In this document: one piece after another, positions 1 through 64,000 of the stretch
Layout: each line of letters begins with the position of its first letter
Position numbering within the stretch: the first letter of the stretch is position 1
Sequence record: NC_028780.1
Direction: 5' to 3' (one strand)
Source of the DNA: Escherichia phage slur07
DNA: 64,000 nucleotides
Notes under the pieces: generated by a model
Databases searched by the model: none
Seen by the model: only the letters and a program-made list of their open reading frames with translations
What the model was told of the DNA's origin: nothing
Made by a program: the position numbers and the translations under genes

Positions 1-1
1 A

Positions 2-256
2 ATAAAAGACCATGTTTTAGAAGTTAATGAATTCCTGAGTATGCCTCCGCGTCCTGACATTGACGAGGATTTTATTGATGGGGTTGAATATCGTCCTGGA
101 CGTTTAGAAATCACAGATGGAAATCTTTGGCTTGGATTTACAGTTTGTAAACCTAACGAGAAGTTCAAAGACCCGTCACTTCAATGTAGGATGGCAATTA
201 TCAACAGTCGTCGTTTACCAGGAAAGGCTTCTAAAGCAGTAATTAAAACTCAATGA
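2..256 (+). CDS. hypothetical protein, probably 5'-truncated by window edge
   Basis: Frame is open from position 2 to stop at 256 (track ORF 41..256); no recognisable motif. Confidence 0.3.
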   Translation: MKDHVLEVNEFLSMPPRPDIDEDFIDGVEYRPGRLEITDGNLWLGFTVCKPNEKFKDPSLQCRMAIINSRRLPGKASKAVIKTQ

Positions 257-263
257 GGTAAGC

Positions 264-809
264 ATGAGAAAAGCACTACTCGCTGGTCTATTGGCCATTT
301 CAATGATGGCACATAGCTCCGAGCATACTTTCAGTAATGTCCAACTCGATAACATGCGTTACGCGTATCAATTCGGGGAACAATTTTCTAAGGATGGAAA
401 ATATAAAACACATAAAAATATCCACAAGAGCGGATTAGGTCATATAATGGCAGCCATTTTATGGCAAGAAAGCTCTGGCGGAGTTAATTTAAAATCTAAA
501 CCAAAGCATCACGCTTATGGAATGTTCCAAAATTATTTGCCTACTATGCGAGCGAGAGTTAAGGAACTTGGTTATAATATGACCGATGCTGAAATAAAAA
601 GAATGTTGAATAAACGGTCCAATTCAGCTTCCTGGGCGTACATTGAACTTTCTTATTGGTTAAATATACATAAGGGCGATATAAGAAAAGCAATATCCTC
701 TTATAATTCGGGATGGAATGTTAAAGCAGGTTCTAGATATGCTTCTGAAGTCCTAGAAAAGGCTAATTACCTTAAAAATAATAAACTTTTGGAAATAGTA
801 AATGACTAA
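264..809 (+). CDS. putative secreted lytic transglycosylase-like protein
   Basis: 181 aa; N-terminal signal peptide MRKALLAGLLAISMMAHS; WQESSGG...YGMFQ segment resembles SLT-domain catalytic region (E-S ... G.FQ). Confidence 0.5.
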   Translation: MRKALLAGLLAISMMAHSSEHTFSNVQLDNMRYAYQFGEQFSKDGKYKTHKNIHKSGLGHIMAAILWQESSGGVNLKSKPKHHAYGMFQNYLPTMRARVKELGYNMTDAEIKRMLNKRSNSASWAYIELSYWLNIHKGDIRKAISSYNSGWNVKAGSRYASEVLEKANYLKNNKLLEIVND

Positions 810-1143
810 AATTTTGGTTTTATGTATAGGATTAATTTCATTTTCTGCGTTAGCAGATACATCATATACTGAAATTAGAGAGTATGTAAACCGTACTGCA
901 GCGGATTATTGCGGGAAAAATAAAGCATGTCAAGCTGAATTTGCACAGAAATTAATATATGCATATAAAGACGGAGAAAGAGATAAATCAAGTAGATACA
1001 AAAACGATACATTATTAAAACGATATGCTAAAAAGTGGAATACCTTAGAATGTTCAGTTGCGGAGGAGAAAGATAAAGCCGCTTGTCATTCAATGGTTGA
1101 CCGTTTGGTAGATTCTTATAATCGAGGATTGAGTACTAGATGA
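802..1143 (+). CDS. secreted hypothetical protein
   Basis: 113 aa; signal peptide (MTKILVLCIGLISFSALA); start overlaps upstream stop; 4 Cys. Confidence 0.45.
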   Translation: MTKILVLCIGLISFSALADTSYTEIREYVNRTAADYCGKNKACQAEFAQKLIYAYKDGERDKSSRYKNDTLLKRYAKKWNTLECSVAEEKDKAACHSMVDRLVDSYNRGLSTR

Positions 1144-1607
1144 TTGTAAAATATATCAAGGGCGATATTGTCGCCCTTTTCGCTGAAGGTAAAAATATTG
1201 CGCATGGATGCAATTGTTTTCATACTATGGGTTCAGGCGTAGCGGGTCAATTAACCAAAGCTTTCCCTAAAATTTTGGAAGCTGATAAATTACAGACTGA
1301 ATGGGGTGATGTAACTAAACTCGGTTCTTACTCAGTCTATGAAAAATACTTTAGGACTCATAAAGCGTATTGCTTTAATCTTTATACTCAATTTCAACCA
1401 GGGCCAAATTTTGAGTATTCCGCTTTAATGAATTGTATGTTAGAATTAAATGAGTTTGGTGAAAATAAACTGATTAAACCTACAATCTATATGCCTAGGA
1501 TTGGTGCAGGCATAGGTAAAGGGAACTGGGATATTATTGAGGGGATTTTAGATACATATTCCTCTAAATTAGAAATTGTGATTGTTGATTGGGAACCGTT
1601 ATTATGA
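1140..1607 (+). CDS. macro-domain protein (TARG1/OARD1-like ADP-ribose binding/hydrolase fold)
   Basis: 155 aa; KGDIVA...NIAHGCNCFHTMGSGVAGQL...MPRIGAGIGKGNW matches TARG1 blocks (KGDLFA / LAHCISEDCRMGAGIA / MPRIGCGLDRLQW); ATGA-coupled start. Confidence 0.7.
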   Translation: MIVKYIKGDIVALFAEGKNIAHGCNCFHTMGSGVAGQLTKAFPKILEADKLQTEWGDVTKLGSYSVYEKYFRTHKAYCFNLYTQFQPGPNFEYSALMNCMLELNEFGENKLIKPTIYMPRIGAGIGKGNWDIIEGILDTYSSKLEIVIVDWEPLL

Positions 1608-1816
1608 ATATACATTATCCACATCCGTATGACCCAAAGAATAAGGCAGTAATTATTCGTCAATGGGAACGCATTTGTCGTACTAAATGTCCAATTAATA
1701 GTCCACATGATGTAGATAAAGACTACATTGGAACATTCGTTGAATATACCTTTATTGATAAGAAAGGTCGTAAACAGCATGTAGAAGAATACTGCTTAAA
1801 GGTGACATGGTTATGA
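1604..1816 (+). CDS. hypothetical protein
   Basis: 70 aa; ATG 1604 overlaps upstream TGA (ATGA coupling); Cys/His-containing. Confidence 0.45.
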   Translation: MNIHYPHPYDPKNKAVIIRQWERICRTKCPINSPHDVDKDYIGTFVEYTFIDKKGRKQHVEEYCLKVTWL

Positions 1817-2019
1817 GCCAAACTAGTATTCTTAAAAATGCCCACTGTGAAAAGTGTAAATGGCCGGTTGTTTTTGCTTTATGCAACGATGAAATGGCTT
1901 GTGATTTCGATTATTGGTGCTATTGTTCTAATAAAGGATGCATCAATCATAAAGGTGAAGGATTTTATTCGGGATTTTATCCTTATCCAGATTTCGTTAA
2001 AGAAGGTAAACCGAAATGA
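1813..2019 (+). CDS. hypothetical Cys-rich protein
   Basis: 68 aa; 8 Cys (CEKCKW...CNDEMACDFDYWCYCSNKGC); ATGA coupling. Confidence 0.45.
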   Translation: MSQTSILKNAHCEKCKWPVVFALCNDEMACDFDYWCYCSNKGCINHKGEGFYSGFYPYPDFVKEGKPK

Positions 2020-2189
2020 ATAGTTCTGAGTTACAATATGAAGTGTTACGTGAACTTGATAATTTAATTGAACTCGCTGTTAATAAAGGTTTTGCCATTG
2101 GAATTGGTCAAAAAGATACTGATCATTTAACTGTGGAAATATTTAAGCAAAAGCGAATTATTTTAAAACTTTTGGAAATTAATATATGA
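2016..2189 (+). CDS. hypothetical small protein
   Basis: 57 aa ORF not in track (<60 aa); ATGA overlaps at both ends linking 1813..2019 and 2186..2371. Confidence 0.35.
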   Translation: MNSSELQYEVLRELDNLIELAVNKGFAIGIGQKDTDHLTVEIFKQKRIILKLLEINI

Positions 2190-2371
2190 GTTTAAGCAAA
2201 GAACAAAAAGACAAACTCTTTTCTCTTATCCACGAAGTTATGGATAAAAACAGTGAATTGGAAAAAGTTTGTGATGAATGCGGTCCTTTTAATGCAAATG
2301 AATACGAAGAACTTTCTAAAGAATTCGATAATAAAGAACAAGAACTTATTAATTATATAAATTCCTTATGA
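2186..2371 (+). CDS. hypothetical small acidic helical protein
   Basis: 61 aa; N-terminal (S/T)xEQK motif shared with 2368..2556 and 4367..4930 ORFs. Confidence 0.45.
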   Translation: MSLSKEQKDKLFSLIHEVMDKNSELEKVCDECGPFNANEYEELSKEFDNKEQELINYINSL

Positions 2372-2556
2372 TTACTCGCGAACAAAAGAACGAAATATTA
2401 TTTTTAGTTGGTGAAATTATTAGTTTAGAAAAGGATTTGTCTTTTGAAATATCTTCTGAATATGGAGATGCCGAAACATATTACGAATTAGTAAAATCTA
2501 TCGATAAAGTTGAAAATGATTTAGAAACATATTTAGAAAATTTAACTAAGGACTAA
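2368..2556 (+). CDS. hypothetical small acidic helical protein (paralog of previous)
   Basis: 62 aa; MITREQKNEILFL... similar to MSLSKEQKDKLFSL... Confidence 0.45.
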   Translation: MITREQKNEILFLVGEIISLEKDLSFEISSEYGDAETYYELVKSIDKVENDLETYLENLTKD

Positions 2557-2557
2557 G

Positions 2558-3139
2558 ATGGCGAGTTTAATTTTTACTTATGCAGCAATGAATGCTGGAA
2601 AATCTGCTTCTCTTTTGACTGCTGCACATAATTATAAAGAACGTGGAATGAGTGTATTAGTTCTTAAGCCTGCTATTGATACTCGCGATTCTGTCTGTGA
2701 AGTCGTTTCTCGCATTGGAATTAAGCAGGAAGCGAATATTATTACAGATGATATGGATATTTTCGAGTTCTATAAATGGGCTGAAGCACAAAAAGATATT
2801 CATTGCGTATTTGTAGATGAAGCTCAGTTTTTAAAAACTGAACAGGCGCATCAATTGAGCCGAATTGTTGATACATATAATGTTCCTGTTATGGCTTATG
2901 GGCTAAGGACTGATTTCGCTGGAAAATTATTTGAAGGTTCTAAAGAACTTTTAGCGATTGCAGATAAACTTATTGAACTAAAGGCAGTTTGTCATTGTGG
3001 TAAAAAAGCGATTATGACAGCTCGATTAATGGAAGATGGATCACCAGTTAAAGAAGGTAATCAAATCTGTATTGGTGATGAAATTTATGTTTCTTTGTGT
3101 AGAAAACATTGGAATGAATTAACTAAAAAGCTCGGTTAG
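2558..3139 (+). CDS. tk: thymidine kinase
   Basis: 193 aa; P-loop YAAMNAGKS, VDEAQF, C-terminal Cys/His zinc site (CHCG...C); matches T4 Tk length. Confidence 0.9.
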   Translation: MASLIFTYAAMNAGKSASLLTAAHNYKERGMSVLVLKPAIDTRDSVCEVVSRIGIKQEANIITDDMDIFEFYKWAEAQKDIHCVFVDEAQFLKTEQAHQLSRIVDTYNVPVMAYGLRTDFAGKLFEGSKELLAIADKLIELKAVCHCGKKAIMTARLMEDGSPVKEGNQICIGDEIYVSLCRKHWNELTKKLG

Positions 3140-3181
3140 TGCAAAAGTTATAAATAGGTTTATCTAACTAAAGGGGTATAT

Positions 3182-3394
3182 ATGCTACAATTAACTGAAA
3201 AGCAACTTCGCAATCTTACTGTTCTTCAATTAGATGAAATTCGTAGGGAAGTTGGAAATATCATTTCAGCTTTGCGTCGAGAAGTATCACTCAACCAATC
3301 TCCGGCAGACTATACTAGATTGCGAAATTTTGAAAAATACCTTGATAAAGTTAAGGCCGTGCATCGGCATAAAGTAAATACAGGACAAAAATGA
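3182..3394 (+). CDS. hypothetical protein (rI.1 position)
   Basis: 70 aa ORF between tk and rI with SD-like aaagggg upstream. Confidence 0.45.
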
Positions 3395-3406
3395 TAGGAG
3401 GCCTTT

Positions 3407-3700
3407 ATGGCCTTAAAAGCAACGGCACTTTTTGCCATGCTAGGATTGTCATTTGTTTTATCTCCATCGATTGAAGCGAATGTCGATCCTCATTTTGATA
3501 AATTTATGGAATCTGGTATTAGGCACGTTTATATGCTTTTTGAAAATAAAAGCGTAGAATCGTCTGAACAATTCTATAGTTTTATGAGAACGACCTATAA
3601 AAATGACCCGTGCTCTTCTGATTTTGAATGTATAGAACGAGGCGCGGAGATGGCACAATCATACGCTAGAATTATGAACATTAAATTGGAGACTGAATGA
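3407..3700 (+). CDS. rI: lysis inhibition regulator rI
   Basis: 97 aa; N-terminal signal-anchor (ALFAMLGLSFVLSP); size and position next to tk match T4 rI. Confidence 0.75.
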   Translation: MALKATALFAMLGLSFVLSPSIEANVDPHFDKFMESGIRHVYMLFENKSVESSEQFYSFMRTTYKNDPCSSDFECIERGAEMAQSYARIMNIKLETE

Positions 3701-4083
3701 AATTCAGCGACTTTTCACAAAGTGGAAAACCTTCAAAGGCAGATGAATACTTAGGTTTATTAATGGCTGCACAAGCTTATTTTCATTCTGCACATTTTGA
3801 AACTAAAAGTTATGCTAGACACAAAGCATACGATTTTATTTTCTCCGAGTTGCCAGATTTGATTGATAAATTTGGTGAGCAATATTTGGGGTATTCTGGT
3901 AGAAAATACACACCTTCAATTCCAGATGCCAGTAAACTTCCTACCGACACAATTAAAATGATTGATCACATACTAGACCAATCTAACAGCATTTATAAAG
4001 AAATGCCTCCAGCCATCCAAAGCACGATAGATGATATTACTGGAATGTTTTACCAGAGTAAGTATCTTCTTTCCCTCGAATAA
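3697..4083 (+). CDS. hypothetical protein (rI.-1 position)
   Basis: 128 aa; ATGA-coupled to rI; followed by terminator. Confidence 0.5.
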
Positions 4084-4087
4084 CATT

Positions 4088-4110
4088 AGTCTCCTTCGGG
4101 AGACTTTTTT
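4088..4110 (+). terminator. rho-independent terminator
   Basis: agtctcc-ttcg-ggagact hairpin followed by T6. Confidence 0.75.
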
Positions 4111-4120
4111 CATTTTACCG

Positions 4121-4181
4121 GTTTACTTTCCGTTTGAGCTGTGGTACTATACAACTATCGGATAAAGAGGAGAACATCATG
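4121..4181 (+). repeat. PeSL-like early promoter/leader cassette (copy 1)
   Basis: GTTTAC 4121-4126, 18-nt spacer, TGgTACTAT 4142-4150, conserved leader ...ctatacaactatc..., SD, ATG 4179. Confidence 0.7.
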
Positions 4182-4367
4182 AAAATTGAAGCACTTAATC
4201 AAGAAGGAAATATCTACGTCATCATTAATGGTGATTTTTTCGTCGACATGGATGAAGTTACTAGTGAAGAACTTGTAGAATTTCTTAAGAAACGTTATAA
4301 TATGTGTGATGAAGTTGCAACTCACATGGCGTGTGCAATATTCTCTCTTTCATATGTGGTGGAATAA
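4179..4367 (+). CDS. hypothetical protein
   Basis: 62 aa from ATG 4179 downstream of cassette; track ORF start 4134 rejected because it translates the promoter leader. Confidence 0.5.
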
Positions 4368-4570
4368 TGATTAGTATCGAACAAGCGGATAAAATTAAGG
4401 AATTGGTAGCTTTAATTCGTAAAGCAGATGAGGAACTTAGTGACTTTGCTTGGTTTTCGTCAGGCATTGCAAATAAAAGTATTGAAGAACTTGAAGATAA
4501 AGTTAATAATGCTGTAGAAGCGTTAGATATGTTTCTTGATGAAATTATCGATCATAATACGAGAGTTTAA
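4367..4570 (+). CDS. hypothetical small helical protein
   Basis: 67 aa; TAATG overlap with upstream gene; xEQ(A/K)xKI motif. Confidence 0.45.
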   Translation: MISIEQADKIKELVALIRKADEELSDFAWFSSGIANKSIEELEDKVNNAVEALDMFLDEIIDHNTRV

Positions 4571-4572
4571 GT

Positions 4573-4767
4573 ATGCTAACACGCGAACAGTTTGAAAAAA
4601 TCATTAAATTAGCACGTGATATTGAAATAGATTCATATCAATTAGCAGTTGAGCATTGTGAAGGATATTCATACGACGGTATAGAAGCAGCTAAAAAGGA
4701 TTTGGATAAATCCAAAGCTAAGTTAGTTCAATATCTTGAAATGATTAGGTGGAATAATGAAAACTGA
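4573..4767 (+). CDS. hypothetical small helical protein
   Basis: 64 aa; MLTREQFEKIIKL... family-like N-terminus. Confidence 0.45.
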   Translation: MLTREQFEKIIKLARDIEIDSYQLAVEHCEGYSYDGIEAAKKDLDKSKAKLVQYLEMIRWNNEN

Positions 4768-4930
4768 AAAGCAGATGTTTTTAATGAAGCTAATTGAAGA
4801 ATATGCTAATGCAGTTTCTGACTATGAATGTTCTTCTCGTGAAAGAGGTACAGCTTTCGCAAAGGAAGAAATGAAAATCATGGTTGATGCTCATACAAAG
4901 CTTCAGAATTTTATCGAAAACGTCATTTAA
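4757..4930 (+). CDS. hypothetical small protein
   Basis: 57 aa ORF not in track; MKTEKQMFLMKLIEEY...; overlaps upstream gene by 11 nt. Confidence 0.35.
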   Translation: MKTEKQMFLMKLIEEYANAVSDYECSSRERGTAFAKEEMKIMVDAHTKLQNFIENVI

Positions 4931-4932
4931 TG

Positions 4933-4962
4933 GTTTACAAGTTGGCAAGGTTATGGTATAGT
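4933..4962 (+). promoter_or_regulatory. T4-type early promoter
   Basis: GTTTAC 4933-4938, 18 nt, TGGTATAGT (-10 4957-4962). Confidence 0.6.
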
Positions 4963-5094
4963 AATCTTGTCAACTGCCAAGGAGAAGAGAATGAAAGTTT
5001 TGTTTGTTGTGTATGTGGTGATTCAATATAATTACCCAATGTTTACTTATAATCTGGTGAACAACATTATTGATATGATTCAGAGGAGTATGTA

Positions 5095-5640
5095 ATGACG
5101 GTAGCGGCGAAACGATTAGTATTAGAAGTTAGTTCACTTTTTGGTGAATTGGCTATAGAAAAAGTAAATAATATGTATCGTTTGACACAAGAAGACGATA
5201 TGCTATATTTTACGCCTAGTGAAATCATTCATTTAACCCAAATTGAAAATCCTTATACTGATAAAATTGTAAGCATTAATGATGAGCATAAAATTCATTT
5301 TTATTCTTCATGCCCAGGATTTAATATTGAAAGCGAGTCAATATGCTTATCAGTTATCCATTGGGATAGTTTTATAGATAAGATTAAATATTTTTATTAT
5401 TCTAATGAAAGAAAACACAGTTTAAAATGGTTTAAAAATTGCAATGCTATTATTACTAACGCTTGCAATCAGAATGATGAAACTGTTTTAAACGTATCAA
5501 AATGTTATGAAGATGGAGATGTCTTAACTATTCGTCAAATTGATGATTTTCGAGCACATATTGTCACATTTACCAAAGACGAAGCTATTGCACTAAAGAC
5601 TTATCTTGATTCTGTTATTCCAACTATGATTTCAAAGTGA
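5095..5640 (+). CDS. hypothetical protein (paralog pair member A)
   Basis: 181 aa; C-terminal ...DEAIALKTYLDSVIPTMISK similar to next ORF. Confidence 0.5.
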   Translation: MTVAAKRLVLEVSSLFGELAIEKVNNMYRLTQEDDMLYFTPSEIIHLTQIENPYTDKIVSINDEHKIHFYSSCPGFNIESESICLSVIHWDSFIDKIKYFYYSNERKHSLKWFKNCNAIITNACNQNDETVLNVSKCYEDGDVLTIRQIDDFRAHIVTFTKDEAIALKTYLDSVIPTMISK

Positions 5641-5646
5641 GGAAAT

Positions 5647-6168
5647 ATGTTTATTTCAAGTGAAAGTGGTTTAATTCGTGTTGAATTTAAAAATGACATC
5701 TTCCTTAGTCAAGGAGATGATATTATTAAAATGAGTTATGACGAAATCAAGAAAATTTGTCATACTCTTGAAAGCCGTGGAAAAGTAAATGCTGTTATTG
5801 ACATCGGTGATTTATGGGTAACGCTTTATGAAGTATCCGAAGGATTTAACATTGAAGATGAAAATAACATTTTAGCTATTGATAAAAGAACTGATTTGTT
5901 TGATGTATTAAAAGCCTATGAACAGTCAAATGGTGGAAGAAAAGCTGCATTGATTTATCAAAAACCACATTCATGTGGAACTGCTTCAATCATTTCAAAT
6001 ATTGAAGGTGAAGTTGATACTTATATGTGTGTTTTAAAAGCTGGTGGTGACCGTCATCCGGATTTTATTTCTATTCGTCAAAACAATGGAGAAATTTCAT
6101 TATCAAAATCAGAAGCTGAAGCTATGATTAAGTATTTAACAACCATTACGCCTTCAATGAAAGGATAA
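5647..6168 (+). CDS. hypothetical protein (paralog pair member B)
   Basis: 173 aa; C-terminal ...SEAEAMIKYLTTITPSMKG similar to previous ORF; shared GFNIE(S/D)E core. Confidence 0.5.
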   Translation: MFISSESGLIRVEFKNDIFLSQGDDIIKMSYDEIKKICHTLESRGKVNAVIDIGDLWVTLYEVSEGFNIEDENNILAIDKRTDLFDVLKAYEQSNGGRKAALIYQKPHSCGTASIISNIEGEVDTYMCVLKAGGDRHPDFISIRQNNGEISLSKSEAEAMIKYLTTITPSMKG

Positions 6169-6170
6169 TT

Positions 6171-6632
6171 ATGATTATTAATGAAAACTCTTGGCACTAT
6201 AAATTATTCAAATTGTTTAACGATGAATGGCAACGACCTAAGACATTATGCGCATATTTTTGGTCTATTGCCATTCCTACATTTTTCGTTTCTATTTTTG
6301 GGTGTGCTATACTCGTAGGGTTAACAATTATTTGTGCAGAAAGCCTACAACGTTGGCTTATTTTCGGTAGTTTATGGACTCTTCTTCCATCGGCATTTAT
6401 ACTTGCACTTTTGGTTGTTTTACTTATTATCGGTTCATTTGTTATTCCTGCACATTTGCGTGAAAAATATAAAGATTATAAATGGAAAAAGGATTATGCT
6501 TTACACGTAGAAAATATTGATAGAGCGTATAAAGGTTTACCTCCTATTCAACCCAAGAAATCGATTATCGTCGAATTTTTAAAAGCTCGTAAAGCTAAAG
6601 TATGTCCTGTTATTGAATATAAGGCTGAATGA
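6171..6632 (+). CDS. integral membrane protein
   Basis: 153 aa; three hydrophobic segments (CAYFWSIAIPTFFVSIFGCAILVGLTIIC; WLIFGSLWTLLP; ILALLVVLLIIGSFVIPA). Confidence 0.5.
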   Translation: MIINENSWHYKLFKLFNDEWQRPKTLCAYFWSIAIPTFFVSIFGCAILVGLTIICAESLQRWLIFGSLWTLLPSAFILALLVVLLIIGSFVIPAHLREKYKDYKWKKDYALHVENIDRAYKGLPPIQPKKSIIVEFLKARKAKVCPVIEYKAE

Positions 6633-7641
6633 TGAAAACAGTAATGAAAAGCTATTTTGGTAGTCATCTTTATGGAACTTCTACCCCAGAATCTGATGTA
6701 GATTTTAAAGAAATTTTTGTTCCTCCTGCTCGCGATATTCTTATCGGAAATGTCAAAGAGCACATGAGTAAAAACACTAACAACACATCATCTAAAACAC
6801 TAAAGATGATATTGACCATGAACTATACAGTCTTAAATATTTCTTTAAATTAGCAGCAGATGGTGAAACTGTAGCATTGGATATGCTTCACACTCCACCT
6901 GAACTAGTGGTTAAATCTGATTTGCCTGATGTGTGGAAGTTTATTCAAGACAACCGTTCTCGTTTTTATACGACTAACATGAAATCCTATTTAGGATATG
7001 TCCGCAAGCAAGCTTCTAAATACGGCGTCAAGGGTTCTCGTTTGGCTGCATTACGTGATGTATTGAAAGTAGTTAATCAAATCCCTGAGCAATGGGTTGA
7101 TTACCAAGAAGACGGTTCCATTAAGCAGCGTCGTACTAAAGTTGAAGATATTAAGCATCGTCTTCCAGAAAACGAATTCTGTGAATGGGTGTTCCATAAT
7201 CATGAGAAAACAGGTCCACAAACGTTCTATACAGTGCTGGGTCGTAAATATCAGACAACGCTTTCTCTTATTGAGCTTAAGCAGTCACTGAACAAATTAG
7301 ATGCTGAATATGGTGAACGTGCTCGTAAGGCCGAAGCTAATGAAGGTATTGATTGGAAAGCACTAAGTCATGCTTGTCGTGGTGGACTTCAACTATTGGA
7401 AATTTACAAAACTGGCGACTTGATTTATCCACTCCAAGATGCTCCATTTATTCTCGACGTGAAGTTGGGTAAACATCCATTTAAAACAGTTCAAGAGTTT
7501 TTGGAAGATGTGGTCGATCAAGTAGAAGCAGCATCTACTGAAGCTTCTAAGAATGGTATGCCTAAAACAGTAGACATGAGTTTCTGGGATGACTTCCTTG
7601 AGAAGGTCTATCTTGAAAACCACCGAAGTTATTATAAATGA
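6629..7641 (+). pseudogene. pol-beta-type nucleotidyltransferase, split by a frameshift
   Basis: ORF 6629..6853 has GSHLYGTSTPESDVDF NTase motif; frame-shifted continuation open 6796..7641 (..DDIDHELYSLKYFFKLAADGETVALDMLHTP.., ..HACRGGLQLLEIYKTGDL..); junction at A4 run 6794-6797. Confidence 0.55.
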
Positions 7642-7643
7642 TA

Positions 7644-7667
7644 GGGAGCCTTCGGGCTCCCTTTTTT
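7644..7667 (+). terminator. rho-independent terminator
   Basis: gggagcc-ttcg-ggctccc hairpin followed by T6. Confidence 0.75.
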
Positions 7668-7691
7668 ATTTCAAAAATTTTTCACAAAACT

Positions 7692-7758
7692 GTTTACAAG
7701 CATAAAGCTTTATGGTACTATACAACTATCAACTGATACGGATTTGGAGAATAAAATG
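7692..7758 (+). repeat. PeSL-like early promoter/leader cassette (copy 2)
   Basis: GTTTAC 7692-7697, TGgTACTAT -10 7716-7721, leader ctatacaactatcaactgatacggatttggagaataaaATG, near-identical to 34913-34979. Confidence 0.75.
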
Positions 7759-8724
7759 AAAACTGTAACTATCAATAAGGGTATCTACTTCGGTAAAGAA
7801 ATCTCTGGAACTTTTGAGCTCTTAGGTGAATGGTTCCCAGATAATGCTCCGGTAGATGCGCAAGGAGATGGTAAAGTTTTTGTTGAAATTGACGGTAAAC
7901 GTCGCGGTGTTTGGGTTTACAAATCAGACATTTCATATGATGGTGTAAAAGTTGAAGAAGTTAAAGAATCGTATGAAGATATGAAAACCCGCATTAATAA
8001 AAGATTTAATGTTATGGGAATGATGACGAATGGTATTATTAATGGAAATATTCGTTCATTAATTATCTCTGGTGCGGCGGGTATTGGTAAAACGTATTCT
8101 TTAGATAAAGCTTTAAATAAAGCAAATGATATTGGATACATTGAATATAAAAGCATTAACGGTAAAATCTCCGGTATCGGTCTTTATGAACAGCTTTGGA
8201 ATAATCGTGAAGAGAATTCTGTCCTTTTGATTGATGATGTGGATGTTTTCTCTGATATGGACATTCTTAATCTTCTGAAAGCTGCTCTGGACACTGGAGA
8301 GACCCGTAAAGTCTGCTGGAGCACCGCATCTTCTTACTTAGAAGAAAAAGGCATTGAGCGTGAGTTTGAATTTAAAGGAACGATTGTTTTTATCACAAAC
8401 GTTGACATTGACCGCGAATTAGACCGTGGTACTAAACTTGCTCCACATTTACAAGCATTAGTGTCCCGCTCAGTTTATTTGGATTTGGGTGTTCACACTA
8501 ATGAAGAAATTATGGTCAGGGTTGAAGATGTTATTCTTTCAACTGACATGATGCAAAAGCGCGGTCTTTCTGATGAAGAAACTTATAAAGCATTATCATG
8601 GATGAAAGTCAATGTTAATCGTTTACGCAATGTTTCACTGCGTACTGCTCTTTATCTTGCTGACTTTATTATGACCGACAAAAATGGTTGGGAAGAAATT
8701 GCTGAGGTTACTCTTCTGAAATAA
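7756..8724 (+). CDS. P-loop NTPase (AAA-like ATPase)
   Basis: 322 aa from ATG 7756; Walker A GAAGIGKT, Walker B VLLIDDVD, sensor-like FITN. Confidence 0.65.
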   Translation: MKTVTINKGIYFGKEISGTFELLGEWFPDNAPVDAQGDGKVFVEIDGKRRGVWVYKSDISYDGVKVEEVKESYEDMKTRINKRFNVMGMMTNGIINGNIRSLIISGAAGIGKTYSLDKALNKANDIGYIEYKSINGKISGIGLYEQLWNNREENSVLLIDDVDVFSDMDILNLLKAALDTGETRKVCWSTASSYLEEKGIEREFEFKGTIVFITNVDIDRELDRGTKLAPHLQALVSRSVYLDLGVHTNEEIMVRVEDVILSTDMMQKRGLSDEETYKALSWMKVNVNRLRNVSLRTALYLADFIMTDKNGWEEIAEVTLLK

Positions 8725-8822
8725 TTCATAAGAGGCCTTCTATGACAAAAAGGCAGTTCAGAAATAGATTATATGGACTGCCATCAAAAAGATGACTAGA
8801 ATTAAACTGGTAAATGGAGGTA

Positions 8823-9128
8823 ATGATGTTATACTCAAAGGCTCGTGAAATTTATGAAACTAAAATTAAAGAAGCAGTATTTCAGTTCGCAACAACGATG
8901 CGATGGACAAATGATTGGGAGTATTCAAAAAATCATAAGAAGTCCTTGGTGACAAGAAAGGCTCATATGTTAGTGTTAATAGACCGTGAGCAGATTAAAG
9001 CCCGAGAAGCCCTCCAGAATCATAAAAAGGCTGCCTTTGAATGGTTTATGGATAACACTGCTCCTGAGACTAAGAAAGCAGTGAGCGCGTGGTTCAGTGG
9101 AAAAAATTGTGAAAGAAGTTTCTTTTAG
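8823..9128 (+). CDS. hypothetical protein
   Basis: about 101 aa; SD ggagg 8816-8820; start ATG 8823 or 8826. Confidence 0.4.
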   Translation: MMLYSKAREIYETKIKEAVFQFATTMRWTNDWEYSKNHKKSLVTRKAHMLVLIDREQIKAREALQNHKKAAFEWFMDNTAPETKKAVSAWFSGKNCERSFF

Positions 9129-9130
9129 TT

Positions 9131-9191
9131 GTTTACAAGACCGTTCCTCTGTGGTACTATACAACTATCAACTACGGAGGAACAGAAAATG
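9131..9191 (+). repeat. PeSL-like early promoter/leader cassette (copy 3)
   Basis: GTTTAC 9131-9136, TACTAT 9155-9160; arms GTTCCTC 9143-9149 / GAGGAAC 9177-9183 can pair, enclosing -10 and SD; ATG 9189. Confidence 0.75.
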
Positions 9192-9716
9192 AATGCTAAA
9201 GATATTTTCAACTTGGTAAACTACAATGATGGTAAATTTAAATCTGAAGCTCAAAGCAAGTTCTTTAATGACATCTCAATTGGAGGTGAAATCACTGTTG
9301 ATGGAGGACAAATTTACAAATCACGTTGGAATTGGATCGTTATTATTGATGAGATTGGTATTGTAGAAATTTACAAAAATACGAATAAAAATCGTACATT
9401 ACACTGGTCTCGTGATACTAACGAACAGTACAAAAAGGATAAAGCATCTAAATTATCTCGTGTAACTCAAGAAGATATTGAGTTCATCAAGAAAGATATT
9501 TTGATGTATGATAACTTAATTGCTGAAGAGCAAGCTGTTATTGATAAATTTGATGAGATTAAAGCTTCTCGTGAAATTCCTGATTTTATGAAAGAATCAG
9601 TAAATGAACGATACACTCTCATTTCAGAGCGTATTGAAACTTACAAAAAGCAAAGAGCTGAACGCCAGAATACTCTTCGGAAGTTTGAAGAACGGTTAAA
9701 GACGGTACTCGCATAA
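9189..9716 (+). CDS. hypothetical protein with C-terminal amphipathic tail
   Basis: 175 aa; C-terminal charged helix ...RQNTLRKFEERLKTVLA similar in character to the next four large ORFs. Confidence 0.5.
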   Translation: MNAKDIFNLVNYNDGKFKSEAQSKFFNDISIGGEITVDGGQIYKSRWNWIVIIDEIGIVEIYKNTNKNRTLHWSRDTNEQYKKDKASKLSRVTQEDIEFIKKDILMYDNLIAEEQAVIDKFDEIKASREIPDFMKESVNERYTLISERIETYKKQRAERQNTLRKFEERLKTVLA

Positions 9717-9718
9717 CC

Positions 9719-9742
9719 GCTTTATACCAAGGATGGTATAAT
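9719..9742 (+). promoter_or_regulatory. putative MotA-dependent middle promoter
   Basis: cGCTTTA (MotA-box-like) 9719-9724, 12-nt spacer, TGGTATAAT with -10 9737-9742. Confidence 0.45.
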
Positions 9743-9771
9743 GGTTCTAAGCCCTTTTAATTGAGATTATT

Positions 9772-10179
9772 ATGAAACAGTTGATAATTAAAAGATTGAA
9801 TTTATTGATATGTTGTTTATGTATAGTAATTGCATATGGTTATTACGCAATTAATGATTATATGCATTATAAAGATTATGATGTTACTGTAGTTAATACC
9901 TTTACAGGAACTCAAGGAAAGGGGTCTAGTTTATCGTTTATTGCCGTATATGAACTAAATGACGGTTATAGATTTAGCGAATATATTTCACTGGAGATGT
10001 ATTCTTCAATAGAAAAAGGTGATAATATTACTGTAAGTTTACGTCCTTTCGACGTAAAACAGACATTGTTTGATAATATTGTTTGGTTCTTTGGAATGGT
10101 ATTAGTTCAATCTGTGTGTGGTGCTTATATAGTCTGTTCCATCTTATTCTGTATATTTAGTAAAATTGAAATTGAGTGA
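9772..10179 (+). CDS. membrane protein
   Basis: 135 aa; N-terminal TM (LNLLICCLCIVIAYGYYAI) and C-terminal TM (IVWFFGMVLVQSVCGAYIVCSILFCIF). Confidence 0.5.
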   Translation: MKQLIIKRLNLLICCLCIVIAYGYYAINDYMHYKDYDVTVVNTFTGTQGKGSSLSFIAVYELNDGYRFSEYISLEMYSSIEKGDNITVSLRPFDVKQTLFDNIVWFFGMVLVQSVCGAYIVCSILFCIFSKIEIE

Positions 10180-10186
10180 GGAAAAT

Positions 10187-11074
10187 ATGTCAGTAGTAAT
10201 TAATAATGTCAATGCAGTAATTAAATCTTTAGTTAATAAAAAATTGAATGAATGGACTGTACTTCGTCGTGGAGAGCCAGATAAATTTTTTCATAGATTT
10301 AACCCAACTTTGGATTTGAATGTTATTGACAGAGATGTTCATGCTGAAATATTAGATAAGTTTAAAGTTGATATTGGGTTTGGATTAGATAAACATTTAC
10401 AACGAACAAACGGGTCTGGAATGGGTTTATCTAATCGCATCATGAAAGCCCTTAATAAAATTGGAGCGTTGTCTCGTATTAATGCGAGTGAAATCCTTCG
10501 CAATTATAATAAAGGATATGACCTTTATGGTCGACTAATGCCGAAATTATCATTCGATCAAATGATTGCGGATTTGTGGGAAAATCAACGACGATTATTA
10601 GCATTAGGCGCTCGATTAGCTAAAGGTCTAGATAAACAAATGATTTTTAAGACCAATAATACAGAAGACCTTAAATGCTTTAAATTTAGTATTCGCGGCG
10701 ATGATTATTATATCAGAGCTCGCTCTACAGATTATGTTAATATGGGGCATCATCTCTGTTTAGCTTTTGAAGTTTTAAAAGAAGCTGGAACGTTAGAATA
10801 TTCATCTGGTGCTAAATGCCCGATTGGTTCAAATTGCATTTTAATTTATCGCCCGGATGAATCCAGTTTAACTAAATTTCCTACAAAACCTGTACCAGTT
10901 CGTAGTAATGAAAAACATTCTGAGCAAATTGATTATTTTAATAAGCAAATTGAAGAGCTGAATATTTCTATTCAACAATATGACGATGAAATTTTCAGAC
11001 TATCTGGACTGAGTAGTAAAGCTAAATCTGAACGTGAAAAATTAATTAAAATTGTTGATTTACTTAAATCTTAA
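10187..11074 (+). CDS. hypothetical protein, tandem array member 1
   Basis: 295 aa from ATG 10187 (TGAGGAAAATATG context); C-terminal tail ...KAKSEREKLIKIVDLLKS. Confidence 0.5.
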   Translation: MSVVINNVNAVIKSLVNKKLNEWTVLRRGEPDKFFHRFNPTLDLNVIDRDVHAEILDKFKVDIGFGLDKHLQRTNGSGMGLSNRIMKALNKIGALSRINASEILRNYNKGYDLYGRLMPKLSFDQMIADLWENQRRLLALGARLAKGLDKQMIFKTNNTEDLKCFKFSIRGDDYYIRARSTDYVNMGHHLCLAFEVLKEAGTLEYSSGAKCPIGSNCILIYRPDESSLTKFPTKPVPVRSNEKHSEQIDYFNKQIEELNISIQQYDDEIFRLSGLSSKAKSEREKLIKIVDLLKS

Positions 11075-11082
11075 GGAACACC

Positions 11083-12102
11083 ATGAAAACTCGTTCTCAA
11101 ATTGAAGATATGGTTCGTAATGCCAGCTATACTCGTGATGTTATGACATTTTTGTGCCAAAATAATTTAGACCCTGATAAAGTTAATCGTGATATTCACT
11201 TTAAATATATGAATAGCAGTGAATGGTTACGTCATTTTAGTAAAGCGGGGTATATTACACAAATGACTGCTCGTGAGCAGCTCACCGATTTCTGTAAAAC
11301 TATTGATTATAAAAATCCTCTATTTGTTCAAGGTGTTGGTCAGAGTAAGGTCGATTTATCATCTGGATTTTTCAATCCAAATCATTATCGTATTGAATGG
11401 AGATTTATTGCTCTATTCCGTAAACAATTAAAGCAAATTTTGTCGACGGCTAGTCGATTAAAAGGTTCTGATATTAACTTAAAGAATCTGAAATTTGATG
11501 GTTATACTCTTCAGATGGAAGTAAGACCATTAAAAGAAAATAATAGAACTGCACGAATTAGCTTTAAACCTAATACAAAAAATTCTCTTTCAATTTGTGA
11601 ATGCCTTAAATCACAGTTGACAGAAGCATTTAAGTATATGGATGTTGTTGCTGCTGTTCAATCTAAGATTTTACCTCGTTTTGAACGATTTAAGTTAGAT
11701 ACAACATCATATGAACTTGATATGATCGTTTCATTTAAATACGATTTTTTGAGAAAGGACGAAGTCCCGCAAGAGAAAAAGCAGGAAGTGCAAGATAACT
11801 TAAATTTATCCAATTACTTATCAAACGATCCTAAATTTTGGATGTATAGTTCAGGTAATAATGATGCATGGAAATTCAATAAAGTGAATTTTCTTCCTGT
11901 TGAAAATCCGAGTCTTAAACCTGTTGAAAAATGGCACGCGGATGCGATTGAGAAGTCTATCAAGGCAGTAGATGATGAACTCGTTAAAGCGACCAATGAA
12001 GTGCTAGAAGCTGAAAAGGCGTTAGAACAAGCTCAAGAAAAAGTAAAAAATCTCACGAAGCAACGTTCTAAACTGAACAATGCACTAAATGCACTGAACT
12101 AG
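11083..12102 (+). CDS. hypothetical protein, tandem array member 2
   Basis: 339 aa; N-terminus MKTRSQIEDM; C-terminal tail ...KQRSKLNNALNALN. Confidence 0.5.
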   Translation: MKTRSQIEDMVRNASYTRDVMTFLCQNNLDPDKVNRDIHFKYMNSSEWLRHFSKAGYITQMTAREQLTDFCKTIDYKNPLFVQGVGQSKVDLSSGFFNPNHYRIEWRFIALFRKQLKQILSTASRLKGSDINLKNLKFDGYTLQMEVRPLKENNRTARISFKPNTKNSLSICECLKSQLTEAFKYMDVVAAVQSKILPRFERFKLDTTSYELDMIVSFKYDFLRKDEVPQEKKQEVQDNLNLSNYLSNDPKFWMYSSGNNDAWKFNKVNFLPVENPSLKPVEKWHADAIEKSIKAVDDELVKATNEVLEAEKALEQAQEKVKNLTKQRSKLNNALNALN

Positions 12103-12131
12103 TTTACTTTGCCACAAGGATGTGGTATAAT
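12102..12131 (+). promoter_or_regulatory. T4-type early promoter
   Basis: GTTTAC 12102-12107, 18 nt, TGTGGTATAAT (-10 12126-12131); same promoter variant as 57128-57157. Confidence 0.7.
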
Positions 12132-12159
12132 GTTCTTACTTTCTACTGAGGAGATTATT

Positions 12160-13161
12160 ATGACTCGTAACGAATATATCAAATCATTCAATAGCGTTAT
12201 TGATGATAAAGCTATACCGATGTTTGGTCAAAATATCGTTCTTTCTATTATCAATCAATGGCTCAATAGTGTTGATGCAAGTATTGTTTCTTCTACTAAA
12301 TTTATTCATGAAATTCGTAAAATTTCTAGCCGTGTAGATAAAGATGTTATCAAGAAAACTTTTAAAGAGTCTCGTCTTCTTTCATATTTGGTTAATCGGG
12401 ATATTCTTGGTAATTTTGGGAAAGAAATTAAACGAACCAAAGATGTAGTAGGATATAATTGGTTCGGTGATGTTAATTCTTATCATCTTAATAATAAAGA
12501 AGACCCTGAGAATATTTTTACTCGTCGTTGGATTAGTAATTTCAGACTTTTCAAAGGACAAATTCTAAAATCAGCTTCTAAATTATGTTATGGCGATTAT
12601 CGTCAAATTCATCCTTTGGCTTCTGATATGATTATCGTAAAAGAATATGAGCTTGATGAAAATAAAGTAGCTATTTTTGTGAATTATGGATTTTTTACAC
12701 CAAACGCTAACCAAAAGAATATTAATAAATTTTTCTCAATTGCTAGCACTATAACTCGTCAGTTAGAGACTGCATTACTTTGTATGGAAACAGTAGAAAA
12801 TATTCATACATATCCTTTTAAGAATATATGCGGATGGGAAGGATATAAAATTGTAATTAGTCTTCGTGAAGTGAAATGTGCTTATTCACCGACTGATAAA
12901 GAAATTTACCAACAAAAATGTGAAGAAATTGTGAATACTCCTAAAGAAGAAACTACACTTGAGGAACTAATGGATAATCTTGATGATTCGCCTGAATCGG
13001 TAGAAATTCGTCCAGAAGTTATTGCATTAGAAAAAGCTTATAAAGAAGCTCTAGAAATTTCTAATAAAGCGCAGAAAGAATATGAGCAGGCTAAAAAGAT
13101 TTGGGAAGAATCCGTTAATCGTCTTGATCGTCTTGAACAAGCTTTACAGTTAATTAAGTAA
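12160..13161 (+). CDS. hypothetical protein, tandem array member 3
   Basis: 333 aa from ATG 12160; track start 12109 translates the promoter; C-terminal tail ...SVNRLDRLEQALQLIK. Confidence 0.5.
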   Translation: MTRNEYIKSFNSVIDDKAIPMFGQNIVLSIINQWLNSVDASIVSSTKFIHEIRKISSRVDKDVIKKTFKESRLLSYLVNRDILGNFGKEIKRTKDVVGYNWFGDVNSYHLNNKEDPENIFTRRWISNFRLFKGQILKSASKLCYGDYRQIHPLASDMIIVKEYELDENKVAIFVNYGFFTPNANQKNINKFFSIASTITRQLETALLCMETVENIHTYPFKNICGWEGYKIVISLREVKCAYSPTDKEIYQQKCEEIVNTPKEETTLEELMDNLDDSPESVEIRPEVIALEKAYKEALEISNKAQKEYEQAKKIWEESVNRLDRLEQALQLIK

Positions 13162-13213
13162 TTTAAAGCCAAGGATGGCTCGGAGTATAAACCATTAACC
13201 AAGTGAGAAGAAT

Positions 13214-14143
13214 ATGAAAACTCGTAAACATTATATTGATTATTTTGACAGTCTTATTACTAAACATCGTAATTATCAGATAGGACACAGAGCAGTAATC
13301 AATAATATTCTTCGTGATTTCCTTCAATATGTTGGTCAGGAAAATCATATCTGTAAAGATACTCAAACCGCTTATTCTCATTCGTTAGGCAATTTGCTTG
13401 AATGGTTTAAACGTTCTCGTATGTTATCTTCTACTGTAGCTCATGAGAACATTAAAAACTTTATGAAGCCGAGCTTCATTAAATCTGAGACATCTATAAC
13501 CGATTTGGTTGAATTTACTATTGTTAATGATGTTAAAAAGACTCATTTGGCTGATTGGTTTTCTACCATTCCTGAAACTAAATTTGCTGATAAATTTGCT
13601 TGTCAATTCAATGACCAAGTGAATATGCTTTTTAAGCATGCTCGCAAACTATTTACCGCGGGCGATGACCGTACAAATACAGTTCATGTTAAGGACTGGG
13701 TTATTGCTGATGAAGTAACACACAAGCCAGGTGGTTCATCAGTATTAATTAATATCCAGGTTCCTTATTATTACTCACGTAATCTTGGCACCATGACAGC
13801 TAAAGAAATTAATAAGCACAACAAAACTATTCGTTCGTTGTCTTATAAACTCCGCATGATGTTAAAAATTATGGACGTAGTGGAAATGTATGACGAAACC
13901 GAAGATAATGGTTCAATGTTATACAGTTCACGCATTCTAATTAAACTGAAGAACCCTAATACATATAAGACAGTTGTAAAAGAGCCTAAAGTAGAAAAGG
14001 TTGATAATCTGAGTGAAGAACGTGAATATCTCAATGCCCGTTTGATTGAAGTTGAAGCCCAAATTACAGAACACGCCAAATTGTTAAAAGCTCTTAATGC
14101 AAAAGCAAATGGTTTACGTAATGCTATTGAGGTATTGAAATGA
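13214..14143 (+). CDS. hypothetical protein, tandem array member 4
   Basis: 309 aa; N-terminus MKTRKHYIDYF; C-terminal tail ...[15 protein letters not shown]. Confidence 0.5.
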   Translation: MKTRKHYIDYFDSLITKHRNYQIGHRAVINNILRDFLQYVGQENHICKDTQTAYSHSLGNLLEWFKRSRMLSSTVAHENIKNFMKPSFIKSETSITDLVEFTIVNDVKKTHLADWFSTIPETKFADKFACQFNDQVNMLFKHARKLFTAGDDRTNTVHVKDWVIADEVTHKPGGSSVLINIQVPYYYSRNLGTMTAKEINKHNKTIRSLSYKLRMMLKIMDVVEMYDETEDNGSMLYSSRILIKLKNPNTYKTVVKEPKVEKVDNLSEEREYLNARLIEVEAQITEHAKLLKALNAKANGLRNAIEVLK

Positions 14144-14529
14144 AAAAGCGTTTATTAGAAGACATTGCAGCTTCAAGTAATTCCAGTTTAATTAAAATTA
14201 TTATGGCTGGTGAGGAAGATGATATGGAAATGCGTGGAAAGATTCATGGCTGCGACGATTTAGATTTTAAACCTCCAGCATGGGATGCTATTATGGCTAT
14301 GGTTGAACGACGTGAAAGAGCTTCTAAAAACGTTCCTAATTGCCCTGAATGCGGTACTGAACAAGTTCAATTGATTAACTGGCGTAAACCAGAGCTTGAA
14401 TATAAATGCCGTCAATGTAAACATAAATTCAGTAAGCATGCTCCGGAAATGGTTAAATTGCCTGACTCTACTGAGTTCTTTAAAGAACTTGTGAGTGTTC
14501 AACCAATGCCTAATAATATTTTGGATTAA
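14140..14529 (+). CDS. zinc-ribbon protein
   Basis: 129 aa; CPECG...(17)...CRQCKHKF four-Cys ribbon. Confidence 0.45.
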
Positions 14530-14531
14530 AA

Positions 14532-14774
14532 ATGACCAAGCGTAAAGAATATATGGAGGCTGCTGAAAAGGCAGTCCGTGAATTAGCAATAGCTTATTAT
14601 AATGAACATGGTAAATTTCCTGATAGATACAGCGTGCTTAAATCTGCTTTAACTCGTTCATATAAAAATATGCTATCAGAAGTAAGTGATATTATATACA
14701 AACATAAAGAACAAACGGGCCAAAGTCTTGATTACGACGAGACTTTTAAACAAGTACTAGGAATTAAGGAATAA
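14532..14774 (+). CDS. hypothetical protein
   Basis: 80 aa ORF immediately upstream of nrdC. Confidence 0.4.
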
Positions 14775-14776
14775 AT

Positions 14777-15040
14777 ATGTTTAAAGTATATGGTTATGAT
14801 AGCAACATTCATAAATGTGTGTATTGCGATAATGCAAAACGTCTTTTGACCGTGAAGAAACAGCCGTTTGAATTTATCAACATTATGCCGGAAAAAGGTG
14901 TTTTTGATGATGAGAAAATCGCTGAGCTTCTGACTAAACTAGGTCGTGATACTCAAATCGGCTTGACAATGCCCCAGGTATTTGCTCCCGATGGAAGTCA
15001 TATTGGTGGATTTGACCAACTGCGAGAATATTTTAAATGA
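14777..15040 (+). CDS. nrdC: thioredoxin/glutaredoxin (NrdC)
   Basis: 87 aa; CVYC active-site CxxC; size and position upstream of gene 49/nrdD as in T4. Confidence 0.8.
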   Translation: MFKVYGYDSNIHKCVYCDNAKRLLTVKKQPFEFINIMPEKGVFDDEKIAELLTKLGRDTQIGLTMPQVFAPDGSHIGGFDQLREYFK

Positions 15041-15252
15041 TGCTCGAAGGAACTGACTATATTCATGATTACCGCGGAAGCGCGGTATATGTAGGTGATG
15101 AAGTTGCAGTTTATTATGGGTATGGAACTTTGATGACAGCCAAGGTTATTCAAATTAAAAATAATCGTGCTAAACTCGAAGTTTATTATTCTAATGGTGA
15201 AAAGTCTATTTCTAAGTGGAAATACGGCGATTGTATGGTTAAATTGGGGTAA
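15037..15252 (+). CDS. hypothetical protein
   Basis: 71 aa; ATGA-coupled to nrdC. Confidence 0.4.
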   Translation: MMLEGTDYIHDYRGSAVYVGDEVAVYYGYGTLMTAKVIQIKNNRAKLEVYYSNGEKSISKWKYGDCMVKLG

Positions 15253-15254
15253 AT

Positions 15255-15425
15255 ATGATTTACGATATTAATGTATCACGAGCTCCGTCAATGGTTACTA
15301 TTCCAGCCGAAGAACTAGATCGTCTTCAGAAAATTGAAGAACTTCTTTGGGAAATTGAATGTGACCTGCCATCAGGACTAGAATCCTGGATTGATGATGA
15401 AGAACTTAATAAATTGCGAAATTAA
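15255..15425 (+). CDS. hypothetical small protein
   Basis: 56 aa ORF not in track; acidic. Confidence 0.3.
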   Translation: MIYDINVSRAPSMVTIPAEELDRLQKIEELLWEIECDLPSGLESWIDDEELNKLRN

Positions 15426-15435
15426 TTGGTGAAAA

Positions 15436-15756
15436 ATGACTATTGAAAATAAATTAGATGTTGATGCAGTTCTGAGCGAAATCATTGAAGACCATGATGC
15501 ATTTTCGGAAAACTATGATTTCGATTTTTCCGATTATCTTAAACCTGTCGAAATAGAAGACTGGGTGCAAGATGGTAAATGTCAATATCGTCAGTGTGTT
15601 TACTTTAGTCCAAAACATAATGTACATGTGGCTGTAAATGAATCTCGGTCAGGTTCTTATCATTCTGACTGGTATTATGCAGTTCCGACTGTTGAACTAG
15701 TCGAGCCCCATGAACGTGTAGTAACTCAGACAGTACGAGAATGGATTACGCTATAA
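15436..15756 (+). CDS. hypothetical acidic protein
   Basis: 106 aa ORF. Confidence 0.4.
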   Translation: MTIENKLDVDAVLSEIIEDHDAFSENYDFDFSDYLKPVEIEDWVQDGKCQYRQCVYFSPKHNVHVAVNESRSGSYHSDWYYAVPTVELVEPHERVVTQTVREWITL

Positions 15757-15879
15757 AACCTTGGTGGGCGGCTAGATGGGAAACTGTAGAGCCAGAGCCG
15801 GAAGAACCGGTTTACACTGATGAAGAAACGGTGTATAATGAACCTACAATAAATGACATAATTGATATGGAGATGGGAC

Positions 15880-16299
15880 ATGATTACAGTAGATAAGTGG
15901 TTTAGAATTAATCGTGCTGATACAGGGCTGTGTAATTACTGGCCGGAACTTAGTGCAGGTAATGTCTTTAAAGTTCGTGAACTTGCAAAAGAATGTGAAG
16001 ATGATATAGAGCCTGATACTGGAATTATTGAAATTGAACTTTCTGATGGAAAGATTATTAACATCTACGATAAGCCAATTACGTATTGGTGCTTGTGGAA
16101 TACTGAATCAGTAGAAAATGGCGAAATTGAAGAAGTTGTAGAGCGAACTAATCAAGTTGTTCAGAAGCCTAAAGCCGATTTTCAAGGTGAACGTATTTCA
16201 TATGCATTAGCTAAATTAGCTGCACAAGAAAATAACGATGGCTATGAAGGAAATTTGATGCAAGCTGCGGCAGAATATATTGAATGGCTTGAAACCTAA
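15880..16299 (+). CDS. hypothetical protein
   Basis: 139 aa from ATG 15880 (SD ggag 15869-15872); track start is a TTG at 15862. Confidence 0.4.
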   Translation: MITVDKWFRINRADTGLCNYWPELSAGNVFKVRELAKECEDDIEPDTGIIEIELSDGKIINIYDKPITYWCLWNTESVENGEIEEVVERTNQVVQKPKADFQGERISYALAKLAAQENNDGYEGNLMQAAAEYIEWLET

Positions 16300-16406
16300 A
16301 TTTCTTTTTCTGACCAAAAGATTCGGCAATATAAGCGATTGAATCAAATGTTTTACAATACTTGAAAATAATAAATACCCTTATCTATTTAAGGTAAGGG
16401 TTTATT

Positions 16407-16880
16407 ATGTTATTGACTGGCAAATTATACAAAGAAGAAAAACAGAAATTTTATGATGCACAAAACGGTAAATGCTTAATTTGCCAACGAGAACTAAATC
16501 CTGATGTTCAAGCTAATCATCTTGATCATGACCATGAATTAAATGGACCAAAAGCAGGAAAGGTACGTGGATTGCTTTGTAATCTCTGCAATGCCGCAGA
16601 AGGTCAAATGAAACATAAATTTAATCGCTCTGGTTTAAAGGGACAAGGCGTTGATTATCTTGAATGGTTAGAAAATTTACTTACTTATTTAAAATCCGAT
16701 TACACCCAAAATAATATTCACCCTAACTTTGTTGGAGATAAATCAAAGGAATTTTCTCGTTTAGGAAAAGAGGAAATGATGGCCGAGATGCTTCAAAGAG
16801 GATTTGAATATAATGAATCTGACACCAAAACACAGTTAATAGCTTCATTTAAGAAGCAGCTTAGAAAGAGTTTAAAATGA
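16407..16880 (+). CDS. 49: recombination endonuclease VII (Holliday junction resolvase)
   Basis: 157 aa (T4 gp49 length); Zn site CLICQ...C..C and HLDHDHE motif; ATGA-coupled to nrdD. Confidence 0.85.
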   Translation: MLLTGKLYKEEKQKFYDAQNGKCLICQRELNPDVQANHLDHDHELNGPKAGKVRGLLCNLCNAAEGQMKHKFNRSGLKGQGVDYLEWLENLLTYLKSDYTQNNIHPNFVGDKSKEFSRLGKEEMMAEMLQRGFEYNESDTKTQLIASFKKQLRKSLK

Positions 16881-18694
16881 CAATTGAAAAAGAAATTGAA
16901 GGATTGATTCATAAAACTAATAAAGACCTTTTAAACGAGAATGCTAATAAAGATTCTCGTGTTTTTCCAACTCAACGGGACCTTATGGCTGGTATTGTGT
17001 CTAAACACATTGCCAAAAATATGGTCCCGTCTTTTATTATGAAAGCGCATGAAAGCGGAATTATCCATTTCCACGATATTGATTATTCCCCTGCTCTTCC
17101 ATTTACTAATTGCTGTTTAGTAGATTTAAAAGGAATGCTTGAAAACGGATTTAAGCTAGGTAATGCACAGATTGAAACTCCTAAATCAATTGGCGTTGCT
17201 ACTGCAATTATGGCACAAATTACTGCACAGGTTGCTTCTCACCAATACGGCGGAACGACTTTTGCGAATGTAGATAAAGTACTTTCTCCTTATGTTAAAC
17301 GCACCTATGCAAAACATATTGAGGATGCAGAAAAATGGCAAATCGCCGATGCGTTGAATTATGCTCAATCTAAAACAGAAAAAGACGTATACGATGCATT
17401 CCAAGCTTATGAATATGAAGTAAATACTCTCTTTAGTTCAAACGGACAGACTCCTTTTGTAACAATTACATTTGGTACGGGAACTGACTGGACTGAACGA
17501 ATGATTCAGAAAGCAATTCTGAAAAATCGTATTAAAGGTCTTGGTCGTGATGGGATAACTCCTATTTTCCCTAAGCTTGTTATGTTCGTTGAAGAAGGTG
17601 TTAATCTTTATAAAGACGATCCGAACTATGATATTAAGCAGCTTGCTCTAGAGTGCGCAAGCAAAAGGATGTATCCTGATATTATTTCAGCTAAGAACAA
17701 TAAAGCTATCACTGGTTCATCTGTTCCTGTTTCTCCAATGGGTTGCCGTAGTTTCTTGAGCGTATGGAAAGATTCGACTGGTAATGAAATTCTTGATGGA
17801 CGTAATAATCTTGGTGTTGTAACATTGAATCTTCCTCGCATCGCGTTAGATTCTTATATTGGAACACAGTTCAATGAACAGAAATTTGTTGAATTGTTCA
17901 ATGAACGAATGGATTTGTGTTTTGAAGCTTTGATGTGTAGAATTAGTTCCTTAAAAGGAGTTAAAGCGACTGTTGCTCCTATTCTTTACCAAGAAGGTGC
18001 ATTCGGGGTTCGTCTTAAACCTGATGACGACATAATTGAGTTATTTAAAAACGGTAGAAGTTCAGTGTCTTTAGGATACATTGGTATTCACGAATTGAAT
18101 ATTCTTGTCGGTCGTGATATTGGACGAGAAATTTTAACTAAAATGAATGCTCATCTTAAACAGTGGACTGAAAGAACCGGATTTGCTTTTAGTTTATATT
18201 CGACTCCTGCTGAAAACCTTTGTTATCGCTTCTGTAAACTCGATACAGAAAAATATGGAAGCGTAAAAGATGTTACCGATAAAGGTTGGTACACTAACAG
18301 TTTCCATGTTTCAGTAGAAGAAAATATTACTCCGTTTGAAAAGATTTCCCGTGAAGCGCCATATCATTTCATTGCGACAGGTGGTCACATTTCTTATGTT
18401 GAACTTCCTGATATGAAAAATAACTTAAAAGGTCTTGAGGCCGTGTGGGATTATGCTGCACAACATTTAGATTATTTTGGTGTTAATATGCCAGTAGATA
18501 AATGTTTTACATGCGGAAGTACCCATGAAATGACTCCTACTGAAAACGGATTTGTTTGTTCTATTTGTGGAGAAACTGATCCTAAAAAGATGAATACCAT
18601 AAGAAGAACATGTGGTTATTTGGGAAATCCGAACGAACGCGGATTTAATCTCGGTAAAAATAAAGAAATCATGCATAGGGTTAAACACCAATGA
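16877..18694 (+). CDS. nrdD: anaerobic ribonucleoside-triphosphate reductase, intronless
   Basis: 605 aa; C-terminal Zn ribbon CFTCG...CSICGE and glycyl-radical motif RTCGYLGNP; uninterrupted ORF. Confidence 0.95.
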   Translation: MTIEKEIEGLIHKTNKDLLNENANKDSRVFPTQRDLMAGIVSKHIAKNMVPSFIMKAHESGIIHFHDIDYSPALPFTNCCLVDLKGMLENGFKLGNAQIETPKSIGVATAIMAQITAQVASHQYGGTTFANVDKVLSPYVKRTYAKHIEDAEKWQIADALNYAQSKTEKDVYDAFQAYEYEVNTLFSSNGQTPFVTITFGTGTDWTERMIQKAILKNRIKGLGRDGITPIFPKLVMFVEEGVNLYKDDPNYDIKQLALECASKRMYPDIISAKNNKAITGSSVPVSPMGCRSFLSVWKDSTGNEILDGRNNLGVVTLNLPRIALDSYIGTQFNEQKFVELFNERMDLCFEALMCRISSLKGVKATVAPILYQEGAFGVRLKPDDDIIELFKNGRSSVSLGYIGIHELNILVGRDIGREILTKMNAHLKQWTERTGFAFSLYSTPAENLCYRFCKLDTEKYGSVKDVTDKGWYTNSFHVSVEENITPFEKISREAPYHFIATGGHISYVELPDMKNNLKGLEAVWDYAAQHLDYFGVNMPVDKCFTCGSTHEMTPTENGFVCSICGETDPKKMNTIRRTCGYLGNPNERGFNLGKNKEIMHRVKHQ

Positions 18695-19161
18695 ATTATG
18701 ATAGATTTTATCCTTGCGATTTTGTTAATGGCCCTGGTTGCAGGGTTGTTCTTTTCGTTACAGGTTGTTTGCATAAATGCGAAGGGTGTTATAATAAATC
18801 AACATGGAATGCTAGAAATGGTATTCCATTTACTGGTGAAACACTAGAACAATTGATTGAATGTTTGAATAATGATTATATAGAAGGATTAACTATAACC
18901 GGAGGTGACCCTCTTTATCCTGATAACAGAGACGTGATTCACTCTGTGGTTCAAACAGTAAAAAATCTTTATCCCAATAAAAGCATTTGGTTGTGGACAG
19001 GATATAAGTTTGAAGATATTAAACAACTAGAAATGCTTAAATATGTTGATGTTATTATTGATGGGAAGTATGAGAAAAATCTTCCGACTAAAAAGCTGTG
19101 GCGAGGATCAGATAATCAGCGACTTTGGTCAAATACCGATGGGGTGTGGAAACATGATTAA
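18691..19161 (+). CDS. nrdG: anaerobic RNR activating enzyme (radical SAM)
   Basis: 156 aa; CLHKCEGC radical-SAM cluster motif; ATGA-coupled to nrdD. Confidence 0.9.
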   Translation: MNYDRFYPCDFVNGPGCRVVLFVTGCLHKCEGCYNKSTWNARNGIPFTGETLEQLIECLNNDYIEGLTITGGDPLYPDNRDVIHSVVQTVKNLYPNKSIWLWTGYKFEDIKQLEMLKYVDVIIDGKYEKNLPTKKLWRGSDNQRLWSNTDGVWKHD

Positions 19162-19276
19162 ATTGAATTATATTATGGACACTATAAATGATATGATTTT
19201 TCATTTTGGTCCAGAATTTTATTCGCAATATAGTTTAGTGCTTATCAATGCTTGGTTAATCAATTAAGGGTAAAAT

Positions 19277-19489
19277 ATGTATAAATTTCGTAAAGGTTTA
19301 GCTGATTTTCTTACAACTGTAACGTTCTTTCTGTTTATGGCAGTTGGAGCTATTTTTCTTATTCCTTTTATTGTTGTATTTTTCGTGATTAGTTTAATTT
19401 CTCCAGAAAAGGGCTTATCTTCTAGTGAGTTCAATGAGCGTCTGGATAAAATTACTAACAAGCTGAATGCTGCTCTTAGTAAGGAATAG
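19277..19489 (+). CDS. small membrane protein
   Basis: 70 aa; one long hydrophobic segment (TVTFFLFMAVGAIFLIPFIVVFFVISLI). Confidence 0.45.
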   Translation: MYKFRKGLADFLTTVTFFLFMAVGAIFLIPFIVVFFVISLISPEKGLSSSEFNERLDKITNKLNAALSKE

Positions 19490-19491
19490 TT

Positions 19492-19800
19492 GTGAAACAA
19501 AATAAGATTGAAGTCTATGGAATTCCAGATGAAGTAGGTCGTTGTCCTGGATGTCAATCAGTTACAAAACTTCTAAAGGAGCTCAATGCTCCTTTTACTT
19601 TCTATAAAGTTCTTACAAATAATGGTAAGATTGAGTATGATCGTCCACTGATTGTATCTCTTGCTAAACGCGCTGGATTCACATCTCTTAACATTCGTTA
19701 TCCAGTCATTTTCATTAATGATTCTAGACAAAAGAACATTAAACACTTCAAAGAAACTCTCATTTCACTTGGATATGATAGAGATATCATAGAAGATTAA
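19492..19800 (+). CDS. nrdH: glutaredoxin-like protein (NrdH-like)
   Basis: 102 aa; GTG start; CPGC CxxC motif; position after nrdG. Confidence 0.6.
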   Translation: MKQNKIEVYGIPDEVGRCPGCQSVTKLLKELNAPFTFYKVLTNNGKIEYDRPLIVSLAKRAGFTSLNIRYPVIFINDSRQKNIKHFKETLISLGYDRDIIED

Positions 19801-19804
19801 GACG

Positions 19805-19825
19805 GGCCCTCTGGGCCTTTCTTTC
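19805..19825 (+). terminator. putative rho-independent terminator
   Basis: ggccc-tct-gggcc hairpin followed by T-rich tract. Confidence 0.5.
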
Positions 19826-19898
19826 TCACATTCTGTATATTACCATTCTAAGCTATCGTTCCTTTCTTATCATTCCCTAAAATATTTTTCACAAAGTT

Positions 19899-19928
19899 GT
19901 TTACAACAAGTTCAAACCGTGGTATTAT
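19899..19928 (+). promoter_or_regulatory. T4-type early promoter
   Basis: GTTTAC 19899-19904, 18 nt, TGGTATTAT (-10 19923-19928). Confidence 0.65.
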
Positions 19929-19958
19929 TAACATATGAATTGCCTTTGAGGAATTGAT

Positions 19959-20141
19959 ATGGTTATGATTGATAAAGAAATTAAAAGGGGACAGTATTAT
20001 CTTATTAATGGTAATGCTGTTCGCGTTACTCATGTAAATAGTTTTGAAGTTTGCTATATTATACTCAAGTTACATAAACGCATGATTTGCGATCGTGCTG
20101 CATTTAGTTCAGTTGCTAAGGAAATTAAACTCCATGGGTAA
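19959..20141 (+). CDS. hypothetical protein
   Basis: 60 aa; SD gagg 8 nt upstream. Confidence 0.4.
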   Translation: MVMIDKEIKRGQYYLINGNAVRVTHVNSFEVCYIILKLHKRMICDRAAFSSVAKEIKLHG

Positions 20142-20427
20142 AACGTATCGTCGTAAAGACTTGAAAGTGCGTGATTATGACTATTTCGGAAAGCGTAAAG
20201 CTCCTGACGGTGTAAGTCATAAAGATATGGTTGAAAACATTTTTCGCTCAGATAAATGGCGTAGAATGAAAGGTATTGATTCAGAAGTTAAAGATGAGTT
20301 AAATCGTCAATTACGCGGTGAAGTAAGAAAGTTGAAAAAATCAGTTTACATTGACGATGATTTTGATTATAATACTTCTCAACGAGTTGCTAAACGTAAA
20401 TCAAACGAGTGTTATCGTTACAGCTGA
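20134..20427 (+). CDS. hypothetical basic protein
   Basis: 97 aa from ATG 20134; Lys/Arg-rich. Confidence 0.4.
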   Translation: MGKTYRRKDLKVRDYDYFGKRKAPDGVSHKDMVENIFRSDKWRRMKGIDSEVKDELNRQLRGEVRKLKKSVYIDDDFDYNTSQRVAKRKSNECYRYS

Positions 20428-20566
20428 GGAAAATATGAATATCAAACGCATGCTTTTTAAGCAAGGGCTATACACTTTAAATGTTACTCCAAAGGGTGAT
20501 ACAACTAAGTGGTCAGTAAATGACTGGATTAAATTTATTGATGAAAACGGTAATTGGGAAATTTAA

Positions 20567-20767
20567 ATGAATCCTGAATCTAAATTATCGCAGCGAATTG
20601 CCGAAGCTCGTCGTCAGTTCTTTGAAAATATGATAGCACAAGGTATTGATGACGAAGTTTTTCTAAACTGGTTTTGGAATCACAAATATTCAAGTTGCTC
20701 AGGAGCAATATTAATATCAGCCGCAATGATGTATGAAGGCTGGAAGGGTGCCAAAAAGTTTAGCTAA
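20567..20767 (+). CDS. hypothetical protein
   Basis: 66 aa; followed by terminator. Confidence 0.4.
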   Translation: MNPESKLSQRIAEARRQFFENMIAQGIDDEVFLNWFWNHKYSSCSGAILISAAMMYEGWKGAKKFS

Positions 20768-20784
20768 GGGCTTCGGCCCTTTTT
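20768..20784 (+). terminator. rho-independent terminator
   Basis: GGGCTTCGGCCC (UUCG tetraloop) followed by T5. Confidence 0.8.
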
Positions 20785-20819
20785 GGATAATAAAATTTTA
20801 ACGTAATTGAGGATAATGT

Positions 20820-21146
20820 ATGACTATTCAAATTAAAAACGTCATTAATTCTTACGCATATGATAAAGTAGTTTCTTTGCTAGAAAAAGGCGATATTGTA
20901 ACTCCTCAAATTTTGGATAAATGGGAAAAAGAGCTTCATCAGACGATGAAACAGAATGATCAGAAGATTGGACGCAATACTGTCCGTGAATTGTTGGTTC
21001 AATATATCTTGTCAGAATTTGATGTTAAAGCTTTTGGTGTAGAATCTAAAGCTTATCAAAAGCATGAAATTTCCGATAAAACTATTCGTCGCATGAAAAA
21101 TCAACGCAAGAAAAAATTTGCAGACCTGAAAATTACTAAGGTATAA
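20820..21146 (+). CDS. hypothetical protein
   Basis: 108 aa ORF. Confidence 0.45.
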   Translation: MTIQIKNVINSYAYDKVVSLLEKGDIVTPQILDKWEKELHQTMKQNDQKIGRNTVRELLVQYILSEFDVKAFGVESKAYQKHEISDKTIRRMKNQRKKKFADLKITKV

Positions 21147-21148
21147 TT

Positions 21149-21364
21149 ATGAACGAAGCTCTTATTAACGATTTGCGTCTTGCCGGATATGAAGTAAATA
21201 CAAACGGCAATGGTTTAACTCAAATTGAAGGAAATGGATTCATCCTTGAGTATGAATTTAGCCAATGGTGGTTATATGGCAATTATGGCGAATTGATTGA
21301 ATATGTTGACCAATTTGATTCACTAGATGCAGCTCTTGAAGCGGCTAAGTTGATGAATGTATGA
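21149..21364 (+). CDS. hypothetical protein
   Basis: 71 aa ORF. Confidence 0.4.
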   Translation: MNEALINDLRLAGYEVNTNGNGLTQIEGNGFILEYEFSQWWLYGNYGELIEYVDQFDSLDAALEAAKLMNV

Positions 21365-21630
21365 AATTTATTAATATTTCTATTACTATTGAAAATTATG
21401 GCATTTTCTATGTTGACCAATACATGAAAATTTCATTTTTCCCAAATAAAACTGGTGTTGGATATTGGGAAAGTCATGTTTCTGAATTAAATGAAAGTGA
21501 ATATGTTAGTACACATGAAAAGTTTTTAGACTTTTTATATCATGCTGATTTAACTAGTCATTATATAGATATTCATGAATTTAAAAAGATGATGGAAAAA
21601 GTATTCCAAGCATACTGTTTACTTAGATAA
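21361..21630 (+). CDS. hypothetical protein
   Basis: 89 aa; ATGA-coupled. Confidence 0.4.
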   Translation: MKFINISITIENYGIFYVDQYMKISFFPNKTGVGYWESHVSELNESEYVSTHEKFLDFLYHADLTSHYIDIHEFKKMMEKVFQAYCLLR

Positions 21631-21708
21631 CTGATATCCTCTATGCTTTAAGATAGATCTTCAAATATTATGATATAATAGATCTATGAATTGAGCTAAG
21701 AGGTGAAA

Positions 21709-22266
21709 ATGTCAGAAACTAAGCCTAAATATAATTACGTAAACAATAAAGAGCTTTTACAAGCTATTATTGATTGGAAAACAGAATTAGCAAATAATAA
21801 AGACCCAAATAAAGTAGTTCGTCAGAATGATACTATCGGATTAGCCATTATGCTTATTGCAGAAGGCTTATCTAAACGTTTCAACTTTTCAGGATACACC
21901 CAGTCTTGGAAACAAGAAATGATTGCAGATGGTATAGAAGCTTCTATTAAGGGGCTTCACAATTTTGATGAAACGAAATATAAAAACCCGCATGCGTATA
22001 TAACTCAAGCTTGTTTTAATGCATTCGTCCAACGTATTAAAAAAGAACGTAAGGAAGTTGCAAAGAAATATAGTTACTTCGTTCACAATGTCTATGACAG
22101 TCGTGACGACGATATGGTTGCGTTAGTAGATGAAACTTTTATTCAAGACATCTACGATAAAATGACGCATTACGAAGAATCAACCTATAGAACACCGGGG
22201 GCTGAAAAGAAAAGTGTTGTAGACGATTCTCCTAGTTTGGATTTTTTATATGAGGCTAACGATTAA
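21709..22266 (+). CDS. 55: late-transcription sigma factor gp55
   Basis: 185 aa from ATG 21709 ([23 protein letters not shown]...), matching T4 gp55 N-terminus and length; MotA-box TGCTTTA at 21644-21650 upstream. Confidence 0.9.
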
Positions 22267-22468
22267 CCTCTCCGGATTCTTGGAAGAAATACCTGAAGTT
22301 GAAGCTATTCCCTATTTACTTAAAATGTATCTCAGGGAAGTTTTAGCTCTTGACATTGATATTGATCCAGAAAATCCGTATGATACCGCTTTTAAATCTA
22401 ATGGTGTAGAATTAAATTACAGGTATCATTTAACAGATGATGATTTTTATTTTATATTAGAGAAATAA
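22250..22468 (+). CDS. hypothetical protein
   Basis: 72 aa; overlaps 3' end of gene 55. Confidence 0.4.
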
Positions 22469-22469
22469 T

Positions 22470-22787
22470 ATGACTGATAAACCCGAAATTAATGATGAAG
22501 TGGAAAAGCTTATTTCTTCTATTGAAGAAAAGAACCGTCTTGAAGCAGAAAGAAAAGCAAATAAGTTATTGTCTAAAAACAAACGCGAACTGAATCGTCT
22601 TTATAAGCACGCTCAGACTGCAGCTGAAAACAATAATTTTGCTCAATACGAATATGCTATCAAGAAAAGTCGGGATATTCTAAAACAGCCATATAACGAT
22701 GAACTCATCAGTATTCTTTGGAAGACTACTAGATCGCAAATTGAGGATATGATTGATGCTTACACACGTAAAATTCAAGCGTCTTAA
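22470..22787 (+). CDS. hypothetical protein
   Basis: 105 aa ORF. Confidence 0.4.
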   Translation: MTDKPEINDEVEKLISSIEEKNRLEAERKANKLLSKNKRELNRLYKHAQTAAENNNFAQYEYAIKKSRDILKQPYNDELISILWKTTRSQIEDMIDAYTRKIQAS

Positions 22788-22959
22788 AATTAATGCAGGA
22801 TTTACTGAATCTTTGAATGGTCATCTTTGTGTGAAAATTTCTGAAAAAGAATACCATGATAGTTCAATTAAAGAAGTTAATCCTCCTATTGTAAGAGCAG
22901 ACCCTAATATGAAAGTGTGGGTTGATTCTTATCAAGTCAAAAAATGGTGGCAGTTATGA
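22753..22959 (+). CDS. hypothetical protein
   Basis: 68 aa ORF; start uncertain. Confidence 0.3.
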   Translation: MMLTHVKFKRLKINAGFTESLNGHLCVKISEKEYHDSSIKEVNPPIVRADPNMKVWVDSYQVKKWWQL

Positions 22960-23154
22960 AAGATGAACACCCAGACTTCTGAAATAGATTATAATAAAAT
23001 TCGTTCCTCTAAAGAGGAAATGATGAGACTCTTTAAAGCGTCTCATGATAAAGCTAAAGCAGAAGGAACTATAAAATATAAGCGCATAAAATTTAAAAGT
23101 TCTAACGAGCCTCTGTATGGCGTATTATGTGGATAGGAGCTTCGGCTCCTATAT

Positions 23155-23179
23155 TGCTTTATAAATTTTTGGTAAAATA
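23155..23179 (+). promoter_or_regulatory. putative MotA-dependent middle promoter for agt
   Basis: TGCTTTA MotA box 23155-23161, about 11-12 nt spacer, TAAAAT -10-like. Confidence 0.5.
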
Positions 23180-23202
23180 AACCAAAACAAAGAGGATATT
23201 AA

Positions 23203-24405
23203 ATGAAAGTATGTATTTTTATGGCTCGAGGTCTTGAAGGTTGTGGTGTAACTAAATTTTCTCTTGAGCAACGTGATTGGTTTATTAAGAATGGTCATGA
23301 AGTAACTTTGGTTTATGCTAAAGATAAATCATTTACTCGTAATTGCGCGCATGATTATAAATCATTTTCAATTCCGGTTTTATTGGCAAAAGAATATGAT
23401 AAAACACTTAAGCTGGTAAATGATTGTGATATTCTAATTATCAATTCAGTTCCTGCTACTTCGGTTGAAGAAGACACTATTAATAACTATAAAAAAATTA
23501 TTGATAACATTAAACCTTCTGTTCGTGTTGTAGTTTATCAACATGACCATTCTTCTCTTTCTTTGCGCCGAAATTTGGGATTAGAAGAAACTGTTCGTCG
23601 AGCTGATGTTATTTTTAGCCATTCTGATAATGGTGATTTTAATAAAGTTCTGATGAAAGAATGGTATCCTGAAACAGTTTCTCTGTTTGATGATATTGAA
23701 GAAGCACCGACAGTATATAACTTTCAGCCTCCTATGGATATTGCGAAGGTTCGGTCAACCTACTGGAAAGATGTTTCTGAAATTAACATGAATATCAACC
23801 GTTGGATTGGTCGTACGACTACATGGAAAGGTTTTTATCAGATGTTTGATTTTCATGAAAAACATCTTAAACCTGCAGGACTAAGTACTATTATGGAAGG
23901 TCTGGAACGTTCTCCAGCGTTCATTCCTATTAAAGAAAAAGGAATTCCATACGAGTATTATCGTCTTCATCAAGTAGACCAAATTAAAATTGCTCCTAAT
24001 TTGCCAACGCAAATTCTTGACCGTTATGTAAATAGCGAAATGCTTGAACGTATGAGTAAATCCGGTTTTGGTTATCAGTTGAGTAAGTTGGATAAAAAAT
24101 ATCTACAACGTTCTTTAGAATATACTCATCTCGAGCTTGGTGCATGTGGAACAATTCCGGTATTTTGGAAATCTACTGGCGAAAATTTAAAATTCCGTGT
24201 TGATAATACTCCTTTGACCTCGCATGATAGCGGTATCATTTGGTTTGATGAAAATGACATGGAATCAACATTTGAACGTATTAAAGAACTGTCATCTGAC
24301 CGAACTCTTTATGACCGCGAACGCGAAAAAGCTTATGAATTTTTGTATCAGCATCAAGATTCAAGCTTCTGCTTTAAAGAACAGTTTGACATTATTACAA
24401 AATAA
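23203..24405 (+). CDS. agt: DNA alpha-glucosyltransferase
   Basis: 400 aa, same length as T4 alpha-gt; N-terminus MKVCIFMARGLEGCGVTKF...; position between 55 and 47. Confidence 0.85.
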   Translation: MKVCIFMARGLEGCGVTKFSLEQRDWFIKNGHEVTLVYAKDKSFTRNCAHDYKSFSIPVLLAKEYDKTLKLVNDCDILIINSVPATSVEEDTINNYKKIIDNIKPSVRVVVYQHDHSSLSLRRNLGLEETVRRADVIFSHSDNGDFNKVLMKEWYPETVSLFDDIEEAPTVYNFQPPMDIAKVRSTYWKDVSEINMNINRWIGRTTTWKGFYQMFDFHEKHLKPAGLSTIMEGLERSPAFIPIKEKGIPYEYYRLHQVDQIKIAPNLPTQILDRYVNSEMLERMSKSGFGYQLSKLDKKYLQRSLEYTHLELGACGTIPVFWKSTGENLKFRVDNTPLTSHDSGIIWFDENDMESTFERIKELSSDRTLYDREREKAYEFLYQHQDSSFCFKEQFDIITK

Positions 24406-24406
24406 A

Positions 24407-24420
24407 GGGCTTCGGCCCTT
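24407..24420 (+). terminator. rho-independent terminator
   Basis: GGGCTTCGGCCC hairpin followed by TTTAGCTTT. Confidence 0.6.
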
Positions 24421-24421
24421 T

Positions 24422-24446
24422 AGCTTTATACGGAGTTTGATATAAT
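24422..24446 (+). promoter_or_regulatory. putative MotA-dependent middle promoter for gene 47
   Basis: aGCTTTA 24422-24428, 12 nt, TATAAT 24441-24446. Confidence 0.55.
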
Positions 24447-24585
24447 GATATTTCTTGGATATGTGATACTTTTTCTTGCATTTTATCTATTCACTAGAGC
24501 ATGTTGGATTGGGTTCTTTAGCACGCCAGATGGGTTTATTTCAATAATTTTATTTTGCATTTCAATGACGGTTCTTGATATATGA
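24445..24585 (+). CDS. hypothetical small membrane protein
   Basis: 46 aa hydrophobic ORF not in track; ATGA-coupled to gene 47; its start overlaps the -10 of the middle promoter. Confidence 0.3.
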   Translation: MIFLGYVILFLAFYLFTRACWIGFFSTPDGFISIILFCISMTVLDI

Positions 24586-25601
24586 AAATTTTAAATTTAG
24601 GTGATTGGCATTTAGGCGTTAAAGCCGATGATGAGTGGGTTCAATCCATTCAGTTGGATGGAATTAAACAAGCAATAGAATATTCTAAGAAAAATGGAAT
24701 TACTACATGGATTCAATACGGCGATATTTTTGATGTGCGAAAAGCAATCACGCATAAAACTATGGAGTTCGCTCGTGAAATAGTTCAAATGCTTGATGAT
24801 GCTGGTATTACCCTACATACTGTTGTAGGAAACCATGATATGCACTTTAAAAATACTTTAACTCCAAATGCCTCTACTGAGCTTTTGGCTAAATATCCTA
24901 ATGTTAAAGTATATGATAAGCCTACTACAGTAGATTTTGACGGATGTTTAATTGATTTAATTCCTTGGATGTGTGAAGAAAATACTGGTGAAATTCTTGA
25001 GCACATCAAAACTTCATCTGCTTCTTTTTGTGTTGGTCACTGGGAACTGAATGGATTTTATTTTTATAAAGGAATGAAATCTCACGGTCTTGAACCTGAT
25101 TTCCTTAAGACTTATAAAGAAGTGTGGTCTGGTCACTTCCATACTATCTCTGAGGCTGCTAACGTCAGATATATTGGGACACCATGGACACTAACTGCAG
25201 GTGACGAGAATGACCCTCGCGGGTTCTGGATGTTTGATACAGAAACAGAACGAATGGAATTTATTCCAAACAATACTACCTGGCATCGTAGAATTCATTA
25301 TCCATTTAAAGGAAAAATTGACTATAAAGATTTTACAAATCTATCAGTACGTGTTATAGTAACTGAAGTAGACAAAAATCTAACGAAGTTCGAATCTGAA
25401 CTAGAAAAAGTTGTGCATTCATTACGAGTTGTGTCAAAAATTGATAACTCTGTCGAGTCAGATGAAAGTGAAGAAGTTGAAGTTCAATCTCTTCAGACGT
25501 TGATGGAAGAATACATTAATGCAATTCCAGACATCACTGATTCTGACCGTGAAGCACTTATTCAATATGCGAATCAGCTATATGTAGAGGCAACACAATG
25601 A
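24582..25601 (+). CDS. 47: recombination nuclease subunit gp47 (Mre11-like)
   Basis: 339 aa; calcineurin-like phosphoesterase motifs (LGDWHLG, GNHD, GHWE..GH.H). Confidence 0.9.
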   Translation: MKILNLGDWHLGVKADDEWVQSIQLDGIKQAIEYSKKNGITTWIQYGDIFDVRKAITHKTMEFAREIVQMLDDAGITLHTVVGNHDMHFKNTLTPNASTELLAKYPNVKVYDKPTTVDFDGCLIDLIPWMCEENTGEILEHIKTSSASFCVGHWELNGFYFYKGMKSHGLEPDFLKTYKEVWSGHFHTISEAANVRYIGTPWTLTAGDENDPRGFWMFDTETERMEFIPNNTTWHRRIHYPFKGKIDYKDFTNLSVRVIVTEVDKNLTKFESELEKVVHSLRVVSKIDNSVESDESEEVEVQSLQTLMEEYINAIPDITDSDREALIQYANQLYVEATQ

Positions 25602-25861
25602 CTTTTGATGAATTTAAAAATGTTATGATGAGTCAGCATTTTGAATGCGAAGTAAAAGATGATATTGGGCATAAAGAAATTATTGAATATTGGTTTGAAC
25701 CGTTAGAGGTTGAAGATAATTGTATTAAAAAGGTTACAGTCTGCACTGACTGGGCTGTATCTTTTAACTTCAACATTTTAGATAATGACACACCTAAATC
25801 ATTACAAGATATGGCTGTATCTTGTATTAAGGATGCATACTGTGAAGTTTTCGACATTTGA
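25598..25861 (+). CDS. hypothetical protein (46.x position)
   Basis: 87 aa; ATGA-coupled to gene 47. Confidence 0.45.
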   Translation: MTFDEFKNVMMSQHFECEVKDDIGHKEIIEYWFEPLEVEDNCIKKVTVCTDWAVSFNFNILDNDTPKSLQDMAVSCIKDAYCEVFDI

Positions 25862-26048
25862 CATTAATGATGAATTCATAGCAAACATTGATTATACCGA
25901 AGAAGATTCTAGATATGTTGGAATAATTTACATTACATCAAAAACAGCACAAGGCGTTGTTTGCATGGCTGAATTTGACGAATACTTTTTAGATTATGAT
26001 GATATGATAGAATGGTCTAAAAGATACATTAAAAGGAATCTTTTGTGA
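25833..26048 (+). CDS. hypothetical protein (46.x position)
   Basis: about 71 aa; start uncertain (track ORF 25785..26048). Confidence 0.35.
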   Translation: MHTVKFSTFDINDEFIANIDYTEEDSRYVGIIYITSKTAQGVVCMAEFDEYFLDYDDMIEWSKRYIKRNLL

Positions 26049-27733
26049 AGAATTTTAAACTAAATCGAGTTAGGTATCAAAATATAATGTCAGTAGGTGG
26101 AAATCCTATTGACATTCAATTAGATAAGGTTCAAAAAACTCTTATTACTGGACGAAATGGCGGTGGTAAGTCTACTATGCTAGAAGCCATCACATTTGGG
26201 CTTTTTGGCAAGCCATTTCGTGATGTAAAGAAAGGTCAATTAATAAACAGCACAAATAAGAAAGAACTTTTAGTTGAACTGTGGATGGAATATGATGAGA
26301 AAAAGTACTATATCAAAAGAGGACAAAAACCGAACGTTTTCGAAATCACCGTTAACGGTACACGTCTTAATGAATCTGCCAGCAGTAAAGATTTCCAAGC
26401 AGAATTTGAACAGCTTATCGGAATGTCATATGCCAGTTTCAAGCAGATTGTTGTCCTTGGTACAGCAGGGTATACCCCTTTCATGGGTTTGTCGACCCCT
26501 GCACGAAGAAAGCTTGTGGAAGACCTGCTTGAGGTAGGAACATTAGCTGAAATGGATAAGCTTAATAAAGCACTAATACGTGAATTAAATTCACAAAACC
26601 AAGTGCTTGATGTTAAAAAAGATAGTATTATCCAACAAATTAAAATATATAATGATAACGTTGAACGCCAGAAAAAATTAACGGGTGACAACCTTACTCG
26701 TCTGCAAAATATGTACGATGATTTGGCAAAAGAAGCTAGAACGCTAAAATCGGAAATAGAAGAAGCTAATGAAAGATTAGTTAATATTGTTTTGGATGAA
26801 GACCCGACTGATGCATTTAATAAAATCGGTCAAGAAGCAGTTTTAATTAAATCAAAAATTGACTCATATAATAAAGTCATTAATATGTATCACGAAGGTG
26901 GATTATGTCCAACCTGTTTGTCGCAATTAAGTTCCGGTGATAAAGTTGTTTCTAAAATTAAAGATAAAGTTTCTGAATGCACGCATTCGTTTGAACAGCT
27001 TTCAACACATCGTGATAATTTAAAAGTTCTTGTTGATGAATACCGAGATAATATTAAAACCCAACAGTCGTTGGCAAATGATATTCGCAATAAAAAGCAA
27101 TCTCTAATCACGACGGTAGATAAAGCTAAAAAAGTTAAAGCGGCTATAGAAAAAGCATCTTCTGAGTTTATTGACCATGCTGATGAAATAGCACTGCTTC
27201 AAGAAGAACTTGATAAAATTGTTAAGACAAAAACTAATTTAGTAATGGAAAAATACCACCGAGGAATTTTGACTGATATGCTCAAAGATTCTGGTATTAA
27301 AGGTGCTATTATTAAAAAGTACATTCCATTATTTAATAAGCAGATTAACCATTATCTTAAAATAATGGAAGCGGATTATGTGTTTACATTAGATGAAGAA
27401 TTTAATGAGACAATTAAATCCCGTGGTCGTGAAGATTTTAGTTATGCTTCATTCAGTCAAGGTGAAAAAGCACGAATTGATATTGCTCTTTTATTTACTT
27501 GGCGTGATATTGCTGAAAAAGTTTCAGGTGTTAAAATAAGTTGTTTATTTCTTGATGAAGTGTATGACGGTGCATTTGATGCTGAAGGTATTAAAAATGT
27601 AGCTAAAATTTTAGATGGTTTGAAGGATACCAACTTCTTCATAATTTCGCATAAAGACCATGACCCACAAGAATATGGTCAGCATATTCAGATGGAAAAA
27701 GTTGGTAGATTTAGTTTAGCTAAGATTAGCTAA
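26045..27733 (+). CDS. 46: recombination ATPase subunit gp46 (Rad50/SbcC-like)
   Basis: 562 aa; Walker A GRNGGGKST, central coiled coil with CPTC zinc hook, C-terminal LFLDEVYDG. Confidence 0.9.
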   Translation: MKNFKLNRVRYQNIMSVGGNPIDIQLDKVQKTLITGRNGGGKSTMLEAITFGLFGKPFRDVKKGQLINSTNKKELLVELWMEYDEKKYYIKRGQKPNVFEITVNGTRLNESASSKDFQAEFEQLIGMSYASFKQIVVLGTAGYTPFMGLSTPARRKLVEDLLEVGTLAEMDKLNKALIRELNSQNQVLDVKKDSIIQQIKIYNDNVERQKKLTGDNLTRLQNMYDDLAKEARTLKSEIEEANERLVNIVLDEDPTDAFNKIGQEAVLIKSKIDSYNKVINMYHEGGLCPTCLSQLSSGDKVVSKIKDKVSECTHSFEQLSTHRDNLKVLVDEYRDNIKTQQSLANDIRNKKQSLITTVDKAKKVKAAIEKASSEFIDHADEIALLQEELDKIVKTKTNLVMEKYHRGILTDMLKDSGIKGAIIKKYIPLFNKQINHYLKIMEADYVFTLDEEFNETIKSRGREDFSYASFSQGEKARIDIALLFTWRDIAEKVSGVKISCLFLDEVYDGAFDAEGIKNVAKILDGLKDTNFFIISHKDHDPQEYGQHIQMEKVGRFSLAKIS

Positions 27734-28442
27734 GTTTATATTTACAGTTATCATTATGCCACCTTGATAAATTTCCGAAAGTGGTAACTTTACCGCAATG
27801 GACGCAAGTACCAGTCTTTTCAGTTTTCTTGCGTCCATTTGGATTTTTCTTGCAGAAATTTCTATGCGCTGCGATAACGCATTTCTTGCCTATCATTCCG
27901 CAGAATTCGCAGGATGTTTCTTCAAGAACGATTGCTTTAAGCCCGTTTGAGATATTATTTCTGTGTTCTTTAGACATTGGTGGTCTAACTTTAGGATTGG
28001 GGTGATTTGGGCAGTTATCAAAATGCCAACGATTCATATTCCCGCTTAATCCAGACTTACCGCAATGAGGACAAGTTAGTCTTGCTTTATTAGCTACTGC
28101 ATCAGACATTTTCTTTCGTGTCTCCTGGGAGAATTCTTTATTCTTTTCTATTTCCCAGAGTTTACGACGAATCCAACCGAAAGTTTTATTGTTGCGTTTA
28201 GCGTATTTTGTGGAAACTGTCATCATGTTAGCAGCATAGACTAATTTTGGTTCAGAAGGATAAATTTTTACTAAAAGTTGATGAGCTACATAGTGCTCTT
28301 CTGGTGTTAAATCTACTAAGTTTGAGGCATCATCGCTGCCATTTAAACAGCGTGGTATAATGTGATGAGATTCAGTATAGCAATCAAGTTTTCGAGATTT
28401 AGCATTAGAGATTAACTTTTCATAAATTAGTTTATAATTCAT
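27726..28442 (-). mobile_element. free-standing HNH homing endonuclease-like gene (Mob-type), antisense
   Basis: 238 aa minus-strand ORF with SD; HNH motif ESHHIIPR...N...H; three repeated Cys zinc-finger units (CPHCGK...WHFDNC, CEFCG...C, CVHCGK...WHNDNC); convergent with 46. Confidence 0.75.
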
Positions 28443-28493
28443 AACATATCCTTTTGATACAGCGAGTGATAAACATATTTATACGGAGGAACT

Positions 28494-28685
28494 GTGGCAG
28501 AATATTCAACTGGACAGCATCTATTAACTATTCCTGAAATAAAACGATATATTCTGAGAAATAATTTTTCTAATGAAGAGCATATAGTTACTGAATCTAT
28601 GCTTAGGAATGCATTTAAATCAGAATATACAAAAATAATGTCCAATAGAAATGAAGCTTGGACTGTTACTGATTATTATGACTAA
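28494..28685 (+). CDS. hypothetical protein (45.2 position)
   Basis: 63 aa; GTG start with SD ggagga. Confidence 0.4.
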   Translation: MAEYSTGQHLLTIPEIKRYILRNNFSNEEHIVTESMLRNAFKSEYTKIMSNRNEAWTVTDYYD

Positions 28686-28694
28686 AGGTGTATT

Positions 28695-29084
28695 ATGACT
28701 AAAATTACTGTGAATTATACTGTTGACGTAAAAGATATTCAGCCAAAACACGTGCGTTCTGAATCAAATCCACAAAACCAAAATAAAATTCGTCGAGCAT
28801 GGGTTTTGTCTCTTTCTGATAACGCAATGGAAGTTATTCAGAACAAAATTAAATCTGCACCTGCTCGTCATGCGTATTATGAAGCTATCGATCGTGAAGT
28901 AAGTAATAAATGGATTGAACTAATGCGCAAACATACTACAGAATCCCTAAACGCCGGTGCTAAATTTATTATGACTTCATGTGGTGAACGCCTTGAAGAT
29001 GATTATTGTGGTAATGCAGATGAACGTCTAATTGTTGCTGCTCAAATTGTTGCGGAAACAATTGCGGCTGATTTTAATCGTTAA
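28695..29084 (+). CDS. rpbA: RNA polymerase-binding protein RpbA
   Basis: 129 aa (T4 RpbA length); position immediately upstream of gene 45. Confidence 0.7.
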
Positions 29085-29139
29085 TTGCTTTATTAAATTA
29101 GTTATAAAATTAAATCTCATTTGAATTGAAGGAAATTAC

Positions 29140-29826
29140 ATGAAACTGTCTAAAGATACTACTGCTCTGCTTAAAAATTTCGCTACTATTAACTCCGGTA
29201 TTATGCTTAAATCCGGTCAATTTATTATGACTCGCGCAGTTAATGGTACAACTTATGCGGAAGCAAATATTTCTGACGTTATTGATTTTGATGTAGCAAT
29301 TTACGATTTGAACGGTTTTCTCGGTATTCTGTCTCTAGTTAATGATGATGCAGAAATTTCCCAGTCAGAAGATGGAAATATTAAAATTGCTGATGCTCGT
29401 TCAACAATTTTTTGGCCAGCAGCCGATCCGAGTACAGTAGTTGCTCCTAATAAACCAATTCCATTCCCGGTAGCATCTGTTGTTACTGAAATTAAAGCTG
29501 AAGACCTTCAACAACTGTTGCGTGTATCTCGTGGTCTGCAAATTGATACAATTGCTATCACGGTAAAAGAAGGTAAAATCGTAATTAACGGTTTTAATAA
29601 AGTAGAAGATTCTGCTCTGACCCGTGTTAAATATTCTTTGACTCTTGGTGATTATGATGGTGAAAATACATTTAATTTCATTATCAATATGGCAAATATG
29701 AAAATGCAACCAGGAAATTATAAACTTCTGCTCTGGGCAAAAGGTAAACAAGGTGCTGCTAAATTTGAAGGTGAACATGCGAATTATGTAGTAGCTCTTG
29801 AAGCTGATTCCACCCACGATTTTTAA
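29140..29826 (+). CDS. 45: sliding clamp gp45
   Basis: 228 aa; sequence recognised as T4 gp45 (MKLSKDTTALLKNFATINSGIMLKSGQFIMTRAVNG...). Confidence 0.95.
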   Translation: MKLSKDTTALLKNFATINSGIMLKSGQFIMTRAVNGTTYAEANISDVIDFDVAIYDLNGFLGILSLVNDDAEISQSEDGNIKIADARSTIFWPAADPSTVVAPNKPIPFPVASVVTEIKAEDLQQLLRVSRGLQIDTIAITVKEGKIVINGFNKVEDSALTRVKYSLTLGDYDGENTFNFIINMANMKMQPGNYKLLLWAKGKQGAAKFEGEHANYVVALEADSTHDF

Positions 29827-29830
29827 TAGA

Positions 29831-29845
29831 GGGCTTCGGCCCTTT
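29831..29845 (+). terminator. rho-independent terminator
   Basis: GGGCTTCGGCCC followed by TTTATAATTT. Confidence 0.6.
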
Positions 29846-29877
29846 ATAATTTACACTAAAACTTGAATGAGGAAATT

Positions 29878-30837
29878 ATGATTACCGTAAATGAAAAAGA
29901 ACACATTCTTGAACAGAAATATCGTCCATCTACTATCGATGAATGTATTCTTCCCGCCTTTGATAAAGAAACCTTTAAATCTATTACAAGTAAAGGTAAG
30001 ATTCCACATATTATTCTTCATTCTCCTTCTCCAGGAACAGGTAAAACAACTGTAGCAAAAGCATTGTGTCATGATGTAAATGCTGATATGATGTTTGTGA
30101 ATGGGTCAGATTGTAAAATTGATTTCGTTCGTGGTCCTTTAACTAATTTTGCCAGCGCCGCTTCATTTGATGGTCGTCAAAAAGTAATCGTTATTGATGA
30201 ATTTGACCGCTCAGGTTTAGCAGAATCTCAGCGACATCTTCGTTCCTTTATGGAAGCTTACAGCTCAAACTGTAGTATTATTATTACTGCTAACAATATT
30301 GATGGTATTATTAAACCGCTTCAGTCACGCTGCCGAGTTATCACATTCGGTCAACCGACCGATGAAGATAAAATTGAAATGATGAAGCAGATGATTCGTC
30401 GGTTGACCGAAATCTGTAAACATGAAGGTATTGCTATAGCTGATATGAAAGTTGTAGCAGCTTTGGTTAAAAAGAATTTTCCTGATTTTCGTAAAACTAT
30501 TGGCGAGCTCGATAGTTATTCATCTAAAGGTGTTTTGGATGCTGGTATTTTATCACTGGTTACTAACGATCGTGGTGCTATTGATGATGTTCTTGAGTCT
30601 CTCAAAAATAAAAATGTTAAACAACTCAGAGCTTTAGCACCAAAATATGCAGCCGATTATTCGTGGTTCGTGGGTAAACTTGCCGAAGAAATCTATTCAC
30701 GTGTAACTCCACAAAGTATTATTCGTATGTACGAAATTGTCGGCGAAAATAATCAGTATCATGGTATTGCAGCTAATACTGAATTGCATTTAGCTTATCT
30801 TTTCATTCAATTAGCATGCGAAATGCAGTGGAAGTGA
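29878..30837 (+). CDS. 44: clamp loader large subunit gp44
   Basis: 319 aa from ATG 29878 ([17 protein letters not shown]...); AAA+ Walker [11 protein letters not shown], Walker B VIVIDEFD. Confidence 0.9.
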
Positions 30838-30838
30838 T

Positions 30839-31402
30839 ATGAGCTTATTTGAAGATGATATTCAATTAAACGAGCATCAAATTGCTTGGTATTCAAAAGA
30901 TTGGACAGCTGTCCAATCCGCTGCTGATTCTTTTAAAGAAAAAGCTGAAAATGAATTTTTTGAAATAATTGGAGCTATCAATAATAAAACTAAATGCTCA
31001 ATTGCTCAAAAAGATTATTCAAAATTCATGGTCGAAAATGCATTATCACAATTTCCAGAGTGCATGCCAGCTGTATATGCTATGAATTTAATTGGATCAG
31101 GCTTAAGTGATGAAGCTCATTTTAATTATCTAATGGCTGCAGTTCCTCGTGGTAAAAGATATGGTAAATGGGCAAAACTGGTTGAAGATTCCACCGAAGT
31201 ATTGATTATTAAGTTACTTGCTAAGCGGTATCAAGTTAATACAAATGATGCAATTAACTATAAATCAATTCTTACTAAAAATGGAAAACTACCTTTAGTA
31301 TTAAAAGAACTTAAAGGATTAGTCACGGATGATTTTTTGAAAGAAGTGACTAAGAACGTAAAAGAACAGAAACAACTCAAAAAACTAGCATTGGAATGGT
31401 AA
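30839..31402 (+). CDS. 62: clamp loader small subunit gp62
   Basis: 187 aa (T4 gp62 length); position between 44 and regA. Confidence 0.85.
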
Positions 31403-31403
31403 A

Positions 31404-31772
31404 ATGATTGAAATTACTCTTAAAAAACCTGAAGATTTTCTGAAAGTAAAAGAAACTTTGACTCGTATGGGAATTGCTAATAATAAAGATAAAGTTCTGT
31501 ATCAGTCCTGTCATATTCTTCAGAAAAAAGGACTATACTATATCGTTCATTTTAAAGAAATGCTTCGTATGGATGGCCGTCAAGTTGAAATGACAGAAGA
31601 AGATGAAGTTCGTCGTGATTCGATTGCATGGCTATTAGAAGATTGGGGACTGATTGAAATCGTTCCTGGTCAAAGAACTTTTATGAAAGATTTAACTAAT
31701 AACTTCCGAGTTATTTCTTTTAAACAAAAACATGAATGGAAACTCGTTCCTAAATATACGATTGGTAATTAA
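31404..31772 (+). CDS. regA: translational repressor RegA
   Basis: 122 aa (T4 RegA length); position between 62 and 43. Confidence 0.85.
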   Translation: MIEITLKKPEDFLKVKETLTRMGIANNKDKVLYQSCHILQKKGLYYIVHFKEMLRMDGRQVEMTEEDEVRRDSIAWLLEDWGLIEIVPGQRTFMKDLTNNFRVISFKQKHEWKLVPKYTIGN

Positions 31773-31782
31773 GGTAAATTAT

Positions 31783-32019
31783 ATGACACAATCAGAGATT
31801 CAGTTTACCGAAGCTTTTCTAATATTCGAAAATCTAAAACAAACATATGGTCTGTCTTCTACCCAACTGGTTTTTGACCTCCCGGAAGATAAACAAATAG
31901 AATTCCAAAAAGAATTCCAACGATTAGTTTACCCACGCCAACGCGCATTTCATGCGATTATCAAAACCACAAATACAGATGGCAAGTCCGTTATATCGCG
32001 TCGTACAATAGAAATTTAA
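31783..32019 (+). CDS. hypothetical protein
   Basis: 78 aa from ATG 31783. Confidence 0.4.
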   Translation: MTQSEIQFTEAFLIFENLKQTYGLSSTQLVFDLPEDKQIEFQKEFQRLVYPRQRAFHAIIKTTNTDGKSVISRRTIEI

Positions 32020-32025
32020 AGCAAA

Positions 32026-32042
32026 GGGGCTTCGGCCCCTTA
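32026..32042 (+). terminator. rho-independent terminator
   Basis: GGGGCTTCGGCCCC hairpin followed by TTATTT; a TATAAT at 32050-32055 follows. Confidence 0.55.
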
Positions 32043-32099
32043 TTTGGAGTATAATATATCAAGAGCCTAATAACTCGGGCTATAAACTAAGGAATATCT

Positions 32100-34796
32100 A
32101 TGAAAGAATTTTATATCTCTATTGAAACAGTCGGAAATAATATTGTTGAACGTTATATTGATGAAAATGGAAAGGAACGTACTCGTGAAGTAGAATATCT
32201 TCCAACTATGTTTAGGCATTGTAAGGAAGAGTCAAAGTACAAAGACATCTATGGTAAAAACTGCGCTCCTCAAAAATTTCCATCAATGAAAGATGCTCGA
32301 GATTGGATGAAACGAATGGAAGACATCGGTCTCGAAGCTCTCGGTATGAACGATTTTAAACTCGCTTATATCAGTGATACATACGGTTCAGAAATTGTTT
32401 ATGACCGAAAATTTGTTCGTGTAGCTAACTGTGACATTGAGGTTACTGGTGATAAATTTCCTGACCCAATGAAAGCTGAATATGAAATTGATGCTATCAC
32501 TCATTACGATTCAATTGATGATCGTTTTTATGTTTTCGACCTTTTGAATTCAATGTATGGTTCAGTATCAAAATGGGATGCAAAGTTAGCTGCTAAGCTT
32601 GACTGTGAAGGTGGTGATGAAGTTCCTCAAGAAATTCTTGACCGAGTAATTTATATGCCATTCGATAATGAGCGTGATATGCTCATGGAATATATCAATC
32701 TCTGGGAACAGAAACGACCTGCTATTTTTACTGGTTGGAATATTGAGGGATTTGACGTTCCGTATATCATGAATCGCGTTAAAATGGTTCTCGGTGAACG
32801 TAGTATGAAACGCTTCTCTCCAATCGGTCGAGTAAAATCTAAACTTATCCAAAATATGTACGGTAGCAAAGAAATTTATTCTATTGATGGCGTATCTATT
32901 CTTGATTATTTAGATTTGTATAAGAAATTCGCATTTACTAATTTGCCGTCATTCTCTTTGGAATCAGTTGCTCAGCATGAAACCAAAAAAGGTAAATTAC
33001 CATACGACGGTCCTATTAATAAACTTCGTGAGACTAATCATCAACGATACATTAGTTATAACATCATTGACGTAGAATCAGTTCAAGCAATTGATAAAAT
33101 TCGCGGGTTTATCGATCTAGTTTTAAGTATGTCTTATTACGCTAAAATGCCTTTTTCCGGTGTAATGAGTCCTATTAAAACTTGGGATGCTATTATTTTT
33201 AACTCATTGAAAGGTGAACATAAGGTTATTCCTCAACAAGGTTCGCACGTTAAACAAAGTTTTCCGGGTGCATTTGTATTTGAACCTAAACCAATTGCTC
33301 GTCGATATATTATGAGTTTTGACTTGACGTCTCTGTATCCGAGCATTATTCGTCAGGTTAACATTAGTCCTGAGACTATTCGCGGACAGTTTAAAGTTCA
33401 TCCAATTCATGAATATATCGCAGGAACAGCTCCTAAACCGAGCGATGAATATTCTTGTTCTCCGAATGGATGGATGTATGATAAGCATCAAGAAGGTATC
33501 ATTCCAAAGGAAATCGCTAAAGTATTTTTCCAGCGTAAAGATTGGAAAAAGAAAATGTTCGCTGAAGAAATGAATGCCGAAGCTATTAAAAAGATTATTA
33601 TGAAAGGCGCAGGGTCCTGTTCAACTAAACCAGAAGTTGAACGATATGTTAAGTTCAGTGATGATTTCTTAAATGAACTATCGAATTATACTGAATCTGT
33701 TCTCAATAGTTTGATTGAGGAATGTGAAAAAGCAGCTACACTTGCTAATACAAATCAGCTGAACCGTAAAATTCTTATTAACAGTCTTTATGGTGCTCTT
33801 GGTAATATTCATTTCCGTTACTATGATTTGCGAAATGCTACTGCTATCACAATTTTCGGCCAAGTTGGTATTCAGTGGATTGCTCGTAAAATTAATGAAT
33901 ATCTGAATAAAGTATGCGGAACTAATGGTGAAGATTTCATTGCAGCAGGTGATACTGATTCGGTATATGTTTGTGTAGATAAAGTTATTGAAAAAGTTGG
34001 TCTTGACCGATTCAAAGAGCAGAACGATTTGGTTGAATTCATGAATCAGTTCGGTAAGAAAAAGATGGAACCTATGATTGATGTTGCATATCGTGAGTTA
34101 TGTGATTATATGAATAACCGCGAGCATCTGATGCATATGGACCGTGAAGCTATTTCTTGCCCTCCACTTGGTTCAAAGGGCATTGGCGGATTTTGGAAAG
34201 CGAAAAAGCGTTATGCTCTGAACGTTTATGATATGGAAGATAAGCGATTTGCTGAACCACATCTAAAAATCATGGGTATGGAAACTCAGCAGAGTTCAAC
34301 ACCAAAGGCAGTGCAAGAAGCTCTCGAAGAAAGTATTCGTCGTATTCTTCAGGAAGGTGAAGAGTCTGTCCAAGAATATTACAAAAACTTCGAGAAAGAA
34401 TATCGTCAACTTGACTATAAAGTTATTGCTGAAGTAAAAACTGCGAACGATATAGCGAAATATGATGATAAAGGTTGGCCAGGATTTAAATGTCCGTTCC
34501 ATATTCGTGGTGTGCTAACTTATCGTCGAGCTGTTAGTGGTCTGGGTGTAGCTCCAATTTTGGATGGAAATAAAGTAATGGTTCTTCCATTGCGTGAAGG
34601 AAATCCATTTGGTGACAAGTGCATTGCTTGGCCGTCGGGCACAGAACTTCCAAAAGAAATTCGTTCTGATGTACTATCTTGGATTGACTACTCAACTTTG
34701 TTCCAAAAATCGTTTGTTAAACCGCTTGCGGGTATGTGTGAATCGGCAGGTATGGACTATGAGGAAAAAGCTTCGTTAGACTTCCTGTTTGGCTGA
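32100..34796 (+). CDS. 43: DNA polymerase gp43 (family B)
   Basis: 898 aa (T4 gp43 length); exonuclease motifs, polymerase motifs LYPSII, KILINSLYGALG, AAGDTDSVYV. Confidence 0.95.
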   Translation: MKEFYISIETVGNNIVERYIDENGKERTREVEYLPTMFRHCKEESKYKDIYGKNCAPQKFPSMKDARDWMKRMEDIGLEALGMNDFKLAYISDTYGSEIVYDRKFVRVANCDIEVTGDKFPDPMKAEYEIDAITHYDSIDDRFYVFDLLNSMYGSVSKWDAKLAAKLDCEGGDEVPQEILDRVIYMPFDNERDMLMEYINLWEQKRPAIFTGWNIEGFDVPYIMNRVKMVLGERSMKRFSPIGRVKSKLIQNMYGSKEIYSIDGVSILDYLDLYKKFAFTNLPSFSLESVAQHETKKGKLPYDGPINKLRETNHQRYISYNIIDVESVQAIDKIRGFIDLVLSMSYYAKMPFSGVMSPIKTWDAIIFNSLKGEHKVIPQQGSHVKQSFPGAFVFEPKPIARRYIMSFDLTSLYPSIIRQVNISPETIRGQFKVHPIHEYIAGTAPKPSDEYSCSPNGWMYDKHQEGIIPKEIAKVFFQRKDWKKKMFAEEMNAEAIKKIIMKGAGSCSTKPEVERYVKFSDDFLNELSNYTESVLNSLIEECEKAATLANTNQLNRKILINSLYGALGNIHFRYYDLRNATAITIFGQVGIQWIARKINEYLNKVCGTNGEDFIAAGDTDSVYVCVDKVIEKVGLDRFKEQNDLVEFMNQFGKKKMEPMIDVAYRELCDYMNNREHLMHMDREAISCPPLGSKGIGGFWKAKKRYALNVYDMEDKRFAEPHLKIMGMETQQSSTPKAVQEALEESIRRILQEGEESVQEYYKNFEKEYRQLDYKVIAEVKTANDIAKYDDKGWPGFKCPFHIRGVLTYRRAVSGLGVAPILDGNKVMVLPLREGNPFGDKCIAWPSGTELPKEIRSDVLSWIDYSTLFQKSFVKPLAGMCESAGMDYEEKASLDFLFG

Positions 34797-34809
34797 TAGA
34801 ATAAATCTA

Positions 34810-34830
34810 GGGACCTCCGGGTCCCTTTTT
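34810..34830 (+). terminator. rho-independent terminator
   Basis: gggacc-tccg-ggtccc hairpin followed by T5. Confidence 0.8.
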
Positions 34831-34912
34831 CATACAAGTAATATAAATCTATACTTATGAAAAACAGATGATTCTGGACCTTTAGAATTCCCTAAAAAAT
34901 TTTCACAAAACT

Positions 34913-34979
34913 GTTTACAAGACTGTTCCTCTGTGGTACTATACAACTATCAACTAATACGGATTTGGAGAATAAAATG
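34913..34979 (+). repeat. PeSL-like early promoter/leader cassette (copy 4)
   Basis: GTTTAC 34913-34918, TACTAT 34937-34942, leader ...ctatacaactatcaactaatacggatttggagaataaaATG (ATG 34977). Confidence 0.75.
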
Positions 34980-35213
34980 AAAATTGTTTATGGTTGCTTA
35001 GCAGTGTGTTTAGTTGCATTAGCCGCTGTTCCATTTATTGATATTGAAAATGATACTCAGAATGTGATTGAATCTAATACTGTTATTCACATGAATGGTA
35101 AAGTATCAACAAAAATTGATGATAATCTTCATATGAATACTAATGGAACGCTGGGTGTTCAATTAGGTAATACCTGTGTAAGCACTACTGGAGTAATTAC
35201 TACTTGTATTTGA
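34977..35213 (+). CDS. secreted/membrane hypothetical protein
   Basis: 78 aa; N-terminal hydrophobic segment (IVYGCLAVCLVALAAVPFI). Confidence 0.45.
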   Translation: MKIVYGCLAVCLVALAAVPFIDIENDTQNVIESNTVIHMNGKVSTKIDDNLHMNTNGTLGVQLGNTCVSTTGVITTCI

Positions 35214-35223
35214 GGAAATTATT

Positions 35224-35604
35224 ATGAAAATCGCTATTTTGATTATTGCATTAGGTCTTACTGGCTGTGTAGCTCAAGGACCAGTAGTAAATCAGTCTGA
35301 TGCAGGAAAAATTGTAAACTGTTCAAGCAAGTTTTATAATCCTAATGTCAAGTGTTATAAAGAAGCTCCAAAACAGACAGTAGAACAAATGCAGGCGAAT
35401 TTTGACGAAGCTATTCGTCCAGATGAATCTGCTCAAGCATATCGTAATTCGGATGTAATTACACGCGAAGAAAAAATTGAAAACTACTGCGCCGAAATTT
35501 GGGCTAATTGGGCTAATAATTACCAATGGCGTACTGGTAAAAATGCTCCGATGGAGTATGTAGTGAATTCTTATAATTCATGCGTAAAAAATTTGACTAA
35601 GTGA
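35224..35604 (+). CDS. putative lipoprotein
   Basis: 126 aa; lipobox LTGC in MKIAILIIALGLTGCVAQ. Confidence 0.5.
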   Translation: MKIAILIIALGLTGCVAQGPVVNQSDAGKIVNCSSKFYNPNVKCYKEAPKQTVEQMQANFDEAIRPDESAQAYRNSDVITREEKIENYCAEIWANWANNYQWRTGKNAPMEYVVNSYNSCVKNLTK

Positions 35605-35611
35605 GGAAAAG

Positions 35612-35863
35612 ATGGAAACTTTAGTAGCAGGTTCAATTTTTATGGTTTTAGTTTCAGGCGTGTTGGCTATTATTATATACATGCTTCCATGGTTCATTGC
35701 CTTGATGCGTGGGTCAAAATCAACAGTAGGAATCTTTTTCACGTCTTTACTGTTTAACTGGTCAATTATTGGTTGGTTTATTACATTTATTTGGTCAATT
35801 GCGGGTGAAACCAAAAAGTCTGCACAGCCAAATCAGGTAATTATCATCAGAGAGAAGGAATGA
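35612..35863 (+). CDS. imm: superinfection immunity protein (Imm-like)
   Basis: 83 aa (T4 Imm length), two TM helices; position between 43 and 42. Confidence 0.6.
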   Translation: METLVAGSIFMVLVSGVLAIIIYMLPWFIALMRGSKSTVGIFFTSLLFNWSIIGWFITFIWSIAGETKKSAQPNQVIIIREKE

Positions 35864-36009
35864 AAAGCAAAATTATAGCAGCATTGCTTTTAATCTTGAT
35901 GGTTATAATAAGTATATACTATAGTGTAACGGTTCCTCTTATGATTCCAACTATTATTTTAGGTTGGGGTTTATTACTGTTACAAGTTAAATATGAATGT
36001 ATCAATTGA
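35860..36009 (+). CDS. hypothetical small membrane protein
   Basis: 49 aa hydrophobic ORF not in track; ATGA-coupled to imm. Confidence 0.3.
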   Translation: MKSKIIAALLLILMVIISIYYSVTVPLMIPTIILGWGLLLLQVKYECIN

Positions 36010-36016
36010 GGTTTAA

Positions 36017-36757
36017 ATGATTAGTGACTCTATGACAGTTGAAGAAATCCGTCTTCATTTGGGGCTTGCATTAAAGGAAAAAGATTTCGTAGTTGATAAA
36101 ACTGGCGTTAAAACTATTGAAATTATTGGCGCATCATTTGTAGCAGATGAACCGTTTATTTTTGGCGCTCTTAATGATGAATACATTCAGCGTGAACTTG
36201 AATGGTATAAATCTAAGAGCTTGTTCGTTAAAGATATTCCGGGTGAAACACCGAAGATTTGGCAACAAGTAGCATCTTCTAAAGGTGAAATTAACTCGAA
36301 TTATGGTTGGGCTATCTGGTCAGAAGATAACTATGCCCAGTATGATATGTGTTTAGCTGAACTTGGTCAAAATCCTGATTCTCGGCGCGGTATCATGATT
36401 TATACTCGTCCATCTATGCAGTTTGACTACAATAAAGATGGTATGTCAGATTTCATGTGTACGAATACAGTACAATACCTGATTCGTGATAAGAAAGTCA
36501 ATGCAGTAGTAAGCATGCGCTCAAATGACGTGGTCTTCGGATTCCGTAATGATTATGCATGGCAAAAATACGTATTAGATAAATTAGTATCTGATTTGAA
36601 TGCAGGCGATTCAACTCGTCAATATAAAGCAGGTTTTATTATATGGAATGTTGGAAGTCTTCATGTATATTCTCGTCATTTTTATTTGGTTGATCATTGG
36701 TGGAATACTGGCGAAACTCATATTGTGAAAAAAGACTATAAAGGTGAGTGGAAATGA
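36017..36757 (+). CDS. 42: dCMP hydroxymethylase gp42
   Basis: 246 aa (T4 gp42 length); thymidylate-synthase-like fold motifs. Confidence 0.9.
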   Translation: MISDSMTVEEIRLHLGLALKEKDFVVDKTGVKTIEIIGASFVADEPFIFGALNDEYIQRELEWYKSKSLFVKDIPGETPKIWQQVASSKGEINSNYGWAIWSEDNYAQYDMCLAELGQNPDSRRGIMIYTRPSMQFDYNKDGMSDFMCTNTVQYLIRDKKVNAVVSMRSNDVVFGFRNDYAWQKYVLDKLVSDLNAGDSTRQYKAGFIIWNVGSLHVYSRHFYLVDHWWNTGETHIVKKDYKGEWK

Positions 36758-37596
36758 TTCAATTCGTAATTCCAAGTTATCAGCGTGTAGGGGCAGTTTC
36801 TGCCCTTGATATGTTTCCGACTGATTATGAACCGCATATTGTAGTGCGTGAACACGAAGAAAAAGCTTATTATGATGCCTATGGGTCTAGAGCTAAAATT
36901 ATAACTATTCCTGATGATGTAAACGGAATTGCCGGTACTCGTAAAGCAATTACTGATATGTATGCAGGTCAACGAATCTGGATGATTGACGATGATACTA
37001 CTATTCGTATGAGTTCAATGCGAAAAAGAGATGACCGTCGTTGTGTAGATAAAGTCAATCAATTAACCCGTGAACAGTTCTATGAATTGATTCAATACGT
37101 CGAAGATGCCATGGATTGTGGGTATTATCATGGTCATGCTCGTCTACCTATTTTTAAAATTACTTCATCTTGGGGTAATTATCGTGAAAATTCATATGGA
37201 TTCACGAATACATGGTATGACCTTGGAAAACTTACAACAGAACAAATTGGGTATGGAAAAATTGATTTATGCGAAGATATGTATGCATTTCTCAATTTAA
37301 TTAATCAAGGTTATCCGCATTTGGCCTTGTTCAAATATCTGGTTGTATCTGGAAAAGCACAAGCTCCTGGCGGATGTAGTTCAATTCGTAGTAATTCTAA
37401 ACATAATAGAGCGCTTGAACAAATCAATAGAGAGTTTCCAGAGCAAGCTCGTTGGAAAACTTCTAATATTGAAAAACGAAAATCGTTGGGTGAAGAAGAC
37501 GAGCCATTAAAGGTTCTTCGCATGTGTGTTTCTCGTAAAGAAAAATCAGAAGCATTTCATAAGTTTAATGCTATTCATCCAATAGCAGTTGATTAA
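36754..37596 (+). CDS. putative DNA glycosyltransferase (DxD motif), at the T4 beta-gt locus
   Basis: 280 aa from ATG 36754 (ATGA-coupled to 42); DxD motif in IWMIDDDTTIR; not the T4 beta-gt (351 aa) as far as I can recall its sequence. Confidence 0.5.
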   Translation: MIQFVIPSYQRVGAVSALDMFPTDYEPHIVVREHEEKAYYDAYGSRAKIITIPDDVNGIAGTRKAITDMYAGQRIWMIDDDTTIRMSSMRKRDDRRCVDKVNQLTREQFYELIQYVEDAMDCGYYHGHARLPIFKITSSWGNYRENSYGFTNTWYDLGKLTTEQIGYGKIDLCEDMYAFLNLINQGYPHLALFKYLVVSGKAQAPGGCSSIRSNSKHNRALEQINREFPEQARWKTSNIEKRKSLGEEDEPLKVLRMCVSRKEKSEAFHKFNAIHPIAVD

Positions 37597-37673
37597 TGCC
37601 TAAATTTATTGTGTTATAATTACTCTATCTTTAACCAGTGAGGAAAATATAATGATGCCTATGGAAAAAATGA

Positions 37674-38855
37674 ATGTCTATTGCAGATTTAAAATCCCGT
37701 TTGATTAAAGCTTCCACTTCTAAAATGACTGCTGAACTGACTACATCTAAATTCTTTAATGAAAAGGATGTAATCCGTACAAAAATCCCAATGCTTAATA
37801 TTGCTATTTCTGGTGCGATTGATGGCGGTATGCAGTCTGGTTTAACTATTTTCGCAGGGCCTTCTAAACACTTTAAATCAAATATGTCTTTGACTATGGT
37901 TGCGGCATATTTGAACAAATATCCTGACGCGGTTTGTCTATTCTATGATAGCGAATTTGGTATTACTCCAGCTTATTTGCGATCCATGGGAGTTGACCCG
38001 GAACGAGTAATTCATACGCCAATTCAGTCAGTTGAACAGCTGAAAATTGATATGGTGAACCAGCTTGAAGCTATTGAGCGTGGTGAAAAGGTTATTGTAT
38101 TCATCGACTCAATCGGTAATATGGCTTCTAAGAAAGAAACTGAAGATGCCTTGAATGAAAAATCTGTGGCAGATATGACTCGTGCTAAATCACTGAAGTC
38201 ATTATTCCGTATTGTTACTCCTTATTTTAGCATTAAAAATATTCCGTGCGTTGCGGTTAACCATACAATTGAAACCATTGAAATGTTTAGTAAAACCGTG
38301 ATGACAGGTGGTACAGGCGTAATGTATTCGGCTGATACTGTATTCATTATCGGTAAGCGTCAGATTAAAGATGGTTCTGATCTTCAGGGGTATCAATTTG
38401 TTCTAAATGTAGAAAAATCTCGTACCGTTAAAGAAAAAAGTAAATTCTTTATTGATGTTAAATTTGACGGTGGTATCGATCCTTATTCTGGATTGTTAGA
38501 TATGGCTCTAGAATTAGGATTTGTAGTAAAACCTAAAAATGGCTGGTATGCTCGTGAATTTCTTGACGAAGAAACCGGCGAGATGATTCGCGAAGAAAAA
38601 TCTTGGCGTGCAAAAGATACCAACTGCACTACATTCTGGGGTCCTTTATTTAAGCATCAACCATTCCGAGATGCTATTAAACGTGCTTATCAGTTAGGTG
38701 CTATTGATAGTAATGAAATTGTTGAAGCTGAAGTTGATGAATTGATTAACTCAAAGGTTGAAAAATTTAAATCTCCAGAAAGTAAAAGTAAATCAGCAGC
38801 TGATTTAGAAACTGACCTCGAACAGTTAAGTGATATGGAAGAATTTAATGAATAA
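37674..38855 (+). CDS. uvsX: RecA-like recombinase UvsX
   Basis: 393 aa; Walker A GPSKHFKS; N-terminus close to T4 UvsX (..DLKSRLIKASTSK..). Confidence 0.9.
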   Translation: MSIADLKSRLIKASTSKMTAELTTSKFFNEKDVIRTKIPMLNIAISGAIDGGMQSGLTIFAGPSKHFKSNMSLTMVAAYLNKYPDAVCLFYDSEFGITPAYLRSMGVDPERVIHTPIQSVEQLKIDMVNQLEAIERGEKVIVFIDSIGNMASKKETEDALNEKSVADMTRAKSLKSLFRIVTPYFSIKNIPCVAVNHTIETIEMFSKTVMTGGTGVMYSADTVFIIGKRQIKDGSDLQGYQFVLNVEKSRTVKEKSKFFIDVKFDGGIDPYSGLLDMALELGFVVKPKNGWYAREFLDEETGEMIREEKSWRAKDTNCTTFWGPLFKHQPFRDAIKRAYQLGAIDSNEIVEAEVDELINSKVEKFKSPESKSKSAADLETDLEQLSDMEEFNE

Positions 38856-39192
38856 AGATGATTTAGATTTAGATCTAGAAATTATCGATGAATCCCCCTC
38901 TTCGGAGGGGGAAGAAGAAAGAAAAGAACGTCTTTTTAATGAATCTCTTAAGATAATTAAATCTGCCATGGAAAATGTTATCCAGGAGATTGTCATTAAA
39001 CTAGAAGATGGTTCTACACATATAGTGTATGTAACTAAACTGGATTGGGTTGATGGAAAGGTTGTAATGGACTTTGCTGTTCTTGACCAAGAAAGAAAAG
39101 CTGAGTTAGCTCCTCATGTAGAAAAATGTATTACAATGCAACTGCAAGATGCATTTAATAAAAGGTCAAAGAAAAAATTTAAATTCTTTTAA
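38848..39192 (+). CDS. 40: gp40-like protein (head vertex assembly chaperone position)
   Basis: about 114 aa between uvsX and 41; start uncertain (GTG 38830 or ATG 38848). Confidence 0.5.
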   Translation: MNKDDLDLDLEIIDESPSSEGEEERKERLFNESLKIIKSAMENVIQEIVIKLEDGSTHIVYVTKLDWVDGKVVMDFAVLDQERKAELAPHVEKCITMQLQDAFNKRSKKKFKFF

Positions 39193-39201
39193 GGAGTAAG
39201 T

Positions 39202-40629
39202 GTGGTAGAAATTATTCTTTCTCATCTCATATTTGATCAAGCTTATTTTTCAAAAGTTTGGCCATATATGGATTCAGAATATTTTGAAAGTGGTCCAGCT
39301 AAAAATACATTCAAATTAATTAAATCTCATGTTAATGAGTACCATAGCGTTCCATCTATTAATGCGTTAAATGTTGCATTAGAAAATAGTTCATTTACTG
39401 AAACAGAATATTCTGGTGTAAAAACACTTATTTCAAAACTGGCTGATTCTCCGGAAGACCACAGCTGGTTAGTAAAAGAAACAGAAAAATATGTTCAGCA
39501 AAGGGCGATGTTTAATGCTACGTCTAAAATAATCGAAATTCAAACTAATGCTGAGCTTCCTCCGGAAAAACGAAATAAGAAAATGCCGGACGTTGGTGCT
39601 ATTCCTGACATTATGCGACAAGCATTATCAATTTCATTTGATAGTTACGTTGGTCATGATTGGATGGATGACTACGAAGCACGTTGGCTATCTTATATGA
39701 ATAAAGCTCGTAAGGTTCCATTTAAACTCAGAATTCTAAACAAAATTACTAAAGGCGGAGCTGAGACTGGAACACTGAACGTTTTAATGGCTGGAGTTAA
39801 CGTTGGTAAGTCATTAGGATTGTGTTCATTGGCAGCAGATTATTTGCAGCTCGGACATAATGTTCTTTACATTTCCATGGAAATGGCAGAAGAAGTCTGT
39901 GCTAAGCGTATTGATGCTAATATGCTTGATGTTTCTCTTGATGATATTGATGATGGGCATATTTCTTACGCTGAATATAAAGGAAAAATGGAAAAATGGC
40001 GTGAGAAATCTACCCTTGGTCGTTTAATCGTTAAGCAATATCCTACTGGTGGAGCAGACGCTAATACATTTCGATCACTTTTAAATGAATTAAAGCTCAA
40101 GAAGAATTTTGTTCCAACAATCATTATTGTCGACTATCTAGGTATTTGTAAATCTTGCCGCATCAGAGTTTACTCAGAAAATAGTTACACAACTGTTAAA
40201 GCTATCGCAGAGGAATTGCGTGCTCTGGCTGTTGAAACCGAAACTGTTCTTTGGACTGCAGCACAGGTCGGTAAACAAGCTTGGGACTCTTCCGATGTTA
40301 ACATGAGCGATATTGCAGAATCTGCTGGTCTTCCAGCAACAGCTGATTTTATGCTTGCGGTCATTGAAACCGAGGAGCTAGCAGCTGCTGAACAACAACT
40401 CATTAAGCAAATCAAATCACGATATGGCGATAAGAATAAGTGGAATAAGTTTTTAATGGGTGTTCAAAAGGGAAATCAGAAATGGGTAGAAATTGAACAA
40501 GATTCTACTCCAACTGAAGTGAGTGAAGTAGCAGGTTCACAACAGATTCAGGCTGAACAGAATCGCTATCAAAGAAACGAATCAGCTCGAGCTCAGTTAG
40601 ATGCTTTGGCAAATGAATTAAAATTTTAG
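39202..40629 (+). CDS. 41: replicative DNA helicase gp41 (DnaB-like)
   Basis: 475 aa (T4 gp41 length); GTG start with SD aaggag; Walker A GVNVGKS. Confidence 0.9.
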   Translation: MVEIILSHLIFDQAYFSKVWPYMDSEYFESGPAKNTFKLIKSHVNEYHSVPSINALNVALENSSFTETEYSGVKTLISKLADSPEDHSWLVKETEKYVQQRAMFNATSKIIEIQTNAELPPEKRNKKMPDVGAIPDIMRQALSISFDSYVGHDWMDDYEARWLSYMNKARKVPFKLRILNKITKGGAETGTLNVLMAGVNVGKSLGLCSLAADYLQLGHNVLYISMEMAEEVCAKRIDANMLDVSLDDIDDGHISYAEYKGKMEKWREKSTLGRLIVKQYPTGGADANTFRSLLNELKLKKNFVPTIIIVDYLGICKSCRIRVYSENSYTTVKAIAEELRALAVETETVLWTAAQVGKQAWDSSDVNMSDIAESAGLPATADFMLAVIETEELAAAEQQLIKQIKSRYGDKNKWNKFLMGVQKGNQKWVEIEQDSTPTEVSEVAGSQQIQAEQNRYQRNESARAQLDALANELKF

Positions 40630-40666
40630 TTTACAAGCTGACAAGACTATGGTATAGTAGTCTTGT
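40629..40666 (+). promoter_or_regulatory. T4-type early promoter with stem-loop around the -10
   Basis: GTTTAC 40629-40634, TATAGT 40653-40658; inverted repeat ACAAGAC 40641-40647 / GTCTTGT 40660-40666. Confidence 0.65.
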
Positions 40667-40687
40667 TGGTTAAATGAGGAGATTGTT

Positions 40688-40870
40688 ATGGAATTGGTAA
40701 AGGTAGTTTTTATGGGGTGGTTTAAGAATGAAAGCATGTTTACTAAAGAAATCACAATGATGAAAGATGACGTTCAATGGGCTACTACTCAATATGCTGA
40801 AGTTAATAAAGCATTAGTTGAAGCTTTCATTGATGACAAGAAAGTATGTGAAGTGGATTGCCGAGGATAA
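40688..40870 (+). CDS. dmd: Dmd-like antitoxin (61.5 position)
   Basis: 60 aa (T4 Dmd length) immediately downstream of gene 41, own early promoter. Confidence 0.5.
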   Translation: MELVKVVFMGWFKNESMFTKEITMMKDDVQWATTQYAEVNKALVEAFIDDKKVCEVDCRG

Positions 40871-40871
40871 T

Positions 40872-41129
40872 ATGCATATTGTTTTATTTAAACCTACTCC
40901 GTATAACGTCAGGAAAAATACACAATTTAAAGCACTTATTGCAGATACGTGGGAATTGGTGTTAGATATTCCAGCAGAAGAAAGTCCTCCATTTGGTCGA
41001 GTGGAATTTATTAAGTTTGCTGTACGTCCTACGAAGCGACAGATTCGTCAGTGTAAAAGGTATTTTCGTAAGATCGTTAAGCTAGAGAAACAGTTTGTAA
41101 CATGTGATTACGCAGAAGTTTTAAAATAA
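40872..41129 (+). CDS. hypothetical protein (61.4 position)
   Basis: 85 aa from ATG 40872 (SD gagg). Confidence 0.4.
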   Translation: MHIVLFKPTPYNVRKNTQFKALIADTWELVLDIPAEESPPFGRVEFIKFAVRPTKRQIRQCKRYFRKIVKLEKQFVTCDYAEVLK

Positions 41130-41131
41130 CT

Positions 41132-41161
41132 GTTTACTTTTGTTGGAAATTGAGATACTAT
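41132..41161 (+). promoter_or_regulatory. T4-type early promoter
   Basis: GTTTAC 41132-41137, 18 nt, TACTAT 41156-41161. Confidence 0.6.
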
Positions 41162-41189
41162 ATAAACATAAACTACTGAGGAGATTATC

Positions 41190-41483
41190 ATGAAAAAATT
41201 TATCTTTGCCACAATTTTTGCTTTAGCTTCTTGTGCTGCTCAGCCTGCTATGGCAGGTTATGATAAAGATTTGTGCGAATGGTCTATGACTGCTGATCAG
41301 ACTGAGGTTGAAACTCAAATTGAAGCAGATATTATGAATATCGTTGAGCGCGATCGCCCTGAAATGAAAGCTGAAGTGCAAAAACAGCTTAAGTCTGGTG
41401 GTGTAATGCAGTATAATTATGTTCTGTATTGCGATAAAAACTTTAATAATAAAAATATCATCGCTGAAGTGGTAGGTGAGTAA
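41190..41483 (+). CDS. sp: secreted periplasmic protein, spackle (Sp)-like
   Basis: 97 aa (T4 Sp length) with cleavable signal peptide MKKFIFATIFALASCAAQPAMA; position upstream of 61. Confidence 0.45.
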   Translation: MKKFIFATIFALASCAAQPAMAGYDKDLCEWSMTADQTEVETQIEADIMNIVERDRPEMKAEVQKQLKSGGVMQYNYVLYCDKNFNNKNIIAEVVGE

Positions 41484-41495
41484 TTAGAGGTTAAT

Positions 41496-41852
41496 ATGTA
41501 TAGTTCTGAATTTTCATATTTAAAAATGGAAAAAATTTCATACGATTTTATAGATGAAAAGGTTTATTACAGTTTCCATGAACCACGTTTTAATAGTGAG
41601 GTTGGGTTTATTGTAGTAAAAGATAATTTTATTTTAAAAATATATTCAGCATTAAAGGATTTTCATTACGAAAATATTAACCTAAAATTTAATAAAGAAA
41701 ACGTTCGTAATTGCGCAGTAACAATTACAGGAAATAAAGGTACATGTGTTATGCTATCTGATGAAATTAATGATTTGCTAAATGATGCAGAAAATATTAC
41801 TGCACCATCTATTGATGACCAAATTTTTAATGCTTTTATGAATAGAGGTTAA
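41496..41852 (+). CDS. hypothetical protein (61.2 position)
   Basis: 118 aa ORF. Confidence 0.4.
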   Translation: MYSSEFSYLKMEKISYDFIDEKVYYSFHEPRFNSEVGFIVVKDNFILKIYSALKDFHYENINLKFNKENVRNCAVTITGNKGTCVMLSDEINDLLNDAENITAPSIDDQIFNAFMNRG

Positions 41853-41853
41853 T

Positions 41854-42018
41854 ATGAAAACATATAAAGAATTTATCAAAGAAGATATGGTAGCTGGAGA
41901 TTCAGGTGGTAATCCTGAAAATATCTCTACTGGAACAACGTCAGGCGCTGTAGTAAATAAAGGTCCTGAACAGATTCCTAAAAAGAAAAAAGAGGAATCT
42001 AAAGAAAAAGAAGAGTAA
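41854..42018 (+). CDS. small protein with internal-protein-like capsid targeting sequence
   Basis: 54 aa ORF not in track; N-terminus MKTYKEFIKE resembles T4 IPIII CTS MKTYQEFIAE; remainder low-complexity Lys/Glu-rich. Confidence 0.4.
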   Translation: MKTYKEFIKEDMVAGDSGGNPENISTGTTSGAVVNKGPEQIPKKKKEESKEKEE

Positions 42019-42020
42019 AA

Positions 42021-43049
42021 ATGTCATCAATACCTTGGATTGATAATGAGTTTGCATACCGTGCATTAGCTCATTTACCTAAATTCACACAAGTAAATAA
42101 TAGTTCAACTTTTAAATTACGGTTTAGATGTCCTGTTTGTGGAGATTCAAAAACCGACCAGAATAAAGCTCGTGGATGGTATTATGGTGATAATAATGAA
42201 GGAAATATTCATTGTTATAACTGTAACTATCATGCACCAATCGGAATATATTTAAAGGAGTTTGAACCTGATTTATATCGTGAGTATATCTTTGAAATAA
42301 GAAAAGAAAAAGGTAAAAGTCGTCCAGTAGAAAAACCTAAAGAACTTCCTAAACAACCTGAGAAGAAAATAATTAAATCTCTTCCGTCATGTGTTAGATT
42401 AGATAAACTGGCGGAAGACCATCCAATTATAAAATATGTAAAAGCTCGTTGTATTCCAAAGGATAAATGGAAATATCTTTGGTTTACAACCGAATGGCCT
42501 AAATTAGTTAATAGTATAGCACCCGGAACATATAAAAAGGAAATACCTGAGCCTCGTCTTGTTATTCCAATTTATAATGCTAATGGAAAAGCTGAGTCTT
42601 TTCAAGGACGTGCATTAAAGAAAGATGCTCCTCAAAAATATATAACCATCAAAGCTTATCCTGAGGCAACAAAAATCTATGGAGTCGAACGAGTTAAAGA
42701 TGGTGATGTATATGTTCTAGAAGGACCTATAGATTCACTTTTTATTGAAAATGGTATAGCTATTACGGGTGGTCAATTAGACCTAGAAGTTGTTCCATTT
42801 AAAGATAGACGTGTGTGGGTTTTAGATAATGAACCTCGTCATCCTGACACTATTAAGCGAATGACTAAATTAGTTGATGCAGGAGAAAGGGTTATGTTTT
42901 GGGATAAATCTCCCTGGAAATCAAAAGATGTTAATGATATGATTAGAAAGGAAGGTGCAACCCCTGAACAAATTATGGAATATATGAAAAATAATATTGC
43001 CCAGGGGTTGATGGCTAAAATGCGGTTATCTAAATATGCTAAGATTTAA
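42021..43049 (+). CDS. 61: DNA primase gp61
   Basis: 342 aa (T4 gp61 length); N-terminal zinc ribbon CPVCG...CYNC; TOPRIM EGPIDSLF. Confidence 0.9.
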   Translation: MSSIPWIDNEFAYRALAHLPKFTQVNNSSTFKLRFRCPVCGDSKTDQNKARGWYYGDNNEGNIHCYNCNYHAPIGIYLKEFEPDLYREYIFEIRKEKGKSRPVEKPKELPKQPEKKIIKSLPSCVRLDKLAEDHPIIKYVKARCIPKDKWKYLWFTTEWPKLVNSIAPGTYKKEIPEPRLVIPIYNANGKAESFQGRALKKDAPQKYITIKAYPEATKIYGVERVKDGDVYVLEGPIDSLFIENGIAITGGQLDLEVVPFKDRRVWVLDNEPRHPDTIKRMTKLVDAGERVMFWDKSPWKSKDVNDMIRKEGATPEQIMEYMKNNIAQGLMAKMRLSKYAKI

Positions 43050-43246
43050 ATTAACCCAACTAAAGCAAATGCTAAATCTACGAATGTATCAAGAGTAACT
43101 ACTGGAATATTAATACCATGTGCAATTGCAACAGGTGATAAAATAAAGTTCCAGAGTAAAATTCCTACCATAGCAGAAATAGTAAAAGCTATACGTTTCT
43201 TATTACCTTTTATGGCATTAACAAGTGCCATTAATTTTTGTACCAT
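43046..43246 (-). CDS. antisense small membrane protein
   Basis: 66 aa minus-strand ORF, strong SD (ggagg 5 nt before ATG), two hydrophobic helices; occupies the 61-56 gap. Confidence 0.45.
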   Translation of the reverse strand: MVQKLMALVNAIKGNKKRIAFTISAMVGILLWNFILSPVAIAHGINIPVVTLDTFVDLAFALVGLI

Positions 43247-43259
43247 ATGTCCTCCTTAT

Positions 43260-43283
43260 TGCTTTATATATTTATTGTATAAT
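43260..43283 (+). promoter_or_regulatory. putative MotA-dependent middle promoter for gene 56
   Basis: TGCTTTA 43260-43266, 11 nt, TATAAT 43278-43283. Confidence 0.55.
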
Positions 43284-43317
43284 TAATCTACTAACCCATG
43301 AATTGAAAGGAAAAATA

Positions 43318-43836
43318 ATGGCTCACTTTAATGAATGTGCTCATTTGATCGAAGGTGTTGATAAAGCAAATCGTGCATATGCTGAGTATATTATGCACAG
43401 TATTGACCCATTGCAGGTTATGCTTGACATGCAGCGGCATTTACAGATTCGTTTGGCTAATGATAAACCAGAAACAAATCGTCATCCTGATTCACTTGAA
43501 ACTGCAGGAGAAGTTCTTGCTTGGCTGCGAAACCAAGACGATTATATCGCAGATGAAACTCGCGAGCTATATACTTCTCTTGGTGGTATGAGTAATGGTG
43601 AAAAAGAAGCTTCTGCCGTATGGAAACCTTGGAAGAAACGTTATTCTGAAATGCAATCCAAGAAAATTCAAGACTTATCTCCTGAAGATCAACTTGAAAT
43701 TAAATTTGAACTGATTGATCAATTTCACTTTTTCATGAATAAATTCATTGCTCTTGGAATGTCAGCTGAAGAAATATTTAAACTTTATTATCTGAAAAAT
43801 GCTGAAAACTTCGCTCGTCAAGACAGAGGCTATTAA
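43318..43836 (+). CDS. 56: dCTP pyrophosphatase gp56 (MazG-like)
   Basis: 172 aa from ATG 43318 (MAHFNECAHLIEG...); track start 43225 rejected because it runs through the promoter. Confidence 0.75.
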   Translation: MAHFNECAHLIEGVDKANRAYAEYIMHSIDPLQVMLDMQRHLQIRLANDKPETNRHPDSLETAGEVLAWLRNQDDYIADETRELYTSLGGMSNGEKEASAVWKPWKKRYSEMQSKKIQDLSPEDQLEIKFELIDQFHFFMNKFIALGMSAEEIFKLYYLKNAENFARQDRGY

Positions 43837-44039
43837 TGGCTCGTTTAAATAAACGTCAGCTTAAGAAAGCCCGCAAGAAACGTATTGACCAGCTATTTAA
43901 AGATTATGACAAGGAGCTCGTATGTGAGTTCTTATCTAATCAGCTTCGCAAAGCTTACACAATTAAAACTGGGCATATACCATTAGGCAAGTGGGTACAT
44001 GAAGAAGCCTTAAAATTAATTATAGAGCATTCAAAATGA
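43836..44039 (+). CDS. hypothetical basic protein
   Basis: 67 aa; ATGA-coupled. Confidence 0.4.
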   Translation: MARLNKRQLKKARKKRIDQLFKDYDKELVCEFLSNQLRKAYTIKTGHIPLGKWVHEEALKLIIEHSK

Positions 44040-44245
44040 AATTTAATTTTTATGCATGGCAAAAAGCCGGGAGACCGGCTAGTCGAGCATTTGGTTCTGA
44101 TGGATATAATATTAGAGCCCATTGGAAATTTAATGCTCCAGACGATTATTCTCCGGTAATTATTAACGGCGATGTTGTTATATTAACTAAAATTGGATAT
44201 TTTACCGTTCCGCGAGAATTTATTATAAATAATCATGTAATTTAA
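44036..44245 (+). CDS. hypothetical protein
   Basis: 69 aa; ATGA-coupled. Confidence 0.4.
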   Translation: MKFNFYAWQKAGRPASRAFGSDGYNIRAHWKFNAPDDYSPVIINGDVVILTKIGYFTVPREFIINNHVI

Positions 44246-44261
44246 ATAAAAGGAGAATTAC

Positions 44262-44507
44262 ATGGCTAGTACTCGCGGTTATGTTAATATCAAAACATTT
44301 GAGCAGAAATTAGATGGAAATAAGAAAATTGAAGGAAAGGAAATTTCCGTAGCTTTCCCTCTTTATTCTGACGTTCACAAAATTTCTGGCGCTCATTACC
44401 AGACATTCCCTTCAGAAAAAGCAGCATATTCTACAGTATATGAAGAAAATCAACGTACTGAATGGATTGCTGCAAATGAAGATTTGTGGAAAGTAACTGG
44501 TGAATAA
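44262..44507 (+). CDS. soc: small outer capsid protein Soc
   Basis: 81 aa; sequence recognised as T4 Soc (MASTRGYVNIKTFEQKLDGNKKIEGKEISVAFPLYSDVHKISGAHYQTF...). Confidence 0.8.
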   Translation: MASTRGYVNIKTFEQKLDGNKKIEGKEISVAFPLYSDVHKISGAHYQTFPSEKAAYSTVYEENQRTEWIAANEDLWKVTGE

Positions 44508-44513
44508 ATTCAA

Positions 44514-44537
44514 GGACTCCTTCGGGAGTCCTTTTTT
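44514..44537 (+). terminator. rho-independent terminator
   Basis: ggactcc-ttcg-ggagtcc hairpin followed by T6. Confidence 0.8.
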
Positions 44538-44547
44538 CATTTAAACG

Positions 44548-44577
44548 GTTTACTTTCCAAAATGAGTATGGTATAAT
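44548..44577 (+). promoter_or_regulatory. T4-type early promoter
   Basis: GTTTAC 44548-44553, 18 nt, TGGTATAAT (-10 44572-44577). Confidence 0.7.
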
Positions 44578-44603
44578 AGAATTATCTTATAGAGGAGAGC
44601 ACT

Positions 44604-44810
44604 ATGTTAAATCGTTGGATTAAACCAAATGAAGATTTAGATATTATCATTTCACGGCATGTAATGAAGAAATATGAACTGCAACCATGGTCTACAGAAG
44701 TTGTTGTTCATTCATTTATGATGTACGCAGATGGTTCTGTCGAATTTAATGCAGAAATTCGATATGATTATGGCGAAAAGCAAGTCGAATTCAAGAGAGG
44801 CTTTTTGTAA
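44604..44810 (+). CDS. hypothetical protein
   Basis: 68 aa ORF downstream of early promoter. Confidence 0.4.
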   Translation: MLNRWIKPNEDLDIIISRHVMKKYELQPWSTEVVVHSFMMYADGSVEFNAEIRYDYGEKQVEFKRGFL

Positions 44811-45151
44811 TGTTTATCTTTAATTGGTTTAAAAGTTTCTTTACAGATTTTTTCTCTACAACTCCGGGAGAAGGTGTAGTTCCTATTTCAAATGACTATC
44901 TTCCTTTAACTGTAGTTGAATATGTTTATATGGGAGATGGAACAGTAGAAGCAGTTACTATGACTTATGAAGAAGCCCAAGAATATTATAAAAATCCTTG
45001 GCGCTGGTCAGTACCTACTACATCATCTAATGCACAGAATACACAGTCTAGTTCTGATTCATATGACACCAATGTTCCTGTTCATGTATGGGCAGGTGAT
45101 TCATGTGGAAGTTCTTGTGATTCTAGTTGTTCATCTACATCTTGTGATTGA
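44810..45151 (+). CDS. hypothetical protein with Cys/Ser-rich C-terminal tail
   Basis: 113 aa; C-terminus [18 protein letters not shown]. Confidence 0.4.
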
Positions 45152-45159
45152 GGAAAATT

Positions 45160-45645
45160 ATGGAAGCGATTTTGTTTGAAATGTATATTAGCAGTAATAG
45201 CATGTCGTTTGCTAAAGATGTTCCAATTACTGTAGCCGTAGTGATTGATAAGGGTTATTGTAACCCTATGTATCTCGTAGAAAATTTCGTTTCAATGCCA
45301 GTTCCAGAAGATGTTGAAATAAAACTTAAAAAGATCGGAATTATTGAAACTGTGCCAAATAGTCCGTTTAGAGCAATTGAAGCATTTACTAAATCCGAAT
45401 ACATTAATGTTAGCGCAGAACAATATAATGGTAATCCTTTATCTTTTTATTCGTACGATTCAGTATATGACTGGAAAATAAATGAAGGAAATAAATTTAT
45501 AATTGCGAGTGAAGATGCTTTATCATACTTTATTTATTATGTATGGAATAATTTAAATCCAAAATTGCTAAAAATTCATGAATTTGACGATGCTCCTACT
45601 ATTGTTTTAGGTAAAACAAATGAAAGTTCTGAAGAAAATGCTTGA
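45160..45645 (+). CDS. hypothetical protein
   Basis: 161 aa from ATG 45160 (TGAGGAAAATTATG context). Confidence 0.45.
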
Positions 45646-45823
45646 ATGGTTCAATAGACCAAACTCAATGTATATTGACGATGGTTGGGTTGAACAGGCA
45701 AATAAAGAAATGCAGAACGAATCGGAAGAATGGATGAAATCTATGATTAAAGCTGAGCAAGAAAAGAAATTAGAACGCTCAGCGCTTAAATTGATGAGAG
45801 ATATCTATGGGGATAAATCATGA
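45620..45823 (+). CDS. hypothetical protein
   Basis: 67 aa; start uncertain (45620 or 45638). Confidence 0.35.
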
Positions 45824-45972
45824 ACAGAGATATGACGCTAGAAGAGGCCAAGGCTAAAGCAAATGAAGCACTGGATTTGCTTCTTAAAATGATGGAAGAA
45901 AATGAGAAATATATCCAGGAAAACAAAATTCCTGACGGCCCATTAGTAGGCAAGAGGAAATCACATGATTGA
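45820..45972 (+). CDS. hypothetical small protein
   Basis: 50 aa ORF not in track; ATGA-coupled. Confidence 0.3.
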
Positions 45973-46435
45973 AGTAGCAAAACATTATTCAATAGAATTT
46001 ATGTCTAAAGAAGGTAAATCAGTAAATACACTTGATAAAAAGTGCTCATTAATTATTCCTTTAGCAGAAAATCCGGATATTTTAATTAAAGATATAAAAG
46101 AAAGAAAATATCCAGAAAATGTTATTCTAATTATAAAGCATACTGAAGATATTTTGCAGAATACTGATTCACCTTTTTCTTCTTCTGAAGCTTTAACTAT
46201 TAAAGGCTATAAAAGAGCCCATGAATATGGTCTTTTTGACCTGTTTGAAGACGATAAAGTTAAATTAGCGAGTCAACCTTCTAAAAGTAAATCATTCATT
46301 ATTGAAGATATTAAAGATATAAATGCATTTGTTAAGATGGTCTGGGCTCATTTTGATGTTGGACTACGCTGGAGAATGTCCGAAGAAGAAAGAAAGATTA
46401 TTGAAGCTAATCGTCAATTTGGTTTTTATCGCTAG
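45965..46435 (+). CDS. hypothetical protein
   Basis: 156 aa ORF. Confidence 0.45.
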
Positions 46436-46443
46436 GAATTAAT

Positions 46444-46626
46444 ATGGATTTATTTGAGATGTTAGAAGATAATCATTTTACGAATAACCAGAATGATTCC
46501 AGTGATTATAAGAAAGAGTACCGTATAGTATTACAGAATTATGGAATTGAAGCCCCAGATGCTCTTCTAGAAGAACTAGCTTCATACCATCTTGACCCTC
46601 CGCCCTGGGCTCCCTGGGCAAAATAA
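46444..46626 (+). CDS. hypothetical acidic protein
   Basis: 60 aa ORF. Confidence 0.35.
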   Translation: MDLFEMLEDNHFTNNQNDSSDYKKEYRIVLQNYGIEAPDALLEELASYHLDPPPWAPWAK

Positions 46627-46637
46627 TTCAAAAAGTT

Positions 46638-46667
46638 GTTTACTTTCCTTTCTAACGATGATATGAT
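46638..46667 (+). promoter_or_regulatory. T4-type early promoter
   Basis: GTTTAC 46638-46643, 18 nt, TATGAT -10 46662-46667. Confidence 0.55.
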
Positions 46668-46693
46668 AGCTTCTGAAGTATACGGAGGCTATC

Positions 46694-47317
46694 ATGATTA
46701 TTAATCTTGCAGATGTTGAACAGTTATCTATAAAAGCTGAAAGCGTTGATTTTCAATATGATATGTATAAAAAGGTCTGTGAAAAATTTACTGACTTTGA
46801 ACAATCCGTTCTTTGGCAATGTATGGAAGCCAAAAAGAATGAAGCTCTTCATAGGCAGTTGAATAAAATCATTAAAAAGCATTTAACTAAATCACCTTAT
46901 CAGTTATATCGTGGTATATCAAAATCAACAGAAGAACTCATTAAAGATTTACAAGTTGGAGAAGTGTTTTCAACGAACAGAGTAGATTCATTTACTACTA
47001 GTTTGCACACAGCATGTGGTTTTTCTTATGTTGAGTATTTCACTGAAATAATATTTCGCTTAAAAACTGATAAAGCTTTTAATTATTCTGACCATATCAG
47101 CGATATTATACTTTCTTCTCCTAATACTGAGTTTAAGTACACGTATGAAGATACTGATGGGCTAGATTCAGAGCGTACTGATAACTTAATGATGATTGTG
47201 CGTGAACAAGAATGGATGATTCCAATTGGAAAGTATAGAATAACTTCTATTTCAAAAGAAAAATTACACAATTCATTTGGAACATTTAAAGTTTATGATA
47301 TTGAGGTAGTTGAATGA
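46694..47317 (+). CDS. modB: ADP-ribosyltransferase ModB
   Basis: 207 aa (T4 ModB length); ART R-S-E signature (LYRGIS ... STxxxxS ... EQEWMIP). Confidence 0.75.
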   Translation: MIINLADVEQLSIKAESVDFQYDMYKKVCEKFTDFEQSVLWQCMEAKKNEALHRQLNKIIKKHLTKSPYQLYRGISKSTEELIKDLQVGEVFSTNRVDSFTTSLHTACGFSYVEYFTEIIFRLKTDKAFNYSDHISDIILSSPNTEFKYTYEDTDGLDSERTDNLMMIVREQEWMIPIGKYRITSISKEKLHNSFGTFKVYDIEVVE

Positions 47318-47916
47318 AATACTCAGTAATGCAACTAAAAGATTTTAAAATAAAATCAATGGATGCATCGGTGCGTGCTTCTATTCGTGAAGAATTACTT
47401 TCTGAAGGGTTTAATTTATCTGAAATTGAACTTTTAATTCATTGTATTACTAATAAACCAGATGACCATACTTGGTTAAATGAAATAATCAAATCTCGTT
47501 TGGTTCCAAACGATAAACCTCTTTGGAGAGGTGTTCCAGCTGAGACTAAACAAGTATTAAATCAAGGAATTGATATTATTACATTTGATAAAGTCGTATC
47601 AGCTTCATATGATAAAAATGTAGCTCTACATTTTGCTTCCGGTTTAGAGTATAACACACAAGTTATTTTTGAATTCAAAGCTCCTATGGTATTCAATTTC
47701 CAGGAGTATGCTATAAAAGCTCTACGCTGTAAAGAATACAATCCAAACTTTAAGTTTCCGGATAGTCATCGTTATCGTAATATGGAATTAGTTTCAGATG
47801 AACAAGAAGTAATGATACCAGCTGGAAGTGTATTTAGAATTGCAGATAGATATGAGTATAAAAAGTATTCAACATACACTATCTATACTCTTGATTTTGA
47901 AGGATTTAATCTATAA
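47314..47916 (+). CDS. modA: ADP-ribosyltransferase ModA
   Basis: 200 aa (T4 ModA length); paralog of ModB with LWRGV ... EQEVMIP. Confidence 0.75.
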   Translation: MKYSVMQLKDFKIKSMDASVRASIREELLSEGFNLSEIELLIHCITNKPDDHTWLNEIIKSRLVPNDKPLWRGVPAETKQVLNQGIDIITFDKVVSASYDKNVALHFASGLEYNTQVIFEFKAPMVFNFQEYAIKALRCKEYNPNFKFPDSHRYRNMELVSDEQEVMIPAGSVFRIADRYEYKKYSTYTIYTLDFEGFNL

Positions 47917-47972
47917 TGGAAGGACTTAGATTCATTATACCATGAAAGTTTTAAAGCATTTTTCATAAAATT

Positions 47973-48002
47973 GTTTACAAGCCAAGGTAAAAATGTTATA
48001 GT
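47973..48002 (+). promoter_or_regulatory. T4-type early promoter
   Basis: GTTTAC 47973-47978, 18 nt, TATAGT 47997-48002. Confidence 0.6.
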
Positions 48003-48037
48003 ATAGTAGTCAACCGTCCGTAAGATGTGAGAAAAAT

Positions 48038-48784
48038 ATGAAACTGTCTAATAATCAAATTCGTAAAATTAAACGTCGTCTAGAGCATACCCAGGCATCT
48101 GCAAAAAGACGTTCTAAAGATTTTAACTTAGACTTCAATTACATTAAGAACATTTTAGATCAGAAAGTTTGTGCTTACTCAGGAGAACCTTTTGATAATC
48201 GTGTTGAAGGAGAGAAATTATCATTAGAACGTTTTGATAATAACGTTGGATACATTAAAGGGAATGTTATTGCAGTAAAGAAAAAGTATAATACATTTCG
48301 TTCTGATTATACTTTAGAAGAGTTGATTGAAAAGCGTGATTTATTTGCTTTGCGAATTGGTCGTTCATCTGCGAAAAAAGTTCATAAACTAAATTTAGAT
48401 GAAAAGAAATGGGCTAAAATCAAAAAGACTTATAATCAAATTAAAGCTATACAGAAAAAACGTGAAAACCGAATTGAACACATTTCTCAGCTTTCTAAAT
48501 CAAAACAGACCTCTGACATTAAGCTAAGGATTATAGCACTTAAAGCACGTATTGATGGTTCTCGCATAGCAGAAGGCGCTGAAGTTGTTAAATTGAACGT
48601 TCTTCTTAAAGGCTCGGATTGGAAAATTGTGAAAAAGCTGTCAGAAGCAGAAATGCAATATGATATGTGTGATAAAATTATTCAAGGTGTAGAGCGGTAT
48701 CAAAATTTGTCTTTTATTGATAAACTTAAACTGAAAAGAGGATACCCGCTAAATTGTTCAATTTTTAAACTTATCCGAGGATAA
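48038..48784 (+). CDS. srd: Srd-like protein
   Basis: 248 aa at the srd position between modA and dda; basic N-terminus. Confidence 0.45.
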   Translation: MKLSNNQIRKIKRRLEHTQASAKRRSKDFNLDFNYIKNILDQKVCAYSGEPFDNRVEGEKLSLERFDNNVGYIKGNVIAVKKKYNTFRSDYTLEELIEKRDLFALRIGRSSAKKVHKLNLDEKKWAKIKKTYNQIKAIQKKRENRIEHISQLSKSKQTSDIKLRIIALKARIDGSRIAEGAEVVKLNVLLKGSDWKIVKKLSEAEMQYDMCDKIIQGVERYQNLSFIDKLKLKRGYPLNCSIFKLIRG

Positions 48785-48785
48785 T

Positions 48786-49097
48786 ATGGTTTATGTATAT
48801 GCGATAGTTTACCGAGACAAAGACGGATTTACAGCGCCAGTTCCACTTGATGAACATCGTCCTGCTGTATTTTTTGAATGGAATATTGCTGATAAAGTAT
48901 TTACTACTCTTAAAGAGCAGTATCGACTAGCTTTAGGTAAGGGAATTCCAAGATTAGTTGAGACTCCACGTAAATTTTGGTTTAATAAAATAGAAGTTAA
49001 ACATGTTAAGCCTGATGTAGACACACAAAGATTATATCAGCGAATTTTAGATACTGGGCGTATTGTTAGTATACCAATTGCAGGGAATTTACGATGA
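48786..49097 (+). CDS. hypothetical protein
   Basis: 103 aa; ATGA-coupled to dda. Confidence 0.45.
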   Translation: MVYVYAIVYRDKDGFTAPVPLDEHRPAVFFEWNIADKVFTTLKEQYRLALGKGIPRLVETPRKFWFNKIEVKHVKPDVDTQRLYQRILDTGRIVSIPIAGNLR

Positions 49098-50413
49098 CAT
49101 TTGATGATTTGACCGAAGGCCAGAAAAATGCCTTTAACACTGTTATGAAGGCTATTAAAGAAAAGAAACACCATGTAACTATTAATGGACCTGCCGGTAC
49201 CGGTAAGACTACTCTTACTAAGTTCATCATTGAAGCTTTAATATCTACGGGTGAAACTGGTATTATTTTAGCAGCTCCTACTCATGCAGCTAAAAAGATT
49301 CTTTCAAAACTATCAGGGAAAGAAGCAAGTACTATTCATAGTATTCTTAAAATTAACCCAGTTACGTATGAAGAAAACGTTCTTTTTGAACAAAAAGAAG
49401 TACCAGATTTAGCTAAATGCAGGGTATTAATCTGCGACGAAGTGTCAATGTATGATAGAAAGCTCTTCAAAATTTTGCTTTCAACTATCCCACCATGGTG
49501 TACTATAATTGGAATAGGCGATAATAAGCAAATTAGACCTGTTGACCCAGGAGAAAATACTGCTTATATCAGTCCATTCTTTACACACAAAGATTTTTAT
49601 CAGTGTGAACTTACTGAAGTTAAACGCAGTAATGCTCCTATTATTGATGTAGCTACTGACGTTCGTAACGGTAAGTGGATTTATGATAAAGTTGTTGACG
49701 GTCATGGAGTACGTGGATTTACCGGTGATACCGCTTTACGCGATTTTATGGTAAATTATTTTTCAATCGTCAAATCACTAGATGATTTGTTTGAAAATCG
49801 CGTAATGGCATTTACGAATAAATCTGTTGATAAGTTAAATAGCATCATTCGTAAAAAGATTTTTGAAACTGATAAAGATTTTATTGTCGGTGAAATTATT
49901 GTAATGCAGGAACCATTAATTAAAACATATAAAATTGATGGAAAGCCTGTGTCAGAAATTATTTTTAATAACGGACAATTAGTTCGTATTATAGAAGCAG
50001 AGTATACATCGACGTTTGTTAAAGCTCGTGGTGTTCCTGGAGAATATCTAATTCGTCATTGGGATTTAACAGTAGAAACTTACGGCGATGATGAATATTA
50101 TCGTGAAAAGATTAAAATAATTTCATCCGATGAAGAATTGTATAAGTTTAACCTATTTTTAGGTAAAACGGCAGAAACTTATAAAAATTGGAACAAAGGC
50201 GGAAAAGCTCCGTGGAGTGATTTTTGGGATGCTAAATCACAGTTCAGTAAAGTGAAAGCACTTCCTGCATCAACATTCCATAAAGCGCAGGGTATGTCTG
50301 TAGACCGTGCTTTCATTTATACGCCTTGTATTCATTATGCAGATGCTGAATTAGCTCAGCAGCTTCTTTATGTTGGTGTCACTCGTGGTCGTTATGATGT
50401 GTTTTATGTGTGA
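49094..50413 (+). CDS. dda: SF1 DNA helicase Dda
   Basis: 439 aa (T4 Dda length); Walker A GPAGTGKTT; helicase motifs ICDEVSM, GDNKQ. Confidence 0.9.
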   Translation: MTFDDLTEGQKNAFNTVMKAIKEKKHHVTINGPAGTGKTTLTKFIIEALISTGETGIILAAPTHAAKKILSKLSGKEASTIHSILKINPVTYEENVLFEQKEVPDLAKCRVLICDEVSMYDRKLFKILLSTIPPWCTIIGIGDNKQIRPVDPGENTAYISPFFTHKDFYQCELTEVKRSNAPIIDVATDVRNGKWIYDKVVDGHGVRGFTGDTALRDFMVNYFSIVKSLDDLFENRVMAFTNKSVDKLNSIIRKKIFETDKDFIVGEIIVMQEPLIKTYKIDGKPVSEIIFNNGQLVRIIEAEYTSTFVKARGVPGEYLIRHWDLTVETYGDDEYYREKIKIISSDEELYKFNLFLGKTAETYKNWNKGGKAPWSDFWDAKSQFSKVKALPASTFHKAQGMSVDRAFIYTPCIHYADAELAQQLLYVGVTRGRYDVFYV

Positions 50414-50419
50414 GGATAT

Positions 50420-50680
50420 ATGATTAACATCAATTCAAAATATTTAAATCGTCTAATAGATGGTATAAGGAAGCATACTAATAAGCAAGATAATCTTAAT
50501 GTTATGGTAACAGGAGCTGAGCTCCTTCATAAGCTTTATCTTATAAGTGATACTATATTAGCAATTAAACGAATTGAAAAACAATCATATCACAGTAATA
50601 CAGATACGGTAATTACACTAGATGAAAGTGTCTGTAAATTACTAATTAAATTTGAGGAAGCTATTCGTGGAAATAACTAA
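50420..50680 (+). CDS. hypothetical protein, tandem paralog 1 of 3
   Basis: 86 aa; similar length and register to next two ORFs. Confidence 0.45.
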   Translation: MININSKYLNRLIDGIRKHTNKQDNLNVMVTGAELLHKLYLISDTILAIKRIEKQSYHSNTDTVITLDESVCKLLIKFEEAIRGNN

Positions 50681-50912
50681 AGATCAGTTTTATCTTCTTC
50701 AGGATAAAGTTAGCGAAATTTATGAAATTGCTCATGGTAAAAATCGTGAAACTGTAAAAATTGAATCTAGTAAGTTGATGCTTCAATTAGAAGAAATTGA
50801 ACGAGATTTAATTGCGTTAGAATTCTTTTGCGGTGAAGTGAAAACTGTTACAATTAATGATTATGTTTTAGGCGAAATTAGCTATCTTTATGAGGCGATT
50901 ATTAATGATTGA
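50667..50912 (+). CDS. hypothetical protein, tandem paralog 2 of 3
   Basis: about 81 aa from GTG 50667 (SD gagg); ..QF..L...V......G.E...I....L..LEEI..D... Confidence 0.45.
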   Translation: MEITKDQFYLLQDKVSEIYEIAHGKNRETVKIESSKLMLQLEEIERDLIALEFFCGEVKTVTINDYVLGEISYLYEAIIND

Positions 50913-51147
50913 ATTAAGTTGGTACCAATTTAAATCTCTTATGACAAATGTTAAAGCTGTCATTAAAGAAAATCAGGGTCCTGAAAATATTACTATTCGC
51001 GAAAAAGCTTTAAAGATAGTATACAGTCTTGAAGAAATACAAAAAGACATTGAATCTATGGCAAAATTTATTGATGAGCCTATCAATAAAGTTTATATTC
51101 AAGACTATACTGTAGGTCAAATTCGTGATTTAGCGAGGAAAATTTAA
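50905..51147 (+). CDS. hypothetical protein, tandem paralog 3 of 3
   Basis: about 80 aa from ATG 50905; aligns with paralog 2 (WYQFKSL..., LEEIQKDI..., IQDYTVGQI). Confidence 0.45.
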   Translation: MIELSWYQFKSLMTNVKAVIKENQGPENITIREKALKIVYSLEEIQKDIESMAKFIDEPINKVYIQDYTVGQIRDLARKI

Positions 51148-51830
51148 TGTTTGATTTTATTATAGATTTTGAAACAATGGGAAGTGGTGAAAAAGCAGCG
51201 GTTATTGATTTAGCTGTAATTGCTTTTGACCCTAATCCAGAAGTGGTTGAAACATTTGATGAATTAGTTTCACGTGGCATTAAAATCAAATTTGATTTAA
51301 AAAGCCAAAAAGGACATCGTCTTTTTACTAAAAGTACTATCGAATGGTGGAAGAATCAATCTCCTGAAGCTCGAAAAAATATTGCACCATCCGATGAAGA
51401 TGTAAGCACTATCGATGGTATTGCAAAATTTAATGATTACATCAATGCACATAACATCGATCCTTGGAAATCTCAAGGTTGGTGCCGTGGAATGTCGTTT
51501 GATTTTCCAATTTTAGTCGATCTCATTCGCGATATTCAACGTCTTAACGGCGTTTCCGAGAATGAGCTTGATACATTTAAGTTAGAACCTTGTAAATTCT
51601 GGAATCAGCGTGATATTCGTACCAGAATTGAAGCACTTCTGCTTGTTCGTGATATGACCACGTGTCCTCTTCCAAAAGGAACTTTAGATGGATTCGTTGC
51701 ACATGATTCTATTCATGACTGTGCGAAAGACATTCTGATGATGAAGTATGCTTTGCGATACGCTATGGGTCTTGAAGATGCTCCGTCAGAGGAAGAATGC
51801 GATCCTCTATCTCTTCCAACTAAACGATAA
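51147..51830 (+). CDS. dexA: exonuclease A (DEDD family)
   Basis: 227 aa (T4 DexA length); N-terminal DFETMG exonuclease motif. Confidence 0.85.
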   Translation: MFDFIIDFETMGSGEKAAVIDLAVIAFDPNPEVVETFDELVSRGIKIKFDLKSQKGHRLFTKSTIEWWKNQSPEARKNIAPSDEDVSTIDGIAKFNDYINAHNIDPWKSQGWCRGMSFDFPILVDLIRDIQRLNGVSENELDTFKLEPCKFWNQRDIRTRIEALLLVRDMTTCPLPKGTLDGFVAHDSIHDCAKDILMMKYALRYAMGLEDAPSEEECDPLSLPTKR

Positions 51831-51836
51831 AAAGTT

Positions 51837-51866
51837 GTTTACTTCCTCGGTTAGTTATGGTATTAT
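51837..51866 (+). promoter_or_regulatory. T4-type early promoter
   Basis: GTTTAC 51837-51842, 18 nt, TGGTATTAT (-10 51861-51866). Confidence 0.65.
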
Positions 51867-51893
51867 AACACCATAGCTACTGAGGATAATAAA

Positions 51894-52397
51894 ATGAAAA
51901 TTTATCGTGTTGAATCATCATTTAGTATTCTTAATTATGAAGATGCTATAACAATACGTCGAGATCTTTGTGTTCAAATAACTCCGTACAGGAGTATAAT
52001 AGATTCATGGAGTGAAGAGTGGTTATTACGCGTAGGTTATGACAGACCCAATTTTATGCATCATAGTAATGATAATAAAAGAATTCCTGTGCCGCATGAA
52101 GACAAATTATTAGTTAAAAATGCTAATATAGCAATTAATACTAATTTTGAGAAAGAAGAATATGTAGGCGTAGATCACTATATTCCAGGATGGTTTATAG
52201 CTCTTTATCATTTTGCTTTCGCTAGCGAATATGATATGATGAGATGGTTCACACGAGAAGAGCGTGAAGAATTAGCTTCTAAAGGATTTTATCTTGCTGT
52301 ATACGAAGTTCCTGAAGATGAAGTTATCATTGGTGGGCACCAAGTAATGTTCCGCAAATCCCATGCCGAATTAAAAGGCTTTATTACCTTAGATTAA
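51894..52397 (+). CDS. hypothetical protein
   Basis: 167 aa ORF downstream of early promoter. Confidence 0.45.
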   Translation: MKIYRVESSFSILNYEDAITIRRDLCVQITPYRSIIDSWSEEWLLRVGYDRPNFMHHSNDNKRIPVPHEDKLLVKNANIAINTNFEKEEYVGVDHYIPGWFIALYHFAFASEYDMMRWFTREEREELASKGFYLAVYEVPEDEVIIGGHQVMFRKSHAELKGFITLD

Positions 52398-52407
52398 AGA
52401 GAAAATT

Positions 52408-52845
52408 ATGATTAAAAATAATGCTGTTTATCAATTGAAAAAATTTGATGAAATTAAGAATTTTTCGGTACTGTCTAATACAGCTCATAATAAGTTTTGT
52501 GAACTTCTTGGTTTAACTGGCGGATATCCTTTTACTGTTATTAGTGTTAATAGCGGAATTCTTATCGGTATGATGTATATTGAAATTAGAAACTATTATG
52601 GAATGGTATCACCGCTTATTATTTATGAAAAAGATTTTAGTCTATTGACAGAAATTGAAAAACCTGAAGACCCGACTGATTTGTTGTGTAAGGCAGTTTA
52701 TATTCGTCGTCCATTCGCGAATCCGATTGGCGGTTGGGTAACTGACCAGTGGATTGAAGATGGCGTTGAACTTCTTAATGTAGTTCATGCTGGAGAGTAC
52801 TCCGTAGTTCCTCGCAGCGCAGTGATTAATGTTCGTGTAAGCTAG
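52408..52845 (+). CDS. hypothetical protein (paralog pair, shared C-terminal domain)
   Basis: 145 aa; C-terminal ..GGWVTDQWIEDGVELLNVVHAGEYSVVP.. shared with 52919..53407. Confidence 0.5.
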   Translation: MIKNNAVYQLKKFDEIKNFSVLSNTAHNKFCELLGLTGGYPFTVISVNSGILIGMMYIEIRNYYGMVSPLIIYEKDFSLLTEIEKPEDPTDLLCKAVYIRRPFANPIGGWVTDQWIEDGVELLNVVHAGEYSVVPRSAVINVRVS

Positions 52846-52880
52846 TTTACAAACTCTTGGGACCAGAGTATAATGGTCCC
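52845..52880 (+). promoter_or_regulatory. T4-type early promoter with stem-loop around the -10
   Basis: GTTTAC 52845-52850, TATAAT 52869-52874 flanked by GGGACC 52859-52864 / GGTCCC 52875-52880. Confidence 0.7.
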
Positions 52881-52918
52881 GCGGAGTATAAAATCTTTTT
52901 AACAAGTGAGAAATAACT

Positions 52919-53407
52919 ATGATTATTAATATTGGTGAATTAGCTCGTGTATCTGATAAATCCCGCTCTAAAGCAGCAGGAAAATTGGTCGAAATTGTAA
53001 GCATTCAGCTTAAACATGGCGTTAAAGATGAAGATTCTGAAGTAAAAGTGCGTATCATTCCTAAAGATGGAAAGTCTAAACCCCAGTTTGGCTATGTTCG
53101 TGCGAAATTTCTTGAATCTGCGTTTTTGAAAGCTGTTCCTGCTAAAGTAATTGAAACGATTGATACTTCACATGTAGGCGTAGACTTTAAGTGGAAACTC
53201 GGTCAAGCTATTAAGTTCATTGCTCCTTGCGAATTTAAATTTATCAAAGATGATGGAAAGGCTGCTTATACTCGTGCTATGTGTGGATATATTACCGATC
53301 AATGGGTAGAAGATGGCGTTAAGTTATACAATGTGGTATTTTTAGGAACATACAAAGTCATTCCTGAAAGTTGGATTAAACACTATAGCAATGCTCTCTA
53401 TGCATAA
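52919..53407 (+). CDS. hypothetical protein (paralog pair, shared C-terminal domain)
   Basis: 162 aa; C-terminal ..CGYITDQWVEDGVKLYNVVFLGTYKVIP.. Confidence 0.5.
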   Translation: MIINIGELARVSDKSRSKAAGKLVEIVSIQLKHGVKDEDSEVKVRIIPKDGKSKPQFGYVRAKFLESAFLKAVPAKVIETIDTSHVGVDFKWKLGQAIKFIAPCEFKFIKDDGKAAYTRAMCGYITDQWVEDGVKLYNVVFLGTYKVIPESWIKHYSNALYA

Positions 53408-53420
53408 AGTTTAAAATTTT

Positions 53421-53507
53421 TTCATAAAACTATATACATCAGTAGTTGATTATGGTACTATATCAATATCAACTACTGATACAGAAAACAACTTGGAGAA
53501 TAAAATG
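53421..53507 (+). repeat. PeSL-like promoter/leader cassette with 11-bp perfect stem (copy 5)
   Basis: CAGTAGTTGAT 53440-53450 / ATCAACTACTG 53468-53478 enclose TGGTACTAT (-10 53456-53461); -35 degenerate; leader ends ..cttggagaataaaATG 53505. Confidence 0.7.
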
Positions 53508-53774
53508 GAAAACTTAATTATCATCGAGCAATCTTTCAACGATTATGGTATGGCTTACGGTTATCGTGCGATAATGGAAGATTCTCGTGGATGTGTTATC
53601 GATATTGCTGAATGTAAAGATTTACTGCAGCTTTTGAAGATTGTTCGCAAAAATTGGGATTGTGAAAACATTAAAGCTCGTGTTGTAACGGAAGAAGAAA
53701 CTGTTTTTCATGATGTAAAATTTGCCAAAGGTGCTGCTACTCTTCTGAAACGCATCGCTCCACTGTTCAATTAA
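53505..53774 (+). CDS. hypothetical protein
   Basis: 89 aa from ATG 53505 downstream of cassette. Confidence 0.45.
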   Translation: MENLIIIEQSFNDYGMAYGYRAIMEDSRGCVIDIAECKDLLQLLKIVRKNWDCENIKARVVTEEETVFHDVKFAKGAATLLKRIAPLFN

Positions 53775-53787
53775 TGAGGAAATTGTA

Positions 53788-54003
53788 ATGAAACGTAAAA
53801 TTGTTCAGAATTGCACTAATGACGAATTTGAAGATGTATTATTTGATCCAGATTTGGTAGTAGTTCAAAAGGAACACACCATCAAGTTTACTCACTTGAC
53901 TTCGGTTTATGTGTATGAAAAGGTTGGTGATAAACAACCGATTTATGGTGTATTCCGTGAAATCACTGAAGACGGTACAACTTACTGGAAGGAAATTTAT
54001 TAA
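53788..54003 (+). CDS. hypothetical protein
   Basis: 71 aa ORF. Confidence 0.4.
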
Positions 54004-54422
54004 TGGCTATTAGATTTGAAGTTAATAAATGGTATCAATTTAAAAATAAACAAGCTCAAGAAGCTTTTATTAAAGACCATACTGATAACGGAATCTACGC
54101 ACGACGTTTAGGTATGGAACCTTTTAAAATTTTAGATGTTGACCATCTCAGTCGTCCTACTAAAATTGTGACATCTACTGGCACGGTTGGATACGCAACA
54201 GGCGGTGATATCCTTGATGAAAACTTTATCTGGCTCTCCACGAATGAAGCAGAGTTCTTTGACGAAGTTGGAAATCCATATCAAGCGTCCGAAGAGCAAA
54301 AGCAGGAAGAGCAAGAACAAATAGAAGATTTCACAGAATTCCCGGTCATGAAAGTTACTATTGAAAATAATGAACAGGCATGGTCCTTGTATCAGATGTT
54401 GAAAGCACACTTTAAGGAATAA
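54003..54422 (+). CDS. hypothetical protein
   Basis: 139 aa ORF; acidic C-terminal region. Confidence 0.4.
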
Positions 54423-54424
54423 TT

Positions 54425-54601
54425 ATGCCAATGTATGATTATAAATGCCAATCCGAAGATTGCGGGCATGAATATGAAAAAATTAAAAAGATTTCTGAAC
54501 GAGAAAATGATGTTTGTCCTAAATGTCATCGTCTGTCTACTCGTCGGCCTTCTGCTCCTAAGCATGTGAATGGCGGTTTTTACGACTTACTTAAAGGGTA
54601 A
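54425..54601 (+). CDS. zinc-ribbon small protein
   Basis: 58 aa ORF not in track; YKCQSEDCGH...CPKCH four-ligand ribbon. Confidence 0.4.
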   Translation: MPMYDYKCQSEDCGHEYEKIKKISERENDVCPKCHRLSTRRPSAPKHVNGGFYDLLKG

Positions 54602-54603
54602 TT

Positions 54604-54975
54604 ATGTTTAAAATCGGTAAGAAGTATCGCATTCGTGAAGGTGAAGAACAGAAATATCTATTTTCTGCTAGTAATAGGAATAGTTCTATTAATGCTGTAA
54701 TATTGACTAGTGAATTTATCGTTGAAGATATGAAAGGTCATAATGTTACAATGATTAGTACAGCATCTGGAAATGATGGAAAAATTCTTCATAGTTGTCA
54801 GAGTAATGTTCTAATTTATGATGAAGAATTTGACTTCTTCAAAGAAGTTTCCGAAGATTTTGATTTTGAATGTACTATTACTATGAAATCTGGTGACCCT
54901 CTTTCTTTTACAGTTAAAGATGAAAGAAGTCGCTTGAGAATTATTAGTCTTCTTCAAGCCATTAAATTTGAGTGA
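54604..54975 (+). CDS. hypothetical protein
   Basis: 123 aa ORF. Confidence 0.4.
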   Translation: MFKIGKKYRIREGEEQKYLFSASNRNSSINAVILTSEFIVEDMKGHNVTMISTASGNDGKILHSCQSNVLIYDEEFDFFKEVSEDFDFECTITMKSGDPLSFTVKDERSRLRIISLLQAIKFE

Positions 54976-55241
54976 AAATTATGAAATATATTAATCGTTC
55001 TATCGCTGCATTAGTATTAGCAGTGTCTTTAGCAGGATGTACTGATGCTGATAATGCAACCAAAGTTTTATCTTCAAGTGGTTTTACTAATATTGAAATC
55101 ACTGGATATAATTGGTTTGGTTGTTCTGAAAATGATTTCCAACATACTGGATTTCGTGCTATTGGACCTACTGGGCAGAAAGTAGAAGGAACAGTATGTT
55201 CTGGTCTATTCTTCAAAGATTCGACTATCCGTTTTAAATAA
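54972..55241 (+). CDS. putative lipoprotein
   Basis: 89 aa; signal peptide with lipobox LAGC (MKYINRSIAALVLAVSLAGCTD). Confidence 0.5.
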   Translation: MKIMKYINRSIAALVLAVSLAGCTDADNATKVLSSSGFTNIEITGYNWFGCSENDFQHTGFRAIGPTGQKVEGTVCSGLFFKDSTIRFK

Positions 55242-55243
55242 AA

Positions 55244-55258
55244 GGCCTTCGGGCCTTT
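55244..55258 (+). terminator. rho-independent terminator
   Basis: GGCCTTCGGGCC hairpin followed by TTTAGCTTT. Confidence 0.6.
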
Positions 55259-55283
55259 AGCTTTATGATTACCGGAGTATAAT
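55259..55283 (+). promoter_or_regulatory. putative MotA-dependent middle promoter for gene 39
   Basis: aGCTTTA 55259-55265, 12 nt, TATAAT 55278-55283. Confidence 0.55.
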
Positions 55284-55310
55284 ATTCCCGAAACCAAACG
55301 AGGATAAGTG

Positions 55311-57128
55311 ATGATTAAGAATGAAATTAAAATTCTGAGCGATATTGAACACATCAAAAAGCGTAGTGGCATGTACATTGGTTCTTCAGCTAATGAAATG
55401 CATGAGCGCTTTCTGTTTGGTAAATGGGAAAGTGTTCAGTATGTACCTGGTCTTGTTAAGCTTATTGATGAAATTATCGATAACTCAGTAGATGAAGGTA
55501 TTCGTACTAAGTTTAAATTCGCAAATAAAATTAATGTTACTATTAAAAATAATCAGGTAACAGTTGAAGATAACGGTCGTGGTATTCCACAGGCTATGGT
55601 TAAAACACCTACTGGTGAAGAAATTCCTGGTCCTGTTGCTGCATGGACTATTCCAAAAGCAGGTGGTAACTTTGGTGATGATAAAGAACGCGTCACTGGC
55701 GGTATGAATGGTGTTGGTTCTAGTTTGACAAACATTTTTTCTGTGATGTTTGTCGGTGAAACTGGTGATGGTCAAAATAATATTGTAGTTCGTTGTTCAA
55801 ACGGCATGGAAAATAAATCATGGGAAGATATTCCTGGAAAATGGAAAGGAACTCGTGTTACTTTCATTCCTGATTTTATGTCATTTGAAACTAATGAGCT
55901 GTCCCAAGTTTATCTTGACATTACACTAGATCGTCTCCAGACACTTGCAGTAGTTTATCCTGATATTCAATTTACCTTTAATGGTAAAAAGGTTCAGGGC
56001 AATTTTAAGAAATATGCACGACAGTATGATGAACATGCTATTGTTCAAGAACAAGAAAATTGTTCTATTGCGGTTGGTCGTTCACCGGATGGTTTTCGTC
56101 AATTAACATACGTCAATAACATTCATACTAAGAATGGTGGCCATCACATTGACTGTGTTATGGATGATATTTGTGAAGACCTTATTCCACAAATCAAACG
56201 TAAGTTCAAAATTGATGTAACTAAAGCACGCGTTAAAGAATGTTTGACTATCGTTATGTTTGTTCGTGATATGAAAAACATGCGATTTGATTCTCAAACT
56301 AAAGAGCGTTTGACTTCTCCATTTGGTGAAATCCGTAGTCATATTCAGCTTGATGCTAAAAAGATTTCACGTGCTATTCTAAATAATGAAGCAATTCTAA
56401 TGCCGATTATTGAAGCTGCCTTGGCTCGTAAATTGGCAGCAGAAAAAGCAGCTGAAACTAAAGCAGCTAAAAAGGCCTCTAAGGCAAAGGTTCATAAACA
56501 TATTAAAGCGAATCTTTGCGGTAAAGATGCTGACACTACTCTTTTCTTGACTGAGGGTGATTCTGCTATCGGATATCTTATTGATGTTCGTGATAAAGAA
56601 CTTCACGGTGGTTATCCATTGCGTGGTAAAGTTCTTAATAGCTGGGGTATGTCATATGCCGATATGCTTAAAAACAAAGAACTATTTGATATTTGCGCAA
56701 TCACTGGTCTAGTTCTTGGTGAAAAAGCTGAAAACTTGAATTATCATAATATTGCTATTATGACTGATGCTGACCATGATGGTCTAGGAAGCATTTATCC
56801 TTCTCTGCTCGGGTTTTTTAGTAATTGGCCAGAATTGTTTGAGCAAGGAAGAATTCGCTTTGTCAAAACTCCTGTAATCATCGCTCAGGTCGGTAAAAAA
56901 CAAGAATGGTTTTATACAGTCGCTGAATATGAGAGTGCCAAAGATGCTCTACCTAAACATAGCATCCGTTATATTAAAGGACTTGGCTCTTTGGAAAAAT
57001 CTGAATATCGTGAGATGATTCAAAATCCAGTATATGATGTTGTTAAACTTCCTGAGAACTGGAAAGAGCTTTTTGAAATGCTCATGGGAGATAATGCTGA
57101 CCTTCGTAAAGAATGGATGAGCCAGTAG
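55311..57128 (+). CDS. 39: DNA topoisomerase II large subunit, unsplit (ATPase + TOPRIM in one ORF)
   Basis: 605 aa from ATG 55311; GHKL ATPase motifs plus C-terminal TOPRIM (LTEGDSA, IMTDADHDG), which in T4 lies in separate gene 60. Confidence 0.9.
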   Translation: MIKNEIKILSDIEHIKKRSGMYIGSSANEMHERFLFGKWESVQYVPGLVKLIDEIIDNSVDEGIRTKFKFANKINVTIKNNQVTVEDNGRGIPQAMVKTPTGEEIPGPVAAWTIPKAGGNFGDDKERVTGGMNGVGSSLTNIFSVMFVGETGDGQNNIVVRCSNGMENKSWEDIPGKWKGTRVTFIPDFMSFETNELSQVYLDITLDRLQTLAVVYPDIQFTFNGKKVQGNFKKYARQYDEHAIVQEQENCSIAVGRSPDGFRQLTYVNNIHTKNGGHHIDCVMDDICEDLIPQIKRKFKIDVTKARVKECLTIVMFVRDMKNMRFDSQTKERLTSPFGEIRSHIQLDAKKISRAILNNEAILMPIIEAALARKLAAEKAAETKAAKKASKAKVHKHIKANLCGKDADTTLFLTEGDSAIGYLIDVRDKELHGGYPLRGKVLNSWGMSYADMLKNKELFDICAITGLVLGEKAENLNYHNIAIMTDADHDGLGSIYPSLLGFFSNWPELFEQGRIRFVKTPVIIAQVGKKQEWFYTVAEYESAKDALPKHSIRYIKGLGSLEKSEYREMIQNPVYDVVKLPENWKELFEMLMGDNADLRKEWMSQ

Positions 57129-57157
57129 TTTACTTTACCACAAGGATGTGGTATAAT
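57128..57157 (+). promoter_or_regulatory. T4-type early promoter
   Basis: GTTTAC 57128-57133, 18 nt, TGTGGTATAAT (-10 57152-57157); near-identical to 12102-12131. Confidence 0.7.
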
Positions 57158-57182
57158 TAATTGGGCAAATGAGGATATTGAA

Positions 57183-57386
57183 ATGAAATCATATAAAGTA
57201 AATTTAGAACTTTTTGATAAAGCAGTTCATCGAGAATATAGAATCATTCAACGCTTTTTCGATATGGGAGAAGCCGAAGAATTTAAAAACCGCTTTAAAG
57301 ATATTAGAGATAAAATTCAATCCGACACTGCAACTAAAGATGAACTACTAGAAGTTGCTGAAGTTATTAAGCGTAATATGAATTAA
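57183..57386 (+). CDS. hypothetical protein (rIIA.1 position)
   Basis: 67 aa ORF between 39 and rIIA. Confidence 0.45.
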
Positions 57387-57396
57387 TGAGGAAATT

Positions 57397-59574
57397 ATGA
57401 TTATCACCACTGAAAAAGAAACAATTCTTGGTAATGGTTCTAAATCAAAAGCATTTAGCATCGCAGCAAATCCTAAAGTATTTAAAATTCTGTCATCTGA
57501 TTTGTATACAAACAAGATTCGCGCAGTAGTCCGTGAATTGATTACTAACATGATTGATGCTCATGCTCTCAATGGAAATCCTGAAAAATTTATCATTCAA
57601 GTTCCTGGACGTTTAGATCCACGATTTGTTTGCCGAGATTTTGGTCCCGGTATGAGTGATTTTGATATTCAGGGTGATGATAATTCTCCTGGTTTGTATA
57701 ATTCATACTTCAGTTCATCTAAAGCTGAATCTAACGATTTCATTGGCGGATTTGGTTTAGGTTCTAAATCTCCGTTTAGTTATACTGATACGTTTAGTAT
57801 TACTTCGTATCATAAAGGTGAAATTCGTGGTTATGTAGCTTACATGGATGGCGATGGTCCACAAATTAAACCTACATTCGTAAAAGAAATGGGTCCAAAT
57901 GATAAAACTGGTATTGAAATCGTAGTTCCAGTTGAAGAAAAAGACTTTAGAAACTTTGCTTATGAAGTTTCTTATATCATGCGACCATTCAAAGATTTGG
58001 CTATCATTAATGGTCTTGACCGCGAAATTGATTATTTTCCGGATTTTGATGATTATTACGGTGTAAATCCAGAAAGATACTGGCCAGATCGTGGTGGATT
58101 ATATGCTATCTACGGCGGTATTGTTTATCCTATCGATGGTGTTATTAGAGACCGTAACTGGCTAAGCATTCGCAATGAAGTGAATTACATTAAATTTCCA
58201 ATGGGTTCACTTGATATTGCTCCATCTCGCGAGGCTCTTTCACTAGATGATCGCACTCGTAAAAATATCATTGAACGAGTTAAAGAACTCAGTGAGAAAG
58301 CATTTAATGAAGATGTAAAACGATTTAAAGAATCTACATCTCCTCGTCACACATATCGTGAATTGATGAAGATGGGGTATTCTGCTCGAGATTATATGAT
58401 TAGTAATTCAGTCAAATTCACGACTAAAAATCTGTCATATAAAAAGATGCAGAGCATGTTTGAACCTGACAGTAAGTTATGCAATGCAGGAGTTGTGTAT
58501 GAAGTAAATCTTGACCCTCGACTGAAACGCATTAAGCAAAGCCATGAAACTTCAGCCGTTGCATCAAGTTATCGTCTGTTTGGTATTAATACAACAAAAA
58601 TTAATATCGTTATTGATAATATTAAAAATCGTGTTAATATTGTCCGTGGATTAGCGCATGCGTTAGATGATAGTGAATTTAATAACACTTTAAATATTCA
58701 TCACAATGAGCGTCTTCTGTTTATTAATCCGGAAGTAGAATCGCAGATTGATTTACTACCTGATATTATGGCAATGTTTGAAAGTGATGAAGTTAACATT
58801 CATTATTTGTCAGAAATTGAAGCTTTAGTTAAAAGCTATATTCCAAAGGTAGTTAAAAGTAAAGCTCCTCGTCCTAAAGCTGCTACAGCATTTAAGTTTG
58901 AAATTAAAGACGGGCGCTGGGAAAAAGAGGAACTATTTACACTTACGTCAGAAGCAGATGAAATTACTGGTTATGTAGCGTATATGCATCGTTCTGATAT
59001 TTTCTCTATGGATGGTACTACATCGCTTTGTCATCCATCTATGAATATTTTGATTCGTATGGCTAATCTTATTGGCATTAATGAATTTTATGTTATTCGT
59101 CCGCTTTTGCAGAAAAAGGTAAAAGAGCTCGGTCAGTGCCAATGTATTTTTGAAGCTTTGCGTGATTTATATGTAGATGCTTTTGATGATGTAGATTATG
59201 ATAAGTATGTAGGTTATTCAAGTTCAGCTCAACGATATATTGATAAAATTATCAAGCATCCTGAACTAGATTTTATGATGAAGTACTTCAGTACAGATGA
59301 AGTTTCTGAAGAATATACACGACTCGCTAATATAGTTAGTTCATTGCGCGGTGTATATTTTAATGGTGGAAAAGATACCATCGGTCATGACATCTGGACG
59401 GTAACTAATCTTTTTGATGAATTATCACGTAATGCTTCAAAAAATAGTGATAAAATGGTTGCTGAGTTTACCAAGAAATTCCGTATTGTTTCCGACTTCA
59501 TCGGTTATCGCAACTCTTTAAGTGATGATGAAGTTTCTCAAATCGCTAAAACTATGAAGGCCCTTGCGGCCTAA
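57397..59574 (+). CDS. rIIA: rIIA protein (GHKL-ATPase-like membrane-associated protein)
   Basis: 725 aa (T4 rIIA length); N-terminal GHKL-like motif [10 protein letters not shown]; position upstream of rIIB. Confidence 0.85.
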
Positions 59575-59585
59575 TAAGGAAAATT

Positions 59586-60524
59586 ATGTACAATATTAAA
59601 TGCCTGACCAAAAACGAACAAGCTGAAATTGTTAAACTGTATTCAAGTGGTAATTACACCCAACAGGAATTGGCTGATTGGCAAGGTGTATCGGTTGACA
59701 CAATCCGTCGTGTTTTGAAAAATGCTGAAGAAGCTAAACGCTCTAAAGTTACTATTAGCGGTGATATTACAATTAAAGTTAATAGCGATGCAGTTATTGC
59801 TCCAGTTGCTAAATCTGACATTATTTGGAATGCATCTAAAAAATTCATTTCAATTACTGTCGACGGTGTAACTTATAACGCAACTCCTAATACTCATTCA
59901 AACTTCCAGGAAATTCTTAATCTGCTCGTAGCAGATAAGTTAGAAGAAGCAGCACAAAAAATTAATGTTCGTCGCGCTGTTGAAAAATATATTTCCGGCG
60001 ATGTTCGAATTGAAGGTGGAAGCTTGTTCTATCAAAATATCGAATTGCGGTCTGGTTTGGTTGATCGTATTCTTGACTCGATGGAAAAAGGCGAAAACTT
60101 TGAATTTTATTTTCCGTTCTTGGAAAATCTGTTGGAAAACCCAAGCCAAAAAGCTGTATCTCGACTCTTTGATTTCTTGGTAGCAAACGATATTGAAATT
60201 ACAGAAGATGGTTACTTCTATGCTTGGAAAGTAGTTCGTGACAACTACTTTGACTGTCACTCAAACACCTTTGATAACAGTCCTGGTAAAGTAGTTAAAA
60301 TGCCGCGTACTCGTGTGAATGACGATGATACACAAACTTGTTCTCGTGGTCTGCATGTGTGTTCTAAATCTTATATTCGTCACTTTGGCAGTTCAACCAG
60401 CCGAGTTGTAAAAGTTAAAGTACATCCACGTGATGTAGTATCAATTCCGATTGATTACAACGATGCTAAAATGCGTACCTGCCAATACGAAGTAGTTGAA
60501 GACGTTACTGAACAATTTAAATAA
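59586..60524 (+). CDS. rIIB: rIIB protein
   Basis: 312 aa (T4 rIIB length); N-terminal HTH-like segment (QQELADWQGVSVDTIRRVLK). Confidence 0.8.
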   Translation: MYNIKCLTKNEQAEIVKLYSSGNYTQQELADWQGVSVDTIRRVLKNAEEAKRSKVTISGDITIKVNSDAVIAPVAKSDIIWNASKKFISITVDGVTYNATPNTHSNFQEILNLLVADKLEEAAQKINVRRAVEKYISGDVRIEGGSLFYQNIELRSGLVDRILDSMEKGENFEFYFPFLENLLENPSQKAVSRLFDFLVANDIEITEDGYFYAWKVVRDNYFDCHSNTFDNSPGKVVKMPRTRVNDDDTQTCSRGLHVCSKSYIRHFGSSTSRVVKVKVHPRDVVSIPIDYNDAKMRTCQYEVVEDVTEQFK

Positions 60525-60525
60525 G

Positions 60526-60540
60526 GGCTTCGGCCCTTAT
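60526..60540 (+). terminator. rho-independent terminator
   Basis: GGGCTTCGGCCC hairpin followed by TTAT. Confidence 0.55.
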
Positions 60541-60556
60541 CATATTAAGGAAAATT

Positions 60557-60751
60557 ATGTTAGGTTATCAAGCACGAGTAAAAGAAGAATACGATCAATT
60601 AATGCTCAAAATTAATGCACTGAGCAAATTTTTAGAAAGCACAAAGTTTCTAACGGTTAGTGCAGTTGAGCAAGAACTGCTGCTTTCACAGTTCATCTCA
60701 ATGAAATCTTATGCTGAGTGTCTAGAGAAAAGAATCGCACAATTCAAATAA
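60557..60751 (+). CDS. hypothetical protein
   Basis: 64 aa ORF flanked by two terminator hairpins. Confidence 0.4.
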   Translation: MLGYQARVKEEYDQLMLKINALSKFLESTKFLTVSAVEQELLLSQFISMKSYAECLEKRIAQFK

Positions 60752-60756
60752 AATAA

Positions 60757-60777
60757 GGGCTTCGGCCCTTTTGTTTT
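60757..60777 (+). terminator. rho-independent terminator
   Basis: GGGCTTCGGCCC hairpin followed by TTTTGTTTT. Confidence 0.75.
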
Positions 60778-60814
60778 AAGAGAAATTATGATTCCGACAT
60801 AAAGGAAAGTTTAA

Positions 60815-61372
60815 ATGCAGAAAACGAATCCGGGTTTACAGAGACTATTTCAGATTCCGACATTTACCCTATCGAACAGTGACTTGACTAGTGAAATGAA
60901 GGTCAAAATTGCTGATACAGCAAGATACTCTTTAAAACAAAACCCGAACCAGGATAAAGCAGAAGTTATCGAAAGATGCCGTATCGCTGTGTACGCAGAG
61001 TTTTTTGTGGCAGATTGGCTAAGCGGATATGTCAATAAAGGCCAAGAAGATGTCGATGATCCGTACACATATGCATGGGATGTTTTAGCACATCCAAAAT
61101 ACTGTGGGCTCCGTGTAGAAGTTAAGACACATCAAACTGACTCGCGTTGGATTTCGGTAACAACGGGATGCAGCGGAGAGTATCCATATGGTTCTGGAAT
61201 AAATCTAGGGCCCATTCTAAATCATCAAGTCGCGGACTGTATAATTATATTCAACACTAAAGAAATTCATCCAGGTGTCATCCAGTACACTCCGAAGTTC
61301 ATCGGTGACAGAGAAGACCTTCGTAAGGTTGTAAGAAAAAGCAACTACAACGGATGGTATCTTTCTATTTAA
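60815..61372 (+). CDS. denB: DenB-like endonuclease (endonuclease IV position)
   Basis: 185 aa (T4 DenB length) directly after rIIB. Confidence 0.5.
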   Translation: MQKTNPGLQRLFQIPTFTLSNSDLTSEMKVKIADTARYSLKQNPNQDKAEVIERCRIAVYAEFFVADWLSGYVNKGQEDVDDPYTYAWDVLAHPKYCGLRVEVKTHQTDSRWISVTTGCSGEYPYGSGINLGPILNHQVADCIIIFNTKEIHPGVIQYTPKFIGDREDLRKVVRKSNYNGWYLSI

Positions 61373-61389
61373 AAAAATTTCATAAAACA

Positions 61390-61449
61390 GTTTACATACC
61401 ACAAGGACCGTGGTACTATACAACTATCAGCTACGGAGGAGTAAAAATG
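61390..61449 (+). repeat. PeSL-like early promoter/leader cassette (copy 6)
   Basis: GTTTAC 61390-61395, TACTAT 61414-61419, leader ..ctatacaactatcagctacggaggagtaaaaATG (ATG 61447). Confidence 0.75.
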
Positions 61450-61710
61450 AAATTTAAATTTTATTACGCTAAACATAAAATTACCGGTGAATTTATTGCA
61501 TTTACGACTTCAACTACAGGTGAAGGAGATATTTTTACTGCAGTATTTTTATCAAAATGGGAATCAGATCAACCTTACTTATCATCACGTGAAGATCTCC
61601 AACGATTAGTTAATGGAGAATATAATGATTCATGGTCATATTTAGTCCATGATTGTGTTAAAAAGGCAATAAAACAAAAACACCTGGAAATCGTTGAGAT
61701 TGAACTATGA
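61447..61710 (+). CDS. hypothetical protein
   Basis: 87 aa from ATG 61447; track start 61354 translates the promoter. Confidence 0.45.
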   Translation: MKFKFYYAKHKITGEFIAFTTSTTGEGDIFTAVFLSKWESDQPYLSSREDLQRLVNGEYNDSWSYLVHDCVKKAIKQKHLEIVEIEL

Positions 61711-61895
61711 GTTCATTATGGTGGTGTTTTGTTTGGTTAATTAGTATTCCAGTAATTTGTTTAACATTTACTTTTGTGATGAGGTTATTATGAAAATTTT
61801 GAATTCTGTACTTATTGCGTGTGCATGGTTGGTTGCACAAGTTTCGGCAGTAGTGATTGGTATTCACATTTATTACGAATATTTTTAAAAAAGTT

Positions 61896-61956
61896 GTTTA
61901 CAAGACTGTTCTTCCGTGGTACTATTACCCTATCAACTACGGAGGAACAGAAAATG
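61896..61956 (+). repeat. PeSL-like early promoter/leader cassette (copy 7)
   Basis: GTTTAC 61896-61901, TACTAT 61920-61925; CTGTTCTTCC 61906-61915 pairs (9/10) with GGAGGAACAG 61941-61950 sequestering the SD; ATG 61954. Confidence 0.75.
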
Positions 61957-62067
61957 AAAAAGATTGTTAAAGCTATATGGAATGTAGTTATAATACTAAT
62001 AGTTTTGAGTATATTCCCAATCGTTTTAATGATTGATGTATTAAACGTTTACTTTGGATTTATGTGA
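61954..62067 (+). CDS. small membrane peptide
   Basis: 37 aa hydrophobic ORF (MKKIVKAIWNVVIILIVLSIFPIVLMI...) from cassette ATG. Confidence 0.4.
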   Translation: MKKIVKAIWNVVIILIVLSIFPIVLMIDVLNVYFGFM

Positions 62068-62074
62068 GGAAAAT

Positions 62075-62272
62075 ATGAAGCGTAAACGCAGTGCTTTTAC
62101 ATTTATTGAATGGTTTTTCGATAATATTTTTCCGGCTTTATTCATTTTCATGCTGATTTTTGCCTTGGGTTCAGTTGTAGTTGGAATCTATTTGATGACA
62201 GTAGTCGGAATTGATATTCATCAAAATGGTTTAAAATCTGTTGTTGAAACAATTTGGAATGGTGTAAAATGA
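62075..62272 (+). CDS. small membrane protein
   Basis: 65 aa from ATG 62075 (TGAGGAAAATATG); hydrophobic helices. Confidence 0.4.
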   Translation: MKRKRSAFTFIEWFFDNIFPALFIFMLIFALGSVVVGIYLMTVVGIDIHQNGLKSVVETIWNGVK

Positions 62273-62387
62273 TGAATTTGCTGAGCGGTTGGTTTTATAT
62301 TCTTATGTTTTACATTGGTGCAAATTTCCCATATTGGATGGGATGGTCAACAACTGCATTTGGATTTTATACTCCTTGAGGTGAATT

Positions 62388-62603
62388 ATGAAAAGCTTTA
62401 AAGATGTAAAAGTTAGTGAAATTTTTTGTTTAGATAATGGTGATCAGTTAATTCGTATTTCACCTCTTAAGAGCACTAGCGAGAAAATGACAGTTAATGC
62501 TACTTTAGCAAACAATAGTAATGAACGTTTCTGTATTGAAAATGATACTGAAACTTATACCGTAGAAGAGTTTTGGGAGTTGAGCGTCGACTGCGACGAT
62601 TAA
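62388..62603 (+). CDS. hypothetical protein
   Basis: 71 aa ORF. Confidence 0.4.
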   Translation: MKSFKDVKVSEIFCLDNGDQLIRISPLKSTSEKMTVNATLANNSNERFCIENDTETYTVEEFWELSVDCDD

Positions 62604-62662
62604 TTTAATGGCTGTGTGTATTCATGCGGCCTTGGAGTAGAAAATAATTAGAGGAAATTAAT

Positions 62663-63121
62663 ATGAAATATATGACTGTTACTGATCTGAACAACGCAGG
62701 CGCTACTGTTATTGGTACAATCAAGGGTGGTGAATGGTTTTTGGGAACTCCGCATAAAGATATTTTATCTAAACCTGGATTTTACTTTTTAGTGTGTAAA
62801 TTAGATGGTCGTCCATTTAGTAATCCGTGCGTGTCTGCGCGATTTTATGTAGGTAATCAGCGTTCTAAGCAAGGATTCAGTGCGGTTCTAAGTCATATTC
62901 GTCAGCGTCGGTCTCAGCTTGCGCGTACTATTGCAAATAACAATGTTCCATACACAGTATTTTATCTGCCTGCTTCTAAGATGAAACCTCTGACGACGGG
63001 ATTTGGTAAAGGTCAGTTAGCTTTGGCGTTTACTCGTAATCATCATTCTGAGTATCAAACACTTGAAGAAATGAACCGTATGTTGGCTGATAACTTTAAA
63101 TTTGTTTTGCAGGCATATTAA
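62663..63121 (+). CDS. ndd: nucleoid disruption protein Ndd
   Basis: 152 aa; sequence recognised as T4 Ndd-like ([33 protein letters not shown]...). Confidence 0.75.
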
Positions 63122-63201
63122 TGAGTAATTTCCATAACGAACATGTGATGCAGTTCTATCGTAACAATCTTAAAACTAAAGGCGTCTTCGGACGCCAGTG
63201 A
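63121..63201 (+). CDS. stp: Stp peptide (activator of host anticodon nuclease PrrC)
   Basis: 26 aa [29 protein letters not shown], recognised as the T4 Stp peptide; TAATG-coupled to ndd; not in track. Confidence 0.65.
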
Positions 63202-63208
63202 GGAAAAT

Positions 63209-63364
63209 ATGAAACTTGTTCACGGTATAGCCTTTTTCTGTTGGTTCTTTTTATGCATCGGAACAGTAATAACTGGAGAAACTTCAGTATTTTTGCAAGC
63301 ATCAGCTCAGGGCGTATTAGCGATTTTATCATTATTCGCGTACATTGGTTCTAAAAATAGTTGA
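63209..63364 (+). CDS. ac: small membrane protein (ac-like, acridine sensitivity position)
   Basis: 51 aa hydrophobic ORF (T4 Ac length) after stp; not in track. Confidence 0.5.
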   Translation: MKLVHGIAFFCWFFLCIGTVITGETSVFLQASAQGVLAILSLFAYIGSKNS

Positions 63365-63374
63365 GGAGAATATT

Positions 63375-63533
63375 ATGAATATTGCAAAATTATTAGGAGT
63401 TATTTCATTTATTTGTTGGATAGTAGCATGTGTTTTAACTATCTGTATTGATGCCAGCAGTGTGTTTTCGCAAGCTTTAGCTCAGGGTATGTGTGCATAT
63501 TTAACATTTGTATTGTTATCTACTAATGATTAA
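63375..63533 (+). CDS. small membrane protein, paralog of ac-like ORF
   Basis: 52 aa from ATG 63375; shares ..SVF.QA.AQG.. core with 63209..63364. Confidence 0.4.
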   Translation: MNIAKLLGVISFICWIVACVLTICIDASSVFSQALAQGMCAYLTFVLLSTND

Positions 63534-63666
63534 GAAAATCTTGGGCTATTCATTAGCCCTTGCTATTTTATTGATAGCGTTATATTACGGAATAATGTTC
63601 GGATTAATTCAAGTCGTGCTTTTCATTTCTGATGTTATTATGGCACTACATTCACTAGTATGGTAA
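63526..63666 (+). CDS. small membrane protein
   Basis: 46 aa hydrophobic ORF not in track. Confidence 0.3.
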   Translation: MIKKILGYSLALAILLIALYYGIMFGLIQVVLFISDVIMALHSLVW

Positions 63667-63670
63667 ATTT

Positions 63671-64000
63671 ATGCAACTGAATAATCGCGATTTAAAAAGT
63701 ATCATTGATAATGAAGCATTGGCTTATGCTATGTACACGGTTGAAAATCGTGCTATCCCAAATATGATTGATGGATTTAAGCCAGTTCAACGATTTGTTA
63801 TTGCTCGAGCTCTTGATTTGGCACGAGGAAATAAAGATAAGTTTCACAAACTCGCTTCTATTGCAGGTGGTGTAGCGGACCTTGGATATCATCATGGCGA
63901 AAACTCTGCACAAGACGCAGGCGCTTTGATGGCTAATACTTGGAATAATAACTTTCCTTTGTTAGATGGTCAAGGAAACTTCGGTTCTCGTACTGTCCAA
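63671..64000 (+). CDS. 52: DNA topoisomerase II medium subunit gp52 (GyrA-like), 5' part only
   Basis: N-terminal 110 codons; GyrA-like motifs (AYAMYTVENRAIPNMIDGFKPVQR, GQGNFGS); runs off window end. Confidence 0.85.
   Translation, partial: MQLNNRDLKSIIDNEALAYAMYTVENRAIPNMIDGFKPVQRFVIARALDLARGNKDKFHKLASIAGGVADLGYHHGENSAQDAGALMANTWNNNFPLLDGQGNFGSRTVQ

Follow-up and report, generated by a model that had tools for sequence, protein, structure and literature searches.

In the 64,000-nucleotide stretch of Escherichia phage slur07 analyzed here (NC_028780.1; hereafter the window), the DNA primase gene 61 is followed by the dCTPase/dUTPase gene 56, and the gap between them holds a small minus-strand gene, dam.1, that converges on gene 61 (Table 1). 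The stop codons of the two convergent genes share 4 nt. The first-pass annotation of this sequence had placed genes 61 and 56 268 bp apart, which the ORF coordinates 43049 and 43318 bear out; the minus-strand 66-aa ORF that it described in the gap is real, and both the strong SD of this ORF and the MotA-type middle promoter of gene 56 lie where they had been placed. Its count of only two antisense genes in the window is roughly right, the other clear case being an HNH-like ORF.

Table 1. Features of the primase-dCTPase interval of slur07 and the second antisense gene; positions are those of the window.
Feature	Position	Strand	Basis or detail
Gene 61, DNA primase, 342 aa	42021..43049	+	ORF list; PHROG 47, E 7.9e-107
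dam.1 (RB69ORF029w, PHROG 2024), 66 aa	43046..43246	-	Convergent with gene 61
Gap between genes 61 and 56	43050..43317		268 bp
Terminator-like hairpin with T-run, weak	43212..43241	+	Pattern scan; 3' of gene 61, inside the 5' coding part of dam.1
SD of dam.1, AAGGAGG (GGAGG 43255..43251)	43250..43257	-	Read from sequence; 4 nt 5' of the ATG
MotA-type middle promoter of gene 56	43257..43283	+	Mot box ATTGCTTTA 43257-43266, 11-nt spacer, TATAAT 43278-43283
Empty insertion slot	43258..43277		blastn of the window against L015 and L016; alignment with T4
Putative gp55-dependent late box of dam.1, AATAAATA	43269..43276	-	A at -13; predicted start near 43263
Gene 56, dCTPase/dUTPase, 172 aa	43318..43836	+	ATG at 43318; PHROG 173, E 2.7e-44
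HNH-like ORF, other clear antisense gene	27726..28442	-	

The primase of the window is 99% identical to gp61 of both T4 and T6. Its gp56 shares 98% identity with gp56 of T6 and RB18 but only 70% with T4 gp56; gene 56 is the T6/RB18-type allele. Over the stretch from gene 61 to gene 56 the window is 99% identical to RB18, phiD1 and R5505, and the RB18 genome aligns collinearly with it at 95-98% identity; judged by its sequence, the window phage is a Tequatrovirus with these three as its nearest relatives. Downstream of gene 56, T4 carries segF, whereas the window has soc.2-type ORFs instead, as does T6. The hairpin that follows gene 61 (fold energy -8.9 kcal/mol, z -1.68) is not significant alone and was set aside as a firm terminator; the annotation of Yersinia phage fPS-90 lists a matching hairpin as a terminator.

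Middle promoters were recognized by the pattern (a/t)(a/t)(a/t)TGCTT(t/c)A centered near -30, with a sigma-70 -10 element 11-13 bp away and the -35 element missing, and the sequence upstream of gene 56 conforms to this definition of a predicted MotA/AsiA-dependent promoter. Its counterpart in T4 is P(M)16.53, the oriA primer promoter (Mot box and -10 element in X01416; oriA in NC_000866), and the layout of Mot box, spacer and -10 element is identical in RB69, DK-13 and L022.

The slot between dam.1 and gene 56

The T4 interval between genes 61 and 56 contains dam (780 bp, 16846..17625), as the first-pass annotation had stated, and comparison of the two phages shows that T4 also carries the same dam.1 ORF. 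The flanking genes, the MotA promoter before gene 56 and dam.1 are all shared between the window and the 61-dam-56/oriA region of T4, whereas the window lacks ~890 bp, consisting of dam and a 112-bp spacer with a remnant of an adjoining ORF, ORF186. In T4, dam separates dam.1 from gene 56; in the window, the promoter region of dam.1 and the middle promoter of gene 56 are fused. That dam is missing from the window, as had been claimed from the letters alone for the interval between genes 61 and 56, agrees with a tblastn search of the 64 kb with T4 Dam, which gave no homolog (best E 0.32), and with a motif scan, which gave no [DN]PP[YFW] motif in any of the six frames. The looser pattern [DNS]PP[YFW] matched once, at an SPPF in a 103-aa ORF at 40983.

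Homology of the window to the dam-bearing phages L015 and L016 (blastn) ends at 43257 and restarts at 43278. The contiguous dam-less junction between genes 61 and 56 occurs in 284 of the 486 matching GenBank phage records, T6 and RB18 among them, and a T4-type Dam at at least 90% identity in 182 records; dam.1 is present at at least 90% identity in ~501 records and at 44-57% in 190 more. All of these numbers were taken from GenBank phage records, a scan of IMG/VR having yielded only 10 loci. The slot holds dam alone in T4 and L015, ORF186, a restriction-endonuclease-like ORF, and dam in L016, in T2 and in most dam-bearing phages, and GIY-YIG and methyltransferase genes in PKO111, while in fPS-90 a homing endonuclease gene sits slightly further right, between the SD and the coding sequence of gene 56. 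The window thus represents the commonest allele, with nothing inserted in the variable slot that separates dam.1 from the middle promoter of gene 56, and the comparison of relatives marks dam as accessory cargo of this slot. Since the cargo varies among relatives, the absence of dam here requires no special explanation. The dam-less state is a frequent presence/absence polymorphism that is already deposited and already known, and the polymorphism itself matters little; the ORF beside it, too, had been annotated as hypothetical.

How the empty allele arose is a separate matter. A dam cassette may have been ancestral in Tequatrovirus and been deleted recently, instead of the slot having been empty from the start, a course of events that we regard as possible but doubtful. 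The flanks of dam-bearing and dam-less phages are 95-99% identical, clean deletions do occur in the slot, as the loss of 540 bp in T4 shows, and the order of Mot box and late box in window-type phages is reversed relative to both the outgroups and the dam-bearing phages, which suggests a rearranged junction. Set against secondary loss are the slots of the Mosigvirus and Gaprivervirus outgroups and of the L022 lineage, which are empty as well, and the lack of any remnant of dam or ORF186 between 43257 and 43278 in the window.

In most dam-bearing relatives, including T2, dam is preceded by ORF186, a restriction-endonuclease-like ORF of 186 aa whose stop codon overlaps the dam start codon; T4 lost ORF186 through the 540-bp deletion. 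Neither ORF186 nor dam is present in the slur07 window. Across homologs of ORF186, D72 and E85-x-K87 are invariant (a D...ExK motif), and there were matches to Pfam DpnII (best E 8.3e-5, under the curated cut-off) and PADLOC REase_II (E 1.5e-4, sub-threshold); a profile search against the PDB returned noise only. With this motif the product is a predicted member of the PD-(D/E)XK restriction-endonuclease fold, all of its scores falling short of curated thresholds. ORF186 and dam resemble the DpnII/Dam (GATC) type II restriction-modification (R-M) systems in their gene pairing, activity and specificity being predicted. No relevant earlier description of an R-M cassette in T-even phages came up in a literature search.

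These observations invite a broader but tentative reading, to which we give a clearly minor share of our confidence. The interval between genes 61 and 56 would be an arena of selfish DNA-targeting cassettes, and T-even dam the methylase half of a type II R-M system, possibly GATC-specific like DpnII, that is intact in T2 and ~155 other phages, decayed to an orphan methylase in T4, and replaced in the window by an empty, unprotected allele; separately, dam.1 would encode a late membrane protein with a specific role in envelope events late in infection. GATC is depleted in the window (observed/expected 0.31), and if the R-M reading is true, this depletion would be a trace of earlier encounters with such nucleases. 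An R-M system may be irrelevant for T-even DNA owing to the glucosylated hydroxymethylcytosine in GATC. T4 Dam is a long-used model methyltransferase whose biological role is not clear; were ORF186 indeed a restriction endonuclease, T4 Dam would have to be seen as the orphaned part of an R-M cassette carried by phages.

The source genome was searched over 64 kb, and dam absence beyond the window is addressed by proxy, through RB18. A Dam-type methylase encoded outside the window is very improbable: ~100 kb of the source genome does lie beyond it, and some T4-like records, such as T4_ev240, contain a second, distant methylase-like match, but the collinear RB18 genome yields no Dam homolog over its whole length (tblastn with T4 Dam, best E 0.058) and carries no methylase annotation. 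A literature search on T6 lacking adenine methylation gave no usable statement.

Conservation and expression of dam.1

The minus-strand ORF of the window matches PHROG 2024 over the full length of the profile (E 1.4e-31; residues 2-66 on profile positions 1-65 of 65). The gene is called dam.1 in T6 and T4T (HM137666; T4Tp032, ADJ39749) and RB69ORF029w in RB69, and its family also includes RB32ORF030w. The copy in T4 is 66 aa long, differs from that of the window at 2 aa, and lies in the 309-bp gap between gene 61 and dam; NC_000866 has no annotation for it. The window protein is 97-98% identical to those of T4 and T6 and 55% identical to that of RB69, with length, strand and position shared. 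An antisense dam.1 lies between genes 61 and 56 in the window, T4, T6, RB18, RB69, DK-13, TH40, L012-L022, L026 and PKO111. Homologs also occur in T4-like phages of Klebsiella, Salmonella and Citrobacter, several of them annotated adjoining DNA primase, and the remote homologs of 62-68 aa that a profile search recovered are again antisense between the dCTPase and primase genes.

The pattern of change in this family is that of a protein-coding gene. Within clades, dN/dS is 0.10-0.47; between genera, synonymous sites are saturated and protein identity is still 49-56%; and 15 divergent homologs, at identities as low as ~30%, have preserved the frame, the length, the SD and the start. The conserved residues comprise a K/L-rich basic N-terminus, W-N-F, P38, A-H-G, P48, D/E53, D57 and G64-L65, of which remote homologs retain the core W-N-[FY], P, HG, LP and [LI]E. 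In T6 an ATT replaces the first ATG, and from this neither the exact start of dam.1 nor the need for the gene is absolute. dam.1 is a real gene whose protein sequence is under purifying selection, and the possibility that it is a spurious ORF was rejected on its dN/dS and on the homologs with kept frame and SD.

We find it highly implausible that the ORF goes untranslated and that the DNA or RNA itself has been conserved, as a terminator of gene 61, as the upstream region of the gene 56/oriA promoter, or as an antisense RNA acting on genes 61 and 56. The ORF does converge on gene 61 and abut the promoter of gene 56, it contains a terminator-like hairpin, and a literature search turned up neither a mapped 5' end nor ribosome-profiling or proteomic signs of dam.1 expression, nor a paper naming dam.1, RB69ORF029w, RB32ORF030w or T4Tp032. 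The hairpin is weak, however, and the substitution pattern and the preserved frame and SD described above, together with conserved residues that follow a membrane-protein pattern, are those of a translated sequence.

The first-pass annotation had placed the antisense gene in the stead of dam, and in the window dam is indeed absent and the ORF does sit in the 61-56 gap, but a swap of dam for a new membrane-protein gene in this lineage is ruled out for practical purposes by the presence of dam together with the ORF in T4, L015 and L016, by homologous and syntenic copies in dam-less outgroup genera, and by the homology between the window and dam-bearing phages, which covers the whole ORF and its SD. 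On its synteny, dam.1 is a resident gene of enterobacterial Tevenvirinae and no replacement of dam. Few genes of the T-even early region lie on the opposite strand, and dam.1, one of them, is conserved across many genera; omics and CRISPRi screens that use the annotation of NC_000866 miss it.

The control signals of dam.1 are conserved with it. GGAGG or GGAG lies upstream of the gene in 15/15 homologs. The box AATAAATA fits the T4 late consensus TATAAATA (-13 to -6) at 7/8 positions, and ATAAATA is found 21-40 nt upstream of the dam.1 ATG in all 15 homologs, whose flanks are otherwise unrelated. This heptamer occurs only 8 times on both strands of the window (128 kb), giving P ~0.0016 per 25-nt span. 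In every lineage examined, dam.1 retains the NATAAATA box upstream, although this box and the Mot box come in a different order in outgroups than in window-type phages. A pattern scan of the minus strand gave no sigma-70-like site for dam.1. Among T4 late promoters A(-13) is the commonest variant (9/50), and transcripts with the polarity of dam.1 are late only (PMC2988020). A T4 dRNA-seq preprint reports 150 phage start sites, of which 22 are antisense.

These features suggest that RNA polymerase with gp55 would transcribe dam.1 late in infection from the variant box, with a leader of 17 nt. As in the gp55/gp33/gp45-dependent late promoters of T4, the dam.1 box precedes an A+T-rich segment and a short leader that carries an SD, and the polarity is opposite to that of early and middle transcription. 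The putative dam.1 promoter departs from them in its first base, the consensus T(-13) being found in 0/15 homologs; with this base absent in all lineages, the promoter may be weak or unused. Here the late box falls within the MotA spacer of gene 56, and the two back-to-back promoters would probably not be occupied simultaneously. In T4 the late box and the MotA promoter are 890 bp apart, so that overlap is not required.

Topology and candidate role of the dam.1 product

The AF2 model of the dam.1 protein (pLDDT 79.6) contains helices at residues 2-14, 16-42 and 52-63. A single strong transmembrane (TM) segment spans residues 19-41, the N-terminal part has a net charge of +5, and the C-terminus is hydrophobic (...LAFALVGLI) with a net charge of -2. 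The initial description of a two-helix membrane protein is therefore sound for one strong TM segment and does not hold for the C-terminal helix, which is marginal, acidic and amphipathic. The product would enter the inner membrane, probably N-in, with its basic N-terminus in the cytoplasm, a TM helix at ~19-42 bearing the conserved W-N-F, P and A-H-G, and the short acidic amphipathic helix on the periplasmic face. We hold with good confidence the explanation as a whole, comprising a common dam-less allele, a resident dam.1, its predicted late transcription and a membrane product.

From its size, topology and inferred timing only, dam.1 might be assigned a late envelope function exerted through helix-helix contact with a second membrane protein, for example in tuning holin-dependent lysis timing or in membrane integrity, and we offer this role as speculative; a pore-forming role is less likely. 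The protein has no matches in Pfam, NCBIfam or PADLOC, and a fold search against viral models matched nothing outside its own family except a probable Karamvirus homolog, with no functional match.

It is unlikely that dam.1 is a holin or antiholin proper. It is a small, probably late-expressed protein with a TM helix, and its OE5505 homolog is named 'Holin' in UniRef/UniProt and BFVD, but that label appears automatic, and no holin family of Pfam, PHROGs or NCBIfam is matched. T-even phages, moreover, already own the holin T, the antiholin RI, and RIII, encoded elsewhere. The neighbors of dam.1 are primase and dCTPase, the lysis genes are distant from it (in RB18, e, t, rI and pseT.3 map elsewhere), and it has no charged hydrophilic C-terminal tail. 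A canonical holin was rejected on these grounds, the small TM protein being present and the tail and a lysis cassette with endolysin or spanin genes wanting.

Closer in architecture are the antiholin RI, Imm and Ac, which show no sequence or profile similarity to dam.1 and, like it, are small proteins with a single N-terminal-proximal TM segment and a short extracytoplasmic tail. dam.1 differs from them in its predicted timing, late rather than early, and in a tail of only ~22 residues that forms no globular periplasmic domain.

The interval between genes 61 and 56

Our analysis places the window within a T-even (Tequatrovirus) genome; the whole of the window is collinear with RB18 at 95-98% identity, and positions 42021-43836 share 99.1% identity with RB18, Yersinia phage phiD1 and vB_EcoM_R5505 and 98.1% with T6. 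The ORF coordinates confirm a gap of 268 bp between genes 61 and 56 and, within it, a real 66-aa ORF, dam.1, preceded by the Shine-Dalgarno sequence (SD) AAGGAGG 4 nt 5' of its ATG. The MotA-type middle promoter described in the first-pass annotation is present as well, and corresponds to P(M)16.53 of T4, where the transcript also primes oriA. The placement of dam between these genes in T4 was correct (780 bp, 16846..17625), as was its absence here: a search of the window with T4 Dam returned a best E of 0.32 and no DPPY-type motif occurs. The full genome of RB18 likewise gave no match to T4 Dam (best E 0.058), and its annotation lists no methylase.

Features of the interval and its flanking genes, in window coordinates
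Feature	Position	Strand	Details
Gene 61 (primase)	42021..43049		
dam.1 ORF	43046..43246	minus	66 aa; stop overlaps gene 61 stop
MotA-type middle promoter, gene 56	43257-43266 (Mot box); 43278-43283 (-10)	+	ATTGCTTTA, 11-nt spacer, TATAAT
Putative dam.1 late-promoter box	43276..43269	minus	AATAAATA
Gene 56 (dCTPase)	43318..43836		

Two further observations concern the surroundings of gene 61. A weak terminator-like hairpin with a T-run lies 3' of the gene at 43212-43241 (+), on the strand opposite the first dam.1 codons; it carries a terminator annotation in fPS-90, but folds with an energy short of significance (z -1.68). At 41484/41485 the window lacks about 615 bp of RB18 corresponding to gene 61.2, such that the next ORF after Spackle (41190..41483) is one of 118 aa (41496..41852), which from its position in the collinear blocks probably corresponds to RB32ORF033c.

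dam as cargo beside a resident gene

The antisense ORF had been proposed to stand in place of dam, which is contradicted by T4 and by two dam-positive relatives (L015 and L016), all of which carry both. In T4 the 309-bp gap between gene 61 and dam contains the same 66-aa ORF with two amino acid differences, unannotated in NC_000866; the name dam.1 is given in the T4T record and in T6, RB18 labels it "similar to RB69ORF029w; RB32ORF030w", and its family, PHROG 2024, has no assigned function. Homology between the window and dam-positive phages spans gene 61, dam.1 and its SD to 43257, and restarts at 43278, where the -10 element of the promoter for gene 56 begins. Given this coexistence and the homology running through dam.1, sequence comparison makes dam.1 the resident gene and dam the cargo that was inserted next to it.

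Nor is the dam-less interval rare, as had been implied. When the 151 bp spanning the junction (43200-43350) were used as a query, 486 phage records matched, 284 of them contiguously; T4-type Dam (at least 90% identity) occurs in 182 records, and dam.1 at the same threshold in about 501, with 190 more at 44-57%. Mosigvirus RB69 and the Gaprivervirus phages DK-13 and TH40 also have dam.1 and no dam between genes 61 and 56. The window thus shows the majority arrangement, already in GenBank many times, T6 included. The earlier interpretation stands for the map position, the ORF and the promoter, and falls for replacement and rarity; this is a commonplace polymorphism that existing records already annotate, and dam.1 is a hypothetical gene, annotated though not yet studied. 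What retains value is the late-promoter box conserved in front of dam.1 and the restriction-endonuclease-like partner of dam in relatives.

The slot is empty in the window, T6, RB18 and three further loci (L012-L014), holds dam in T4 and L015, and holds a 186-aa ORF plus dam in L016, ESCO58, G3G7, T2 and about 155 records. Elsewhere, Yersinia phage fPS-90 carries a homing endonuclease after the gene 56 SD, so placed that this SD and the promoter of gene 56 drive it; Klebsiella phage PKO111 carries a 495-aa GIY-YIG-domain protein and a methyltransferase; and DK-13 carries a homing endonuclease between gene 61 and dam.1. Comparison of window positions 43318-43836 with four related loci (L001, L012, L014 and L016) revealed two gp56 alleles, 70% vs 98% identical to the window copy, with gp61 staying at 99%. 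Which allele a phage has is independent of whether it carries dam, and the mosaic breaks sharply at the promoter of gene 56. The interval is hypervariable, a hotspot of recombination and mobile elements.

The 186-aa ORF (PHROG 8706, no function assigned) is found in 164 phage records, T2 among them; in L016 its stop overlaps the dam start (ATGA). Residues D72 and E85-x-K87 are invariant. Four of 6 members matched Pfam DpnII (best E 8.3e-5), and there was a match to PADLOC REase_II (E 1.5e-4), both sub-threshold. The DpnII methylase is homologous to Dam. In combination with these matches, T-even dam looks like the methylase half of a restriction-modification-like cassette. Relative to L016, T4 has a clean 540-bp deletion that leaves only the last 28 codons of the 186-aa ORF. 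Separately, GATC is the most depleted 4-bp palindrome both in the window (63 observed vs 204 expected, ratio 0.31) and in RB18 (0.34); the phage itself appears to have no Dam.

Conservation and predicted structure of dam.1

Within clades dam.1 has a dN/dS of 0.10-0.47, and between genera 49-56% of residues are retained although synonymous sites are saturated. Searching 1.84 billion proteins with a profile gave only 8 matches, among them 3 remote ones (62-68 aa) with the common core W-N-[FY]...P...HG...LP...[LI]E. Two of these (P0077 and P0079) lie on the opposite strand between dCTPase and primase on divergent T4-like contigs, and the third (P0078) is antisense to both flanking ORFs on a 745-bp contig. 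As tblastn queries, the remote forms found relatives in 183-279 further records from T4-like phages of Klebsiella, Salmonella, Citrobacter, Enterobacter and Escherichia, and a fold search with dam.1 matched a Karamvirus protein. Our literature search found no paper mentioning dam.1. This pattern of conservation indicates that dam.1 is a real, conserved gene. In T6 its first codon is ATT, not ATG (L002:4224-4226, MH550421), and that record annotates a 61-aa product from the next ATG, far from the SD.

An AlphaFold2 model from an alignment of 18 sequences (pLDDT 79.6) has helices at residues 2-14, 16-42 and 52-63. Residues 19-37 form a strong transmembrane segment, with an octanol-scale free energy of -10.7 kcal/mol. 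The net charge of the N-terminus is +5, and the 22-residue C-terminal tail is only marginally hydrophobic (-1.5 kcal/mol, net charge -2) and, in remote homologs, clearly amphipathic. The likeliest topology is N-in, with a single transmembrane helix and, on the periplasmic side, a short amphipathic one. The polar residues that are invariant in or beside the transmembrane helix (N33, H43, G44 and D57) suggest a specific helix-helix contact as opposed to generic membrane damage. A holin was rejected on the criteria tested, as dam.1 has no charged C-terminal tail and lies outside any lysis cassette. The favoured role, with low confidence, is in late envelope function or lysis timing, acting via another membrane protein.

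A putative late promoter for dam.1

All 15 dam.1 homologs examined have a single ATAAATA heptamer 21-40 nt 5' of the ATG, then a GGAGG-type SD, in otherwise unrelated sequence; any one 25-nt span has a chance of about 0.0016 of containing ATAAATA. Across both strands of the window it occurs 8 times against about 50 expected from base counts (minus-strand sites 52626, 45537, 43275 and 28482), a strong avoidance that fits a heptamer serving as the core of late promoters where most genes are early. Of 50 listed T4 late promoters, 32 read TATAAATA and nine have A at -13 (Geiduschek and Kassavetis, PMC2988020). From the conserved heptamer and these variant rules we infer that dam.1 transcription is gp55-dependent and late, with a predicted start near 43263 and a 17-nt leader.

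Read in the gene 56 sense, outgroups and dam-positive phages have the order SD, late box, Mot box, -10. There the Mot box has the late box on its outer side. In the window-type phages the late box instead sits within the 11-nt spacer from Mot box to -10, and the putative divergent promoters of dam.1 and gene 56 therefore overlap (43257-43283). The box appears to have been kept through this rearrangement, which argues that it is functional. No lineage has T as the first base of the box, and the promoter may thus be weak by design.

A consensus TATAAATA box at about 28482 also precedes the second antisense gene, a 238-aa ORF at 27726-28442 (-) whose HNH-like motif matched Pfam HNH at E 0.007, short of the cut-off. 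As the segment 27714-28499 has no RB18 counterpart, this ORF is probably a free-standing mob-type homing endonuclease.

Follow-up and report, generated by a model that had tools for sequence, protein, structure and literature searches.

The window (the whole stretch of 64,000 nucleotides of phage DNA analysed here) probably carries two independent ADP-ribosylation conflict modules, modB-modA acting on host proteins and tk.4/adfM acting against DarTG2, and no writer-eraser loop. In the explanation that we propose, modB and modA would form a translationally coupled early gene pair, encoding arginine-specific ADP-ribosyltransferases (ARTs) of the R-S-E type directed at host proteins. ModA would modify the alpha subunit of RNA polymerase at Arg265, and ModB would modify ribosomal protein S1, EF-Tu and other proteins, to which it would also join NAD-capped RNAs. 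Acting together, the two enzymes would reprogramme host transcription and translation. Tk.4, encoded 45 kb away in a separate cluster, would shield the phage from the DarTG2 toxin-antitoxin defence of the host, most likely through hydrolytic removal of the ADP-ribose with which DarT2 modifies thymidines in single-stranded DNA of the phage.

An earlier note on this DNA had described writers and a possible eraser of ADP-ribosylation within the same window. The gene identities stood up to the analysis, and the macrodomain is indeed a plausible ADP-ribose eraser. However, the supposed link between this eraser and the ModA/ModB marks was not borne out by enzyme class, genetics or distribution among phages.

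The modB-modA locus and its products

The ModB/ModA pair previously noted at 46694-47916 corresponds exactly to two open reading frames on the + strand, both with T4 orthologues. The first, modB (46694..47317), encodes a protein of 207 aa, and the second, modA (47314..47916), a protein of 200 aa. The modB stop and the modA start share a 4-nt overlap, ATGA. The product of 46694-47317 is 95% identical to T4 ModB (10 substitutions) and that of 47314-47916 is 98.5% identical to T4 ModA (3 substitutions), each with the same length as its T4 counterpart. ModB was annotated as a NAD-dependent arginine-specific ADP-ribosyltransferase/RNAylase of the R-S-E clade, from T4 identity, conserved residues, an AF2 model and PHROG 832. 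ModA was annotated as the RNA polymerase alpha-subunit (Arg265) ADP-ribosyltransferase, from T4 identity, conserved residues, paralogy and PHROG 832.

The overlap and the upstream sequence are identical to those of T4. The gene order around the pair (mrh, srh, modA.4, modA.3, modA.2, modB, modA, srd, dda.1, dda) is also that of T4, read in reverse. All catalytic residues are kept, and none of the substitutions in either protein falls at an R/S/E position; in ModB, S109 of T4 is replaced by G109, two residues ahead of the conserved S111. At a threshold of ≥90% DNA identity, the 1.7-kb modB-modA region was found in 501 phage records, all of T-even type, with Escherichia, Shigella, Yersinia and their relatives as hosts; the genes are annotated there as modB and modA. 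The window as a whole corresponds approximately to the T4 map from 62 kb down past 12 kb. Protein identity and neighbourhood shared with T4 therefore identify it as a Tequatrovirus segment, and its source, as judged from sequence, is a T4/T6-like Tequatrovirus.

The region upstream of modB was scanned for regulatory signals. A consensus scan revealed a sigma-70/T4-early-type promoter-like site in the modA.2-modB gap (46639..46667, + strand; TTTACT-17 nt-TATGAT, TG-extended). The T4 sequence is identical at this site, which is a weak indication of a promoter, the number of sites in the region being not above chance. T4-early-like sites were detected by the scan ahead of both modB and srd, with a count not above the shuffled expectation, and nothing distinctive appeared in the promoter scan upstream of tk.4. 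Folding predicted a hairpin in the RNA at 46657..46702 (+ strand), which a stem-loop scan detected too; in it, the Shine-Dalgarno sequence (GGAGG) and the ATG of modB are paired with bases further upstream. The minimum free energy of the hairpin is -20.8 kcal/mol (z=-5.1), none of 200 shuffled sequences folded equally well, and it is 100% conserved in T4.

ModB and ModA are paralogous, with 27% identity across 182 aa (E=6e-17). Both matched PHROG 832, 'RNA polymerase ADP-ribosylase', with E=5.6e-42 for ModB and E=1e-33 for ModA. Pfam-A and NCBIfam scans gave no match for either protein, and PF26816, the precomputed family given for Mod homologues, had no score in the local Pfam scan. Their identity was therefore set by T4 orthology, PHROG 832, residue conservation and a fold search.

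In an alignment of 12 family members, the NAD-binding Arg of the (Y/W)-R-G motif on strand 1 was invariant (R73-G74 in ModB, R72-G73 in ModA). The family alignment also showed invariant Ser residues of the STS-type motif, S99 and S111 in ModB and S96 and S109 in ModA, either of which could be the structural STS equivalent, and an invariant catalytic E-x-E (E171-Q-E173 in ModB, E163-Q-E165 in ModA). ModA also carries S96-A-S98, and F127 and F129 are present alongside R72, S109, E163 and E165; the residues tabulated for T4 ModA are R72, S109, F127, F129 and E165 (PMC8120803). In T4 ModB, the R73A variant is inactive (PMC10468400). The AlphaFold (AF2) model of ModB has a pLDDT of 89, and its best 50 matches in the PDB are all R-S-E toxin-type ARTs (probability 1.00, E ~4e-6 to 1e-4), including iota Ia, Plx2a, Certhrax, Vis, C3, CDTa, VIP2, C2-I, Tre1 and HopU1. 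For ModA, we infer the same fold from its paralogy with ModB. The description of the pair as tandem paralogues carrying the R-S-E signature is thus well founded. Arginine-specific transfer to host proteins by the slur07 enzymes is assumed, given their 95-98.5% identity to the T4 orthologues.

Fold and active site of Tk.4

The tk.4 gene (adfM) lies on the + strand at 1140..1607, between vs and the tk.x genes in the regB-vs-tk cluster. It is 45,087 bp away from modB, in agreement with the separation of 45 kb given before. The 155-aa product is identical to T4 Tk.4 at 155/155 residues, and the vs/tk neighbourhood is the same. The locus differs from that of T4 by a 70-aa ORF (1604-1816, PHROG 2008) located between tk.4 and tk.3, which is absent in T4. 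T4 identity, Pfam, NCBIfam, modelling and alignment led us to annotate Tk.4 as a stand-alone ALC1/TARG1-like macrodomain with a Gln-type active site and, with the DarTG2-sensitive T4 tk.4 knockout described below, as a putative anti-DarT2 counter-defence factor.

The macrodomain assignment made in the earlier note was confirmed by both sequence and fold. Macro (PF01661) was the sole Pfam match of Tk.4, at 27.7 bits for a cut-off of 22. The sole NCBIfam match was antitoxin_DarG; it scored 30.3 bits, where 250 are required, and spanned model positions 2-146 of 338, which cover the macrodomain part only. The nearest PDB sequences were BT1257 (the best, E=1.3e-9), Poa1p, SCO6735, T. aquaticus DarG and TARG1. 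A structural model built on a 40-member family alignment reached a pLDDT of 95, and Foldseek returned 117 macrodomain-type PDB matches for it at E<=0.001. TARG1, Poa1p, BT1257, DarG (three species) and ALC1 were the top matches, with MacroD-type and viral macrodomains ranking lower. This ranking therefore places Tk.4 among the ALC1/TARG1-like macrodomains; the ALC1-like fold is common to Tk.4 and DarG/TARG1, with TM scores of ~0.74-0.81. Neither the MacroD patterns Nx6GG[VLI] and G[VIA][YF]G nor the PARG pattern GGGx6-8QEE were found in Tk.4.

Active-site residues were compared by profile-profile alignment, which matched Tk.4 to DarG/TARG1 over the whole domain (99.1% probability) and to SCO6735/BT1257 (98.9% probability). 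The DarG and TARG1 sequences had been checked against the PDB before alignment. The SCO6735 sequence was recovered via a BT1257 query, and its numbering reproduces the published H24, V25, N27, K34, Q85, G87 and K89 (PMC9411070). At Q84 the profile-profile alignment was adopted, for which the DarG/TARG1 and SCO6735 runs are mutually consistent and match both the MAFFT alignment and the published equivalence Q85=K84=K80. The phmmer pairwise alignment of Tk.4 with BT1257 was set aside around this residue, being ungapped and ~6 residues out of register. A query with the C-terminal fragment of Tk.4 against SCO6735 aligned the GxG loop alone, and not the Gln region.

The catalytic Lys of DarG (K80) and TARG1 (K84) is absent from Tk.4, which has Q84 at that position, and D125 of TARG1 is replaced by Gly. 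With SCO6735, the equivalences are H22=H24, N25=N27, Q84=Q85 and G122/G124=G126/G128 (Tk.4 residues first). The 40 relatives of Tk.4 all keep N25, Q84 and G124 with the GxG loop, and at least 90% of them keep H22. SCO6735 itself has Gln85 at the Lys position; its Q85A variant is dead, N27S nearly dead and G128E impaired, and the activity lost in H24Y was ascribed to a disrupted fold (PMC9411070). SCO6735 frees DNA of thymidine-linked ADP-ribose and affords protection from DarT (PMC9411070). In this enzyme, the Gln is positioned by the conserved Asn and contacts the distal ribose ring oxygen.

Tk.4 belongs to the same Gln-type ALC1-like fold class as SCO6735, which cleaves both thymidine- and uracil-linked ADP-ribose, and as BT1257. 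However, identity to these proteins is only ~25%, and Tk.4 is a phage protein, whereas SCO6735 is a cellular protein of Streptomyces coelicolor and BT1257 comes from Bacteroides. Moreover, the DNA-positioning lysines of SCO6735 are not conserved in Tk.4: K34 aligns with S32, and the loop bearing K89 is missing, the loop after the Gln being 5-6 residues shorter in Tk.4. By analogy with SCO6735, we infer that Tk.4 would be a hydrolase whose active site is centred on Gln84, where DarG/TARG1 rely on a Lys. As Tk.4 has neither this Lys nor K34/K89 of SCO6735, hydrolysis of DNA-linked ADP-ribose is put forward here as its presumed activity.

Probable counter-defence against DarTG2

A biological role for Tk.4 is indicated by one 2025 preprint (bioRxiv 10.1101/2025.11.20.689424). 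There, tk.4 was the single significant hit in a T4 transposon screen on a DarTG2-expressing host, and a clean T4 tk.4 knockout was sensitised to DarTG2; the gene was consequently renamed adfM, for anti-DarT factor Macrodomain. A parallel case is AdfN, the NADAR enzyme encoded by T4 30.3, which counters DarTG1 (PMC11825919). The target of Tk.4, namely the products of DarT2, would be common to Tk.4 and DarG/TARG1.

The name AdfM has also been given to PhiKZ gp104, which in vitro strips DNA of the ADP-ribose installed by DarT2 (PMC13309987). Like Tk.4, gp104 is a stand-alone phage macrodomain that acts against DarTG2. It is, however, of the Lys type (FPTK, as in DarG), and shares 18% identity with the Gln-type Tk.4. 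The two proteins named AdfM therefore come from different subclades. These data support the view that phages have turned two macrodomain subclasses with different mechanisms against one and the same defence, the T4-type AdfM being of the Gln type and the PhiKZ AdfM of the Lys type.

Rather than by hydrolysis, Tk.4 might neutralise DarT2 mainly by binding and inhibiting the toxin, or by shielding the modified DNA. Such a mode of action is conceivable, since the catalytically dead variants SCO6735 Q85A, DarG K80A and TARG1 K84A retain an interaction-based inhibition of DarT in vitro, which is strongest for SCO6735 (PMC9411070), and the lack of the catalytic Lys in Tk.4 points in the same direction. 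We nevertheless consider it unlikely. The catalytic residues of SCO6735 are kept across the 40 diverse relatives of Tk.4, as expected for an enzyme. In addition, the C-terminal DarT-binding domain of DarG has no counterpart in the 155 aa of Tk.4, as reflected in its score of ~30 bits for the 250-bit cut-off, and PhiKZ AdfM acts enzymatically.

Tk.4 could also be a housekeeping enzyme acting on small molecules, either as an ADP-ribose-1''-phosphate phosphatase or as an O-acetyl-ADP-ribose deacetylase similar to Poa1p, in which case the DarTG2 phenotype would be indirect. The legacy annotation in the T4 RefSeq entry, 'phosphatase, A1pp motif', agrees with this. Poa1p is also close to Tk.4 in fold (Foldseek ranks 6-11) and in sequence, with E ~1e-6 for the N-terminal half and a C-terminal half that aligns weakly. 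The two proteins have an H-x-C-N-C motif in common (HSCNC in Poa1p, HGCNC in Tk.4). As Poa1p is an ADP-ribose-1''-phosphate phosphatase, other or additional substrates of Tk.4 are therefore possible. The residues probed in the Poa1p active site are H23, S30 and F152. However, at the key position Poa1p carries a Ser (FTSS), against the invariant Gln that Tk.4 shares with SCO6735/BT1257. The transposon screen and the sensitised clean knockout fit a direct role, and the preprint passages covered report no effect of tk.4 in the comparison of LB with minimal medium (bioRxiv 10.1101/2025.11.20.689424). A housekeeping function as the main role is thus very unlikely, and hydrolysis of DarT2-placed ADP-ribose is retained as the preferred reading.

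Tk.4 and the marks of ModA and ModB

The products of ModB are Arg-linked N-glycosides, which resist hydroxylamine (NH2OH), HgCl2 and ARH3 and are removed by ARH1 (PMC10468400); the target of ModA is Arg265 of the RNA polymerase alpha subunit (PMC8120803). RNA had been named in the earlier note as a possible substrate of the two enzymes. This was a misreading, as ModB joins NAD-capped RNA to protein arginines without ADP-ribosylating the RNA.

The premise that no macrodomain cleaves Arg-ADP-ribose had to be rejected, since the MavL/DUF4804 class does so. This class (MavL, Larg1 and Drosophila CG2909 and CG3568) is arginine-specific, has a PARG-like architecture and is recognised by the signatures [VIL]xGxGxGx[FWY] and WDxx[SA]xPGN[DE][FY][FWY] (PMC10951314). 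Macrodomains are therefore not chemically barred from Arg-ADP-ribose, and DUF4804/MavL is the sole known arginine-specific macrodomain class. Both motifs were searched for in Tk.4 and neither was found; a DUF4804 Pfam match was also lacking. MavL/Larg1/DUF4804 and ARH1/DraG both reverse Arg-ADP-ribosylation, which is the chemistry of ModA/ModB. However, the former have a larger PARG-like architecture that is missing from Tk.4, as are their motifs, and ARH/DraG enzymes have a helical fold unrelated to the macrodomain.

In contrast, the TARG1-like macrodomains TARG1, DarG and SCO6735 are erasers of thymine/uracil ADP-ribose, and neither ARH enzymes nor the two Drosophila DUF4804 proteins act on ADP-ribose linked to uracil (PMC13036486). 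The known substrates of the ALC1/TARG1-like class are esters on acidic residues and T/U bases (PMC8120803, PMC13036486). By class, Tk.4 would thus fall on the wrong side to reverse the ModA/ModB marks.

The distribution of the two families was compared by searching phage records. Tblastn detected Tk.4 homologues in 2,749 phage records from many lineages, including FelixO1-, PAK_P1-, rV5-, Vi1- and KVP40-like phages, Acinetobacter and Aeromonas T4-likes, and actinophages. ModB/ModA homologues were found in 1,011 records, essentially all of them 160-175-kb T-even-like enterobacterial phages. At least 1,738 of the records with a Tk.4 homologue therefore showed no homologue of Mod, a figure estimated from the record counts and referring to Mod-type ARTs alone. 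From this estimate, the distributions of Tk.4 and Mod appear to be uncoupled.

There is a slight chance that Tk.4/AdfM, besides acting on DarT2 products, also clears collateral ADP-ribose placed by the phage enzymes Alt, ModA and ModB on non-arginine acceptors, such as acidic residues, nucleic-acid ends or bases of phage DNA/RNA. If this were so, there would be a functional link between the writers and the eraser.

Least probable of all is that Tk.4 reads or erases the ADP-ribose of ModA/ModB (or Alt) themselves, so that the phage would tune its own modifications, a possibility that the earlier note had raised as a hypothesis. The presence of ART writers and a macrodomain in one genome, and the fact that Arg-ADP-ribose is open to macrodomains of the MavL/DUF4804 class (PMC10951314), speak for it; against it stand the TARG1-like class of Tk.4 and its lack of both DUF4804 motifs, the removal of the ModB marks by ARH1, from another enzyme family, the location of tk.4 and modB-modA in separate clusters, their uncoupled distributions, and a DarTG2 phenotype that requires no phage ART. 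On class and genetics, the self-tuning idea is disfavoured.

Altogether, modA, modB and tk.4 have long been annotated in T4, and the counter-defence role of the macrodomain has recently entered the literature; with all three genes already known, the finding is an ordinary one. The comparison of active sites adds that the proteins named AdfM are not one family, and Gln84, standing where DarG/TARG1 have a Lys, provides a concrete and testable prediction for the mechanism of T4 AdfM. The two modules would reflect an arms race in ADP-ribosylation that runs both ways: host proteins are marked by the phage, phage DNA is marked by the host, and these host-made marks are in turn erased by the phage.

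The modB leader and the mod alleles

Folding of the modB leader predicts a strong RNA hairpin (46657-46702, + strand; -20.8 kcal/mol, z=-5.1), in which both the Shine-Dalgarno sequence and the start codon of modB are sequestered. The 5' arm of this hairpin shares sequence with the -10 element of a promoter-like site (46639-46667, + strand), of a sigma-70/T4-early type that does not exceed chance frequency in this region. The T4 sequence is identical at both elements. A modB transcript starting at this promoter-like site would lack the 5' arm of the hairpin and would be translatable; read-through transcripts coming from upstream would be masked by the hairpin.

ModB (46694-47317) differs from its T4 orthologue at 10 positions, with clusters at residues 54-58 and 109-121. 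One of these changes is S109G, the conserved S111 lying two residues further on. ModA differs from T4 ModA at only three positions. The nearest relatives of the modB allele are found in PYps55T/T6-type phages.

Anti-DarT candidates

The macrodomain protein Tk.4 (1140-1607) was compared with PhiKZ gp104 (17518-18006 in L004). Both types have been published as AdfM, but they are not close kin: gp104 retains the DarG catalytic lysine (FPTK), whereas T4-type Tk.4 displays an invariant Gln (YTQ) and an HGCNC motif, resembling SCO6735, BT1257 and Poa1p.

AdfA, an anti-DarTG1 factor, is the RB69 counterpart of T4 gene 61.2 (PMC11825919). In T4, the product of this gene has 208 residues; in the window, its slot is occupied by a 118-aa ORF of PHROG 4122 (41496-41852, + strand). 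Similarity between the two proteins is confined to the C-terminal ~100 residues (34% identity), and they share the C-terminal end SIDDQIFNAFMNRG.

Gene content and mosaic relationships

Two further intervals differ from T4. Where tk.4 and tk.3 abut in T4, a 70-aa ORF is inserted (1604-1816, + strand; PHROG 2008, unknown function). In the stretch that separates primase gene 61 from the mrh cluster (43049-44260, + strand), T4 has both dam and segF, whereas in this interval of the window segF is absent and no dam-sized ORF was detected. There, gene 56 comes after a 176-nt gap and is followed by two small ORFs (43836-44039 and 44036-44245, both + strand; PHROGs 5782 and 5773, 'head protein').

The best-matching phage also changes from part to part along the window (1-64000). 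The mod region is closest to Yersinia phage PYps55T (98.5% identity) and T6 (about 98.4%), and the tk.4 region to vB_Eco_Some (99.8%) and RB18 (99.6%). These region-dependent matches are consistent with mosaic genomes, as is usual for T-even phages.

Follow-up and report, generated by a model that had tools for sequence, protein, structure and literature searches.

Phage T4 carries two small genes, dexA.2 and dexA.1, that are the closest described relatives of the genes reported here. DexA.2 is an uncharacterised 9.5 kDa protein that was detected by mass spectrometry as a target of cGAS conjugation in T4 infection (PMC10097602). In T4, a single transcription start serves the genes from dda.1 to dexA.1 (bioRxiv 10.1101/2024.04.04.588121). 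Two genome-wide T4 screens show that dexA.1 and dexA.2 are dispensable on laboratory E. coli: a CRISPRi-ART knockdown screen scored both as 'Not Fit', that is, without fitness effect (PMC11879866), and the HIDEN-SEQ transposon screen classed both as 'Non-essential', with 24 of 24 TA sites disrupted (bioRxiv 10.1101/2025.11.20.689424).

Two further protein families are found at this position of T4-like genomes. One is phrog_5263, whose gene follows dda in Gaprivervirus, Karamvirus, Gelderlandvirus, Winklervirus, Tegunavirus and Klebsiella phage Mexia. The other is phrog_4967 (RB14ncORF015c, Shfl2p018), which includes the third gene studied here, orfX, at 88–100% identity; Sf25 gp143 carries an annotation of similarity to pSs-1 gp30. 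No annotation in the records and libraries examined ties phrog_4967 to DexA.1/DexA.2. A literature search found no published function for DexA.1, DexA.2 or orfX. Public GenBank/RefSeq records label DexA.2 as 'dextranase', both DexA.1 and DexA.2 as 'exonuclease' and, in one T6 record, DexA.2 as 'tail sheath stabilizer'.

Here we compare these systems with a cluster of three small genes in the window, by which we mean the whole 64,000-nucleotide stretch of DNA analysed.

Organization of the dda–dexA interval

A 1-kb slice of the locus shares 99.7% DNA identity with Shigella phage SHFML-11 and matched 496 phage records; the locus belongs to a T4-like phage of the genus Tequatrovirus, and its gene calls agree with those of Tequatrovirus genomes. 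The interval is bounded on the plus strand by dda (positions 49094–50413), a 439-aa ORF annotated as the DNA helicase gene dda in matching phage records, and by dexA (51147–51830, plus strand), whose 227-aa product is 100% identical to exonuclease A (DexA) of RB14 and wV7. The original prediction, made from the letters alone, had placed three tandem ORFs of 80–86 aa upstream of dexA, and this arrangement was borne out. All three lie on the plus strand: orfX (50420–50680; 86 aa, ATG start, 9.9 kDa, pI 8.8), dexA.2 (50667–50912; 81 aa, GTG start, 9.5 kDa, pI 4.4) and dexA.1 (50905–51147; 80 aa, ATG start, 9.4 kDa, pI 6.25).

Overlaps of 8–14 nt had been claimed, and we found 14 nt between orfX and dexA.2 and 8 nt between dexA.2 and dexA.1; dexA.1 in turn overlaps dexA by 1 nt (TAATG). 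A GAGG lies 4 nt 5' of the orfX start, and for dexA.2, dexA.1 and dexA the distance is 9 nt. Both the GTG and the GAGG of dexA.2 fall inside the 3' end of orfX, and the ATG and GAGG of dexA.1 fall inside the 3' end of dexA.2. The GTG proposed as the start of the second ORF is the annotated start in T4, Sf25 and KMB22, and the N-terminus read from it (vEITKDQFY) is in register with the paralogs. Translation of the three small genes is probably coupled, since every start codon falls within or directly behind the 3' end of the gene before it and is served by a separate GAGG. A T4-like organisation in the window would put orfX, dexA.2 and dexA.1 on one message. When positions 48000–52500 were scanned for promoters and terminators, no signal within the cluster exceeded that expected from shuffled sequence.

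We considered and rejected programmed frameshifting at the dexA.2/dexA.1 junction: no slippery site is present in the 8-nt overlap ATGATTGA, and the sole fused gene, that of phage ime09, is explained by a 1-nt deletion. This deletion lies just before the dexA.1 start and yields a fused dexA.2–dexA.1 ORF of 159 aa (UniProt G1FHL1; locus slice 1748–2227), which could be real or a sequencing error. The ime09 fusion probably explains why the phrog_1700 model has 160 columns, with two paralogs end to end.

Paralogy and predicted structure of DexA.2 and DexA.1

The dexA.2 product is 96–100% identical to DexA.2 of T4, T2 and RB68, and that of dexA.1 is 94–96% identical to DexA.1 of other Tequatrovirus phages. 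The two proteins could be aligned directly by BLASTP, with 23 of 79 residues identical (29%), one gap and E=1e-8. Both matched phrog_1700 in searches of PHROG profiles (dexA.2, 1.6e-49; dexA.1, 6.8e-43), and PF26837 is a precomputed match on all close homologues of the two. Judged from these comparisons, dexA.2 and dexA.1 are clearly known T4 genes and old paralogs, and both belong to the DexA.1/DexA.2 family (PF26837/phrog_1700). The AlphaFold model of dexA.2 (pLDDT 93.8) consists of a strand (residues 2–4), two helices (5–24 and 28–55), a second strand (60–62) and a third helix (65–79).

None of the three small proteins matched Pfam at E<=1 in a set scanned without the PF26837 model. In NCBIfam, no nuclease or glycoside-hydrolase family was matched at E<=1, the sole match being a weak, sub-threshold one of dexA.1 to ESAT-6. 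Searches of the PDB by fold (Foldseek) and by profile found no structural relative, all matches being coiled coils or helical bundles of a designed or generic kind. Identity of DexA.1 and DexA.2 as an exonuclease or dextranase was rejected, as these are proteins of about 80 aa with no enzyme domain in Pfam or NCBIfam and no PDB relative. The 'exonuclease', 'dextranase' and 'tail sheath stabilizer' labels look like carry-over from the gene name dexA. We also considered ribbon-helix-helix DNA binding for the N-terminal strand and the two helices that follow. It was rejected as well: there was no Pfam match and no such Foldseek match in the PDB, the helices have 20 and 28 residues, and in the model the first strand pairs with the second within the dexA.2 monomer.

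Remote relationship of orfX to DexA.1/DexA.2

The orfX product belongs to phrog_4967 (E=9e-59), the 'hypothetical protein' of T6, RB14 and Shfl2 type, and occurs in 307 phage records at >=88% identity, all of them from Tequatrovirus. A single consensus had been proposed for all three ORFs. It holds for dexA.2 and dexA.1, but orfX carries none of the signature residues. Pairwise comparison gave the same division: the dexA.2/dexA.1 pair aligned significantly, whereas BLASTP produced no alignment of orfX to either at E<=100. Additionally, orfX had no phrog_1700 match at E<=1, its homologues carry no Pfam domain, and a profile built from dexA.1 and dexA.2 only did not reach significance against orfX (E=0.24 by profile search, E=0.23 by hhalign). 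By these measures, orfX is not a member of the DexA.1/DexA.2 family in the narrow sense (PF26837/phrog_1700).

Large databases gave few further relatives. With orfX as the query, a word-indexed search covering 5.8 billion proteins yielded just four matches, all near-identical. The dexA.1/dexA.2 profile, searched against 1.84 billion representatives at E<=0.001, retrieved neither orfX nor the copies from other genera; its 10 matches were all close relatives but one repeat protein. Protein P0110 (352 aa, about seven 'DYIAGEL...ICKKYNI' repeats) scored E=4.5e-4 through the 'DY..G.I' motif and was judged a false positive. Protein P0108, a cluster representative in the public library, corresponds to DexA.2 in which virtually all possible G-to-A substitutions have been made (giving, for example, E to K, D to N, V to I and G to N), which suggests that it comes from bisulfite-converted or similarly damaged reads and is not a real variant.

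On these results, it could be argued that only dexA.2 and dexA.1 are related and that orfX is an unrelated orphan, alike merely through a convergent small helical fold and similar composition. The absence of BLASTP similarity, the hhalign E value of 0.23 and the homologues' lack of a Pfam assignment all fit this explanation; moreover, three-helix bundles are common and the PDB matches were generic.

A different picture came from the other genera. The phrog_5263 profile was matched by all three window proteins (orfX, 1.4e-5 over residues 1–81; dexA.2, 1.7e-7; dexA.1, 4e-3), and it represents the gene after dda in other genera (CkP1_0015, 1.8e-28; VR25 gp014, 9e-32). We also built an independent profile from six other-genera proteins, none from Tequatrovirus, and searched it against the 559 six-frame ORFs of >=40 aa in the window. 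It picked exactly dexA.2 (1.7e-9), orfX (4.6e-7) and dexA.1 (7e-5), the next of the 559 ORFs having E=0.13. The orfX alignment to this profile runs end to end, with one 6-residue insertion in the loop between helix 2 and strand 2. Native scores exceeded the best of 20,000 shuffles for orfX (25.0 vs 13.1 bits), for dexA.2 (32.8 vs 15.2 bits) and, narrowly, for dexA.1 (18.0–18.6 vs 17.4 bits); the reversed orfX sequence scored 2.5 bits. By hhalign, the other-genera set aligned with orfX at 94.4% probability (E=9e-8, 74 columns) and with dexA.1/dexA.2 at 97.3% probability (E=1.7e-11).

Predicted structures were compared as well. The AlphaFold model of orfX (pLDDT 82.1), for which the alignment was shallow and two of five models were confident, has strands at residues 2–5 and 64–67 and helices at 6–22, 26–54 and 69–84. 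Elements thus follow in the same order, strand-helix-helix-strand-helix, in the orfX and dexA.2 models, for which separate alignments were used. In a Foldseek search of BFVD, a database of predicted viral structures, the orfX model matched a DexA.2 entry with TM scores of 0.69/0.73 and a probability of 0.99. The BFVD matches of the two models were largely the same, being small proteins of T4-like phages such as Cronus, CC31, Henu6, PM2 and Aeh1. In the search with the dexA.2 model, the orfX representative was absent from the best 50 of 210 matches (E<=10).

That orfX is an unrelated orphan is quite unlikely in view of the in-register 25-bit match, far above shuffles and the reversed sequence, the hhalign probability and the element order shared down to both short strands. 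Furthermore, orfX lies directly after dda, the position held by the other-genera copies. We therefore favour orfX being a remote member of a superfamily, with a tie to dexA.1 and dexA.2 that is transitive, through the phrog_5263 intermediate and the predicted fold. The superfamily, comprising phrog_1700, phrog_5263 and phrog_4967, is restricted to T4-like phages (Straboviridae), and its members are predicted to fold into a bundle of three helices that is closed off by a short sheet of two strands.

Loss of orfX in the T4 lineage

Alignment of T4, T2 and RB32 with the window, with junctions compared in 13 phages, revealed a single 232-nt gap corresponding to positions 50411–50642. The segment missing from T4-type genomes includes the orfX ribosome-binding site and codons 1–75. 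T4 retains the last 33 nt of orfX, encoding the end of the third helix together with the ribosome-binding site and GTG of dexA.2. The retained sequence argues for a deletion in the T4 lineage and not an insertion in the other. The comparison thus points to loss of orfX from the T4/T2 lineage by one 232-nt deletion, which would make T4 a deletion derivative at this locus. Across phage records, a close dexA.2 is present in about 495; about 60% of Tequatrovirus genomes have orfX and about 35% are without it. The 40-mer across the T4-type dda/dexA.2 junction occurs in 171 phage records.

We weighed the converse, in which the ancestral locus had two genes, as in T4, and the three-gene form arose from it by insertion of orfX. 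The restriction of orfX to Tequatrovirus, with identities of >=88%, fits this view, although presence and absence alone give no direction. However, the 21-nt T4 spacer matches the 3' end of orfX exactly, and in orfX these bases encode, in frame, the end of the conserved third helix. An insertion would need to give rise to a complete family member whose reading frame continues without a break into spacer codons that were already there, whereas one deletion suffices, and all 171 T4-type records have one common junction. We consider insertion very unlikely and retain deletion as the preferred explanation.

In T4, the 21 nt that separate dda from dexA.2 (locus slice 1890–1910) are what is left of the orfX tail. 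Joined to the ATGA of the dda stop, they make up a 12-codon mini-ORF, MIKFEEAIRGNN, which overlaps the dexA.2 GTG and might preserve translational coupling.

Other lesions and exchanges were seen at the locus. RB14 orfX contains an 8-nt tandem duplication, AAATATTT (locus slice about 1493–1500), that shifts the frame after codon 10, and the RB14 record annotates only a 58-aa ORF from the internal Met29; RB14 orfX is a pseudogene, or else its sequence contains an error. Alleles are also mosaic. Window orfX DNA is 99.2% identical to that of Shfl2, while window dexA.2 is 89.8% identical to Shfl2 and 98.4% to T2, which has no orfX; these identities imply recombination between orfX and dexA.2. DexA.2 protein identities fall into two main groups, with 157 records at 95–99% and 248 at 80–90%.

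Copy number and phylogeny across T4-like genera

A comparison of copy number across T-even phages had been proposed, and the number indeed varies: from zero to three family members lie between dda and dexA in the T4-like genera examined. Three are found in the window and in T6, Shfl2, Sf25 and related phages, and two in T4, T2 and RB32. Single members occur in Dhakavirus IME08, Gaprivervirus VR25, Klebsiella phage Mexia, Winklervirus X20 and Gelderlandvirus CF-SP2, and, next to a second small gene (phrog_18278), in Karamvirus CkP1 and Tegunavirus TG1. Kanagawavirus IME523 has no member and one phrog_18278-type gene instead; RB69, Providencia phage PSTCR6 and Aeromonas phage Riv-10 have none (in Riv-10, none annotated). 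Small ORFs in the interval of Krischvirus G2248 (two) and Acinetobacter phage AC4 (four) were not matched by the family profiles. A same-strand position between dda and dexA was found for the members of the window, T4, IME08, VR25, CkP1, Mexia, X20, TG1 and CF-SP2.

The phrog_18278 proteins (76–80 aa, with near-neutral pI where computed) are encoded directly 5' of dexA in Karamvirus, Tegunavirus and Kanagawavirus (locus slices: CkP1, 2634–2864; TG1, 2274–2504; IME523, 2262–2504). Profile searches and hhalign detected no sequence relation of phrog_18278 to any window protein.

In a neighbour-joining tree, dexA.1 grouped with the single Dhakavirus copy (99% bootstrap) and dexA.2 was sister to this pair (99%). 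orfX was placed outside this clade and close to the other-genera copies, a position that was weakly supported. The tree therefore indicates that the duplications are old, with lineage-specific loss afterwards, and that they do not represent a recent triplication. Of the tandem triplication originally proposed, the paralogy therefore stands, directly for dexA.2 and dexA.1 and through the intermediate family and predicted fold for orfX, and the recent event does not.

Linkage to dda and dexA raises another explanation for the cluster and the main rival to the one we prefer: the small proteins could be accessory subunits or regulators of Dda and/or DexA, with co-translation keeping their stoichiometry. 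In at least eight genera the family is found in the dda–dexA interval, its genes overlap, and in T4 they share a transcript with dda. However, RB69 and PSTCR6 keep dda and dexA adjacent without any small gene, Riv-10 has none annotated, and copy number ranges from zero to three while Dda and DexA are almost invariant. Dense, overlapping gene packing is the rule in T4 early regions, which makes linkage weak evidence. We regard a role as Dda or DexA accessory as unlikely.

Selection and rate of change

We estimated dN/dS by the Nei-Gojobori method from 9–13 Tequatrovirus alleles, excluding gene overlaps. The alleles came from GenBank phage records, since a scan of IMG/VR turned up only 2 orfX loci. 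The ratios were 0.15 for orfX, 0.11 for dexA.2 and 0.19 for dexA.1, and 0.016 for dda and 0.010 for dexA. Values of 0.11–0.19 indicate that each of the three small genes encodes a protein and is subject to purifying selection. dS was similar among the five genes (0.18–0.30), and dN was about 0.034 in the three small genes vs 0.002–0.003 in dda and dexA. The orfX, dexA.2 and dexA.1 proteins thus change about 10 times faster than Dda and DexA, which could reflect relaxed constraint.

Changes in dexA.2 and dexA.1 are commonest around the loop between helix 1 and helix 2; the dexA.2 C-terminal helix and the region near the dexA.1 N-terminus contain further changes. Residues shared by almost the whole superfamily are hydrophobic and map to helices or strands of the models. 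Rapid protein evolution under purifying selection, with conservation confined to the core, makes it plausible that the three copies have diversified in specificity, one of the two outcomes originally suggested.

The other suggestion, that the copies are kept for dosage, as more of the same activity, fared poorly. The tandem arrangement and co-expression are what dosage would predict. However, the copies are at most 29% identical and have pI values of 8.8, 4.4 and 6.25, their duplications predate the genus splits, and each copy is separately under purifying selection. Dosage is extremely improbable, and diversification remains the better account of the three copies.

Discussion

Our results suggest that the cluster consists of three genes of one superfamily, of which orfX was deleted in T4 and T2, and that the products are non-enzymatic binders with diverged partners; we hold this reading as a whole to be moderately probable. 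Taken by itself, the mechanism, in which the small proteins bind host or phage macromolecules without enzymatic activity, is put forward tentatively. It would agree with a conserved buried core and diverged surfaces and net charge (+2, −9 and 0 for orfX, dexA.2 and dexA.1, respectively). With only the core conserved and surfaces and net charge diverged, the copies probably differ in their partners or in the conditions under which they act, instead of serving dosage. They may be accessory genes that matter only on some hosts or under some conditions.

A bolder form of this proposal is that each paralog neutralises a different host factor or anti-phage defence, or that the paralogs form mixed acidic/basic oligomers. 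We give it a low probability. If it were true, the presence or absence of orfX would help to set which E. coli or Shigella strains a T-even phage infects. Should the proteins be host-range or counter-defence factors, phages with and without orfX would form a ready natural experiment.

What appears to be new here, from profile comparison and structure prediction, is the tie of orfX and phrog_4967 to DexA.1/DexA.2; dexA.2, dexA.1 and, as a hypothetical gene, orfX were already known. Three families with no known function (phrog_4967, phrog_1700 and phrog_5263) are thereby joined into one fold family of T4-like phages. The value lies mostly in annotation: T4 is presented as a deletion derivative at this locus, and the 'exonuclease' and 'dextranase' labels are flagged as unsupported. 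This is a modest annotation gain that does not overturn current understanding and would not surprise a specialist.

Compared with known systems, the window's dexA.2 and dexA.1 share with T4 DexA.2 and DexA.1, uncharacterised 9.5 kDa early/middle proteins, an identity of 94–100%, position, overlaps and the GTG start. Nothing differs between these two pairs; orfX is the gene without a match to the family models of DexA.1/DexA.2.

In the early region of T4, ModA and ModB are adjacent, diverged, non-essential paralogs, ADP-ribosyltransferases thought to differ in target specificity. ModA and ModB are enzymes with known targets, whereas the small proteins of the window have neither a catalytic signature nor a known target. 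By analogy, the small genes may nevertheless be likened to modA and modB, being adjacent, diverged and non-essential paralogs in the same early region.

The phrog_5263 proteins are about 20–35% identical to the window proteins. Unlike them, orfX is basic, has a 6-residue loop insertion and is without the W/F-F-x-G motif at the end of helix 2. The two groups share position, size (76–84 aa) and predicted fold class, and the phrog_5263 proteins are acidic like dexA.2. It is this acidic copy, following dda in other genera, that orfX most resembles.

What the first reader, a model, noticed from the sequence alone, without database searches (positions are those of the whole stretch)
52408..53407. 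Adjacent genes sharing a C-terminal TDQW.EDGV.L.NVV domain with different N-terminal halves
The two proteins share a ~40-aa C-terminal module (..GGWVTDQWIEDGVELLNVVHAGEYSVVP.. versus ..CGYITDQWVEDGVKLYNVVFLGTYKVIP..) but differ upstream, and they are separated by an early promoter with a stem-loop. This looks like domain shuffling.
Basis: seen in the sequence. Interest (0 to 1): 0.4.

Follow-up and report, generated by a model that had tools for sequence, protein, structure and literature searches.

The report
T4 motB.1 and motB shared domain
Two neighbouring early genes of a T4-like phage (motB.1 and motB) do share a C-terminal protein domain behind unrelated N-terminal halves, but this was published in 2021, so the finding is real and ordinary.

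Summary
The window is a T4-like coliphage (98.8% identical to phages slur02/04). The two ORFs are motB.1 (52408-52845, 145 aa) and motB (52919-53407, 162 aa).

The shared C-terminal segment is real. BLASTP gives E=6e-12 and profile-profile comparison gives 98.9% probability.

It is also old. The two copies are 54% identical at DNA level and 37% at third codon positions.

Patterson-West et al. (Viruses 2021;13:84) already reported this shared domain and suggested a duplication, so the finding is already known.

Domain shuffling is supported at family level. The module always sits directly upstream of motB, while the N-terminal part of that upstream gene varies: GoF/LSm-like barrel(s) or a KOW-like domain.

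The promoter and hairpin are real. The motB early promoter and a RegB cleavage site are known from experiments, and I show the stem covaries. The hairpin is not the breakpoint of the paralog homology. It only bounds mosaic allele tails.

By-products:
- The T4 reference motB.1 (119 aa) carries a single extra G that 13 other T4-type records lack. True T4 MotB.1 is 143 aa.
- AlphaFold models suggest an SH3/Tudor-like module, not the predicted OB-fold.

The parts
51838..51888 (+). Early-type promoter upstream of motB.2 (TTTACT-17-TATTAT). A hairpin encloses the -10 box, followed by a GGAU plus A-rich putative RegB site in the ribosome-binding region. It has the same composite design as the motB spacer.
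   Evidence: Promoter scan. Inverted repeat I4. RNAfold gives -23.5 kcal/mol with 17 pairs enclosing the -10 box. PMC1702504 reports a GGAU cleaved by RegB at T4 motB.2.
51894..52397 (+). motB.2 (167 aa). It is co-oriented, lies 10 nt upstream of motB.1 with no promoter between them, and is probably co-transcribed with motB.1.
   Evidence: ORF list. phrog_1106. T4 annotation.
52408..52845 (+). motB.1 (145 aa): an N-terminal GoF/LSm-like barrel (aa 1 to about 83) plus the shared C-terminal module.
   Evidence: phrog_2333, E=7.6e-68. AF2 model with pLDDT 82. PMC12152347 for the N-terminal fold.
52684..52833 (+). Shared module in MotB.1 (aa 93-142; core GWVTDQWIEDGVELLNVVH). Predicted as a five-stranded SH3/Tudor-like barrel.
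   Evidence: hhalign 98.9%, E=3.8e-17. Strands at 96-99, 107-117, 120-127, 130-135 and 139-141, with a 3-10 turn before the last strand. Foldseek matches to tandem Tudor domains.
52846..52874 (+). motB early promoter: -35 TTTACA at 52846-52851 (GTTTAC overlaps the motB.1 stop codon TAG at 52843-52845) and -10 TATAAT at 52869-52874.
   Evidence: 11/12 consensus match. The sequence differs from T4 at 2 positions in the spacer. The motB promoter was seen by primer extension in T4 (PMC1702504).
52853..52887 (+). Stem-loop. The core stem is 52858-52865 paired with 52874-81, with the -10 box in the loop and 3' arm. The lower stem pairs ACUCU (52853-57) with GGAGU (52883-87).
   Evidence: RNAfold -20.5 kcal/mol, z=-3.3. 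Covariation across 12 spacers: 96/96 cells paired, 5 of 8 pairs with compensatory double changes, slid controls 32-45% paired.
52883..52893 (+). RegB endoribonuclease site: GGAG followed by the A-rich GUAUAAAAU context, in the motB 5' leader 33 nt (32 intervening nt) before the ATG.
   Evidence: The GGAG and the 11 nt after it are identical to T4. The only nearby difference is one base, 2 nt 5' of GGAG: window GCGGAG, T4 GTGGAG. Efficient RegB/S1 cleavage of T4 motB mRNA at GGAG was shown in vivo and in vitro (PMC1702504). The site is conserved in all spacer types.
52919..53407 (+). motB (162 aa): a basic KOW-like N-terminal barrel (aa 1 to about 72), a disordered linker (aa 70-86) and the shared C-terminal module.
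   Evidence: Pfam PF17613 at 363 bits. AF2 model with pLDDT 79.8. 100% identical to P0124. Function from PMC6070864 and PMC7827196.
53198..53386 (+). Shared module in MotB (aa 94-156; core GYITDQWVEDGVKLYNVVF). It has a 13-aa extension of the first beta-hairpin relative to MotB.1.
   Evidence: hhalign. Alignment A4. Strands at 97-109, 115-131, 134-141, 144-149 and 153-156.
53438..53480 (+). Second intergenic stem-loop downstream of motB (20-nt arms, 85% complementary). A GGAG ribosome-binding site of the next ORF follows it.
   Evidence: Inverted repeat I1. Conserved in T4.

Best explanation
motB.1 and motB are tandem paralogous early genes in a dispensable, hyperplastic region of a T4-like phage. 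Each encodes a small protein made of two beta-barrel domains.

Origin (inferred from the family survey):
- The two proteins share an ancient C-terminal SH3/Tudor-like module of about 50-63 aa, found almost only in Tevenvirinae.
- The most likely history is a tandem duplication of an ancestral 'KOW-like N-terminal domain + module' gene.
- In the upstream copy, the N-terminal domain was later replaced by a GoF/LSm-like barrel, repeatedly. The likely donor is the GoF paralog family that sits about 1 kb downstream (goF, 39.1).
- The module, the spacer and motB stayed fixed in place.

Function:
- Shown in the literature: MotB is a basic, non-specific DNA-binding protein that alters H-NS binding.
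- Inferred: MotB.1 is neutral to acidic, so the shared module probably supplies a common interaction or scaffold function rather than DNA binding. The N-terminal domain would set the nucleic-acid or partner specificity.

The 73-nt spacer is a T4-type promoter-stem-loop cassette (PeSL-like):
- Shown: it carries the motB early promoter, a selected hairpin whose loop and 3' arm contain the -10 box, and a RegB GGAG site directly after the hairpin.
- Inferred: transcripts that start at the motB promoter lack the 5' arm, so GGAG is exposed. Read-through transcripts from the motB.2 promoter can form the hairpin, which pairs GGAG with CUCU.
For: Identity of the locus: 98.8% to slur02/04 with motB.2/motB.1/motB/cef annotation, and the same gene order as T4.

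Homology of the modules: BLASTP E=6e-12, Pfam and PHROG cross-hits, hhalign 98.9%.

Age: 54% nucleotide identity and 37% at third codon positions. Only 12 of the 22 identical residues share the third base.

Fixed position of the module with variable N-termini: 17 loci plus the window. Architectures of 143-145, 166-169, 180-183 and 244-252 aa, and KOW + MotB.1-type module (P0122, P0004, P0235-P0245).

Ancestral KOW + module:
- Distant representatives nearly all have a KOW-like N-terminus.
- P0244 passes Pfam KOW (24.8 bits, cutoff 22.3) and also carries the module.
- Intermediates combine MotB.1-type motifs with the MotB-type hairpin insertion (P0236, P0239-P0241).

MotB.1 N-terminal domain related to GoF/39.1: the window's 39.1 hits phrog_2333 at E=8e-4, and PMC12152347 reports the shared fold.

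Fold: AF2 pLDDT of 80-82, five strands with a 3-10 turn between strands 4 and 5. Top PDB matches for both proteins are tandem Tudor domains and KOW6-7.

Charge: MotB N-terminal domain pI 9.8 and module pI 8.9; MotB.1 N-terminal domain pI 6.5 and module pI 4.8.

Spacer: promoter, hairpin covariation, experimental motB promoter and RegB cleavage, recurrence of the cassette design in the window.

Published functions of MotB.
Against: - The direction of the domain replacement rests on parsimony over a small family (33 clusters at 50% identity), not on a rooted tree.
- Both N-terminal domains are SH3-like small barrels. Extreme divergence from one ancestor, with no replacement, cannot be fully excluded by sequence methods.
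- Foldseek E-values are only about 1e-3 and TM-scores 0.25-0.41, so the Tudor/SH3 assignment is at topology level only.
- No experiment addresses what the module binds.
- Deletion of T4 motB.1 has no phenotype in laboratory conditions.
- The transcription start was not mapped here, so the claim that proximal transcripts lack the 5' arm is inferred from standard -10 to +1 spacing.
- The lower stem that pairs GGAG shows only one-sided changes (CUCU to CUUU), not compensatory ones.
Confidence: 0.75

Rival explanations
1. Whole-gene tandem duplication followed by divergence only. Both N-terminal halves descend from the same ancestral small barrel and have drifted beyond sequence recognition, so no domain shuffling occurred.
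For: Both N-terminal domains are predicted as five-stranded SH3-like barrels. Both whole proteins hit the same tandem-Tudor templates.
Against: - hhalign between the two N-terminal domains gives 0.2% probability.
- The MotB.1 N-terminal domain has detectable homology to the GoF/39.1/Frd.2 family instead, and carries an inserted helix at residues 24-37.
- Proteins with a clearly MotB-like KOW N-terminus and a clearly MotB.1-type module exist (P0122, P0004, P0235). The N-terminal and module types therefore assort independently.
- At least five different N-terminal architectures occupy the same genomic slot.
Confidence: 0.1
2. Recent recombination or gene conversion between the two genes, mediated by the promoter-hairpin cassette, copied the module from one gene to the other.
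For: - PeSL cassettes are proposed recombination sites in T4-type phages (PMC2839356 and PMC4122927).
- Allele tails of motB.1 diverge up to TAG/TTTAC, and everything from there on is conserved.
- T4 is a mosaic of window-type and L003-type sequence within the module.
Against: - The two modules are only 54% identical in DNA, and 37% at third positions.
- The homology boundaries lie inside the ORFs, about 160 nt and about 320 nt from the hairpin.
- MotB-type and MotB.1-type modules form distinct, consistently different subfamilies in every locus examined.
- Other indels in the locus map to short direct repeats inside ORFs, not to cassettes.
Confidence: 0.03
3. The module is a mobile domain that independently fused to unrelated N-terminal domains at different places. 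In this reading the module moves, not the N-termini.
For: The module is found behind several kinds of N-terminal domain. Module-only mini-ORFs of 43-73 aa exist.
Against: - In all 18 loci the MotB.1-type module is at the same position, immediately upstream of motB.
- The mini-ORFs examined are deletion products or truncated gene calls. BYEP01 P0005 fuses the motB.2 start to the motB.1 end.
- The module is always C-terminal.
Confidence: 0.07
4. The similarity is chance or reflects compositional bias.
For: None beyond the short length of the match.
Against: E=6e-12 pairwise and 98.9% profile probability. Eight alignment columns are invariant across both subfamilies. The one further candidate in the window, at 6910-7116, was tested and rejected as chance. 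That shows the test can discriminate.
Confidence: 0.01

Closest known systems
T4 MotB / MotB.1 as described by Patterson-West, Son, Hinton et al. (Viruses 2018;10:343, Viruses 2021;13:84, PMC7827196)
   Same: These are the same genes and the same observation: a conserved C-terminal domain shared by MotB and MotB.1, different N-terminal domains, several N-terminal categories, and a suggested duplication. MotB here differs from T4 MotB at 6 of 162 residues (about 96% identical).
   Different: - The paper predicted an OB-fold for the C-terminal domain from HHpred. The AF2 models and Foldseek here point to an SH3/Tudor-like barrel.
- The paper worked from the 119-aa T4 reference MotB.1, which lacks most of the module because of one extra G in the reference record.
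- The window's MotB.1 is full length (145 aa) but lacks the 22-aa 'HIDMDLVSMYVAPVEK' linker present in the 167-aa alleles.
GoF / MotB.1 / Frd.2 LSm-like fold family (Comput Struct Biotechnol J 2025;27:2051, PMC12152347)
   Same: The N-terminal half of the window's MotB.1 belongs to this family. The window also encodes goF (54003-54422) and a 123-aa goF-like 39.1 (54604-54975).
   Different: That paper treats only the N-terminal domains and describes the C-terminal domains as 'of various structures'. It does not discuss the module shared with MotB.
PeSL (promoter-early stem-loop) cassettes of T4-type phages (Arbiol et al. 2010, PMC2839356; Comeau et al. 2014, PMC4122927)
   Same: [quoted passage not shown] It lies between the upstream stop codon and the downstream ribosome-binding site and ATG, in a hyperplastic region. 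The promoter matches the published T4/PST consensus TTTACW-N17-TAYWAT.
   Different: - Terminator or attenuator activity and recombination at this particular cassette were not tested.
- No U-tract follows the stem.
- The 3' side of the structure is coupled here to a RegB GGAG site.
- The indels seen in this locus are not at cassettes.
Tandem Tudor / tandem KOW proteins (53BP1, UHRF1, Spt5 KOW6-7)
   Same: They have two consecutive five-stranded SH3-like barrels. They are the top Foldseek matches for both MotB and MotB.1.
   Different: Sequence identity is only 10-19%, E is about 1e-3 and TM is 0.25-0.41. There is no evidence for an aromatic methyl-lysine cage or any shared function. The resemblance is at fold level only.

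Membership tests
Pfam PF17613 (motB, modifier of transcription) | Score above the gathering threshold (25 bits) against the family HMM | tested here: met
   MotB scores 363.4 bits over 1-162 of 162. MotB.1 scores 32.8 bits, but only over residues 104-139 (profile positions 118-153). MotB.1 is therefore a member through the module only.
PHROG 2333 (MotB.1 family) and PHROG 1671 (MotB family) | Full-length match to the family profile | tested here: met
   MotB.1 matches phrog_2333 at E=7.6e-68. MotB matches phrog_1671 at E=3.1e-77. Reciprocal partial hits cover only the C-terminal parts.
GoF/Frd.2/MotB.1 LSm-like N-terminal domain family | N-terminal bent five-stranded antiparallel barrel homologous to GoF | tested here: met
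   - AF2 places strands at 7-10, 42-49, 55-61, 67-73 and 80-83, with a helix at 24-37.
- The window's goF-like 39.1 hits the MotB.1 profile phrog_2333 at E=8e-4 over the N-terminal region.
- BFVD Foldseek lists GoF.
- PMC12152347 describes the family.
KOW domain (Pfam PF00467) for the MotB N-terminal domain | KOW motif HMM match above the gathering score (22.3 bits) | tested here: inconclusive
   The window's MotB gives no KOW hit at E<=1. The distant family member P0244 passes at 24.8 bits (residues 3-27), and P0253 scores 15.1 bits. Published HHpred results assign KOW to MotB residues 6-45. The fold is SH3-like.
OB-fold, cold-shock DNA-binding type (published prediction for the shared C-terminal domain) | Five-stranded Greek-key barrel with OB topology; structural neighbours are OB proteins | tested here: not met
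   The 50 best PDB matches for both models are dominated by tandem Tudor, SAWADEE, Agenet and KOW proteins, mixed with unrelated folds. Only one low-probability entry contains a cold-shock protein (8xyf, probability 0.44). The module shows a beta-meander with a 3-10 turn between strands 4 and 5, which is typical of SH3-like barrels. Caveats: these are predicted models and the Foldseek E-values are borderline.
Tudor / 'Royal family' SH3-like barrels | SH3-like five-stranded barrel; for functional Tudor domains, an aromatic cage that binds methylated Lys/Arg | tested here: inconclusive
   Fold-level matches have probability 0.99-1.0 but E of 9e-4 to 1e-2 and TM of 0.25-0.41. The aromatic cage could not be examined because no coordinates were available to the script tool.
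PeSL (promoter-early stem-loop) cassette | Intergenic sigma-70-like early promoter | tested here: met
   TTTACA-17-TATAAT, 11 of 12 positions. It fits the T4/PST PeSL consensus TTTACW-N17-TAYWAT. The motB promoter is seen by primer extension in T4.
PeSL (promoter-early stem-loop) cassette | Stable stem-loop within or overlapping the promoter | tested here: met
   -20.5 kcal/mol, z=-3.3. 96/96 cells paired and 5 of 8 pairs with compensatory changes. The stem-loop overlaps the -10 box, one of the two commonest PeSL classes.
PeSL (promoter-early stem-loop) cassette | Stem-loop acts as a terminator or attenuator; cassette mediates recombination of flanked ORFs | not testable with these tools
   Only indirect evidence is available. 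Allele tails change exactly at TAG/TTTAC. No U-tract follows the stem. Other local indels are not at cassettes.
RegB endoribonuclease target site | GGAG followed by an A-rich sequence of about 7-11 nt, in an early transcript | tested here: met
   GGAGUAUAAAAU at 52883-52894, identical to T4 from the GGAG through the 11-nt element. T4 motB mRNA is the model substrate for RegB/S1.

The most novel reading that the evidence does not exclude
The covarying hairpin built around the motB -10 box may make RNA fate depend on which promoter the transcript came from.
- Read-through transcripts from the motB.2 promoter would fold the hairpin. It pairs the RegB GGAG site with CUCU, and after any cleavage it would leave motB.2-motB.1 mRNA with a protective 3' stem-loop.
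- Transcripts started at the motB promoter lack the 5' arm and would expose GGAG to RegB/S1.

The same design recurs at several other early promoters in this window. It could therefore be a general T4 device that couples early promoters, RegB sensitivity and cassette recombination.

Separately, the shared SH3/Tudor-like module might dock both MotB and MotB.1 onto one common host target, such as H-NS/StpA.
Probability: 0.2. Interest if true: 0.5.

Novelty: already known. Interest (0 to 1): 0.2.

Why it matters
The finding as stated adds nothing to the literature. The shared MotB/MotB.1 C-terminal domain and the duplication idea were published in 2021.

Three by-products could matter to people who work on T4 early genes:

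1. The reference T4 genome (AF158101 / NC_000866) truncates MotB.1 at 119 aa through one extra G that is absent from 13 other T4-type records. If the published 13.8-kDa 'MotB.1' constructs follow the reference sequence, they lack about two thirds of the conserved module. Negative functional results would then need repeating with the 143-aa protein.

2. The module looks SH3/Tudor-like rather than OB-like. That changes which interactions one would test.

3. The promoter-embedded hairpin is under clear selection and is physically coupled to the RegB site. This gives a testable link between PeSL cassettes and RegB-dependent mRNA decay.

Tried and rejected
1. A database search with the 67-aa module alone returned only 5 candidates because of the word-index limit. 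I replaced it with full-length queries and an exhaustive profile search.

2. A possible third copy of the module at window 6910-7116 (tblastn E=0.004-0.017) was rejected. It lies in a nucleotidyltransferase (phrog_388, E=7e-95), and the profile comparison gives 0.8% probability.

3. Distant homology between the two N-terminal halves, or between an N-terminal domain and the module, was tested with hhalign. All comparisons gave probability of 3.4% or less.

4. The long multi-stretch hits of the profile search (P0246, P0247, P0250-P0252, E=1e-5 to 1e-4) were set aside. The one inspected, P0247, is a translated tandem repeat.

5. I checked whether cassette-mediated excision explains the 89-aa ORF (53505-53774) that T4 lacks. 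It does not. T4 has an internal deletion of about 208 nt between ATGGAAAA and ATGTAAAA inside the ORF, and both flanks including the hairpin are intact.

6. The OB-fold assignment of the module is not supported by the fold searches.

7. The hairpin is not a canonical intrinsic terminator. No U-tract follows the stem, and the terminator scan did not report it.
Full report
**Identity of the locus**

The window is a T4-like coliphage (Tequatrovirus). The stretch 51800-53900 is 98.8% identical to phages slur02, slur04 and slur11, and 577 phage records match it. Gene order is the same as in T4: dexA, motB.2, motB.1, motB, cef, goF, 39.2, 39.1, 39. All these genes lie on the + strand here.

The two ORFs of the finding are motB.1 (52408-52845, 145 aa) and motB (52919-53407, 162 aa). 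The MotB protein is 100% identical to a cluster of 319 database sequences.

**Check of the observation**

The shared C-terminal segment is real and far beyond chance:
- BLASTP gives 22/43 identities, E=6e-12.
- Each protein finds the other as the only significant extra hit in a six-frame search of the window.
- Pfam PF17613 (motB) matches MotB.1 at residues 104-139, above the gathering score.
- PHROG profiles of each family hit the other protein's C-terminal part.
- Profile-profile comparison of family alignments gives 98.9% probability, E=3.8e-17. It aligns MotB 94-156 with MotB.1 93-142, with a 13-residue insertion in MotB.

It starts at MotB 'LGQAIKF' and MotB.1 'LCKAVYI'. The N-terminal halves have no detectable sequence relation (0.2% probability).

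**Already published**

Patterson-West, Son, Hinton and colleagues (Viruses 2021;13:84, PMC7827196) state that T4 MotB and MotB.1 share a conserved C-terminal domain but have different N-terminal regions. They also report that homologs fall into four categories by N-terminal type, and that one gene may have arisen by duplication of the other.

A 2025 paper (PMC12152347) shows that the MotB.1 N-terminal domain is an LSm/SH3-like barrel shared with GoF and Frd.2. The finding as worded is therefore already known.

**Age and nature of the event**

In codon register the two modules are 54% identical in DNA. By codon position the identities are 57%, 70% and 37%. Among the 22 identical residues, only 12 share the third base. 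This is an old duplication kept similar by selection on the protein. It is not a recent exchange or gene conversion.

**Family survey**

Full-length searches found 206 MotB.1-related and 108 MotB-related clusters. An exhaustive profile search of 1.84 billion representatives found only 33 clusters. The module lies at or within about 15 residues of the C-terminus in essentially all genuine single-stretch hits.

Architectures that carry the MotB.1-type module (DPTDLL...GWVTDQWIEDGVELLNVVH...VVPRS) are:
- one GoF-like barrel (143-145 aa, as in the window)
- the same with an extra 22-aa 'HIDMDLVSMYVAPVEK' linker (166-169 aa)
- the linker motif at the N-terminus plus a different GoF-like barrel (180-183 aa)
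- two barrels (244-252 aa)
- a MotB-like KOW N-terminus (P0122, P0004, P0235-P0245)

Distant members mostly have the KOW-like N-terminus. One of them, P0244, passes the Pfam KOW threshold. Some members combine MotB.1-type motifs with the MotB-type hairpin insertion (P0236, P0239-P0241).

In 17 IMG/VR loci and in the window, a MotB.1-type module gene always lies directly upstream of motB. RB69-like loci have three module genes in a row.

The simplest reading is that an ancestral KOW + module gene duplicated in tandem. The upstream copy then had its N-terminal domain replaced, more than once, by GoF-family barrels. Paralogs of that family (goF, 39.1) lie about 1 kb downstream in the same region. 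Domain shuffling is thus supported, but it is the N-termini that were exchanged. The direction of change is an inference from parsimony.

**Fold**

AlphaFold2 models built on family alignments reach pLDDT 79.8 for MotB and 82.0 for MotB.1. Each protein has two five-stranded beta units, each with a short 3-10 turn between strands 4 and 5. In MotB a disordered linker (residues 70-86) joins them.

For both models the best PDB matches are tandem Tudor domains (53BP1, UHRF1), SAWADEE/Agenet proteins and Spt5 KOW6-7. Foldseek probability is about 0.99-1.0, but E is only about 1e-3 and TM is 0.25-0.41, because the relative domain orientation differs. OB-fold proteins are essentially absent from the lists.

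I therefore read the shared module as an SH3/Tudor-like small barrel. This differs from the OB-fold predicted by HHpred in the 2021 paper. It remains a topology-level statement on predicted models.

**Function**

Shown in the literature: MotB is an early, toxic, tight but non-specific DNA-binding protein. It copurifies with H-NS/StpA, changes H-NS footprints and improves phage fitness. Deletion of motB.1 gives no phenotype in the laboratory.

From the sequence: the MotB N-terminal domain has pI 9.8 and its module pI 8.9. The MotB.1 N-terminal domain has pI 6.5 and its module pI 4.8. The columns invariant across both subfamilies are L, D, W, E, G, L, N and V (the D.W.E.G..L.N.V core), which are acidic and aromatic rather than basic.

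Inference: the shared module is more likely a common scaffold or partner-binding unit than the DNA-binding surface. The N-terminal domain would give each paralog its own specificity.

**The spacer (52846-52918)**

- TTTACA-17-TATAAT at 52846-52874 is the best promoter match in the region, 11 of 12 positions.
- GTTTAC overlaps the motB.1 stop codon.
- The spacer differs from T4 at two positions only.
- The T4 motB promoter, and efficient RegB cleavage of motB mRNA at GGAG, are known from experiments (PMC1702504).
- That GGAG with its A-rich tail is at 52883-52894.

The inverted repeat GGGACCA/TGGTCCC places the -10 box in the loop and 3' arm.

Across 12 distinct spacers the stem is kept by compensatory change. 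Examples are GGGACCA/TGGTCCC, GGGGTCA/TGACCCC and GAGAGCCAT/ATGGCTCTC. All 96 cells pair, 5 of 8 pairs change on both sides, and slid controls pair in only 32-45% of cells. The structure itself is therefore selected.

In all three spacer types the predicted lower stem pairs GGAG with CUCU or CUUU. With standard spacing, a transcript from the motB promoter would start at about 52881 and so lack the 5' arm. Only read-through RNA from the motB.2 promoter could form the hairpin. This step is inferred, not shown.

The same design recurs at the motB.2 promoter (51838-51888, -23.5 kcal/mol) and at several other early-type promoters in the window: 4122, 9132, 44549 and 61897. There are 22 promoter matches on the + strand against 3 on the - strand. 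This fits the published PeSL cassettes of T4-type phages, including the T4/PST promoter consensus and the class with the stem-loop over the -10 box.

From my own knowledge of T4: promoters placed inside hairpins that sequester downstream signals in read-through RNA are established for the late promoters of genes e, soc, 49 and I-TevI.

**Does the hairpin mark the breakpoint?**

For the paralog similarity it does not. The homologous stretch ends 12 nt before the -35 box in motB.1, and begins about 320 nt after the hairpin in motB.

For allelic mosaicism the answer is partly yes. DNA alignments of motB.1 alleles show that T4 follows the window-type sequence to about codon 135, then switches to the L003-type tail. 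All divergent tails end exactly at TAG/TTTAC, after which the spacer and motB are nearly identical. The conserved module core and the cassette thus both act as homology anchors.

Other indels in the locus are not at cassettes:
- T4 lost about 208 nt inside the 89-aa ORF at 53505-53774, between ATGGAAAA and ATGTAAAA.
- Phage BYEP01 fuses the motB.2 start to the motB.1 end at a shared 'YED/IED'.
- The window's MotB.1 lacks the 22-aa linker found in the 167-aa alleles.

**T4 reference frameshift**

T4 MotB.1 is annotated as 119 aa and ends '...TDQWIGRWR*'. The cause is one extra G (GGATTGGAAGATGG in the reference, GGATTGAAGATGG elsewhere) at nt 346/347 of the gene.

Only AF158101 and NC_000866, which are the same sequence, carry it. 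Thirteen other T4-type records span one base fewer: T4T, three KJ4776xx records, MT984581, MZ375356, two OL9647xx records, three OZ records, RB55 and RB59.

MT984581 is identical to the reference over 516 nt except for that base, and it encodes a 143-aa MotB.1 with the full module. The 13.8-kDa reference protein is therefore most likely a sequencing error or a private mutation.

The 2025 study reports a 13.8-kDa MotB.1 and cites NC_000866.4 coordinates. If its constructs follow the reference, they lack about two thirds of the shared module. That is an inference I could not verify.

**Verdict**

- The core finding is already known, so interest is low.
- There are three modest by-products: the reference frameshift, the SH3/Tudor-like rather than OB fold, and a covarying promoter-embedded hairpin coupled to the RegB site.

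Noticed in passing
window 52755-52760; L001 (NC_000866) record position about 7305; L002 (MT984581): The T4 reference genome has one extra G inside motB.1. This truncates the protein to 119 aa in the middle of the conserved module. Thirteen other T4-type records lack the extra base, and the one checked base by base (MT984581) encodes a 143-aa protein. The published '13.8 kDa MotB.1' probably reflects a sequencing error or private mutation in the reference.
   Followed up: yes
window 53505-53774 (+); the ORF list gives 53493-53774 from an upstream TTG: An 89-aa ORF (phrog_3720, unknown function) lies between motB and cef. In T4 it is reduced to a remnant by an internal deletion of about 208 nt between ATGGAAAA and ATGTAAAA. 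A GGAG ribosome-binding site and a 20-nt-arm hairpin (53438-53480) precede it.
   Followed up: partly
window 54604-54975 (+) and 54003-54422 (+): Gene 39.1 is 123 aa here but 65 aa in the T4 annotation. It is a paralog of goF: both hit phrog_622, and 39.1 also weakly hits the MotB.1 profile. T4's 39.1 may be another truncated or mis-annotated gene.
   Followed up: no
window 4122, 9132, 34914, 44549, 51838, 52846, 61391, 61897 (+ strand promoter starts): A composite motif recurs: a T4-early promoter (TTTAC.-N17-TA..AT), a hairpin that encloses the -10 box, and a 3' arm or immediate flank that contains GGAG/GGAGG (ribosome-binding or RegB site). There are 22 promoter matches on the + strand and 3 on the - strand. 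This is consistent with PeSL cassettes.
   Followed up: partly
P0005 (Escherichia phage BYEP01, 43 aa); L006 2206-2427; L018 180-395: Module-only mini-ORFs exist. BYEP01 fuses the first 16 codons of motB.2 to the last 27 of motB.1, which is a deletion at a shared YED/IED. Two metagenomic loci have 71-73-aa ORFs that start at the linker motif. The published 29-aa RB69 peptide may be a similar remnant.
   Followed up: partly
P0009, P0025, P0032, P0033, P0035, P0237, P0240 and others; absent from window MotB.1 between residues 85 and 86: A short conserved motif of about 20 aa ('[IF]D.D[VI].S.Y..P[VI].P[IL]') recurs. It appears as a linker before the module or at the N-terminus of MotB.1-family proteins. 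The window-type allele has lost it. Its role is unknown.
   Followed up: no
window 6629-6853 and 6877-7641 (+): The nucleotidyltransferase homolog (phrog_388, profile 351 positions) appears split into a 74-aa ORF and a 254-aa ORF. The 254-aa part matches only profile positions 112-339. This could be a frameshift or a pseudogene.
   Followed up: no
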